Positions 1 through 32,000 of a stretch of DNA of 32,000 bases are shown here, one piece after another (the first letter of the stretch is position 1; the number at the start of each line of letters is the position of its first letter). Both the position numbers and the translations under genes were made by a program. The notes under the pieces are model-generated. The model was not told where the DNA came from. It was given only the letters and a program-made list of their open reading frames with translations, and ran no database searches. The DNA comes from Caedibacter taeniospiralis (GTDB lineage Bacteria; Pseudomonadota; Gammaproteobacteria; Francisellales; Francisellaceae), in contig NZ_PGGB02000001.1 in assembly GCF_002803295.2 (NCBI RefSeq), forward strand, positions 74,290-106,289, read 5' to 3'.

Positions 1-84
1 GGCGGCAATTTATACCGCCGAGGATAGCCGATTCGATTTTGTGTATGGATATACAAAATCTATCATGAGGCCCGAGGCACCCTG
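1..84 (+). repeat. Copy A (3' terminal part, truncated by the window edge) of a repeated structured non-coding element. It ends exactly where phoR-like coding sequence resumes at 85.
   Basis: Positions 7-84 are identical to 780-857 (78/78). The stem ggcgg(1-5)/ccgcc(15-19) is also present in copy B (766-770/788-792), with a shorter loop here. Confidence 0.8.
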
Positions 85-1315
85 ATTGTTGATCAACAAG
101 GATTGCTGCAGTGGTTTAATCAGGCAGCGAGGAATTTTTTCAAGTTATCTCCCGCGCACATATCACAGGATATTTCCGAAGTATTTGAATTTCCGACCTT
201 GACCGTTTACTTGCAGCAAAAGAACATGAGCGCATTTGAGCTGCCACTGCCTAAGCGACCAGATCAGATACTGTCAGTGGTTTTAATTCCGTATGATCAA
301 CATTTTCTCTTAATTACCCAGGATGCAGGTTATCGACACCATATTGAGCGTATGCGCCAGGATTTTGTTGCCAATGTCTCCCATGAAATGCGTACGCCCT
401 TAACTGTAGTTTTTAATAGTTTGCTTAAGTATAAATTTGATTACATTATAACCTATGTAAAATTTACACGCTTAGATTAACAGACCATTTAAAGTTTAAA
501 TTTTTCTAAAACTAATATCGAGGATTAATTTGTAGCCGTTCGATTAGTCTTACTACATCTTCAATCGCTGCGAGCCATGGATAGCGGAACGCGAGGGCGA
601 GTAGACCCGGGTAGCCTTGCGCTGTTGATCAGCAAGCGACGTGCCGAAGGCGCCAGAGCGAAGTCTGTGAAAAAGCTTTTACCCAAGGCGTAGAGTAGAA
701 TCGGAAACGTGTTGTCTGTTCGGAATGAGCGTAGCGAATTTGTGAGGACAAGCACCGTTGAGGCGGGCGGCCCGGGCAAAATTTATACCGCCGAGGATAG
801 CCGATTCGATTTTGTGTATGGATATACAAAATCTATCATGAGGCCCGAGGCACCCTGTTTATTTTTCAGTTGTTCTACTGTAAGACTTTTTGAATTAGTA
901 ATTTCTTTAAGACGAATTTCTAATGTGGAACCGACAGTTTTATAGTGCTCAACTATATCTGCTTCTCGTTATGTAAAAAGTATTTTAGAAACAAATAAAT
1001 TGCTCTTTTAGCAATCTGATTATGAATGCAGTGCGTTATTCACCTCATGGTGGCGCAATTAAAGTAGTCTGGTATCAGGACAGGCATGGCAAACATTTCT
1101 ATGTTAAAGACGAAGGCGTGGGAATTGATCAACAACACATTCCTCGCCTGACCGAGCGCTTTTATCGTGTTGACAAGGGGCGATCTCCTGAAACTGGGGG
1201 GACAGGGCTTGGGCTGGCAATCGTGAAGCATGTGTTGATTGGGCACAAGGCTTCTCTGAGTATACAGAGCGAGTTGGGTAAAGGCAGTGTGTTTCGCTGC
1301 GATTTTCCAAATTAA
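85..1315 (+). pseudogene. phoR: PhoR-like sensor histidine kinase, disrupted. Segments are PAS plus H-box (85-408, frame 1), a dimerisation-helix remnant (859-1008, frame 1) and the HATPase_c domain (1010-1315, frame 2).
   Basis: Segment 1 reads IVDQQGLLQWFNQAA...RQDFVANVSHEMRTPLTV, a PAS region plus H-box resembling E. coli PhoR. A ~450-nt insertion follows. The frame-1 remnant VRLFELVISLRRISNVE contains an in-frame TAG at 943-945. A +1 shift in the T-run 1006-1009 leads to the N-box SNLIMNAVRYS, G1 DEGVGI, the F-box RFYRVD and G2 GGTGLGLAIVKH. Confidence 0.8.
409..857 (+). mobile_element. Copy B of the non-coding insertion in phoR. An AT-rich 5' part (409 to about 555) is followed by a GC-rich structured core (about 560-857). 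No ORF, no terminal inverted repeats and no obvious target duplication. Family unknown.
   Basis: It interrupts the phoR frame right after the H-box. Its 3' end is defined by identity with copy A. Hand-folded helices: 576-584/833-840 (closing), 616-620/632-636, 641-645/649-653, 654-657/664-667, 667-672/677-682, 698-704/801-807, 709-716/747-755, 766-770/788-792, and hairpin 808-833. Confidence 0.6.
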
Positions 1316-1367
1316 ACCCATTCAGTTGATTAATCAAAGTCAGTCTGTTAGCTATGCGCTTAGACGC

Positions 1368-2135
1368 TCAATTTATGGAATACTTCGTTGGCTTTGCCTG
1401 TTTAACAATTTCACCAAAGTCCTTTGCTGAAAGAGAAGCTCCCCCTATTAACCCTCCGTCCACATCAGCCAGGCTTAACAGCTCGTTGGCATTGGATGGC
1501 TTAAGACTGCCGCCATATATAATCTTGATGTCTTGAGCAAGTTCGACATGAAAGTTTGTAACGATTGAACGCAAATAGGCATGAACCTCTTGAACCTGTG
1601 ACGCGGTTGCCGCAAGTCCAGTACCAATTGCCCACACAGGTTCATAGGCAATGATCGTTTTTCTCAATTGATTCAAGGTCAATTTATCCAGCACTATTTG
1701 TAATTGATGTTTTAGCACTTCCCGTAATGTGCCAGAAGTTCTCTCACTGAGCGTTTCACCAACGCATACGATAGCACTAAGTCCTGCTTCAGTTACCTTT
1801 TTTGCTTTAAGTGCGACATCTTGATTTGTTTCTGCAAACAGTGCTCGTCGCTCTGAATGCCCAACAATAACATATTCACCATTGAAGTCCTTTAACATGC
1901 TCACACTTACTTCACCCGTATAGGCACCGTTATCATATTGACTGATATTTTGCACCCCAAGACCTATGCCTTTGATATTTTCCGCAACATAGGGCAAATA
2001 GACATGGGGCACGCATACCGCCATATCTGCATGTTGATGTGCTCTTGCCACTTGATTAAGTAACTCGCACAGACTTTTAATTGATAACAAAGAGCCATTC
2101 ATTTTCCAATTGCCAATAATAATTTGTTTTCTCAT
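1368..2135 (-). CDS. tpiA: Triosephosphate isomerase
   Basis: 255 aa. N-terminus MRKQIIIGNWKMNGS, plus VGHSERR and YEPVWAIGTG motifs. SD aggaagg lies upstream. Confidence 0.95.
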   Translation of the reverse strand: MRKQIIIGNWKMNGSLLSIKSLCELLNQVARAHQHADMAVCVPHVYLPYVAENIKGIGLGVQNISQYDNGAYTGEVSVSMLKDFNGEYVIVGHSERRALFAETNQDVALKAKKVTEAGLSAIVCVGETLSERTSGTLREVLKHQLQIVLDKLTLNQLRKTIIAYEPVWAIGTGLAATASQVQEVHAYLRSIVTNFHVELAQDIKIIYGGSLKPSNANELLSLADVDGGLIGGASLSAKDFGEIVKQAKPTKYSIN

Positions 2136-2156
2136 ATTTCCTTCCTGCTTTCACCT

Positions 2157-3485
2157 CTAGTTACTGAGCTTCTCTTTGATTTTTTCAACTAAATAATCAA
2201 CCCACTCTTTGGTTAAACTTTCTGTTTTTGCTTCCACCATCACGCGTAAAACGAGCTCCGTACCTGAAGGTCTAAGCACTACACGTCCTTCATCAGCTAA
2301 GCTTTTTTCAACAAAGCTCACATCTTCAATCAAAAGACTCATGTCATTTGCATCGAGTTTTTTATTCAATGGCACATTAACCATAAGTTGTGGCATTTTT
2401 TCAATATCTAATAACGCTGACAATGGCTTCTTGGCTTTACTTAAAATCGATAGCACTTGAAGTGCCGCCATTAGCCCATCACCCGTGGTGTTATAGCGTA
2501 GATCAATGATATGCCCTGAAGACTCGCCACCAAGCATCCAGTCATTTTCCAATAAAAGCTCCATCACATAACGATCGCCCACTTTCGCACGCTTAAAAGG
2601 CAAACCCCGTTGTACAAGTGCCTGCTCTATCGCAAGATTGGTCATCACTGTGCCAACAACACCAGAGCTGTAATCACCATGCGTTGCCAGAAGCAATAAG
2701 ATATCATCACCGTCAACGATGCACCCTGTTTCATCGATAAGCATAATGCGATCACCATCCCCATCAAAAGCAATGCCTAAATCCGCTTGTCCATCTACCA
2801 CCGCAGTTTTTAGGCGATTCAAATGCACTGCCCCACAATCTTTATTGATATTTAACCCATCAGGTGATGAGGCAATTTCAACAATATCAAGACCCAAACG
2901 CGATAATAACGCATTTGCGACTCTAAATAGTGCGCCATTAGCACAATCCACAATAATCTTCCTGCCATGTAAGTCAATTTTATCGGCAAAATGAGATAAA
3001 CACTGCTCGATATAGGACTCAACCTGATTAATCTGGTTAAAAATCTCGCCAAATTTACCTTCTGGCTGATAATAAAACTCCTGATCGATACACCGTTCAA
3101 TTTGATACTCAACCTCATCAGGTAACTTATGTCCTTCATGTGAAAAAAGCTTTATACCGTTATCGTAATAGGGGTTATGTGATGCACTTAAGACAACCCC
3201 AGCCCCTGCTTTTAACCTCTTCACCATAAAGGCAACTACTGGCGTTGGAATGATGCCCAGGTTAATGACATTGACTCCTGTAGCGGTGATCCCCGCAACA
3301 AAAGCAGATTTCAGCATATCAGAAGATCGTCTGGTATCCTGCCCAATGACAACCGTTAATGGTAAACCCTGGTCACGCAATGTACATCCCACAGCATTTC
3401 CCAGTTTCATTGCAAACTCAGGCGTAATGGGATTTACCCCGACCTTGCCACGCACCCCATCCGTGCCAAAATATTTTCTTGCCAT
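2157..3485 (-). CDS. glmM: Phosphoglucosamine mutase
   Basis: 442 aa. N-terminus MARKYFGTDGVRG, active-site SASHNP, and the DGDGDR metal loop. Conserved glmM-tpiA order. Confidence 0.95.
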   Translation of the reverse strand: MARKYFGTDGVRGKVGVNPITPEFAMKLGNAVGCTLRDQGLPLTVVIGQDTRRSSDMLKSAFVAGITATGVNVINLGIIPTPVVAFMVKRLKAGAGVVLSASHNPYYDNGIKLFSHEGHKLPDEVEYQIERCIDQEFYYQPEGKFGEIFNQINQVESYIEQCLSHFADKIDLHGRKIIVDCANGALFRVANALLSRLGLDIVEIASSPDGLNINKDCGAVHLNRLKTAVVDGQADLGIAFDGDGDRIMLIDETGCIVDGDDILLLLATHGDYSSGVVGTVMTNLAIEQALVQRGLPFKRAKVGDRYVMELLLENDWMLGGESSGHIIDLRYNTTGDGLMAALQVLSILSKAKKPLSALLDIEKMPQLMVNVPLNKKLDANDMSLLIEDVSFVEKSLADEGRVVLRPSGTELVLRVMVEAKTESLTKEWVDYLVEKIKEKLSN

Positions 3486-3674
3486 GTTCTCTCATTATTT
3501 TAAATTTCAAACGCCTGACATTATGCACACCTTAAGAAAAATGGTTAAGTGGTTTTTAGTGAAAAACGCATACCCATTTCATATCACACTTGTTACAATA
3601 CTGGCGATTTTCAACAAGCACTGAATGCTTTGCAATCGTTTTAAAAGTGTATAGACAAACTAAGGGATAGAATA

Positions 3675-4643
3675 ATGGATCGCAATTTAGCACTAGAAAC
3701 TGTTCGTGTCACCGAAGCTGCCGCTTTATCTGCCTGGCGCCAAATGGGTCGAGGCGATGAAAAAGCTGCCGACCAGGTTGCCGTCGACGCAATGCGCCGC
3801 GCCTTAAATGGTCTTAATATCGATGGCACCGTTGTTATTGGCGAAGGCGAGCGTGATGAGGCTCCCATGCTTTATATCGGTGAAAAAGTTGGCAAAGGCG
3901 GACCCAAGGTTGATATTGCCCTGGACCCACTAGAAGGCACAACCATCACTGCCAAAGGCGGACCCAATGCACTTGCTGTGATCGCCATGGCAGAGGATGG
4001 TGGATTCTTAAACGCTCCTGATGTCTACATGGAAAAAATTGCGGTTGGTGGGCATGGCATTCCTTATGATCTTATCGATATTAACGCAACTCCTCATGAG
4101 AATTTAAAGCGATTAGCTCAGTTTAAAGGAGTCCCGCTTGAGGCACTTGTGGTTTGCATTTTAGATCGCCCGCGCCACGAGGAGATTATTCGTAAAGTTC
4201 GCGAAGCGGGTGCGCGCATCGCCCTTATTGGTGATGGCGATGTCTCAGCCGTCATCGCAACGGCACACGAAGATAGCGGTATTGATATGTACATGGGGAC
4301 AGGGGGGGCACCTGAGGGGGTGCTTGCTGCCGCCGCACTACGGTGTTTAGGGGGGCAAATGCAGGGGCGCCTTATTTTTAGGAATGATGACGAAAAATCA
4401 CGCGCCAAGAAATGGGGAATTACCAATTTAAATAAAGTATATCATTTAACCGATTTAGCCTCGGGGAATGTGCTTTTTACCGCAACTGGTGTCACTGACG
4501 GACAAATGCTTAAAGGAGTTAAGCGCAAGGGTCTGTTTGCTAAAACACACAGCTTAGTTATGCGCTCAGTTTCAGGAACGATCCGTCACATCGAAGCCGA
4601 ACATAATTTCAACTTCAAGAAAGGATTTGAATATCTAGGCTAA
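3675..4643 (+). CDS. glpX: Fructose-1,6-bisphosphatase class II (GlpX type)
   Basis: 322 aa. RVTEAAAL...GRGDEKAAD...IDGTVVIGEGERDEAPMLYIGEKVG closely matches the GlpX N-terminus. Confidence 0.93.
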   Translation: MDRNLALETVRVTEAAALSAWRQMGRGDEKAADQVAVDAMRRALNGLNIDGTVVIGEGERDEAPMLYIGEKVGKGGPKVDIALDPLEGTTITAKGGPNALAVIAMAEDGGFLNAPDVYMEKIAVGGHGIPYDLIDINATPHENLKRLAQFKGVPLEALVVCILDRPRHEEIIRKVREAGARIALIGDGDVSAVIATAHEDSGIDMYMGTGGAPEGVLAAAALRCLGGQMQGRLIFRNDDEKSRAKKWGITNLNKVYHLTDLASGNVLFTATGVTDGQMLKGVKRKGLFAKTHSLVMRSVSGTIRHIEAEHNFNFKKGFEYLG

Positions 4644-4658
4644 GGGCTAAGGTAAAGC

Positions 4659-5531
4659 ATGCTCTCACACAAACAACTGACTGTTTTTACTGCCATTGCT
4701 GAGCATGGCAGCATCACCAAAGCATCAGAAAGCCTCAATTTGACACAACCTGCTTTAAGCTCGGCACTTTCTAGCCTTGAGAGTGAACTTGGCGTCAGGC
4801 TCTTTGATAGAATTGACCGCAAAATTGTGCTCAACCATAATGGTGAACTTCTTTATCCCAAGGTTATGCAGCTACTTGAAGACACTGCCAAAATCCAAAA
4901 CTTCTTCAATCACGAGCAAACGCTAACGGGCAGCATTCACATTGCCGCAAGTAACACCATTGGTAATTATATTTTGCCGCCATTGATGGCAAGCTTCAAA
5001 GAAAAGCATCCTGACACACAGCTTGCATTATCTATCGGTAACAGCGAGCAAGTCATTGAGTCCGTTGTTGGACACCAGGCTGATATTGGCTTTATTGAGA
5101 CTCCCTGCTTAAATAACCAGATCAATAGTTTTGCTTTTGCCAAAGATCAATTAGTATTATTTGTTCGTCACGGACATCCTCTGGCTAAACAAAAAATCGT
5201 CAGTGTTGGCGAGCTGAAACAGCACCCCTTTATTCTGCGTGAAAAAGGCTCTGGCAGCCGAACTGTTGTCGAACAAATACTGCTTCCGTTATTGAACTAT
5301 CAATTAAATCTATTTTTAGAGCTTGGTAGTAGCGGCGCAATATGCCTTGCAACTGAGCGCAGTGACGCCATAGGCTGCGTCTTGGCTTCAGCCTTGCAAA
5401 ATCAGAAAACCATTCATGTTTTGAATTGCCCAGAGATAAGACTGGAAAGGGATTTTTTCGTTGTCCAAAACAGACGCGCGCACATCTCCGAGCTTACTGA
5501 GGAATGGCTGGACTGGGTGATCAATAAATAA
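4659..5531 (+). CDS. LysR-family transcriptional regulator
   Basis: 290 aa. N-terminal wHTH (LTVFTAIAEHGSITKASESLNLTQPALSSALSSLESELGVRLFDR) followed by a LysR substrate-binding fold. Confidence 0.9.
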   Translation: MLSHKQLTVFTAIAEHGSITKASESLNLTQPALSSALSSLESELGVRLFDRIDRKIVLNHNGELLYPKVMQLLEDTAKIQNFFNHEQTLTGSIHIAASNTIGNYILPPLMASFKEKHPDTQLALSIGNSEQVIESVVGHQADIGFIETPCLNNQINSFAFAKDQLVLFVRHGHPLAKQKIVSVGELKQHPFILREKGSGSRTVVEQILLPLLNYQLNLFLELGSSGAICLATERSDAIGCVLASALQNQKTIHVLNCPEIRLERDFFVVQNRRAHISELTEEWLDWVINK

Positions 5532-5670
5532 TTTCAATCCATGACATAAATTCTACGTACTTTTATTTATTTATAAAACCCTGTAAATTATCCGAAAATA
5601 AAGCGGCAACTGAGTCTATATCAAGTTCCTTTTAGCTTAAATCAATCATTGAAGTCAGGTGTACTGTATT

Positions 5671-6669
5671 ATGAAACAAAGATTACACGCAATACTCGAA
5701 AAAGTGCCAACGCCAATGGCAGGTTTAGCACTTGGCATTTCAGGTCTGGGTTGGTCTGCTGACAATGCGTTGCCTACAAATAACACACTACAAATAACCT
5801 CCGCTGCAATAGCTTTTGTATTACTTCTACTGGTTACCGCAAAATTCATCATTTGGCCACAAAAACTACGCGATGACCTGGCTCATCCAGTTGTTGGCAG
5901 TGTTGTCCCAACCTTTGCTATGGCGCTAATGATCATCTCAAACAGCATCAACTACTTTAATCACCTGGCAGCGGAACTTATCTGGTTATTTGCCGTTAGC
6001 ATCCATCTGCTGTTTTTGGCAACTTTTATTTATCACCGCATGAAAGAATTTAAACTCCATCACATGGTGCCATCGTGGTTCGTTCCCCCTGTTGGAATTA
6101 TTGTTGCTGATGTCGCCTTTCCAGGCGGTGCCCTGCAGCCACTTGCGATTGCTTTACTTTATTTCGGATTAATCAGTTATGCAATTTTACTGCCTTTAAT
6201 GCTCTATCGAATCATGTTCACTCATGAGATCCCTGATGCGGCGAAACCGACTATCGCTATTTTTGCTGCTCCCGCGAGCTTGTCGCTAGCGGGCTACCTA
6301 AATGTTGTACGCGATCCATCCCCTCTTATTGTGATGCTCTTATTGGGTATTGCTATCTTAATGACTGTAATGATTTATCTTAGCTTTATTAAACTGATGA
6401 GCCTTCCTTTTAGTCCAGGATTTGCAGCATTCACCTTCCCTCTGGCGATTGGCTCCACAGCACTATTTAAGACAGCTCACTGGGCGGAAAACGCTTTACA
6501 ACTTGCACCACAGACCAGCAGCCAAATTCACTACCTGGCGATTTTTGAGTTAATGATTGCTGCTTCGGTTATTGGTTATGTTGCCTGGAAATACTTTTAT
6601 CACTTGGTGCTTGAGAATATTTTGCCAGATAAATGCCTACAAATTGAGAAACCCATATTCCCATTGTAA
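5671..6669 (+). CDS. TDT-family (TehA/Mae1/SLAC1-like) anion or C4-dicarboxylate transporter
   Basis: About 10 predicted TM helices with a TehA-like pattern. ATG 5671 has aggtg 10 nt upstream. The ORF track starts at GTG 5659. Confidence 0.72.
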   Translation: MKQRLHAILEKVPTPMAGLALGISGLGWSADNALPTNNTLQITSAAIAFVLLLLVTAKFIIWPQKLRDDLAHPVVGSVVPTFAMALMIISNSINYFNHLAAELIWLFAVSIHLLFLATFIYHRMKEFKLHHMVPSWFVPPVGIIVADVAFPGGALQPLAIALLYFGLISYAILLPLMLYRIMFTHEIPDAAKPTIAIFAAPASLSLAGYLNVVRDPSPLIVMLLLGIAILMTVMIYLSFIKLMSLPFSPGFAAFTFPLAIGSTALFKTAHWAENALQLAPQTSSQIHYLAIFELMIAASVIGYVAWKYFYHLVLENILPDKCLQIEKPIFPL

Positions 6670-6723
6670 AGCTGGGGGTTGTCGATGGGTGCATTCCAAA
6701 GTCTTCACGTTTTTTGATTTACC

Positions 6724-7206
6724 TTACGAAATCGAAACACCTTTTTCAAAAGTCGCTTTACTTTGCATAAAAAGAGAAAGGCTGTCATCGCGACCTGTGG
6801 AAACGTCTGTTTTTGCCGACGCCTCGTCAAAAGCATTATTAAATGCTTTTGCTGTATATGCGTTTTGAGCTAAAAAGACTTTGAGATTTTGAGAGCCACT
6901 GTCAACTAAATAATGATCCCTTAAGCCTTGCATGGTCGTTGAAAATTCTTTTGGATTCGACTCCAGTGTGTCCACAAAGGCTTTAAACTGCTCAAATGTT
7001 TTGTTGCTTGCTGCCATAGGGGATAATGTAAACCACGCCACAAAAGCATCATCTTTTTGAATGCCTTTATCCACCAGGGTTTGTACAAATCCTGACTCTT
7101 TAGTTAAAAGAAATTGCTCCATGTTTTCAATTCTACTTGCAGTATTCAGCTTTTCTTTTCTTAATTCTTGTAATTTTGACTCTACTTTTTCAATATTAAC
7201 GCTCAT
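6724..7206 (-). CDS. Hypothetical protein, 160 aa. Predicted helical, with no signal peptide and no recognisable family.
   Basis: Intact ORF with SD aaggga 8-9 nt upstream of the ATG. No motif recognised. Confidence 0.6.
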   Translation of the reverse strand: MSVNIEKVESKLQELRKEKLNTASRIENMEQFLLTKESGFVQTLVDKGIQKDDAFVAWFTLSPMAASNKTFEQFKAFVDTLESNPKEFSTTMQGLRDHYLVDSGSQNLKVFLAQNAYTAKAFNNAFDEASAKTDVSTGRDDSLSLFMQSKATFEKGVSIS

Positions 7207-7470
7207 TCTTGTTATCCCTTAAATTAATTTGGCTATGTTAGCGTTATTTCGTGGAAATCTACTCTCATTTTTACAACCTGTATGGTTAGCTGCGACTATA
7301 TTTCCCACCCACTCTACGCTAACAGGGTCATTAAGTTTTAATTGTTACTGTTTTTGCAAAGCATCTGTACTGATGCCTGGCACTAAAGTTACTCTTATTT
7401 ACTTAGAGTTACAATATTTGGCAATTCTATCGGACAATTTGATTGGTTTAGACTACGCTACAGCGTTTTA

Positions 7471-8586
7471 TTAGATCTCAAAACATTGTGTCATGACTTT
7501 TAACACTTCATCGCCTTCGTGTACGGTTGCCGATGAGGTGCGAGTCAATAATAAAGCTTCTTGTGCCAAGGTCAAAACTTGTGGTTCAGCTAAAGCTAAA
7601 ATACTGCTTTTATCATATACAGTCGCAAGTGGAGTATTGGGCTTTTGCAAGCCACCTAACAGGTGATCGGCATAAGCCACCATCCCTCCCATCGGCGCTC
7701 TAATACGAAAAAAGTCGCGCTCAAGGCAGGCATACTGCGGCATATGAGGTTTCGCTATGTCAGTATTTTTAATATAGGCGATGATGCCTTTAAGCAAGGT
7801 TTCAGCATTTCCTAAGTCAAAACTCTCTTTATTCCCCATCTCATAGGTGAACGCATGTTTTGGTGGTACTTTGTTTTCGCCTGTGAGATTATTCCAACAC
7901 TCGGTCAGCTGCCACCAGGGATAAAAAATAGCCTGGTTAAAACAGCCACTTGGCTCATTGGGGGTCAAAATAAACGCATTGCTGTTAAAATGTCTTAAGC
8001 GTTCATCTTGCAAATAGTTAGGGGCATAGATATATGGCACTGAAATGGAATCACAGTGCAAATCAAAGCTAAAATCAGCATTTAGCGCCAGATGGTGCAG
8101 GATATTGGCAAGCTTCTCATACGGTGCATTATCGTGCTGAAAGCAGGTGTTCAAACGCTCTCTTAACAAAGCTAAAAACCGCTCACACAGCACCACAAAC
8201 CCCTGTTTTTGATGCGCTTTAACAAAGGCATCTAAATCAATTGCAGGCAACTTGCCATAGGGCATCAGCAGATTTTTAAATCCGCGATTCCAATTCTCAC
8301 CCGTTTTGGCATCAAAGCGCCCATAGGTGTACTCACCAATTTTGATATCCATCGCAAACGGATTAGCAAACGGCACTAAGGTCACATTGTAGGGAAAATC
8401 ATGCGTCTCTAAATATTGCCGCAGTAGATAAATCAAGGCAATGCCATTGCTTTCAGCAGCATGCAATGCCGCTTGCATGTAAATATTCGCCTTGGCCTTA
8501 GGGTGTCTATATTCCATGACACTGAGGCTATGGGTTAATCCTGAAATAGTTGTTCTAAAAGGAATTTCTCTAATTTGTATCATCAT
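7471..8586 (-). CDS. Succinylglutamate desuccinylase/aspartoacylase (AstE/AspA, M14-like) family zinc deacylase
   Basis: 371 aa. Contains an HxxE-type motif (LHAAESNG) and a later DLHCD motif typical of the family. Its start overlaps the dapF stop (ATGA). Confidence 0.7.
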   Translation of the reverse strand: MMIQIREIPFRTTISGLTHSLSVMEYRHPKAKANIYMQAALHAAESNGIALIYLLRQYLETHDFPYNVTLVPFANPFAMDIKIGEYTYGRFDAKTGENWNRGFKNLLMPYGKLPAIDLDAFVKAHQKQGFVVLCERFLALLRERLNTCFQHDNAPYEKLANILHHLALNADFSFDLHCDSISVPYIYAPNYLQDERLRHFNSNAFILTPNEPSGCFNQAIFYPWWQLTECWNNLTGENKVPPKHAFTYEMGNKESFDLGNAETLLKGIIAYIKNTDIAKPHMPQYACLERDFFRIRAPMGGMVAYADHLLGGLQKPNTPLATVYDKSSILALAEPQVLTLAQEALLLTRTSSATVHEGDEVLKVMTQCFEI

Positions 8587-9365
8587 ATTTCCCCTATATT
8601 TCCACTAAAAATCGTTTTGATTGCACCGGTTAATAAAACCTCTTCTGCCATACACTCAACAATGAGCTGGCTAACTGCATTTTCCACCGTCACCTTGGGT
8701 TTTAATCGCCCAAGATAAACTCCTGAAAAAACACAGGCAATGCTGCCACTGCCACACGATGGCGTGATTCCCGTACCACGCTCCCAATGCTCAACATAGA
8801 TTCGATCGTATGCCAACTGTTTTACTGCATGAACATTTATACCACCTTGATATCTTTGCTGCAGCGACATCCCAAGTTCATCAAAGGAGCCTGCCTCATT
8901 AAGATTACGCCATAACACCAGATGGGGATTCCCCACATCCACTTCCACAGCGGCATCAAACTCCGAATCATCTGTGATGATATATTGCCCAGGCTTAATA
9001 CTGGGCAATGGAAAAGCGACCTGAATCCAATCATGTGCGATCATCTGGCAACGATGCACAAAGCCTCCTACTTCAATTTCAACATGCTGAGTGTTCTTTT
9101 CCGCCAATAGCAAACTTGCCACGGCGCGTAAACCATTGCCACATTGCTTTGCCTTAGAGCCATCTTGATTATAGATGTGCATGCTGGCATCCGCTTTGCC
9201 TGATTTTCTAATCAAAAGCAGCTGATCGGCGCCCACGCCAAAGCGCCGATCACAGATTTGTTTAACTTGCTGGGGCTGCCAATTGCGTGGACGCTCTCGT
9301 TCATCGATTACGACGAAGTCATTGCCCAGCGCGCACATCTTGGTAAATATAAGTGGCTTATTCAC
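8583..9365 (-). CDS. dapF: Diaminopimelate epimerase
   Basis: 260 aa. GNDFVVID motif, with catalytic cysteines in QCGNG and PSCGSGS. Confidence 0.92.
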   Translation of the reverse strand: MNKPLIFTKMCALGNDFVVIDERERPRNWQPQQVKQICDRRFGVGADQLLLIRKSGKADASMHIYNQDGSKAKQCGNGLRAVASLLLAEKNTQHVEIEVGGFVHRCQMIAHDWIQVAFPLPSIKPGQYIITDDSEFDAAVEVDVGNPHLVLWRNLNEAGSFDELGMSLQQRYQGGINVHAVKQLAYDRIYVEHWERGTGITPSCGSGSIACVFSGVYLGRLKPKVTVENAVSQLIVECMAEEVLLTGAIKTIFSGNIGEI

Positions 9366-10596
9366 TGAGGTAATCCTTAAAAATCAATGAGGTATTAATT
9401 CCGCCAAAGGCGAAATTATTGCTCATGACAATATTCGTTTTAATCGCTTGTGCGCTACCCATAATATAATTAAGTCCTGCACAGGCTGCATCGACTTCGA
9501 CAAGATTTGCCGTGGGCATAAACAAACCATCTTTCATCATCATGATGCTAAGCCAGGATTCCAGCGCACCACAAGCTCCCAGAGTATGACCGAAATTGCC
9601 CTTCAATGAACTGATCGGAACCTGGTTACCAAAGATTGCAAAAGTTGCCTCACTTTCGGCAATATCCCCTCTATCAGTCGCGGTACCGTGCGCTGAAATA
9701 TAGCCGATATCTTGAGCCTCAAGCTTTGCATCACTTAAAGCAAGTTTTAATGCTTCAACCATTTTCTCGGCGGTGGGCTGGGTGATATGCCTTGCATCAC
9801 AATTGGTACCAAAACCCGCGACTTCGGCATAAATCTTAGCTCCTCGCGCCTTGGCATGCTCATATTCCTCCAGAATCAATGTACAAGCCCCTTCACCAAG
9901 CACGAGCCCATCTCTGTTTTTATCAAATGGTCTTGGCGTTAAGTGTGGGGAGTCGTTCTTTTGACTCGTTGCAAACAAAGTATCAAAAATCGTCACCTGG
10001 CTTGGACATAACTCTTCAGCACCTCCTGCTAACATGATCTTTTGATAGCCGTGCTTAATCGCTTCATACGCATAACCAATCGCCTGTGAGCTTGAGGTAC
10101 ATGCGCTGGATGTTGGAATTACGCGTCCTGTTAGACCAAAAATCAGTGCTATATTAACTGCACAGGTGTGACTCATTGATTTCAAATAAGTTGTTGCACT
10201 GACATTTTTCACCGTGCATTCTGTTCTTATTTTTATCAGATCACACAAGGCTTCAGTACTCCCAGAGCAAGAGCCATAGGCAATCCCAACCTGTCCACTT
10301 TCCAGTAACTCAAACTCTTCCAACAACCCTGCATCCATCAACGCATTTTCACTTGCTACGGTCGCAAGATGGGCTACACGCCCCATTGATCTTAGCTGCT
10401 TACGCGTATAGTGTTCAGGCATTTTAAAATCAAGAATTGGCGCGCCAAGATTGGTATGTAACCCTTGAATCTGTGACCACTTACTCATTCTTTTTATGGC
10501 TGTTTTACCACTAAGCAACGCCTCTTTAATAGTTTCCCAATCACTTCCTAGAGCGCTGACTCCAGCCATTCCTGTAATCACAACACGCTCTGTCAT
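9358..10596 (-). CDS. Beta-ketoacyl-ACP synthase (FabB/FabF type) with a complete Cys-His-His triad
   Basis: SACTSSSQAIG, HGTATDRGD, GHTLGACG and a C-terminal FAFGGINTSLIF. ATG 10596 overlaps the upstream stop (ATGA). The ORF track start 10656 is probably too far upstream. Confidence 0.88.
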   Translation of the reverse strand: MTERVVITGMAGVSALGSDWETIKEALLSGKTAIKRMSKWSQIQGLHTNLGAPILDFKMPEHYTRKQLRSMGRVAHLATVASENALMDAGLLEEFELLESGQVGIAYGSCSGSTEALCDLIKIRTECTVKNVSATTYLKSMSHTCAVNIALIFGLTGRVIPTSSACTSSSQAIGYAYEAIKHGYQKIMLAGGAEELCPSQVTIFDTLFATSQKNDSPHLTPRPFDKNRDGLVLGEGACTLILEEYEHAKARGAKIYAEVAGFGTNCDARHITQPTAEKMVEALKLALSDAKLEAQDIGYISAHGTATDRGDIAESEATFAIFGNQVPISSLKGNFGHTLGACGALESWLSIMMMKDGLFMPTANLVEVDAACAGLNYIMGSAQAIKTNIVMSNNFAFGGINTSLIFKDYLSE

Positions 10597-11321
10597 ATGA
10601 GTCCACCATTGACTGAAATCACTTGGCGCGTGATGTAACTTGCAGCATCTGAGCATAGAAAGTTAATGACAGCGGCGACCTCTTCCACTGTACCCGCGCG
10701 ACGCATGGGGATACGTTTTTCAATTTCGTTTTTGTACTCTAAATCCTTGGTCATATCAGTTTCTATCAAGCCAGGAGCAACGCAATTGACGGTAATTTTA
10801 CGTTTAGCAAGTTCCAATGCCAGGGCTTTAGTCGCACCAATAATGCCTGATTTTGCCGCACTATAATTGACCTGTCCTTTATTGCCAGCCATTCCTGAGA
10901 CTGATGCCAGCGTCACGATTCTGCCACCTGTACGCTGCTGAATCATCGGCATCACACAGGGCTTTAGCACATTGTAGAAGCCATCGAGGTTGGTATGAAT
11001 GACACGATCCGACATATCTTCTTCCATTGCAGGAAACGGCACATCCAGACAAATGCCCGCATTATTAACAACCGCATAAAATGCGCCATTTTGCGCAATT
11101 TCTGCCATCAGCCTCTCTTTACAGGCTGCTCTATCTTGTATATCAAACTGGATTAAACAAGCCTTTCTGCCATTTTCCTCAATGAGGCGAGCGGTTTCTT
11201 TTGCCCCCTTATCATCACGATGGTAATGCACGACCACTTCAAACCCTGATTGTGCGAGCATAATCGCCACACTTTGACCAATGCCTTTACTGGCCCCCGT
11301 TACTAACGCTCTTCTAGTCAA
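10593..11321 (-). CDS. 3-oxoacyl-ACP reductase (SDR, FabG-like)
   Basis: 242 aa. Contains TGASKGIG, NNAG and YSAAKSG (YxxxK). Confidence 0.9.
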   Translation of the reverse strand: MTRRALVTGASKGIGQSVAIMLAQSGFEVVVHYHRDDKGAKETARLIEENGRKACLIQFDIQDRAACKERLMAEIAQNGAFYAVVNNAGICLDVPFPAMEEDMSDRVIHTNLDGFYNVLKPCVMPMIQQRTGGRIVTLASVSGMAGNKGQVNYSAAKSGIIGATKALALELAKRKITVNCVAPGLIETDMTKDLEYKNEIEKRIPMRRAGTVEEVAAVINFLCSDAASYITRQVISVNGGLI

Positions 11322-11775
11322 AATTTTTCCCTTGAATAATTTGTTTAAACTCTATCTCACTAGGCTGATACGCACTAAATTTAGCCGATGCCACACATTT
11401 TCCCTCCTGGTGAATTTCACATAAAAAAACTCCCAAAGGATCGCTAATCATCTCTTTTTTGGCAATGACGGTCAAAGTATCCCCTTCATTAAAGCTCACT
11501 TGCTCTGTTTTAAAATTTCTCACACTAATCATAAACCCACGCCTTGGAGCATGTTGCTCTTTATCACCCTGAAAATAGGCAAGGGCAGCGGATGCCTGCG
11601 CCATCATCTCAATGCCAACCCAAGCATAAACCCCCTTGATTTCTTTGTCATAGAAAATATGCTCTGGGGTAATTTTAACCCCGCAAACAGCCTGATCTTC
11701 ATTAACCTGCTCGAAGGTGTCAATCAACCGCATCGGCGGTGATTGTGGGATTATTTCACTTAAATCATACTGCAT
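11314..11775 (-). CDS. Hotdog-fold 3-hydroxyacyl-ACP dehydratase (FabA/FabZ-like)
   Basis: N-terminus IIPQSPPMRLID and a histidine in ITPEHIFY, with a hotdog-like pattern. ATG 11775 is preferred. The ORF track uses TTG 11811, which has no SD. Confidence 0.72.
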   Translation of the reverse strand: MQYDLSEIIPQSPPMRLIDTFEQVNEDQAVCGVKITPEHIFYDKEIKGVYAWVGIEMMAQASAALAYFQGDKEQHAPRRGFMISVRNFKTEQVSFNEGDTLTVIAKKEMISDPLGVFLCEIHQEGKCVASAKFSAYQPSEIEFKQIIQGKNFD

Positions 11776-11814
11776 ACTCAGTCCATCACATAAAACAATG
11801 ACTATTGCCAATAA

Positions 11815-12975
11815 TTAAACTGACGTTATTACCACCGAAATACTCATAAAGCAGGGCTTTTCCCAAACGCTTTTATCATTCGTTAATTGGATTGCCGATA
11901 ATTTTGGGTCAAAATGATCATTGTTTACTTGTGCAGGTAACTTTCTCTCAGGGTTATATGCTTTCAAGAGTAAAAGCGCACATAATGCCATCTCCGTCGC
12001 ACTTGCAGCACCCAAAGTGTGACCTGTTAGAGGCTTAGTTGAGCTGCAGCATACGCGATCCGCAAAGACTTCATAAATTGCGCAACTTTCCATCGCATCA
12101 TTTTTGGGCGTTGCCGTCCCATGCGTGTTGATATAGGCAATATCCATGGGCTTAATATTGGCGTCCATGAGTGCATTAAGCATCGCTTGTTTTGCCCCTT
12201 TGCCTTCTGGGTCTGGGGAGGTGATATGATAGGCATCAGAAGTCTCACCGCCGCCTAATAACTCAAGTTCGCTTGAATGCTTACTTAAAATAAATAATGC
12301 CACACCTTCTCCAATATTAATGCCATCCCGATTTTGCTGAAACGGCTGGCAAATACCACTTGAGATAGAATCTAGCGCATCAAAGCCATTTAGTGGCAAT
12401 TGCGATAAGCTATCGGCTCCACCAACAATACACAAATCACACAGTCCTGCCTTGATTAGGTGTTTTGCGGACATAAATGCTTTGCCACTGGAAGAACAGG
12501 CAGTTGAGATCACATAGGCAGGACCTCGGGCAGCTGCAAGTTTTGCAACAAACTCCGCCATTGTGCCAAATTCCTGCTGATGATAATGAAAACTCCTTGG
12601 CATTTGCCCTGTCCTGGCATAATGCTGATAAGCCATCTCTCCTTCTAAAATGCCTGAGGTACTTGTGCCTAAGATCACGCCTATTCTTTCTGGATTCATC
12701 TTGTGTGATAAATCTTCATAGGCGGACTTTATTTCCTGAAATGCTTTAAATAGCAATCGATTATTATGACAGTCAACCTGCTGATATTGCTCTGGCAAAC
12801 TCGTTAGCTGAGCTGTCACTTTTCCCACATAGGTTTTCCTGCCACTAAAGAGCGCATCATATGGAATCAGCACTGCGCGATTCGCCAGTAACGCCCTGGC
12901 AACTTCTTCTTTACCATCACCTAGCGCATTGATCACAGCAAAATCATTAATATAGACATTATTTTTCATATTCAA
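11815..12975 (-). CDS. Beta-ketoacyl-ACP synthase, second copy. The C-terminal ~10 codons appear frameshifted.
   Basis: ISTACSSSGKAF, HGTATPKND and TGHTLGAASA are present. The annotated frame ends MSISVVITSV, whereas the adjacent frame reads GGNNVSLIIG, the canonical KS C-terminus. Confidence 0.82.
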   Translation of the reverse strand: MNMKNNVYINDFAVINALGDGKEEVARALLANRAVLIPYDALFSGRKTYVGKVTAQLTSLPEQYQQVDCHNNRLLFKAFQEIKSAYEDLSHKMNPERIGVILGTSTSGILEGEMAYQHYARTGQMPRSFHYHQQEFGTMAEFVAKLAAARGPAYVISTACSSSGKAFMSAKHLIKAGLCDLCIVGGADSLSQLPLNGFDALDSISSGICQPFQQNRDGINIGEGVALFILSKHSSELELLGGGETSDAYHITSPDPEGKGAKQAMLNALMDANIKPMDIAYINTHGTATPKNDAMESCAIYEVFADRVCCSSTKPLTGHTLGAASATEMALCALLLLKAYNPERKLPAQVNNDHFDPKLSAIQLTNDKSVWEKPCFMSISVVITSV

Positions 12976-13556
12976 TAGTCATTTGTTTGCCCAAAGGAAG
13001 TCATGGACAAAAAGGTTGAAATTTGCCTAAAGCTCACCTCAATATCGCTATACGCGTGACCTTGCCCCGTCTTAATATCGATATTCGCACCTGCAAATAC
13101 CTGTTTAGCAAATTGTATGGGTGTTGTCATATCATCCTCCTGCAGCAATACCAGGTAATTTTTCAAATCTTTCAACGTTTTTGGCATTGCATTAACCAGC
13201 ATCATCGCCTCTTCATACACATGCTGATAGGCAGGAGTTTCCGCGATCAAATCAAGGCGTACGGCGGGATTAATTAAAACCACCTTATCAACATCATCAC
13301 GAAGCTGCTTTTGCAAATGCGCCATATAGCCGCCCAGGGAGCTGCCGATAATTACTTTGTGCCTGGCGTTCGTTCTTGTCAGCAAGCGATCAATTAAGTC
13401 GAATGCTTCTTTGGTCGTCGCTGGCAATTGTGGTGCTTCTATGATCGCGTGAGGATACTGTTGCTTTAACCATACTTTAAGTTTTTGCGCTTTTGGGGAA
13501 TCAGGGGAGCCCTGAAATCCATGTAAATATAAAAAATAAAGGCTGCTATTATCCAT
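12972..13556 (-). CDS. YqiA-like alpha/beta-hydrolase esterase (UPF0227 family)
   Basis: 194 aa. LYLHGFQGSP and the nucleophile elbow GSSLGG. Its stop overlaps the downstream KS start (ATGA). Confidence 0.75.
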   Translation of the reverse strand: MDNSSLYFLYLHGFQGSPDSPKAQKLKVWLKQQYPHAIIEAPQLPATTKEAFDLIDRLLTRTNARHKVIIGSSLGGYMAHLQKQLRDDVDKVVLINPAVRLDLIAETPAYQHVYEEAMMLVNAMPKTLKDLKNYLVLLQEDDMTTPIQFAKQVFAGANIDIKTGQGHAYSDIEVSFRQISTFLSMTSFGQTNDY

Positions 13557-13562
13557 TTTTCC

Positions 13563-15257
13563 TCACAACATGTACTGCCAACAATTAATCAAATGATAGC
13601 CCGTGGTCGATTTTATCAAGTTAAAACCAGGATTACCTGAATAATCGACGTACTCAACAGGTAAATCATGATCGATAAAGGTCGCACTGAATGTATCAAA
13701 CACTGAGGCTAAAGACGCAGATTGTCCGCTCATTGCCAAGTAACGCATATACTCCAGCATCGGCCAAATGCGATATGGCGAGGTTTGTTCATTTTCATGC
13801 AGATTGGGTCTCACGTATCCCTTCGCACTCAAGCCTTGCTTTAAAGTCTGCTCAAAGAGGGTTTTATCATCATCCATCACACTGATATCAACACCTAAAC
13901 TCTTCGCTTCGGTCATTAAAGAGCACCACTCAAAGCTGTGTCCTGGCTCAAATATTTCAGGTTGCTCTTCAATAGAGTACTCACGTATCAGTTTTTTTTG
14001 TGGATCAAAAAACAATACCATGATCTTGCGATACAAGTCTTCGGCTTGCGCTTTAAATAAAGTTTCACGGGTATGCCGAAAAGCCATCAAATAGCCTTCA
14101 AACAAGTGCATCAGTGCATTTTGACCAATCACCCCTGTTTCACTTCTTAAGCGACTAAATTCGTTTTCGATAAATTTTTGGTGAATGCGTGTGTGAACAT
14201 TTAAAATGTCCTCCAACAACGCTTCCTCCTTAAAATTGCCATACAGCTCACTTAGCGAAAACAACAAAAAGGCGTATTCATACGGATCGTTGTCATTTTT
14301 GCAGAGCTTGTCTTTGTACCAACCCTGGCTAACTGAATCAAAATATTCATTTTTGATCATCTGATATAGCTGATAGGCTTTATTAAGTCCCTCTGTTGTA
14401 TTGGTTAAGCGTGCATATGTTAGTAAATAAAACATGCCGCGCGTTTGGCACAATAGTCTCGTGCAATCTGCGTCAATTTCATGGGGTTTATCCAAAAACT
14501 CTGGCACATAACCCAAGTGCTCAATATTTTTAATAAGAAGCTGGTAATAACACTCCATCCAGAGCTGAATTGCCTTTTGCCTGTTTTTCAATTCAATTGC
14601 CGATAAGATTTTATCGAATACCTCTCTGATGCCCAAGTGACCTGTATCGATAATCCACGCATCTTCTGCAGGTCTTAATGGTGCCACGACCCTATTTCTA
14701 TCTTGCCTGTCCCGCGCCTCTAACTGCGCCAAAATCTCGTCATAGTCTGCCTTTTCACCTTTTACTGCAAGCTCGTCAAAACGTCTCTTTGCACGTATTC
14801 TGCTATTTGCTTCAAGAAAAAATTTATGCTTGGCATGAGGAAATACTACCGTTCCCATATCTCTGCCATCTGCCACAAGTCCATTCACACCTTCTGCAAA
14901 GTCCTTTTGACACTGCATTAGCGCATCTCTTACCACAGATATTTTTGCAATCTTAGAAGCCATCATTCCTGTTTGCTCTTCGCGAATGCGGCTACTAACA
15001 TCAACTTCATCCAAATAGGCTTTTGTCTTATCTGCCTCAACCGAGAAACGAATATTCAGCTGCGCTAGCTTTTTTGCCAACATACGCTCATCATCCAATG
15101 GCAACTGGTGATCTAACACATAAAGTGCCGCCAGTCGATAAATTGCACCACTGTCTAGCAGGGCATAATTGAACTTTTGTGCCAATAATCGTGACAATGT
15201 GCCCTTACCCACACCACTGGGTCCATCAATCGTAATAATTTCTACTTTATTTGGCAT
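13563..15257 (-). CDS. cmk: Fusion protein: N-terminal cytidylate kinase plus a C-terminal N-acylglucosamine 2-epimerase (AGE) superfamily (alpha/alpha)6-barrel domain
   Basis: The Cmk part has IITIDGPSGVGKGT, LDSGAIYR and a DGRDMGTVVFP-like motif. The C-terminal ~340 aa has QTRGMFYLLTYA, YEYAFLLFSL, NALMHLFEGY, EPGHSFEW and TTGYH. One uninterrupted ORF. ATG 15257 has an aagg SD. The ORF track start is 15290. Confidence 0.82.
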   Translation of the reverse strand: MPNKVEIITIDGPSGVGKGTLSRLLAQKFNYALLDSGAIYRLAALYVLDHQLPLDDERMLAKKLAQLNIRFSVEADKTKAYLDEVDVSSRIREEQTGMMASKIAKISVVRDALMQCQKDFAEGVNGLVADGRDMGTVVFPHAKHKFFLEANSRIRAKRRFDELAVKGEKADYDEILAQLEARDRQDRNRVVAPLRPAEDAWIIDTGHLGIREVFDKILSAIELKNRQKAIQLWMECYYQLLIKNIEHLGYVPEFLDKPHEIDADCTRLLCQTRGMFYLLTYARLTNTTEGLNKAYQLYQMIKNEYFDSVSQGWYKDKLCKNDNDPYEYAFLLFSLSELYGNFKEEALLEDILNVHTRIHQKFIENEFSRLRSETGVIGQNALMHLFEGYLMAFRHTRETLFKAQAEDLYRKIMVLFFDPQKKLIREYSIEEQPEIFEPGHSFEWCSLMTEAKSLGVDISVMDDDKTLFEQTLKQGLSAKGYVRPNLHENEQTSPYRIWPMLEYMRYLAMSGQSASLASVFDTFSATFIDHDLPVEYVDYSGNPGFNLIKSTTGYHLINCWQYML

Positions 15258-15441
15258 ATTTCTAACCTTAAACTCAAATGCCAAGGGCATTCAACAATAT
15301 ATCTATGAAGAATTTTGCGCCCAATTCTACTATCTATTGTTGAAGAAACCAAACTATACCCATCGCAAATCATGGTCGCCTCATTAAAATTTTGCCCATG
15401 GCACTACCTTGTAGAATCTCGTCAACTATACTTTTTGACAT

Positions 15442-17652
15442 ATGGATTATCAGGATCTGCTGAACATGAATAAAACGGGACATCGTGAACAAGGCAGTGT
15501 ACTACTGATAGCACTCATCATTGTTGCTGTAGTATCAATATTATCAGGTGTTATTTTGTATATGCTGAAAGTCAGTATGGTGCAAAATCAGGCGATTGAA
15601 AACTACAATAATGCGCGCAATGCTGCGTTTTTATCTTTAAAAAATACGATGGAAACAAATGATTACCCCTACACCAATACACCTTTAAGTCCTGTTGTAA
15701 AAAATTATACTTCAAACGCTGAAAACATTACCGTGACTAGTACGGTACCTGTGGATTTAAATGATGCTATCTTTCCCGATCATGCGGCGCTTAATAACGC
15801 CTCCGCCGTGTTGCAATATGGTGTAAATATACGGGTTACTGCACAGGCACAACACCAGATCGAATACGTAGCTATTGTCAATGCGCCCAGCCAATACAGG
15901 CAATTAAATGATTTAACATCGCAAGCAATACAAAATGTGAATATCCCTGCAGTAATTTTGACTAACTTGAATGCTTTACAAAAAAACGCTAACAATACGA
16001 TAGATGACGGGCAGGCAGGATTTCTAGGGACTATCAGTGTGGATAACACAGGAACCGTTGGGGCAGCTGGTTCTGGTAAACAGCTGAACTATAGTCCAAC
16101 CACGGGAGGGAGCCATAGTTTAGAATTTGCAGATAATGGGAATTACAAGCTCGAACAAGGCTGGTATTTAAATGCTGGAGCTTGGCATTGGCGTTTGATC
16201 ATCTATGAGGGGGCGTATGCTTACTATACGGAGATAGCTTTATCTACACTGAAAGCTCAGTCAGGGAGTTTTGCTAATTTAGCCTGGACGCGCCTTCTTG
16301 TGCAAGACATGCTAAGCTCCCCCAATCAATATGACTCAAGTAAAGAATATCCAGCAGGCAGTTATGTGAACTATGCTGGGCAGATTTTTGTGGCGTTAAG
16401 TGAGGTCAACACAGGTCAGAATAAAGACCCTTACAGTAATTGGAGCCAATGGCGATTAATCATCCCATTTGGTACCTATCCAGCATGGAATGCGGATGTC
16501 CAATACTACAAAGGTGATATTATTACGTACAATGGTGTCAAATATGTTGGTACCATGAACAATGGGGTCGGGAAGGGGGATCCTCCCAGTAATGGCTGGG
16601 CAGTGGCGCAGTTTAATCCTGCGCCTTGGCAGAATCAAGTTTATGATCCTGGTGAGTTCGTAACTTATGAGGGCTATACTTTTGTCAACGTCCATAAAAG
16701 TGTCGCGAGCAAAACACCATTTGAAGAGAGTGACCGCTGGAGGGTTGTTTTACCAGAGAATAGTCAGCCACTGGCTTATGATCCCCATATTTATTACACA
16801 GAAGGTTTTAAAATCAGCTATAAGAATAATATTTTTGTAAACACCCAAGGGACAATGGAAAGCCCTGATTCCTCTCAGGCTAATCGGTGGCTTAAGATTA
16901 CGACACCGATATATACAATAAAATGGATCAATATCTTTAATCTCATTTATGGTTTTACCCTCATTCAAACTACCGATGGTACTATTAAAGGGTTCATTTT
17001 TGATAATGTGGGGAATCAGGCGAGTGCGGCAGTGGAGTTAGTGACACTCTCAGATGTGACTCATGCCTATATTTTACCTATAGATATCAGAGCGAATCAG
17101 AATGTAACCAGGTTACTGTTGTTTCTATCCGTGGCTTCGGGACTTAAGCATATTGTTGACATCACGTTAAATTCACAAGCTCAGATCACAGCAAGCACGA
17201 TTATTTACACAAAAGATGATCCAGAGGAACAACTTAGCTATGTTCCACAGGTTTTGTTTAGAGATGAAAGTAGCCATTTTTTGGTCGTGCCATACCAAAG
17301 CTACATCGAGATTTATGTCTATCCCTCTTCATCAACTACACCTTCGGCTGTTTTAAATCGATCAGTTAGTTTTCCAGGGGAAACGCTGAAACAAGTCATT
17401 CCTTTTCAGGGTTTTGTAATGGTGATTACCGAGAGTAATAGCAATCCTCCTAATGGTTTTGCCCATTTTATTGCCTTGAGAGTTAATAAGGAATTTGCCA
17501 CTGTCAATCTAAGCTCAACGACTGGCGTTTATATAACTTACAATCCAGTAACGCAACAAACGCGACTTAACACTTCAACAGACTCAATCGGGATCGAAAT
17601 TCAAGATGCGCCTATGCCTTATGGCGTGATTGGAGTGCGGGCATTGCAATAA
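15442..17652 (+). CDS. PilX-N-like membrane-anchored protein with four CBM5/12-like repeats and a beta-rich C-terminal domain
   Basis: The N-terminus REQGSVLLIALIIVAVVSILSGVILYML...NARNAAF resembles the PilX N-terminal domain of minor pilins. There is no canonical G/FTLxE prepilin cleavage motif. An alternative start is ATG 15466. Confidence 0.68.
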   Translation: MDYQDLLNMNKTGHREQGSVLLIALIIVAVVSILSGVILYMLKVSMVQNQAIENYNNARNAAFLSLKNTMETNDYPYTNTPLSPVVKNYTSNAENITVTSTVPVDLNDAIFPDHAALNNASAVLQYGVNIRVTAQAQHQIEYVAIVNAPSQYRQLNDLTSQAIQNVNIPAVILTNLNALQKNANNTIDDGQAGFLGTISVDNTGTVGAAGSGKQLNYSPTTGGSHSLEFADNGNYKLEQGWYLNAGAWHWRLIIYEGAYAYYTEIALSTLKAQSGSFANLAWTRLLVQDMLSSPNQYDSSKEYPAGSYVNYAGQIFVALSEVNTGQNKDPYSNWSQWRLIIPFGTYPAWNADVQYYKGDIITYNGVKYVGTMNNGVGKGDPPSNGWAVAQFNPAPWQNQVYDPGEFVTYEGYTFVNVHKSVASKTPFEESDRWRVVLPENSQPLAYDPHIYYTEGFKISYKNNIFVNTQGTMESPDSSQANRWLKITTPIYTIKWINIFNLIYGFTLIQTTDGTIKGFIFDNVGNQASAAVELVTLSDVTHAYILPIDIRANQNVTRLLLFLSVASGLKHIVDITLNSQAQITASTIIYTKDDPEEQLSYVPQVLFRDESSHFLVVPYQSYIEIYVYPSSSTTPSAVLNRSVSFPGETLKQVIPFQGFVMVITESNSNPPNGFAHFIALRVNKEFATVNLSSTTGVYITYNPVTQQTRLNTSTDSIGIEIQDAPMPYGVIGVRALQ
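16324..16899 (+). repeat. Protein-level tandem repeat: four ~45-aa CBM5/12-like (chitin-binding type) modules inside the PilX-like CDS
   Basis: The modules are YPAGSYVNYAGQIFVAL...WSQWRLI, YPAWNADVQYYKGDIITYNGVKYVG...NGWAVA, APWQNQVYDPGEFVTYEGYTFVN...DRWRVV and YDPHIYYTEGFKISYKNNIFVN...NRWLKI. All fit the pattern W/Y..Y..G..V.Y.G..Y......P....W. Confidence 0.6.
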
Positions 17653-17772
17653 CAGCTTAGTACCATACCCCATAAATAACACCAAAAGTACTCCTGTGTT
17701 TGCGATGGGTATATACATTCAACTTCTTATCTTTTACTATGACTGCTATTTGTTGTATCTATTTCAAAAATA

Positions 17773-18990
17773 ATGAAAAAAATCCTCTTGTGCGTTACTG
17801 GCAGTGTGGCAGCCTACAAGGCTCTGGAATTGACCAGGCTTTTAACCAAGGAAAATTATGAGGTGAAAGTCATATTAACCAAGGCAGCCCAAGAATTTGT
17901 GACGCGTTTAAGTTTTGAAGCGCTTTGTCAGCACAGAGTTTATGATGATTTATTCCGCTATACCGACAACCCGATTGAGCATATTGAACTCGCTCGCTGG
18001 GCGGATCAGATTGTGATAGCACCAGCTTCGGCAAACACCATTGGCAAACTTGCAGCTGGACTTGCAGGTGATTTACTCGGGAATGTCGTATTGGCAACCG
18101 ATAAACCTGTTTATATTGCGCCAGCCATGAATAAACTGATGTGGCAAAATAGCATTGTGCGGGAAAATTTAGCCAAACTTAAAGATAGAGGATGTGTGGT
18201 GCTTCCCCCAGACTCAGGCGAGCAAGCCTGTGGCGATGTTGGCGAAGGTCGCTTAATGGAGCCCGAAGCAATTGTAAAAAATATTTTCCATGCAATAGCA
18301 GAAATTGATAAAACAGTGCTTATAACTGCAGGACCAACGGTCGAGCGACTCGATCCTGTGCGCTATATTTCCAATCACAGCTCAGGGAAAATGGGTTATG
18401 CTTTAGCACAAAGTTTTGTACATTTGGGCTGGAGAGTGATCTTGATTTCTGGACCAACTCAGCTTCAGGCTCCCAAAGGAATAACCTTGATCAGGGTGAA
18501 AAGTGCCGATGATATGTATAAAGCGGTGCACCAATATATTGTGGATGCCGATATATTTATTGCCGCAGCGGCGGTGGCTGATTATCGCCCTGAAACTTAT
18601 GTTGAGAAGAAGATTAAGAAAAAAGAGGGCGAGGAGCTTCTATCGATCAAGCTTGTCAGGAATGAAGATATTTTAAAGAGCGTATCATCGTTAACGCATC
18701 ATCGTCCGTTGTGTGTTGGATTTGCCGCTGAAACCCACAATGCCAAGGAGAATGCGCTGAGTAAAATCAGTAGTAAAGCCCTTGACTTTTTGGTGCTCAA
18801 TCAAATCGATAATGAAACTGGTTTTCCCTTTTATAGTGAGCAAAATCAGGTACAGGTCTATGATCACCTGCATCAGCTTGTATTGGATTTGGCGCGGATG
18901 TCAAAAAAAGAAATCGCTCAAGAGATTGCAAAACTATTGAATAGGCAAATACTGAAAAAAGAAATTCAGACGGAATTAAGCTATGAATAG
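17773..18990 (+). CDS. coaBC: Bifunctional phosphopantothenoylcysteine decarboxylase / phosphopantothenate-cysteine ligase
   Basis: 405 aa. The flavoprotein N-terminus is MKKILLCVTGSVAAYKALEL, followed by a CoaB domain (ITAGPT...ISNHSSGKMG). Confidence 0.93.
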   Translation: MKKILLCVTGSVAAYKALELTRLLTKENYEVKVILTKAAQEFVTRLSFEALCQHRVYDDLFRYTDNPIEHIELARWADQIVIAPASANTIGKLAAGLAGDLLGNVVLATDKPVYIAPAMNKLMWQNSIVRENLAKLKDRGCVVLPPDSGEQACGDVGEGRLMEPEAIVKNIFHAIAEIDKTVLITAGPTVERLDPVRYISNHSSGKMGYALAQSFVHLGWRVILISGPTQLQAPKGITLIRVKSADDMYKAVHQYIVDADIFIAAAAVADYRPETYVEKKIKKKEGEELLSIKLVRNEDILKSVSSLTHHRPLCVGFAAETHNAKENALSKISSKALDFLVLNQIDNETGFPFYSEQNQVQVYDHLHQLVLDLARMSKKEIAQEIAKLLNRQILKKEIQTELSYE

Positions 18991-20941
18991 ACGGATAAAA
19001 ATATTACCGACAGAGCTCGCCAATCAAATCGCTGCAGGTGAGGTGGTGGAGCGACCGTCGTCAATTGTCAAAGAGTTATTTGAAAATGCGCTTGATGCAG
19101 GAGCCACTGAAATCACTCTTGAACTTGAGCATGGAGGCAAAGAAAAGATTTTAATTCGCGACAATGGGATGGGCATAGCCAAAGAGGATCTGCCATTAAC
19201 CCTTATGCCACATGCAACAAGTAAAATTTATTGCCTGGATGAATTAGAAGCGATTGCAAGTATGGGCTTTAGGGGAGAGGCGCTTGCCAGTATTGGCTCA
19301 ATTGCTAAAGTAAAAATTACCTCAAAAACGCAAAGCGACTCGCATGCCTGGTGCTTGGACAACCAATTGGGCGATGATTTAATTCCTGCCTCTCATCCTG
19401 TTGGCACCACGATTGAAGTGTCAGAGGTTTTTTATAATACGCCAGCACGGCGTAAATTTTTAAAAGCTGAGCGCACCGAGTATGTGCACATTGATGAGTT
19501 ACTGAAGAAATTCATGCTGTGTCATTTTCATATGGCTCTCACCATTTTGCATAATGGCAAAGAGGTGAAGTCCTATCCAATTGCGGATACGCCGCAAAAG
19601 CAGCAGCAACGGATTGCCGAGATTTGTGGCGAGGAGTTTATTGAAAATGCGCTGATGATCCAAGAAGAGTCTATGGGTCTACAATTGCATGGTTGGGTGG
19701 CGAAACCACAGTTTTCAAAGTCGCGTGCGGAGTTGCAGTATTTCTATGTCAATGGTCGGATCATCAAAGATAAACTCGTTGCGCACGCAATAAAGCAGGC
19801 CTATAAAGATGTACTACATCACCAGCTTTATCCAGCGTTTATTTTGTTTTTTAGTATAGAGCCCTCGGCTGTGGATGTGAATGTTCATCCAACAAAGCAT
19901 GAAGTACGTTTTCGCGAGTCGCGTTTGGTACACGATTTTTTATTTGCCAAAATTCATCACGCATTGGCGCAAACTACGCCGAAAAATGTTGAAGAAAGCG
20001 GATTGGCAGATGACTCCAAGGACGTTTCAACACTTTATGAGCAAGCTTCTAAGGAGAAAAAGGAATTGACACCAGCTTTTCAAACAGCTGGTTTTACGAT
20101 AAAACCGCAGCAAAATCATACAAAGAGCATGTCGTTGTATGAGCAGCTTATCGCTAAATCCAATGGCGATACAGGGAAAAACCAGGTCTTTACAGCCACC
20201 ACAGGCTTATCAGGTGCTTTAAAAGAGGTAGATCAATGGCAAACGGCGACTCAGCTGGCTATGCCATTAGAAATTGACCCAGCAGATCAGCTGACTAGAG
20301 ATGGCGAAAGTGCGGCTAAAGTACTTAATGAAGCACAACCCGTGACAGAGGTAAAAACTTACCCTTTAGGCTTCGCCATTGCACAGGTTCATGGAATTTT
20401 TATTCTCGCACAAACCGAAGATGGGTTGATTGTGGTTGACATGCACGCCGCTCATGAGCGCGTGTTGTATGAGAAAGTTAAACGGTTGTGGGCAAACAAA
20501 ACCCCTTTCTCGCAAACGCTATTGTTGCCATTGACATTTGAATTAAGCCCACTGCTATTGGATGTGTTACTAGAGCATGAAGTGCTGTTGAATCAATTAG
20601 GGTTTGATTATTCAGCCTTGGGGGAAAAGACCTTGGTTGTGCGTGAAATCCCAGTGTATTTGAAGAATAATGATATTCAGACCCTGCTTTTAGACATTGC
20701 AAAAAGCCTTGAGCTAGGCGGCAAAACCAAACCGATGGAAGATTACTTGCATCAAATCCTTGCGACGATGTCTTGTCATAAAGCAGTGCGCGCCCATGAT
20801 CAAATCACGCTTCAAGAGATGAATCAGCTATTGCGTGACATGGAAGGGACGGAACGCGCAGACCAATGTAACCATGGCAGACCCACATGGGTCAAGCTGA
20901 CGATAGTGGACTTGGATAAGCTCTTTATGCGTGGAAAGTAG
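18983..20941 (+). CDS. mutL: DNA mismatch repair protein MutL
   Basis: 652 aa. IAAGEVVERPSSIVKELFENALDAGA and a C-terminal dimerisation domain. Overlaps the coaBC stop by 8 nt. Confidence 0.95.
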   Translation: MNRRIKILPTELANQIAAGEVVERPSSIVKELFENALDAGATEITLELEHGGKEKILIRDNGMGIAKEDLPLTLMPHATSKIYCLDELEAIASMGFRGEALASIGSIAKVKITSKTQSDSHAWCLDNQLGDDLIPASHPVGTTIEVSEVFYNTPARRKFLKAERTEYVHIDELLKKFMLCHFHMALTILHNGKEVKSYPIADTPQKQQQRIAEICGEEFIENALMIQEESMGLQLHGWVAKPQFSKSRAELQYFYVNGRIIKDKLVAHAIKQAYKDVLHHQLYPAFILFFSIEPSAVDVNVHPTKHEVRFRESRLVHDFLFAKIHHALAQTTPKNVEESGLADDSKDVSTLYEQASKEKKELTPAFQTAGFTIKPQQNHTKSMSLYEQLIAKSNGDTGKNQVFTATTGLSGALKEVDQWQTATQLAMPLEIDPADQLTRDGESAAKVLNEAQPVTEVKTYPLGFAIAQVHGIFILAQTEDGLIVVDMHAAHERVLYEKVKRLWANKTPFSQTLLLPLTFELSPLLLDVLLEHEVLLNQLGFDYSALGEKTLVVREIPVYLKNNDIQTLLLDIAKSLELGGKTKPMEDYLHQILATMSCHKAVRAHDQITLQEMNQLLRDMEGTERADQCNHGRPTWVKLTIVDLDKLFMRGK

Positions 20942-20993
20942 GGGCGAAAAATCTTTCACCCCTTAGTGTGCCATTAGGTTATACAATACGCCC

Positions 20994-21896
20994 CTAAACA
21001 TAGGTCAGAGCATCTGATGCAACGATACCTTGAGTAATTTCGGCAAAACATTTTTTGATATGTTTCGTTACTTCACCCGTTTCACCATGCCCTGCGATCT
21101 TTTGATCATCAACACTGCGGATTGGGGTGATCTCAGCCGCAGTACCACTGAAAAATGCCTCGTCTGCCTGGAGAATATCTGCAACTTTAAAGTAGATTTC
21201 ATGGACTTTATAGCCTTGCTCTTTAGCAATCTGAATGACTACTCTACGCGTGATGCCATCCAAAATAGTGCCCAGCGGGGTGGTGAAAATTTCATTAGCT
21301 TTAACATAGAAAATATTTTGTGCCGCACCCTCAGCGACATTACCATCAGCATCTAGCAGTAATGCCTCATGGTAATGCGTACCACGAATTTGCATACTAG
21401 CCAGCATACTATTGACATAATGTCCTGAGATCTTTGCATCACATACGGTCGATTTTGGATGAATTCGAATATATTGACTGACCATCACATCAACGCTTTC
21501 AGCCCCCAAATAACGTCCCATTGGCAAACACCAGATAATAACCTCAATCGGGTGTTCTGGTTTGGGTAACACCCCAACGCTTTCGGTGTTACCATAAAAA
21601 GCCAATGGTCTTATATAGCAAGAATCAAGCCCGCTTTTTTTAACAGTATCAATCACCGCTTGACACATCTCATCAACCGTATATGGAGGTTTCATCCCCA
21701 ATGCTTTCATTGAGTAGTCAAAGCGCTGCATATGCTCTTTAAGCTTAAAAATGGCAGTGCCCTTAGACGTTTTATAGGCGCGAATCCCCTCAAAAACAGC
21801 TGAACCATAATGTAGCGCATGCGTCATGACACTGATTACCGCTTTTTCTTTTTCAAAAAATTGACCATTCTGCCAAATATATGTCTGTTCGCTCAC
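20994..21896 (-). CDS. ilvE: Branched-chain amino acid aminotransferase (class IV)
   Basis: 300 aa. HALHYGSAVFEGIRAY and YIRPLAFYG match the E. coli IlvE pattern. GTG start with a ggagga SD. Confidence 0.9.
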   Translation of the reverse strand: MSEQTYIWQNGQFFEKEKAVISVMTHALHYGSAVFEGIRAYKTSKGTAIFKLKEHMQRFDYSMKALGMKPPYTVDEMCQAVIDTVKKSGLDSCYIRPLAFYGNTESVGVLPKPEHPIEVIIWCLPMGRYLGAESVDVMVSQYIRIHPKSTVCDAKISGHYVNSMLASMQIRGTHYHEALLLDADGNVAEGAAQNIFYVKANEIFTTPLGTILDGITRRVVIQIAKEQGYKVHEIYFKVADILQADEAFFSGTAAEITPIRSVDDQKIAGHGETGEVTKHIKKCFAEITQGIVASDALTYV

Positions 21897-21989
21897 TTGC
21901 GTTTATCCTCCAAAAAAATGCTACAAAACTCACTAAATGTGATCACTAAAACTTGATTGTAAATTACCAAAGAAAAAACAAATTGCCGC

Positions 21990-22070
21990 CTACCAGCGAG
22001 GCAGTCGCAGAGACAGAGTAAGAGGGGAAAGCGCCAAAGGCAACGAGTGCTTTTTTGCTGTTTTCGACAT
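21990..22070 (-). CDS. Candidate 26-codon mini-ORF (MSKTAKKHSLPLALSPLTLSLRLPRW) upstream of ilvE. Possible leader peptide.
   Basis: A perfect AGGAGG (22082-22077) lies 6 nt upstream of the ATG. Seven Leu codons fall between codons 10 and 23. The stop sits in the loop of a weak hairpin followed by a T-rich run. No homology evidence. Confidence 0.3.
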   Translation of the reverse strand: MSKTAKKHSLPLALSPLTLSLRLPRW

Positions 22071-22265
22071 CACAAGCCTCCTGCGCTTTTTAATGACAAC
22101 CGAAACAAGCTACCATCATCGCCAGCGAAGCGCAACCGTAAGATAAATGTTTTTACTTTTTAATGTCTTGAGAAAGATGGTTATTTACGTTTCGGCATTG
22201 ACCGTATTGCTGCCCGCAAAGGCGCATTTAATACGCCCCTACGTTTATTCATAAAAATTTCAGGC

Positions 22266-22293
22266 ATAAAAAAAGCGACTCAAGGTCGCTTTT
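22266..22293 (-). terminator. Rho-independent terminator downstream of rpsJ
   Basis: On the minus strand a 7-bp stem aagcgac/gtcgctt (22291-22285 / 22279-22273) has a 5-nt loop and is followed by a T7 run. A second hairpin (22303-22309/22316-22322) lies just upstream of it. Confidence 0.8.
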
Positions 22294-22333
22294 CGCAAGA
22301 AGGCATTGTATTGCAACAATGCTCAATTTAGTC

Positions 22334-22657
22334 TCAGTTTAAGCTGATCTGTACATCAACCCCCGCAGCCAGATCAAGTTTCATTAGGGCATCTACTGTT
22401 TTTTCAGTTGGCTCAACGATATCGATCAAACGCTTGTGAGTTCTGATTTCATACTGGTCACGAGCATCCTTATTAACGTGTGGAGAAATCAGTATCGTGA
22501 AACGCTCTTTACGTACGGGAAGAGGGATAGGACCTCTTACCTGCGCGCCTGTTCTTTTTGCTGTTTCAACAATCTCTTTAGTTGATAGATCAATTAATTT
22601 ATGGTCAAACGCTTTCAAGCGAATGCGAATGCGCTGGTTACTTATATTTGTTGCCAT
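22334..22657 (-). CDS. rpsJ: 30S ribosomal protein S10
   Basis: 107 aa. [16 protein letters not shown]...RGPIPLP. Confidence 0.97.
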
Positions 22658-22675
22658 TTTATTTCAACCTTCTAG

Positions 22676-24772
22676 TTATGAGTTACGCTTTTTAATGATG
22701 TCTTCTGCAATATTATTTGGCACTTCTGCATACTTTTCAAACTCCATAGAGAATGACGCACGCCCTTGAGAGATTGAGCGTACATTCGTTGCATAACCAA
22801 ACATCTCCGCCAATGGCACCAAAGCATTGACCACCTTACCACTTGGATTTTCATCCATGCCAGAGATCATGCCGCGACGACGGTTTAAGTCACCAATCAC
22901 ATCACCCATATACTCTTCAGGCATAACCACTTCAACTTTCATCAAAGGCTCCAGAATCACAGGCGACGCTTTTTGTGCACCCGCTTTGACAGCCATTGAA
23001 CCCGCGATTTTAAATGCCATCTCAGATGAGTCCACATCGTGATATGAACCATCATAAAGCGTTGCTTTCACATCAATCATAGGATATCCCGCAATGACGC
23101 CGTTCTTCAATTGCTCTTCAATCCCCTTACCGACGGCACCGATATATTCTCTAGGCACTGTACCACCAACGATCTGGTCGACAAACTCAAAGCCTTTACC
23201 CATTTCTTGCGGTTCCAACTTGATCCATACATGACCGTATTGACCACGACCACCAGACTGGCGAACAAACTTACCTTCCGCCTCAACTTTTTGCTTAATT
23301 GTTTCGCGGTAAGCTACTTGTGGGTTACCTACATTCGCTTCTACTTTGAACTCACGCCTCATACGATCAACAATAATCTCCAGGTGAAGTTCACCCATTC
23401 CAGAGATAATCGTTTGACCTGATTCCTCGTCCGTATGTACGCGGAAAGATGGATCTTCTGCTGCTAGACGACCCAATGCTAAAGACATTTTTTCCTGGTC
23501 TGCTTTTGATTTTGGCTCAACCGCCACTGAAATTACTGGCTCTGGGAAGTCCATACGCTCCAGTGTGATAATTTTATTCTCATCACACAACGTATCCCCT
23601 GTTGTCACCTGTTTCAATCCAATACATGCCGCAATATCACCCGCACGGACTTCTTTGATTTCATCGCGCTTATTGGCGTGCATTTGAACGATACGACCGA
23701 TACGCTCTTTCTTACCTTTTACTGGGTTATAAACAGAGTCACCTGATTGCAGTACACCCGAGTAAACACGGATAAACGTCAGGTTACCAATAAATGGATC
23801 TGCTGCTAATTTAAATGCAAGCGCTGCAAATGGCTCATCATCGGAAGATTTACGTGATGCTTCTGTACCATCTTCTAACTCGCCACGAATCGCAGGGACT
23901 TCATTTGGCGCAGGAAGATAACGCACCACACCATCAAGAACTGCCTGAACGCCTTTATTTTTAAACGCTGAACCACAGAATGCCAATACGATTTCGTTAT
24001 TAATCACACGCTGACGTAATCCCGCATGAATCTCATCATCGGTTAGCTCTTCACCTTCAAGGTATTTATTCATCAATACTTCATTAGCCTCAGCAGCTGC
24101 TTCAACAACCCCCTGGCGAAGCTCTGCAGCGTGCTTATGAAGCCCAGCTGGAATTTCTTCTAATGTATAGGTTAAGCCTTTATCTTCCTCGTTCCACATG
24201 ATTGCTTTCATGCGCACAAGGTCAATAACTCCTTTGAATTCTTCTTCAGCGCCAATATTTAGCTGCATAGGCACAACAGTCGCTTTCAAGCGCGTTCTGA
24301 TTTGACCCAACACGCGCTCAAAGTTGGCTCCCGCTCTATCCATTTTGTTCACAAATACGATGCGCGGAACGCCATATTTATTTGCCTGGCGCCACACCGT
24401 TTCTGATTGTGGCTCAACACCAGAAGAACCACAGAAAACAACAACTGCACCATCTAATACGCGCAAAGAACGCTCTACTTCGATCGTGAAGTCCACGTGT
24501 CCTGGGGTGTCGATAATGTTAATGCGATGCTTGTCAAACTGTTTATCCATACCTTGCCAGAAAACAGTGGTCGCAGCAGAGGTAATCGTGATTCCACGCT
24601 CCTGTTCCTGCTCCATCCAGTCCATTGTTGCGGTACCATCATGCACCTCACCAATTTTGTGAGAAACACCTGTATAAAACAACACCCGCTCGGTGGTGGT
24701 TGTTTTTCCCGCATCAACGTGGGCACAGATGCCAATATTCCTGTATTTACTAAGTTCTGTCGCTCGTGACAT
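22676..24772 (-). CDS. fusA: Elongation factor G
   Basis: 698 aa. [15 protein letters not shown] and DTPGHVDF, with full-length EF-G architecture. Confidence 0.98.
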
Positions 24773-24787
24773 GAGTTTTCTCCAATC

Positions 24788-25665
<878 letters not shown>

Positions 25666-25722
25666 TATTTACTCCGTAGTTTTTTAAACATCTGATCTTT
25701 GCTAAATATAAAAAGACGCGGC

Positions 25723-25752
25723 ATTATATACAAAAGGCATGCCAATTTGCAA
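25723..25752 (-). promoter_or_regulatory. Sigma70-type promoter for the rpsL operon
   Basis: On the minus strand, TTGCAA (25752-25747), an 18-nt spacer and TATAAT (25728-25723), about 58 nt upstream of the rpsL ATG. Confidence 0.65.
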
Positions 25753-25880
25753 GAAGTGGATTTGGGTTTATTCTGATTTAACAGAGTTTCTTGCAAAATT
25801 ATCTAAATTTTAATCAATTCAAACTGGAACCAATGTAATAATATTGAGGTGATGATACGAATGTTGATGCGAGTAAATTC

Positions 25881-26159
25881 ATGGATGACTTGTTAGGTGG
25901 TGAGCTGACTATTGGTGAGGCGATTTATACCATAAGGGTAACAGAATATGCTGATTTAAAACAATCTGAGTTTGCGGACAAAATCGGAGTTTCAAAAAGC
26001 TACTTATGTGACTTAGAACACAACAGAAAGAGCATAAGCATTGCAAAGGCTATTGATGTAGCCAATAAACTAGGACAAAGCAAAAGGTTTTTTGTAACTT
26101 TAGCAGTGCAAGACTCGTTAAGAAGGAATAGCTTAAAGTATAAGGTTAATCTGGCTTAG
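25881..26159 (+). CDS. XRE-family helix-turn-helix protein (antitoxin-like) with no adjacent partner gene
   Basis: 92 aa. The HTH is QSEFADKIGVSKSYLCDLEHNRKSISIAKAIDVANKLG. No clear SD. Confidence 0.75.
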   Translation: MDDLLGGELTIGEAIYTIRVTEYADLKQSEFADKIGVSKSYLCDLEHNRKSISIAKAIDVANKLGQSKRFFVTLAVQDSLRRNSLKYKVNLA

Positions 26160-26255
26160 TGGGGCTGCTGAATAGTTATCACTAAGCTGTTGATTAAAAT
26201 CCGATTTTTCGATTTTTAAAGAATCAAATCCCCCTTTGCTCTTTCAATATCAGGC

Positions 26256-26594
26256 TTAAAAAGCCGCTTTCACCCACTGAATTTCACCCCCAGTAATACC
26301 AATAACATCAAAGCGGCATTCAGCATTCTGATATCGTGTATAACGCTGAAGGAAAATCTCCGCAGTTTTGCGAATCTTTATTTGTTTGGTTTTGCTCACC
26401 ATGTCAAGTGCTGTGCCAAACTCAGCACTTCTTCTTGCCTTCACCTCAACAAATAGCACTATACCATCAAGGACGCCAATGAGATCAATCTCACCCAGGG
26501 GGGTTGAAAAATTCTGACAAATGAGGCTAAAGCCATTTTGCTGTAAAAACTGACATGCCTGCTCTTCTGCATTTTGCCCTATTTGGCGACTCAT
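26256..26594 (-). CDS. yraN: YraN-family (UPF0102) endonuclease-like protein
   Basis: 112 aa. GEIDLIG...VFVEVKAR...RFDVI motif pattern. Its start abuts the prlC stop. Confidence 0.85.
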   Translation of the reverse strand: MSRQIGQNAEEQACQFLQQNGFSLICQNFSTPLGEIDLIGVLDGIVLFVEVKARRSAEFGTALDMVSKTKQIKIRKTAEIFLQRYTRYQNAECRFDVIGITGGEIQWVKAAF

Positions 26595-28613
26595 CTACAT
26601 AATTCCATTGTGGCGCAATAGTGCATCGATTGTTGGTTTTTGCCCTCTAAAGGATTCAAATAATTTAGCCGCAGGCTCGGAGCCTCCCTTTTCCAGAACT
26701 TCACGCATAAACTTCAGCCCTATTGATCTGTTCAACACCGAGCTTTGAGATTCAAACACCGAAAAAGCATCACTTGACAACACTTCTGCCCACTTGTAAC
26801 TGTAGTACCCTGCGGAATACCCCCCTGCAAAAATATGTGAAAAGCTATTTTCAAAACGATTATATACAGGGGGATTTATCAATGCCGTGGAATTTCTCAC
26901 CTCTTCTAGTACTTGGTGAATATCCAAATGCTCAACCTCTGCCTGATGCAGTTTCATATCAAATAATGCAAACTCCAATTGCCGCAACATTGCAAGCCCT
27001 GATTGATATCGTCTTGATTGAATCAGTTTTTCAAACAAGGATCTCGGCAAAGACGCTCCCGTTTCAATGTGACAAGACAATAAACCCAAGCCCTCCTCAC
27101 ACCAGCAAAAGTTTTCCATAAACTGACTTGGTAACTCCACGGCATCCCATTCCACACCATTGATTCCGGATACAGGAAGATGTTCTACTTGCGTCAAAAT
27201 ATGGTGTAGCGCATGACCGAACTCATGAAATAACGTCAATACATCATTATGTGTTAATAGTGCCCCTTTATCCGCTTTTGGCGGCATAAAGTTGCAGGTT
27301 ACATAAGCAACTGGAATCTGTATGCTTTGATCCAGACGCCTGTACCGCGTGCGACATTCATCCATCCAGGCACCATCACGCTTATGCTCTCTGGCAAATA
27401 AATCAACGATGATCGCTCCTCTTAAAGCATGACTTTCATCATAAAATTCATATAAAGCTGTCTCAGCCTGGTAACGATCCCAGCTCGCCACCTCACTTGC
27501 CCTAATTCCATAAAGTGATTCAATGACTTTTAGCAAACCGTGGGTAACATGAGCTAGCGGGAAATAAGGGCGCAACTCTTCAGCCGTAAAGCTATATTTA
27601 GCCTTCTTCATTTTTTCACTATAGTAGCTAACATCCCAGGACTTAAGCTCTTTGCCATACCCTTCACTCTCAACAAATGCTTGAAGTTCCCTAAGTTCTT
27701 TTTGCGCTTGCGGCTTTGCTTTCTCACACAGATCCTTTAAAAAATGTATGACCTCATCCACTGAACTCGCCATTTTGCTTGCCAAAGAGACTTCAGCATA
27801 GTTTCTGAATCCTAAAAGCTCAGCCTCTTTTGCCCTTAACTGCATAATTTCCTGCATGATTGGTGCATTATCGAAACGTTTATTTTCTGCCTGATCTGAT
27901 GCACGTGTCACATACGCATGATAAAAGGCTTCACGCAATTGACGATTGTCAGCTTGCTGCATGACCGAAATATACGTTGGCGCATCAAGTCCCAGACAAA
28001 ACCCATCCTTCCCTTGCGCCTTGGCTTTTTCTCTAGCCTGTGCTTTAGTGTTGACCGACAACCCATTAAGCTCTTTTTCATCTTCGGTCCAGTAATGCCA
28101 AGCCATCGTTGCATCAAGCACGTTGTTCTCAAAATCACTTTGGATTTTCGCAAGCCTTGTGGCAACCTCCTCAAATTGACTGCGCTTATCGTCATCAAGA
28201 TCAACGCCAGAGAGCTTAAAAGCACGAATGGCATCTCCAATGGCCTTAATCTGTGCTAAATCCAGCGTTTTATCTTCCTTTAAGATGCGCTGATATGCTT
28301 CCAGCATGCGCCTATCTTGTGCGGTTTGAGTTGAATATTCTGAAATTTTCTCTACACACGCTTGAAAAACCTCGCGCAATTTGGGGGTGTTTTTGACTGC
28401 ATTTAAATGCGCCAAAGGACCAAACGTCTTAGAAAGCCTGTCTTCTTCTTCCTCCATCGGATAAATGAAGTTATTCCAGGTTAATGCTTTTTGTTGCAGT
28501 AAATTTTCTTTTAATTCTCTACAGCGCCGTATACAAGTCTCTACCTCAGCTTGTGCCTGATTAATATCCAGTGTAGAGAAAACAGGCAGGTCTAAATTAA
28601 TAACATTTCTCAT
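26595..28613 (-). CDS. prlC: Oligopeptidase A (M3 family zinc metallopeptidase)
   Basis: HEFGHALHH zinc motif and M3 architecture. ATG 28613 has an aaggaa SD. The ORF track start is 28646. Confidence 0.92.
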   Translation of the reverse strand: MRNVINLDLPVFSTLDINQAQAEVETCIRRCRELKENLLQQKALTWNNFIYPMEEEEDRLSKTFGPLAHLNAVKNTPKLREVFQACVEKISEYSTQTAQDRRMLEAYQRILKEDKTLDLAQIKAIGDAIRAFKLSGVDLDDDKRSQFEEVATRLAKIQSDFENNVLDATMAWHYWTEDEKELNGLSVNTKAQAREKAKAQGKDGFCLGLDAPTYISVMQQADNRQLREAFYHAYVTRASDQAENKRFDNAPIMQEIMQLRAKEAELLGFRNYAEVSLASKMASSVDEVIHFLKDLCEKAKPQAQKELRELQAFVESEGYGKELKSWDVSYYSEKMKKAKYSFTAEELRPYFPLAHVTHGLLKVIESLYGIRASEVASWDRYQAETALYEFYDESHALRGAIIVDLFAREHKRDGAWMDECRTRYRRLDQSIQIPVAYVTCNFMPPKADKGALLTHNDVLTLFHEFGHALHHILTQVEHLPVSGINGVEWDAVELPSQFMENFCWCEEGLGLLSCHIETGASLPRSLFEKLIQSRRYQSGLAMLRQLEFALFDMKLHQAEVEHLDIHQVLEEVRNSTALINPPVYNRFENSFSHIFAGGYSAGYYSYKWAEVLSSDAFSVFESQSSVLNRSIGLKFMREVLEKGGSEPAAKLFESFRGQKPTIDALLRHNGIM

Positions 28614-28710
28614 CGTATTTTTATTCCTTTGGCATAACTTCTTCATTCTGGTTGTGCTTTATAATACACTGATTCCACTGTGAAGAAATACGAAAAAGTA
28701 TCAATCAATA

Positions 28711-29355
28711 ATGCCCGCTGACCTCACTACTTACCTTAATGCCTTTGTAATGTTTATCATCCCTATGCTATTTGCCATCACACTGCATGAGGCAGCGCAT
28801 GGGTTTATTGCCAAACTTCGAGGCGACCAAACGGCTTATCTTATGGGGCGCGTGACACTTAACCCCATTAAGCACATCGATATTTTGGGAACGATTATTC
28901 TACCCACTGCCATGTTTCTATTAGGAACAGGCTTTCTTTTTGGCTGGGCAAAACCTGTTCCTGTTAATTTCAGCCATCTTAAAAAGCCGCGCCAAGACAT
29001 GATTTTAGTGGCAATCGCAGGACCACTTGCCAACTTTGCTATGGCGATTATGTGGTTTTTATTATGGAAATTTGTCCCTAACTTTGGCTTCCACCAAATG
29101 GCACAATTTGGTGTTGTACTGAACTTAATGCTGATGGTGTTTAATCTACTGCCCATCCCACCTCTAGATGGCAGTCGCGTCGTTAGCGCCCTACTGCCCT
29201 ATAAAGCCACTTTGCAATACAATCGCCTTGAGCGCTGGGGATTTCTAATCGTGCTGCTCTTATTGTTTATCCCCTTTGGTCAGTCAAATTTACTTGCAAG
29301 CATACTGATCCCAATCATCAACAAACTCTATCAGCTCGTTCAGTTTATCTTTTGA
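28711..29355 (+). CDS. M50-family site-2 protease-like membrane metalloprotease
   Basis: 214 aa. HEAAHGFIA (HExxH) in a TM helix, and NLLPIPPLDGSRV. Confidence 0.85.
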   Translation: MPADLTTYLNAFVMFIIPMLFAITLHEAAHGFIAKLRGDQTAYLMGRVTLNPIKHIDILGTIILPTAMFLLGTGFLFGWAKPVPVNFSHLKKPRQDMILVAIAGPLANFAMAIMWFLLWKFVPNFGFHQMAQFGVVLNLMLMVFNLLPIPPLDGSRVVSALLPYKATLQYNRLERWGFLIVLLLLFIPFGQSNLLASILIPIINKLYQLVQFIF

Positions 29356-29363
29356 GGTTAAGA

Positions 29364-29735
29364 ATGCAATTAGCACATGAAAAACCAGACACCGTGATTT
29401 ACGTAAAACATTACCAGCATGGACAACTGACGCTACCACAAAAAATCCTTCATAACAGCGTTATTATTACCCCTGAAATGATCCTTCAGGAAAATTGGGG
29501 TGTGCGAGATATTGATAAGCTTGACGTTCATGAGCTTTCAGGCTTTATTGGATTTGACGCTAATATTTATCTCCTTGGCACAGGGAGGACGATCCAAATC
29601 CCCAAAGATGAGATAATAATCGCATTCGCGCGCTTAGGGAAGTCGCTGGATTTTATGGACTCAGCCGCGGCATGCCGCACATTCAACATTCTTGCCAATG
29701 AAGGACGCAATGTGGTTGCTGCAATTATTGTATAG
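29364..29735 (+). CDS. Mth938-domain (DUF498, NDUFAF3-like) protein
   Basis: LLGTGRT...MDSAAACRTFNILANEGRNVVAA pattern. ATG 29364 has a gagg SD. The ORF track start is TTG 29352. Confidence 0.72.
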   Translation: MQLAHEKPDTVIYVKHYQHGQLTLPQKILHNSVIITPEMILQENWGVRDIDKLDVHELSGFIGFDANIYLLGTGRTIQIPKDEIIIAFARLGKSLDFMDSAAACRTFNILANEGRNVVAAIIV

Positions 29736-29831
29736 CCTGAATTTACTCACGGTGATCCCTGCAAAAAGTCAACTTCCTTTCATTCTCCATTAATTTTTAG
29801 ATAACCTAACTTGATATCCCTTTACTACCTG

Positions 29832-29866
29832 CCCTGATTAGGATTATAGTAATCAGGGATTTTTAT
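29832..29866 (+). terminator. Candidate intrinsic terminator after the M50/Mth938 gene pair
   Basis: A 9-bp stem ccctgatta/taatcaggg (29832-29840/29850-29858) with a 9-nt loop, followed by atttttat. Confidence 0.45.
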
Positions 29867-29894
29867 ATGTTCAACACAATAGAAGGAAGAAAAA

Positions 29895-30428
29895 ATGAAA
29901 AAACTCAATCTGCTTAGCATCATTTCAGGTACCGTTTTACTATCAGCGTGCGCAACTCCGCCTAACACGTCAGCGCCTGCTTTAGCCAACGAAAAGAGTG
30001 AGGCTGGCGCTCATGCGATGATGGGAGCATCAGAATTATTTGATAGCGCAGAAGCAACAGAAACGACTCATGACACTACATTACCCACCTCAACAGTTAA
30101 ACTAAGTGCTAAAGACGGTCGCTTAACTGCTAAAGTGTATACGGATTGGAATGGAGCAAAACAAGGCACTTTAAGACTTCACTGGATTGCACCAAGCGAG
30201 TCACATTGCATGAGCACTACTTTCCCAATTATGAAATACAAAGAAGCAAGCGACTACTCGTGGGCTTATAGAACACTGCAACATGAAAGTGCCGATGGTT
30301 CTATCGCTTGTCCTGGTGTGTGGAAAGCAGAAGTGCTTTACACTCCAACCAAAGTCGTTGTGGGCAAGACCGAGCTTAATGTCTCTGCTGAAAGCACACT
30401 GACGCCAACTAAAGCGGCAACTAAATAG
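29895..30428 (+). CDS. Lipoprotein of unknown function
   Basis: 177 aa. Signal peptide with lipobox LLSAC (Cys19). SD aaggaag upstream. Confidence 0.75.
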   Translation: MKKLNLLSIISGTVLLSACATPPNTSAPALANEKSEAGAHAMMGASELFDSAEATETTHDTTLPTSTVKLSAKDGRLTAKVYTDWNGAKQGTLRLHWIAPSESHCMSTTFPIMKYKEASDYSWAYRTLQHESADGSIACPGVWKAEVLYTPTKVVVGKTELNVSAESTLTPTKAATK

Positions 30429-30508
30429 TTTTTTGACAAGTCCTTGGTATTCTTTGCCTATCCAGAAAAATGGGCTTAGGCAAATTTTCCGCCCAAACAA
30501 AAGTCACG

Positions 30509-30534
30509 GTCATTCCCGCGAAGGCGGGAATCCA
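30509..30534. repeat. REP-like palindromic unit ATTCCCGC-GAAG-GCGGGAAT
   Basis: A perfect 8-bp stem (30512-30519/30524-30531) with a GAAG loop. It matches the ATTCCC-N8-GGGAAT class of intergenic palindromes, which I recall from memory in several proteobacteria. Confidence 0.65.
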
Positions 30535-30604
30535 GCTTTTAAATGACTCCTGCAACCTCGCATAGGGTGACAGTGGGCGGGAAGATGGTCGGAGCCGAAA
30601 AATG

Positions 30605-30653
30605 ACTGATCCAGTAAAAATTTAAGAGCGCAAGCAACCTCGCAAGGATCAGT
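30605..30653 (+). promoter_or_regulatory. Possible RBS-sequestering stem upstream of the thioester-reductase gene
   Basis: A perfect 8-bp pairing of actgatcc (30605-30612) with ggatcagt (30646-30653). It covers the SD aagga (30644-30648) and ends 1 nt before ATG 30655. Confidence 0.3.
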
Positions 30654-30654
30654 T

Positions 30655-31812
30655 ATGCACGCACTCAACAAAAACACAATAGACGCCTTAATAGACATCC
30701 ACAGTTACTCACCACCTGAACTTGATGTCAAGAAACATTACAACTCGAGCTACCAACATGTCTTACTCACTGGTGCCAACGGCTATTTAGGCGTTCATCT
30801 AATTGATGAGCTGCTTAAACACACAGACGCTTTGGTTTATTGTGCAATTCGAGCAGAGTCAATATCAGAAGCCCAGAAGAAACTCGATCTTAACCTACAT
30901 CGCTATGGCTTCTTTGAGCATACAGCCAACCCGAGGCTTTATATTGTTTTAGTTGACCTGGCTAAACCGCAACTTGGATTAGAGGGTCTAAAATGGCAGG
31001 CAATGTGTGAAACCATTGACGCCATTTATCACAACGGTGCGTACGTCCACCACCTGCAAACCTACGAGCGCATGGCTCCCACTAATGTCGGCAGCACAAC
31101 GGCAATCATTGAACTGGCAAGCCAAATAAAACTTAAACGCATTCATTTCATCTCAACTAAATATGCTGCGGTTAATTGCGTGTCAACCATCGCCAAAGAA
31201 GGCATGCCTACTATTGCGCCTATTCATCCTGATATTAGCTTCGGCTATACCACCACTAAATGGACAGCTGAATGGCTATTGTGGAAAGCACAAGAAAATG
31301 GCATCCCTGTTGATATTTATCGCTTGGGTCAAATCACAGGACAATCGACAAGTGGCAAGAGTAATTATGAAAAAAACAATTTAACTCATTTTATCTTGGG
31401 CTGTATCGACATGGGTTATGCACCTGATTTACAAGCACAGCACGAGATGATTCCAGTTGACCAGGCTGCCAAGAGCATCATATCTCTGTCTTTGCTGACA
31501 TACCAAAAAGCCAATGGCTGGAACCTCGTTAATAATTTACAAATTACGCATGGTGATATCTTTACGATTATCAATGAACTCGGTTATTCTATCAAAAAAT
31601 TGCCACCTATCATTTGGCGCGAAAAACTCCAAAAAATTGATCAAAGTAACCCGCTTTTTCCCTTAATTTCTTACTATAACAATGACGAAACGATGCCTTT
31701 TATCACAACAGAAAATCACAAAACCATGGTCGCATTAAAAAAGCTGGGCATCAATATTACTGAAGATTATCACGCGCTTTTTAAACGCTATCTTCACTAT
31801 TGGCAGAGATAG
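30655..31812 (+). CDS. Stand-alone thioester-reductase-type SDR (NRPS/PKS terminal R-domain or fatty acyl reductase-like)
   Basis: 385 aa. VLLTGANGYLGVHLIDELL (Rossmann fold), YTTTKWTAE (YxxxK), and R-domain-like spacing. Confidence 0.8.
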   Translation: MHALNKNTIDALIDIHSYSPPELDVKKHYNSSYQHVLLTGANGYLGVHLIDELLKHTDALVYCAIRAESISEAQKKLDLNLHRYGFFEHTANPRLYIVLVDLAKPQLGLEGLKWQAMCETIDAIYHNGAYVHHLQTYERMAPTNVGSTTAIIELASQIKLKRIHFISTKYAAVNCVSTIAKEGMPTIAPIHPDISFGYTTTKWTAEWLLWKAQENGIPVDIYRLGQITGQSTSGKSNYEKNNLTHFILGCIDMGYAPDLQAQHEMIPVDQAAKSIISLSLLTYQKANGWNLVNNLQITHGDIFTIINELGYSIKKLPPIIWREKLQKIDQSNPLFPLISYYNNDETMPFITTENHKTMVALKKLGINITEDYHALFKRYLHYWQR

Positions 31813-31885
31813 GTTTGGATTGTAGAGACGGGTTTGAAACCCATGAAACCCTGGAAAGTATCTATCAGTGCAAGATAGCAAGCTA

Positions 31886-32000
31886 GGGGTCAGGTCTGAA
31901 ACCTGACATTTTCGAATGCGCGCCTGAGCGTAAACCCACTTCACTTGCACCAAAAAAAGTTACCTACTTCGGCTAGTGTCAAATTTCAGGTCTGACCCCC
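31886..32000. repeat. MITE-like unit bounded by imperfect 23-nt inverted repeats. It may continue past the window edge.
   Basis: ggggtcaggtctgaaacctgaca (31886-31908) against the reverse complement of 31978-32000 (gggggtcagacctgaaatttgaca) gives about 19/23 matches. The left arm also forms hairpin 31889-31895/31901-31907. Confidence 0.4.

Follow-up and report, generated by a model that had tools for sequence, protein, structure and literature searches.

The phoR locus and its repeat copies

The window, a 32,000-nt stretch of the Caedibacter taeniospiralis genome, opens within a disrupted phoR gene in which two copies of a short non-coding repeat, copy A and copy B, alternate with phoR-derived and plasmid-like DNA. 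The features considered here are as follows.

1–84 (+): copy A, the last 84 nt of the element, ending ...GGCACCCTG, placed by alignment; the window begins inside the element
85–407 (+): phoR fragment spanning the PAS region to the H-box, immediately downstream of copy A; 100% identical to L028 9053–8731
408–565 (+): AT-rich plasmid-like DNA, 25% GC, neither element nor phoR; 90.7% identical to pKAP298 27200–27360
566–857 (+): copy B, full length, 292 nt, CGCTGCGAGCC...GAGGCACCCT+G; placed by copy alignment, the empty pKAP298 site and the junctions
808–833 (+): near-perfect 12-bp palindromic hairpin GATTTTGTGTAT-GG-ATATACAAAATC, identified by complementarity
858–988 (+): AT-rich plasmid-like DNA, resuming the sequence split by copy B; 86.6% identical to pKAP298 27050–27198
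989–1315 (+): phoR 3′ fragment, N-box to stop codon; 99% identical to L028 8441–8030
15644–15647 (−): empty target site, filled in the 99.6%-identical strain L005 (JACCDZ010571528.1)
30473–30596: classical MITE, 124 nt, with terminal inverted repeats (TIRs) and an 8-bp target site duplication (TSD), GAAAAATG

The segments 7–84 and 780–857 are identical over 78 nt, as a first-pass annotation made from the letters alone had reported, and a 27-mer taken from them occurs at these two places only in the window, against 0 expected. The 8-nt indel described between the copies was also recovered: copy A reads GGCGGC/AATTT and copy B reads GGCGGC-CCGGGCAA-AATTT, the difference being a deletion in copy A relative to the other copies. 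Both copies had been thought to end at a junction with phoR. This is exact for copy A at 84/85, and the sequence beyond 857/858 is pKAP298-like DNA and not phoR.

The phoR gene of L028 is intact (HisKA plus HATPase_c) and adjoins phoB. The 5′ junction of copy A, read in the same strain (L040, ERR3813248), is ...GCCGTCGTT/CGCTGCGAGCC, and the empty phoR site in L028, L029 and L030 is ...GCCGTCGTT/ATTGTTGATC. Copy A lies between the T and the A of GCCGTCGTT^ATTGTTG in phoR, and its insertion neither duplicated nor removed any nucleotide. Around copy B, the segments 408–565 and 858 to about 988 are homologous to a single contiguous stretch of pKAP298 (27050–27360, 87–91% identity), and the target motif CTTCAAT at 559–565 closes the first of them. 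The left junction of phoR and plasmid-like DNA (407/408) carries a TGT microhomology, and 289 nt of phoR (L028 8442–8730) are missing from the window, replaced by plasmid-like DNA and copy B. Copies A and B are best explained as two independent, recent insertions of the element. In this strain copy A inactivated phoR directly; copy B appears to have entered as a second event, carried by 289 nt of plasmid-like DNA which took the place of part of phoR via microhomology.

Element boundaries, target sites and structure

The unit was defined as 292 nt (window 566–857) by an alignment of seven copies together with the empty pKAP298 site at 27199/27200, and its boundaries are supported by 26 3′ junctions and eight 5′ junctions; the extent of about 450 nt (409–857) initially assigned to copy B was too long. 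The ends are asymmetric, with CGCTGCGAGCC (starting CGCTGCG) at the 5′ side and ...GGCACCCT plus one variable base at the 3′ side. The terminus GGCACCCT is present at 26/26 3′ junctions, all with different flanks, and the 5′ end starts at the same base at all eight junctions seen. The last inserted base is hypervariable (A 12, G 9, T 5 and C 0 at the 26 junctions) and is not derived from the target, as shown by copy A against the empty phoR site. The earlier statements that the repeat has no ORF with a homologue, no TIRs and no target duplication all held. Its ends are not complementary, and a weak subterminal inverted repeat is formed by CATGGATAG near the 5′ end and CTATCATG near the 3′ end. 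The GC-rich core was likewise upheld, the element having 55% GC against 25–28% in its immediate flanks and 43% in the window. Shortened forms include a 116-nt derivative with an internal deletion, which retains nothing but 33 nt at its 5′ end and 83 nt at its 3′ end, an indication that the ends matter, and two 5′-truncated remnants with an exact 3′ end, one of 25 nt in L012 and a degenerate one of about 46 nt at pKAP298 48085–48130.

Insertion occurs directly 3′ of a degenerate C-W-W-C-R-N-W motif, based on nine sites, with C at −4, R at −3 and W at −1 and −5 in 9/9 and C at −7 in 7/9; the +1 base is T in 16 of the 26 sites. The last four bases of example sites are CAAT, CATA, CGCT, CACT, CGTT and CGTA, with no fixed 4–5-mer, and the target information amounts to about 5–6 bits. 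The 3′ end of the element itself, CACCCTD, has C at −7 and −4, as in the target motif. A 1–2-nt TSD, a shared crossover dinucleotide and carry-over of flanking bases were each considered by hand at all junctions, and none was consistent. An EBS-like internal guide (AGCGAAG or AGCGTAG against the motif heptamers) was dropped, with about two matches expected by chance.

The diversity of the sites bears on a non-autonomous IS110/IS1111-type origin, in which a long non-coding arm would encode a bridge-RNA-like guide. The long GC-rich non-coding body, the weak subterminal inverted repeat and the lack of TIRs and TSD would suit such an element. IS110/IS1111 elements with a bridge RNA use one highly specific target of about 11–14 nt for all copies sharing a guide, whereas virtually identical copies of the present element lie in 26 unrelated 3′ flanks. 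This origin is strongly disfavoured and highly improbable because a fixed guide would give one target and the targets are diverse; moreover, the junctions share no core dinucleotide, the two subfamilies differ internally but have the same target motif, and no DEDD transposase was found among the sampled ORFs.

A closed, hand-folded architecture had been proposed for the core. The complementarities exist as listed, and the terminal hairpin at 808–833 has 12 bp, including one G.T pair that makes it complete on the + strand only; it is separated from the 3′ end by 23–24 nt, does not vary among the copies and is the sole strong hairpin of the element. The closed architecture itself lacks an energy or covariation signal. 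The fold is no better than that of dinucleotide shuffles (Z = 0.34 on the + strand and 1.06 on the − strand), 0 pairs show compensatory changes in copies whose 95–100% mutual identity is too high for a real covariation test, and three of the five proposed helices have copies with a broken pair. The ggcgg/ccgcc stem, which had been described as intact, contains an A.C mismatch in five of the six aligned copies. No hairpin was found at the left end, where the ssDNA fold is no better than shuffles (z = 0.00 on the + strand and 1.26 on the − strand). Five predicted pairs with one-sided changes that preserve the pair on the + strand, with more pairs broken on the − strand, hint at the suggested + strand preference.

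Rfam searches returned noise only (gathering score for the whole window; E up to 10 for 1–1100 and 556–880), ARAGORN detected no tRNA-like gene, and no promoter-like site was found in or at the element. The earlier label of an unclassified element stands because none of the Rfam families or IS termini in the searched collections matches it. An IS200/IS605 derivative that still makes an omega-RNA, with its guide running into the 3′ flank, was one of the options raised at first pass and would account for the TAM-like motif directly 5′ of the insertion, the right-end hairpin and the + strand bias. We judge it very unlikely, given that the element alone had no Rfam match at E up to 10, that none of its frames carries a trace of tnpB coding sequence, that neither tnpB nor tnpA was found in the sampled ORFs and that the target motif is degenerate.

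Distribution, recent mobility and candidate partner enzymes

The 26 different 3′ junctions comprise two in the window, five on the R-body plasmid pKAP298 and 19 on Caedibacter-like metagenome contigs, the majority of them truncated within the repeat. The family has so far been found only in C. taeniospiralis, an endosymbiont of Paramecium. Both window copies are absent from strains that are 99.0–99.8% identical across the phoR–tpiA region. The site at 15644–15647, empty in the window and in Logan contigs L025 and L026, is occupied in L005, where the copy near window 15645 on the − strand reads ...CCATCGT(A)^TTTTTTAAAG. The element has been mobile very recently, since near-identical strains carry empty sites and the copies themselves are 95–100% identical to one another. 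The view that it is a mobile ORF-less element and no local duplication scar is thus well founded, with at least 26 insertion sites and strain-specific presence or absence. We consider it almost certain that the element is real, recently mobile, unclassified and non-autonomous, with boundaries at 566–857.

An nhmmer profile search of approximately 250 kb of Caedibacter sequence matched only known copies, the internal-deletion derivative and the two 3′ remnants, and revealed no longer master copy. The phage collection contained no match to the element, the viral contigs no match with either of its ends, and the sole match in the plasmid collection was Caedibacter's own pKAP298. Among genome contigs, a collection seemingly without the source genome, a 21-mer from the 3′ end gave only a chance match in a Gemmatimonadaceae MAG (L003, identical to L019 of the metagenome scan). 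The repeat is absent from the discussion of repeats, transposons and mobile elements in the C. taeniospiralis genome papers (PMC5773718, PMC7297999).

Four ORFs of 38–72 aa inside the element had no Pfam match at E up to 10, and a comparison of the 72-aa frame with 5.8 billion proteins yielded no relative; this frame is nowhere a called gene. The element encodes nothing, and therefore some enzyme must mobilise it in trans. Candidates were sought in the pKAP298 annotation and in 66 ORFs from approximately 100 kb of contigs flanking copies, the 250 kb of Caedibacter sequence examined being a fraction of the genome. No Y1/Y2 HUH transposase, TnpB or IS110-type enzyme was among the matches listed. 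The enzymes found among the 66 ORFs were Tn3, TniA/TniB, tyrosine recombinases, Rpn/PD-(D/E)XK proteins and IS256. Transposase_31/Rpn genes occur on pKAP298 and as two of the 66 ORFs beside element copies, where PDDEXK_2, PDDEXK_9 and YhcG nucleases are also encoded.

These genes raise the prospect of an enzyme class new to such ends, for example the multicopy PD-(D/E)XK 'Rpn/YhgA-like' putative transposases, in which case the mechanism would also be new. The element does not show all the defining features of any known family, Rpn and PD-(D/E)XK genes are frequent in the genome as well as near copies, and the variable terminal base is not explained by known precise mechanisms. Nevertheless, we hold this explanation to be rather unlikely: the association is circumstantial, mobile elements cluster, no Rpn gene stands in a fixed arrangement with a copy, and we know of no Rpn protein that recognises defined ends.

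The resident group II intron is multicopy and apparently intact, with a 444-aa RT/maturase (P0002–P0008 are 98–99% identical variants), and an intact copy is held by L024. Comparison with the L024 intron places one pKAP298 copy of the element antisense inside intron domain I, after ...CTTCATA, in an intron that lacks its first 104 nt or so; the same comparison ruled out the candidate reading of the element as part of a group II intron. An ORF-less intron-like element had been among the initial suggestions. The lack of a TSD and the plasmid copy adjoining an intron might have favoured an ORF-less intron of group I or II, or a piece derived from the resident one. This reading is now scarcely credible. 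The plasmid copy is an insertion into the intron, the 5′ end is CGCUGCG with no GUGYG, there is no domain V or D1–D4 match, and 292 nt is too small. RF00029 and the group-II D1–D4 models find the resident intron in L002 and L024 and nothing on the element, no RF00028 group I core is present, the terminal base is G in only 9/26 copies, and the insertion sites are diverse with no conserved homing site.

Proposed route of mobilisation and its significance

We propose, as the likeliest mechanism, that the element moves by strand-specific ssDNA transposition catalysed by an HUH-type enzyme, at a probability of roughly 0.35–0.4; the whole statement, comprising the descriptive part and this mechanism, stands at about 0.4. 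The mechanism is favoured by elimination, because no TSD and no shared core or overlap bases occur at the junctions: DDE transposases make a TSD, and tyrosine or serine recombinases depend on core or overlap bases common to the two junctions. An enzyme supplied in trans would follow the 'peel and paste' logic of IS200/IS605 or the rolling-circle logic of IS91/Helitron-like elements. Cleavage of the + strand would take place 3′ of a short motif at two places, the right end of the element (CACCCTD^) and the target (CWWCRNW^), and the + strand-specific hairpin at 808–833 may serve as the right-end recognition signal.

Several observations count against this mechanism. The approximately 250 kb examined yielded neither an HUH gene nor another obvious partner, and the hypervariable last base is not explained by precise cut-and-join. 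High GC content with a weak + strand signal is the expectation for a functional RNA, and insertion orientation showed no bias relative to local GC skew, which is a weak test. Known IS200/IS605 elements have a fixed tetra- or pentanucleotide target and hairpins at both ends, unlike the present element with its degenerate motif and bare left end. The IS200/IS605-like option raised at first pass agrees in geometry, given the absence of a TSD, the position of insertions 3′ of a short motif and the imperfect subterminal hairpin at the 3′ side, but not in these two respects. Neither an omega-RNA family match nor, among the sampled ORFs, a TnpA/TnpB gene came to light.

Among the closest known systems are PATEs, the non-autonomous IS200/IS605 derivatives such as the cyanobacterial 'Nezha' elements. 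They too lack ORFs, TIRs and a TSD, measure a few hundred nt and are mobilised in trans, and they insert directly 3′ of a short one-strand sequence and carry an imperfect subterminal palindrome at the right end. The Caedibacter element differs from them in its degenerate 7-nt target, missing left-end hairpin, variable 3′ base and high GC content in an AT-rich genome, as well as in the lack of an Rfam omega-RNA match and of TnpA/TnpB in the sampled ORFs. Its asymmetric ends, the single hairpin shortly upstream of the 3′ end, the lack of TIRs and TSD and the remnants that keep the 3′ end are shared with IS91, ISCR and Helitrons. The W^T insertion (−1 = A/T in 9/9) recalls the A^T of Helitrons, and the purine-biased 3′ terminus after CT recalls their CTRR. 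IS91 uses a fixed tetranucleotide (GTTC/CTTG) beside its ori end, whereas the Caedibacter sites have no GTTC/CTTG; the hairpin is 23 nt away from the end and not 10–12, no Y2 transposase occurs in the sampled ORFs, and no clear read-through transduction was seen. We are not aware of non-autonomous IS91 derivatives as a recognised bacterial class. Classical DDE-mobilised MITEs are similarly small, ORF-less, multicopy and strain-polymorphic, but they possess TIRs and a TSD, as at 30473–30596, and the 292-nt element has neither.

The main rival to this mechanism is SINE-like retroposition, which would also account for the variable last base and the composition of the element and in which a structured + strand transcript is copied into AT-rich sites by the RT of the group II intron or another RT. 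SINEs are similarly short, non-coding, structured, GC-richer than their surroundings and high in copy number, with an exact 3′ end, occasional 5′-truncated copies and a resident RT. An RT is available here from the multicopy intron, the high GC content of the element contrasts with its AT-rich genome, its purine-rich, non-target 3′ base resembles non-templated addition or a ragged RNA 3′ end, the 5′-truncated remnants in L012 and on pKAP298 keep the exact 3′ end, and the one-sided substitutions preserve pairs on the + strand only. Retroposition is nevertheless unlikely, and the specific form of a bacterial SINE-like retroposon, in which the intron RT or another RT copies a structured + strand RNA whose 3′ end is ragged, somewhat more so. 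The element has no promoter-like site and no internal promoter, tRNA/7SL/5S ancestry, A-tail or TSD. Its 5′ end is invariant, so that exact junctions in 8/8 cases would need precise formation of the RNA 5′ end, and no ribozyme family matches. The fold energy is no better than that of shuffles and covariation is lacking, the element has no similarity to the intron 3′ end or domain V, and target-primed synthesis would start far away from the conserved motif, which occupies the 5′ side of the target. We know of no bacterial precedent for SINEs, nor of any case in which a bacterial group II RT moves RNA other than introns.

Loss of mobile DNA is the expectation for obligate endosymbionts. In C. 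taeniospiralis, a geneless 292-nt parasite is still jumping between strains about 0.3% apart (99.6–99.8% identity over 8–17 kb). It disrupts genes, phoR among them, and is scattered over the R-body plasmid. The signature of its insertions, namely no inverted repeats or duplication, a degenerate 5′ motif and a variable last base, fits no catalogued IS, MITE or RNA family. Naming the mobiliser would either extend HUH-type ssDNA transposition to a new non-autonomous kind or reveal a new route, RNA-mediated or via a new nuclease. If the retroposon reading were true, the element would be a non-intron, non-autonomous retroelement, a class that to our knowledge has not been described in bacteria. In practical terms, the element breaks short-read assemblies of Caedibacter and offers strain-typing markers for its populations.

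Unit, copies and distribution of the element

Direct comparison confirmed that window 7-84 and 780-857 are identical; a 27-mer taken from this repeat occurred twice in the window, both times within the repeat, with 0 occurrences expected by chance. Also confirmed were the 8-nt indel separating copy A (ending at window 84) from copy B, the lack of any ORF with a homologue, and a core rich in GC (55% GC, versus 25–28% in the adjoining DNA and 43% in the window). The first-pass annotation had delimited the unit as 409-857, which was revised by aligning the window copies with those of the R-body plasmid pKAP298 (NC_005915.1): the element occupies 566-857 (292 nt), begins with CGCTGCGAGCC and ends with GAGGCACCCT followed by one variable base. 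No terminal inverted repeats, shared crossover dinucleotide or core repeat were found at its ends and junctions.

A distant BLAST search of window 409-1020 against plasmids matched pKAP298 only, with 98.7% identity over window 549-865; on this plasmid the element is present in four complete copies and a fifth with an internal deletion. Metagenome contigs scanned with the 3′ 21-mer yielded 19 genuine loci, from JACCDZ, JACCEA and Ga0078894, and one chance match (L019). Loci overlapping the window or plasmid are clearly Caedibacter, for example L005 (JACCDZ010571528.1), which is 99.6% identical to window 13135-15646. The majority of element-bearing metagenome contigs begin or end within the element, as expected because repeats break assemblies. 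In total, 26 distinct 3′ junctions were collected from metagenomes, window and plasmid; GGCACCCT was terminal in all 26, and the 5′ start fell at the identical base in 8/8 recovered 5′ junctions. Copies were 95–100% identical to one another and formed two subfamilies. A 116-nt derivative retained 33 nt of the 5′ end and 83 nt of the 3′ end, with the deletion lying between GGGC microhomologies. L012 contained a 25-nt 3′ remnant, and an AT-drifted old remnant of the last ~46 nt (TTTTGTATGAATATATAAGATTTATCATGATACCAGAGACACCCT) was located at pKAP298 48085-48130, which suggests that the family is old enough in this lineage for copies to have degenerated. No similar sequence was found in the phage collection, IMG/VR or plasmids other than pKAP298, and the scan of genome contigs returned a chance match only. 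The element appears to be confined to Caedibacter.

Insertion sites, phoR disruption and recent mobility

Contigs of near-identical strains were retrieved by look-ups with the window proteins. In one of them, L028 (JACCDZ010455144.1, assembly GCA_013572825.1), phoR-phoB is uninterrupted and phoR is open; window 85-407 corresponds to its positions 9053-8731 (100% identity) and window 989-1400 to 8441-8030 (99% identity). The PAS region of phoR is split by copy A, and, separately, 289 nt of phoR (L028 8442-8730) gave way to a 581-nt block in which plasmid-like DNA encloses copy B. Of the two phoR junctions annotated initially, one stands and the other, 857/858, does not, since the AT-rich flanks on both sides of copy B (window 408-565 and 858-~988) match one contiguous, element-free piece of pKAP298 (27360 to 27050, 87–91% identity) that spans the 3′ end of a hypothetical gene and the sequence downstream of it. 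This piece represents an empty site: ...CCTCAAT^ATTTTTTTT.... Microhomology of 3 nt was observed at each joint of the 581-nt block (TGT at the left, approximately GCT at the right). The block is a plasmid-to-chromosome transfer by illegitimate recombination, and copy B was therefore a passenger that did not transpose into phoR. In L029 and L030 (contigs of the SRR28719867 and SRR28719869 strains), phoR is free of the element and carries a GAA-to-TAA nonsense change (~6258 and ~3147, respectively, versus L028 8441). The gene, broken there by this change and by insertions in the window strain, is thus decaying independently in several Caedibacter lineages.

Copy A extends beyond the window start, and its 5′ junction was read from Logan contig L040 (ERR3813248) as ...GATGCCGTCGTT^CGCTGCGAGCCATGG; the last 30 nt of this contig (element 5′ end) are 100% identical to the window. 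The other contig retrieved from this run, L001, matches the window at 100% identity over 1326 nt, so the sample probably represents the window strain. L001 and L040 end ~30 nt into repeats. The filled 3′ junction reads ...GGCACCCTG^ATTGTTGATC and the empty allele, present in three strains, ...GCCGTCGTT^ATTGTTGATC; copy A was therefore inserted cleanly between T and A with 0 nt duplicated and 0 nt lost, and the final G is part of the inserted DNA. A further polymorphic site falls in the 5′ part of a 728-736-aa ORF (15442-17652).

Polymorphic element site
Window ~15645 (L005 1-125), − strand: filled in L005; no insertion in the window or Logan contigs L025 and L026

Genomes that are 99.6–99.8% identical thus differ by three strain-specific insertions; the element is active, or was so until very recently.

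The nine sites with known 5′ flanks shared the target motif C-W-W-C-R-N-W^, in which W at −5, C at −4, R at −3 and W at −1 were each found in 9/9 and C at −7 in 7/9; the first target base 3′ of the element was T in 16/26. At its own 3′ end (C-A-C-C-C-T-D), the element likewise has C at −7 and −4. The final inserted base was A in 12, G in nine, T in five and C in none of the 26 copies. This base is partly inherited (A in 5/5 subfamily-2 copies, G in 3/3 G202 copies) but nonetheless differs among otherwise identical copies. Insertion orientation showed no bias relative to local GC skew.

Intron association, folding and candidate mechanisms

One element copy of pKAP298 adjoins a group II intron, an intact copy of which is present in contig L024.

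Group II intron features
pKAP298 38846-41065: group II intron, Rfam D1-D4-6 type, partial match
pKAP298 39601-40626: intron reverse transcriptase (RT)
pKAP298 40945-41058: intron DV-DVI
L024 475-2485: group II intron, Rfam D1-D4-6 type, full match, starting GTGCGCC

Compared with L024, the pKAP298 intron lacks its first ~104 nt and has the 292-nt element in their place, antisense within domain I after ...CTTCATA. This position rules out the element as a part of the intron and, together with the missing segment, indicates insertion into the intron followed by adjacent deletion or recombination. The RT/maturase comprises 444 aa, the RT ORF is cut to 341 aa in pKAP298, and the domain I T/A homopolymer is T17A6 there versus T8A4 in L024; the pKAP298 intron copy is dead. 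Caedibacter carries multiple copies of the RT, among them several variants 98–99% identical, and the cell therefore has a reverse transcriptase at its disposal.

The element contains a single strong hairpin, and no significant hairpin was found at its 5′ end when folded as single-stranded DNA.

Hairpin of the element
Window 808-833, + strand: 12 bp with one G.T pair, invariant, 23-24 nt from the 3′ end

The helices proposed earlier from hand-folding are complementary as described, but the region folds no better than dinucleotide shuffles (z = 0.34 and 1.06 for the two strands). The helices showed no compensatory changes, two pairs kept by one-sided changes (both in one helix) and broken pairs in three helices; the ggcgg/ccgcc stem had an A.C mismatch in 5/6 aligned copies. 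RNAalifold analysis of six variants, which are too similar for a real test, detected no compensatory pair on either strand; five predicted + strand pairs had one-sided pair-keeping changes (e.g. G-C to G.U), and broken pairs were commoner on the − strand. No Rfam match, even at relaxed thresholds on the element alone, no tRNA-like gene and no promoter- or terminator-like site were found in the element. The first-pass argument for an RNA architecture does not hold, and these data speak neither for nor against a + strand RNA.

DDE transposition is excluded by the absence of target duplications and terminal inverted repeats; tyrosine or serine recombination is unlikely without a shared core or overlap; and near-identical copies with 26 unrelated flanks contradict a fixed guide, whether an IS110 bridge RNA or group II EBS/IBS homing. 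The remaining candidates are HUH-type single-strand DNA transposition, RNA-mediated copying and an enzyme class so far unconnected with ends of this kind. We tentatively favour the first (probability about 0.35–0.4), in which one specific strand would be mobilised following IS200/IS605 or IS91/Helitron logic, because it best fits four features: insertion is clean and lies 3′ of a short motif, a similar motif stands at the element's right end, the subterminal hairpin is specific to one strand, and the deletion derivative keeps both termini. This model does not explain the degenerate target, the absent left hairpin or the variable last base, and the limited Caedibacter sequence examined showed no HUH gene. 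RNA-mediated copying by an RT would account for the variation in the last base, for the 3′ remnants and for the element's high GC content, but leaves the invariant 5′ end and the missing promoter unexplained, and is considered improbable. In behaviour the element comes closest to non-autonomous elements of the IS200/IS605 or IS91 type, but it fails tests that define membership of either.

Neighbouring mobile DNA and implications

A separate classical MITE, GC-rich and 124 nt long, lies at window 30473-30596. Its terminal inverted repeats (GGCT...CCGCCC / GGGCGG...AGCC) are imperfect, and its target duplication is 8 bp long (GAAAAATG); the MITE is missing from the 99.6%-identical contig L032 and has no second copy in the sequences examined. 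Upstream of rpsL, window ~25955-26193 holds ~240 nt encoding an XRE/HTH-like small ORF, where L032 has ~70 nt with a hairpin (GTGTAATTCCCCTTCAC...GTGAAGGGGAATTACAC) instead, another strain-specific replacement. PD-(D/E)XK 'putative transposase' genes (Rpn/YhgA-like Transposase_31, PDDEXK_2, PDDEXK_9 and YhcG types) were unusually frequent flanking element copies (L004, L008-L016) and on the plasmid (pKAP298 28353-29252); TniA/TniB and Tn3 genes also occurred in this DNA.

The broad proposal of the first-pass annotation, a mobile ORF-less element of an uncatalogued kind, is upheld: the element is genuine and mobile, has been active recently and is unclassified. We suspect that run ERR3813248 is part of a Dual-Seq RNA data set (PRJEB36201), in which case read-through transcription would cover the phoB-phoR-element junction.

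Follow-up and report, generated by a model that had tools for sequence, protein, structure and literature searches.

What does a protein that begins like a pilin and runs on into a row of chitin-binding-type repeats do at a locus without pilus genes? The question is raised by one gene in the window, the 32-kb stretch of Caedibacter taeniospiralis DNA analysed here. The binding specificity of type IV pili is set by their minor pilins, and those of the Francisella lineage are, to our knowledge, almost unstudied. Orthologues occur in Cysteiniphilum, an emerging marine pathogen with links to shrimp-puncture wounds and coral disease. The analysis indicates that the product is probably a PilX/GspK-type minor pilin of modular build, that is, a Glu5-less subunit capping a type IV pilus or a pseudopilus like that of the T2SS. 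It would most likely be no new kind of system but one more form, so far uncharacterised, of the ‘modular pilin’ adhesins already known. Genome papers on Cysteiniphilum and Caedibacter, together with one supplement, contained nothing on pili or chitin.

Reading frame, neighbours and domain layout

At the coordinates given in the preliminary description, the locus comprises a single uninterrupted open reading frame on the plus strand, 736 aa when counted from the upstream ATG; it is not a chance frame, because orthologues were found at 43–62% identity. From an in-frame ATG at 15466 the product would have 728 aa and begin with the 10-residue leader MNKTGHREQG; this is the start from which the NCBI orthologue is annotated and with which the leaders of homologues agree. 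On one side lies a divergent cmk gene and on the other coaBC, as already reported, followed by mutL. No pilus or T2SS gene flanks the frame, no pilin or pilus-machinery gene was found in the whole window, and no pilus genes were found near the orthologues at the loci examined in Cysteiniphilum, Fastidiosibacter and Facilibium, so the orphan status first ascribed to the window gene extends to these relatives. Its N-terminus (basic leader, Gly, uncharged hydrophobic stretch, NARNAAF) is the only one of its type across the window. The cmk neighbour is itself a fusion, of Cmk with a GlcNAc-2-epimerase-like domain. The parts of the gene are as follows.

15442..17652 (+): whole ORF, 736 aa, stop at 17650-17652; gene A (pilin-like domain and CBM array) fused to gene B (β-propeller)
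15466..15495 (+): probable true start (Met9) and 10-residue basic leader up to the family-invariant Gly18
15496..15597 (+): hydrophobic α1-N-like helix, aa 19-52, SVLLIALIIVAVVSILSGVILYMLKVSMVQNQAI, no Glu at +5
15598..16317 (+): family-specific globular part of the N-domain, aa 53-292, motifs NIPxV, GYIG and QGWxLxxGxW
16318..16470 (+): CBM5/12-like repeat 1, aa 293-343; alone E 0.014, 15.8 bits; aligns with a Vibrio deacetylase CBM
16471..16620 (+): CBM5/12 repeat 2, aa 344-393, the best match; alone E 3.5e-5, 24.2 bits; pLDDT 83-90
16621..16761 (+): CBM5/12 repeat 3, aa 394-440; alone E 0.005, 17.3 bits
16762..16911 (+): CBM5/12-like repeat 4, aa 441-490; recognised solely via internal similarity
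16912..17649 (+): B domain, aa 491-736, ~five-bladed small β-propeller with conserved C-terminal motif APMPYGVIG

Chitin-binding-type repeats and the β-propeller

Residues 293–490 form four divergent tandem repeats of ~47–51 aa. The claim that these are CBM5/12-like was upheld: Pfam CBM_5_12 (PF02839), whose gathering cutoff is 26.2 bits, gave the full protein 28.2 bits and the repeat region alone 35.3 bits (E 1.2e-8), both being summed scores to which each single repeat contributes less than the Pfam cutoff. Scored alone against Pfam, repeat 4 gave no match. A Y..Y..V..W..P pattern is common to repeats 1–4, the aromatic and glycine pattern of CBM5/12 (N-terminal W/Y, Y-x-x-G-[DE], Y/F-x-G, distal W) is present in 4/4, and W337, W386, W433 and W483 are invariant across orthologues. 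Among PDB sequences the repeats matched CBMs that stand in tandem in chitin oligosaccharide deacetylases of Vibrio, and one chitinase CBM. With the chitinase and deacetylase modules (PDB 4NY2, 3WX7) they share a tandem layout and a pattern in which an aromatic residue is followed by Y-x-x-G-D-x-V-x-Y-x-G and, further on, by a W; they differ in being divergent, each below cutoff singly, and in being borne by a pilin-like carrier instead of an enzyme. The modules are predicted to bind chitin or related GlcNAc glycans. A full-length AF2 run on 9 sequences gave a mean pLDDT of 53, with the N-domain unusable and the repeat region the sole confidently folded part, its confidence being local; Foldseek searches with this full-length model produced low-TM propeller matches, which were discounted.

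The C-terminal ~250 aa, described beforehand as β-rich, gave an all-β AF2 model of 19 strands (pLDDT 87.3, pTM 0.84) that folds as a ~five-bladed β-propeller, and every Foldseek match of this model was a β-propeller (prob 1.00, TMq ~0.5). PilY1 was not among the top 50 of these matches, generic propellers being found. Pfam returned no family for the B domain at E<=10, and a PDB sequence search returned no match, PilY1 included. A separate 278-aa gene of Fastidiosibacter, by contrast with the window, encodes the same domain on its own (44% identity, E 4e-69). Most Cysteiniphilum, like Fastidiosibacter, have the propeller as a gene directly downstream, with a hydrophobic Sec-like N-terminus (four loci), and the fused form is seen in Caedibacter taeniospiralis and one Cysteiniphilum lineage; in Facilibium the propeller is joined straight to the N-domain and CBMs are absent. 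Since sister species encode the propeller separately, with a Sec signal of its own, the window gene is a fusion. A merger of two genes by sequencing error was considered and rejected, the fused form being present in independent assemblies of two lineages ~50% diverged. When the B profile was compared by hhalign with the C-terminal parts of P0022 and P0030, E values were 0.39 and 0.054, neither significant, and no propeller is therefore claimed for these two proteins.

The N-terminus and its relatives in minor-pilin operons

The N-terminus consists, in order, of a short basic leader up to Gly18, a long uncharged hydrophobic stretch and NARNAAF. As in a class III signal, the leader is hydrophilic to the Gly and at least ~20 hydrophobic residues follow (MNKTGHREQG, then SVLLIALIIVAVVSILSGVILYML), and cleavage by prepilin peptidase after Gly18 is proposed. 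All 13 of the diverse family members compared have the leader Gly, and the helix (aa 19–52) is the best-conserved segment of the protein, with a mean pairwise identity of 0.855 versus 0.53–0.60 elsewhere. AF2 predicted a single helix over residues 15–72 (~58 residues), at low pLDDT. Comparison with PilW-like prepilins by hhalign gave an alignment of 67 columns (E 4.9e-4) in which the leader Gly residues coincide; the Gly also fell in register with full-length pilins of the PDB, but this match was not significant.

Standard pilin models passed the protein by. The N_methyl motif with Glu5 (PF07963/IPR012902) gave no Pfam match, and there is no Glu at +5 in this protein; that excludes a canonical pilin, not a tip pseudopilin, and is expected of GspK/PilX-type subunits. 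Pfam PilX_N (PF14341) had no match at E<=10, whether the whole protein or the isolated N-terminus was searched, and reached E 0.33–0.37 at best in two distant family members. NCBIfam GspK (NF037980) scored E 0.031 (13.8 bits versus a cutoff of 130), and ComGG likewise E~0.03, far below its cutoff; FliL was a further sub-threshold match. Matches to ODV-E18 and DUF515 were discarded as spurious because the hydrophobic helix was their cause. A TadE/TadG-type pseudopilin was also rejected: no TadE-like motif was present, and the one stray match (E 0.11) was in a distant member.

A profile of residues 10–292 found only 27 relatives among 1.84 billion proteins, and the named organisms among them were all Francisella, Pseudofrancisella, Facilibium, Cysteiniphilum, Caedibacter or a Francisellaceae MAG, with a Fastidiosibacter member added by genome scan. 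Almost everywhere the family is labelled ‘hypothetical protein’, the F. philomiragia members being ‘putative pilus assembly protein’ in some deposits. The AF2 model of the N-domain (pLDDT <50) carries no evidence of a pilin fold, and against PDB sequences the profile gave non-significant pilin matches, with the FliL membrane anchor scoring equally. A search with the PilW-like profile, limited to shared words, returned only close relatives of the query and no Caedibacter or Cysteiniphilum PilW.

The genomic context of homologues gave four loci (L012, L013/L014, L015/L016 and L019) at which distant members of the family (profile E 1.9e-24 to 6e-7) hold the third slot of a triad, after a PilV/GspI-like and a PilW/GspJ-like gene; the hosts are Francisella salina, Pseudofrancisella aestuarii (two triads, family membership confirmed) and one metagenomic contig. 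P0016 and P0018 (E 1.9e-24, 4.5e-20) are preceded by a 106-aa gene with TSG/FGLVEV (GspI E 6e-4) and by a second gene of 308 aa (PilW E 0.012, T2SSJ E 0.09). P0019 of F. salina (E 2.2e-12), which carries CBM5/12, has upstream of it a GspH-like gene and then genes with KG/LSFVELII and KG/ISLIEVLL, while P0022 and P0025 of Pseudofrancisella each stand directly after a PilV-like and a PilW-like gene, NCBI calling one ‘PilW family protein’. Glu5 is present in the first two products of each triad and missing from the third, the family member, an absence that is the established GspK pattern (PMC8179133). Several triad-position relatives also carry CBM5/12. The slot is seen in distant members, the window gene and its close orthologues being orphans outside any triad.

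Because distant family members hold that third slot, the N-terminus is unlikely to be a plain signal anchor with no relation to pilins. The PilX likeness first proposed for it accordingly fared unevenly: the PilX_N model does not recognise it, yet relatives in PilV-PilW-X triads support the relationship by homology and synteny. On these two grounds, and not on fold, aa 53–292 would be the PilX/GspK-position minor-pilin domain of the Francisellaceae. Like PilX (of the P. aeruginosa-type T4aP) and GspK (of the T2SS), the protein has a basic leader to Gly and a long helix without Glu5, is larger than other minor pilins, and has homologues placed third after PilV/GspI-like and PilW/GspJ-like genes, with a GspH/FimU-like gene nearby in F. 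salina. Unlike them, it matches neither PilX_N nor NCBIfam GspK significantly, has a Francisellaceae-restricted globular domain with motifs of its own, lies in the window copy away from pilin operons, and carries CBM5/12 and β-propeller modules, absent from PilX and GspK.

A proposed chitin-binding tip subunit and competing readings

As a minor pilin, the protein would lose its leader MNKTGHREQG to prepilin peptidase after Gly18, and its conserved α1 helix would dock it at the filament tip with PilV/GspI-like and PilW/GspJ-like partners encoded elsewhere, as the homologues suggest. The family-specific domain of ~270 aa would be the pilin module, by homology and synteny; beyond it the four modules, CBM5/12 by family membership, would be displayed for binding chitin or related GlcNAc-containing glycans, and the propeller, whose fold is predicted with confidence, may be a PilY1-like accessory or adhesive module. 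In the split form of most Cysteiniphilum and of Fastidiosibacter, the Sec-exported propeller would join the tip non-covalently. The type IV pilus machinery of Francisella also secretes chitinases and a chitin-binding protein, CbpA (bioRxiv 10.64898/2026.05.11.724269), so a tip subunit that binds chitin would anchor cell or filament on the very substrate of those chitinases.

The same sequence could also belong to a bitopic inner-membrane protein, in which an uncleaved signal anchor of pilin ancestry holds the CBM array and propeller in the periplasm or envelope and never enters a filament, perhaps as a sensor or binder of GlcNAc oligomers or of glycans derived from peptidoglycan. Throughout the clade that bears the propeller the gene is an orphan; no pilin HMM is significant, the N-domain profile matches the FliL-type anchor no worse than pilins, and the host is a reduced endosymbiont in which pilus machinery is at most putative. 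We nevertheless regard this reading as rather unlikely: conservation of the helix and of the leader Gly far exceeds that of the remainder, which is unusual in a mere anchor, and homologues sit in PilV-PilW-X triads. CBM5/12 modules are, moreover, typically found on extracellular proteins that bind insoluble chitin, and the separate B gene has its own export signal, implying a complex assembled beyond the membrane.

Decay is a further consideration, the ORF being perhaps an intact relic, with partners or ligand gone, that is drifting to loss. Chitin synthesis is not known from Paramecium. Caedibacter lives obligately inside Paramecium cells and has a reduced genome (PMC7297999). Shortened forms of the protein occur in some assemblies (P0014, P0043, P0052), where they may be contig fragments. 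Against these stand 736 uninterrupted codons, 99% identity of the protein across several independent assemblies and retention of all family-invariant residues, whether of the helix, of the N-domain motifs or at the aromatic sites of the CBMs, which make a relic very unlikely. Least probable of all is a chitin-binding adhesin released from or at the surface, exported by Sec and then by a T4P/T2SS-like route in the manner of Francisella CbpA and chitinases, its N-terminus being a cleavable Sec signal. Such export by the Francisella T4P machinery is on record (bioRxiv 10.64898/2026.05.11.724269) and the separate B proteins do have Sec-like signals, but here the hydrophobic stretch that follows Gly18 far exceeds a Sec h-region in length and continues into the ~58-residue predicted helix, it is the best-conserved part of the protein, and homologues are placed as minor pilins, not as substrates.

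A minor pilin with grafted modules is not without precedent. Modular type IV pilins include S. sanguinis PilB, with a vWA module, and PilC, with a lectin module (Raynaud et al. 2021, PMC8179133; PMC9934059), and a survey of modular pilins lists the pilin plus CBM5/12 architecture (IPR012902-IPR003610) once (PMC8179133). To call the present architecture unusual, as was done initially, was therefore an overstatement, lectin-bearing modular pilins being established (PMC8179133); CBM5/12-bearing members of this family, besides, lie inside canonical minor-pilin operons in Francisella. The likeness to modular pilins is that of a pilin carrier with a grafted adhesive or glycan-binding module at the filament tip, predicted here from sequence. 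The differences are the want of the IPR012902/N_methyl signature that defines that set, a carrier of the PilX/GspK type, and a graft made of a four-module CBM5/12 array and a β-propeller.

A bolder version of the minor-pilin reading, which we hold only tentatively and consider doubtful, would make the window protein a pilus tip in one chain, with a PilX/GspK-type cap that lacks Glu5, an arm of four chitin-binding modules and, as a small analogue of PilY1, the propeller; the whole would amount to a new Francisellaceae-specific PilX/PilY1-equivalent pair missed by current HMMs. As in PilY1/PilC, the B module is a β-propeller, and where B is a separate gene it lies directly downstream of the PilX-like gene, as in the pilX-pilY1 arrangement, with a Sec-type rather than a pilin signal. 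Unlike PilY1, of ~500 aa and seven blades, B has ~250 aa and ~five blades, and in the window it shares one polypeptide with the pilin; with no sequence similarity to PilY1/PilC, the likeness is limited to fold class and gene order.

Were the protein a chitin-binding tip subunit, it would give these bacteria a concrete attachment factor on chitinous surfaces, the split and fused propellers would offer a natural handle on how a PilY1-like adhesin is coupled to a PilVWX-type cap, and a whole family of tip subunits would have been overlooked by standard pilin HMMs. A single-chain tip would further provide a physical link between the dual pilus/secretion machine of the Francisellaceae and chitin. 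In Caedibacter, alternatively, the protein could bind a Paramecium glycan instead.

The reading frame and its surroundings

The gene at 15442–17652 (+) is open throughout its 736 codons. An alternative in-frame ATG at 15466 would give 728 aa with the 10-residue leader MNKTGHREQG, which resembles leaders of homologues (e.g. MYKCKYNQHG), and the NCBI start of WP_395946209.1 (C. taeniospiralis, 99% identical, 728 aa) is the equivalent ATG; on sequence the choice of start codon is ambiguous. The flanking genes are housekeeping genes.

Features around the gene under study
8583–12975, −: fatty-acid or aryl-polyene-type gene run, further upstream (two ketoacyl synthases, ApeP-like dehydratase, short-chain reductase, DAP-epimerase-fold protein)
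12972–13556: UPF0227 esterase-like gene
13563–15290, −: Cmk + GlcNAc-2-epimerase-like fusion, divergent neighbour, single 575-aa ORF (Cytidylate_kin, aa 19–233, Pfam E 4.5e-66; GlcNAc_2-epim, aa 260–526, Pfam E 1.8e-21)
17773–18990: coaBC, downstream
18983–20941: mutL, downstream, after coaBC

A six-frame motif scan of the whole 32 kb found no second prepilin-like N-terminus. The preliminary description of this gene is accurate. The Cmk/N-acylglucosamine 2-epimerase-like fusion is unusual, and adjoins a gene whose product is predicted to bind GlcNAc polymers.

The N-terminal domain and its relatives

The HMM check first proposed failed for PilX: Pfam PilX_N gave nothing against the protein at E≤10, and NCBIfam GspK and ComGG did no better than E~0.03, in the helix region only; AF2 modelled the N-domain at pLDDT <50, yet predicted one ~58-residue helix. 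A profile of residues ~10–292, searched exhaustively against 1.84 billion representatives, recovered 27 proteins, the named ones all from Francisella, Pseudofrancisella, Facilibium, Cysteiniphilum, Caedibacter or a Francisellaceae MAG, and a genome scan added a Fastidiosibacter member. The leader Gly is invariant among members, which also have the motifs NIPxV, GYIG and QGWxLxxGxW in common. Residues 19–52 are the most conserved 34-residue window (mean pairwise identity 0.86, versus 0.53–0.60 elsewhere); pilin α1-N is conserved in this manner, whereas generic membrane anchors usually are not. In an hhalign comparison (E 4.9e-4) the family and the neighbouring PilW-like prepilins aligned over 67 columns, their cleavage-site Gly residues in register, and the best, though non-significant, PDB hits of the N-domain profile were full-length pilins in the same register.

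Distant members follow a PilV/GspI-like and a PilW/GspJ-like gene, completing a triad. On metagenomic contig L012, P0018 and P0016 (profile E 4.5e-20 and 1.9e-24, respectively) are preceded by a 106-aa gene starting ...TSG/FGLVEVIIG (GspI E 6e-4) and then by a 308-aa gene that matches PilW and T2SSJ weakly. Ahead of P0019 of Francisella salina (CP002872, profile E 2.2e-12), itself CBM5/12-bearing, come one GspH-like gene and a pair with the N-termini KG/LSFVELII and KG/ISLIEVLL. In Pseudofrancisella aestuarii a PilV-like and a PilW-like gene stand before each of P0022 and P0025, one triad gene carrying the NCBI name ‘PilW family protein’, and a further divergent triad, whose third gene is 552 aa and Glu5-less, adjoins the first. 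In all triads the first two genes have Glu5 and the third lacks it, the signature of the GspK/PilX cap subunit. Because of these triads, the Glu5 pattern, the helix conservation and the hhalign register, we conclude that the N-domain is a putative diverged, lineage-specific PilX/GspK-type minor pilin module, on the basis of homology and gene order and not of HMM or fold. The PilX-like N-terminus originally proposed therefore stands as homology and synteny to the PilX/GspK slot, and not as a PilX_N match.

The P. aestuarii genome holds three PilV-like/PilW-like/Glu5-less triads (L013/L014 4677–11860 and L019 8650–11737), two of them side by side and divergent, with one PilV-like protein (401 aa) bearing PKD domains, suggesting that the bacterium can swap among several sets of pilus tip proteins. 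P0022 (L013 10001–11860) has one weak CBM5/12-like segment at residues ~300–360 (Pfam E 0.009 scored alone) that the whole-protein scan missed; Pfam annotation may underestimate how common chitin-binding modules are among these proteins. The CBM-bearing PilX-slot gene of F. salina is followed, after ~1 kb, by a gene for a KatG-type catalase-peroxidase (L015 13395–15614). In F. tularensis LVS, KatG is reported to be secreted in a T4P-dependent manner (bioRxiv 10.64898/2026.05.11.724269); its position here may be coincidence.

The CBM5/12 repeats and the C-terminal propeller

With a gathering cutoff of 26.2 bits, Pfam CBM_5_12 scored 28.2 bits over the whole protein, rising to 35.3 bits (E 1.2e-8) for residues 294–493 alone, and phmmer against PDB matched tandem CBMs from chitin oligosaccharide deacetylases of Vibrio (E 3e-4) as well as a CBM from a chitinase. 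Taken as a whole, the protein belongs to CBM5/12. Scored one by one, repeats 1, 2 and 3 gave E 0.014, 3.5e-5 and 0.005; repeat 4 was detectable solely by its likeness to these. The distal Trp and aromatic/Gly pattern of each repeat are invariant across orthologues, and the repeats are the sole confidently folded region of the full-length AF2 model (pLDDT 70–90). Their ligand would be chitin or GlcNAc-type glycans.

Most close homologues (six of eight) are just 524–538 aa, terminating in a fifth CBM-like repeat, and in each of three short-form loci a gene of ~280 aa, matching residues 494–733 of the protein studied here (44% identity, E 4e-69), begins 10–20 bp after the short homologue. These matches mark the gene as a fusion of A (pilin module and CBMs) with B (residues 491–736). 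By inspection, separate B proteins have a hydrophobic Sec-like N-terminal signal that fused forms lack. The fused form recurs in Cysteiniphilum sp. 19S12-1/6C5 (49% identity) and several independent Caedibacter assemblies, which rules out an assembly artefact. The Facilibium subflavum protein and one from a metagenome lack CBMs, their N-domain running straight into B.

AF2 on B (13-sequence alignment) gave pLDDT 87.3, pTM 0.84 and 19 β-strands grouped 4+4+4+4+3. All significant Foldseek hits were β-propellers (prob 1.00, TMq ~0.5), among them Ski8, Vps11, Dos1, LGI1-EPTP, NHL and BamB; B had no Pfam or PDB sequence match. The ~250 aa of beta-rich C-terminus first described are indeed all-β; the fusion and the propeller had gone unseen.

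Cysteiniphilum has both forms: fused, 731–741 aa (L001/L005), and split, A ~530 aa and B ~280 aa (L003, L004, L006, L008, L009, L011). The separate B carries a signal peptide, either gained or retained, and the separate A possesses an additional, fifth CBM-like repeat absent from fused forms. The Facilibium protein, P0011 (L017 1–5800), lies ~4 kb from a Dot/Icm-type T4BSS block (DotD, IcmT, a T2SSE-family ATPase and a TraG/TrwB-like coupling protein), a proximity that is probably coincidental, since housekeeping genes intervene.

A proposed tip adhesin, its rivals and known systems

Prepilin peptidase would cut after Gly18, and the α1 helix, to judge from homologues, would lodge it at the filament tip beside PilV/PilW-like partners; there the four CBM5/12 modules would bind chitin or GlcNAc-type glycans, and the propeller may add a second module for adhesion or docking. 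The biological context is coherent: Francisella T4P machinery also exports chitinases and CbpA (bioRxiv 10.64898/2026.05.11.724269), and Cysteiniphilum is marine, with associations with crustacean wounds and coral.

The main weakness of this pilin reading is that the gene and all its propeller-clade orthologues are orphans. A PilW-like profile search, limited by shared words, returned only close relatives of its queries, and the Caedibacter and Cysteiniphilum genome papers are silent on pilD, pilBCQ or PilV/W retention. That the protein is pilin-derived and by now purely membrane-anchored and periplasmic is unlikely, if a serious prospect. C. taeniospiralis is an obligate Paramecium endosymbiont of the Francisella lineage (PMC7297999), and the gene might be a relic in such a host, but the intact ORF and the invariant residues it keeps make this very improbable. 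Helix length and conservation speak against an adhesin secreted by a Sec/T2S-type route, which we consider very improbable.

The tip-adhesin reading of the preliminary description was essentially right; its ‘unusual architecture’ was overstated. Modular pilins, with an adhesive or lectin module grafted on a pilin carrier, are established (PMC8179133, PMC9934059), and the survey dataset has one pilin-plus-CBM5/12 entry (PMC8179133), the survey being defined by the N_methyl signature, which the N-domain family lacks. This is therefore no new kind of system; it is set apart by a carrier from a PilX/GspK-slot family undetected by current HMMs, a four-module CBM5/12 array, and a small β-propeller found split and fused.

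PilY1/PilC is a non-pilin tip adhesin whose C-terminal propeller docks on the minor-pilin cap (PMC8179133). As in pilX-pilY1, a β-propeller predicted to be Sec-exported is encoded directly after a PilX-type gene, and by analogy B may act like PilY1. However, B is half the size of PilY1 and unrelated in sequence, PilY1 is absent from its top fold hits, and B is not a member of the PilY1 family.
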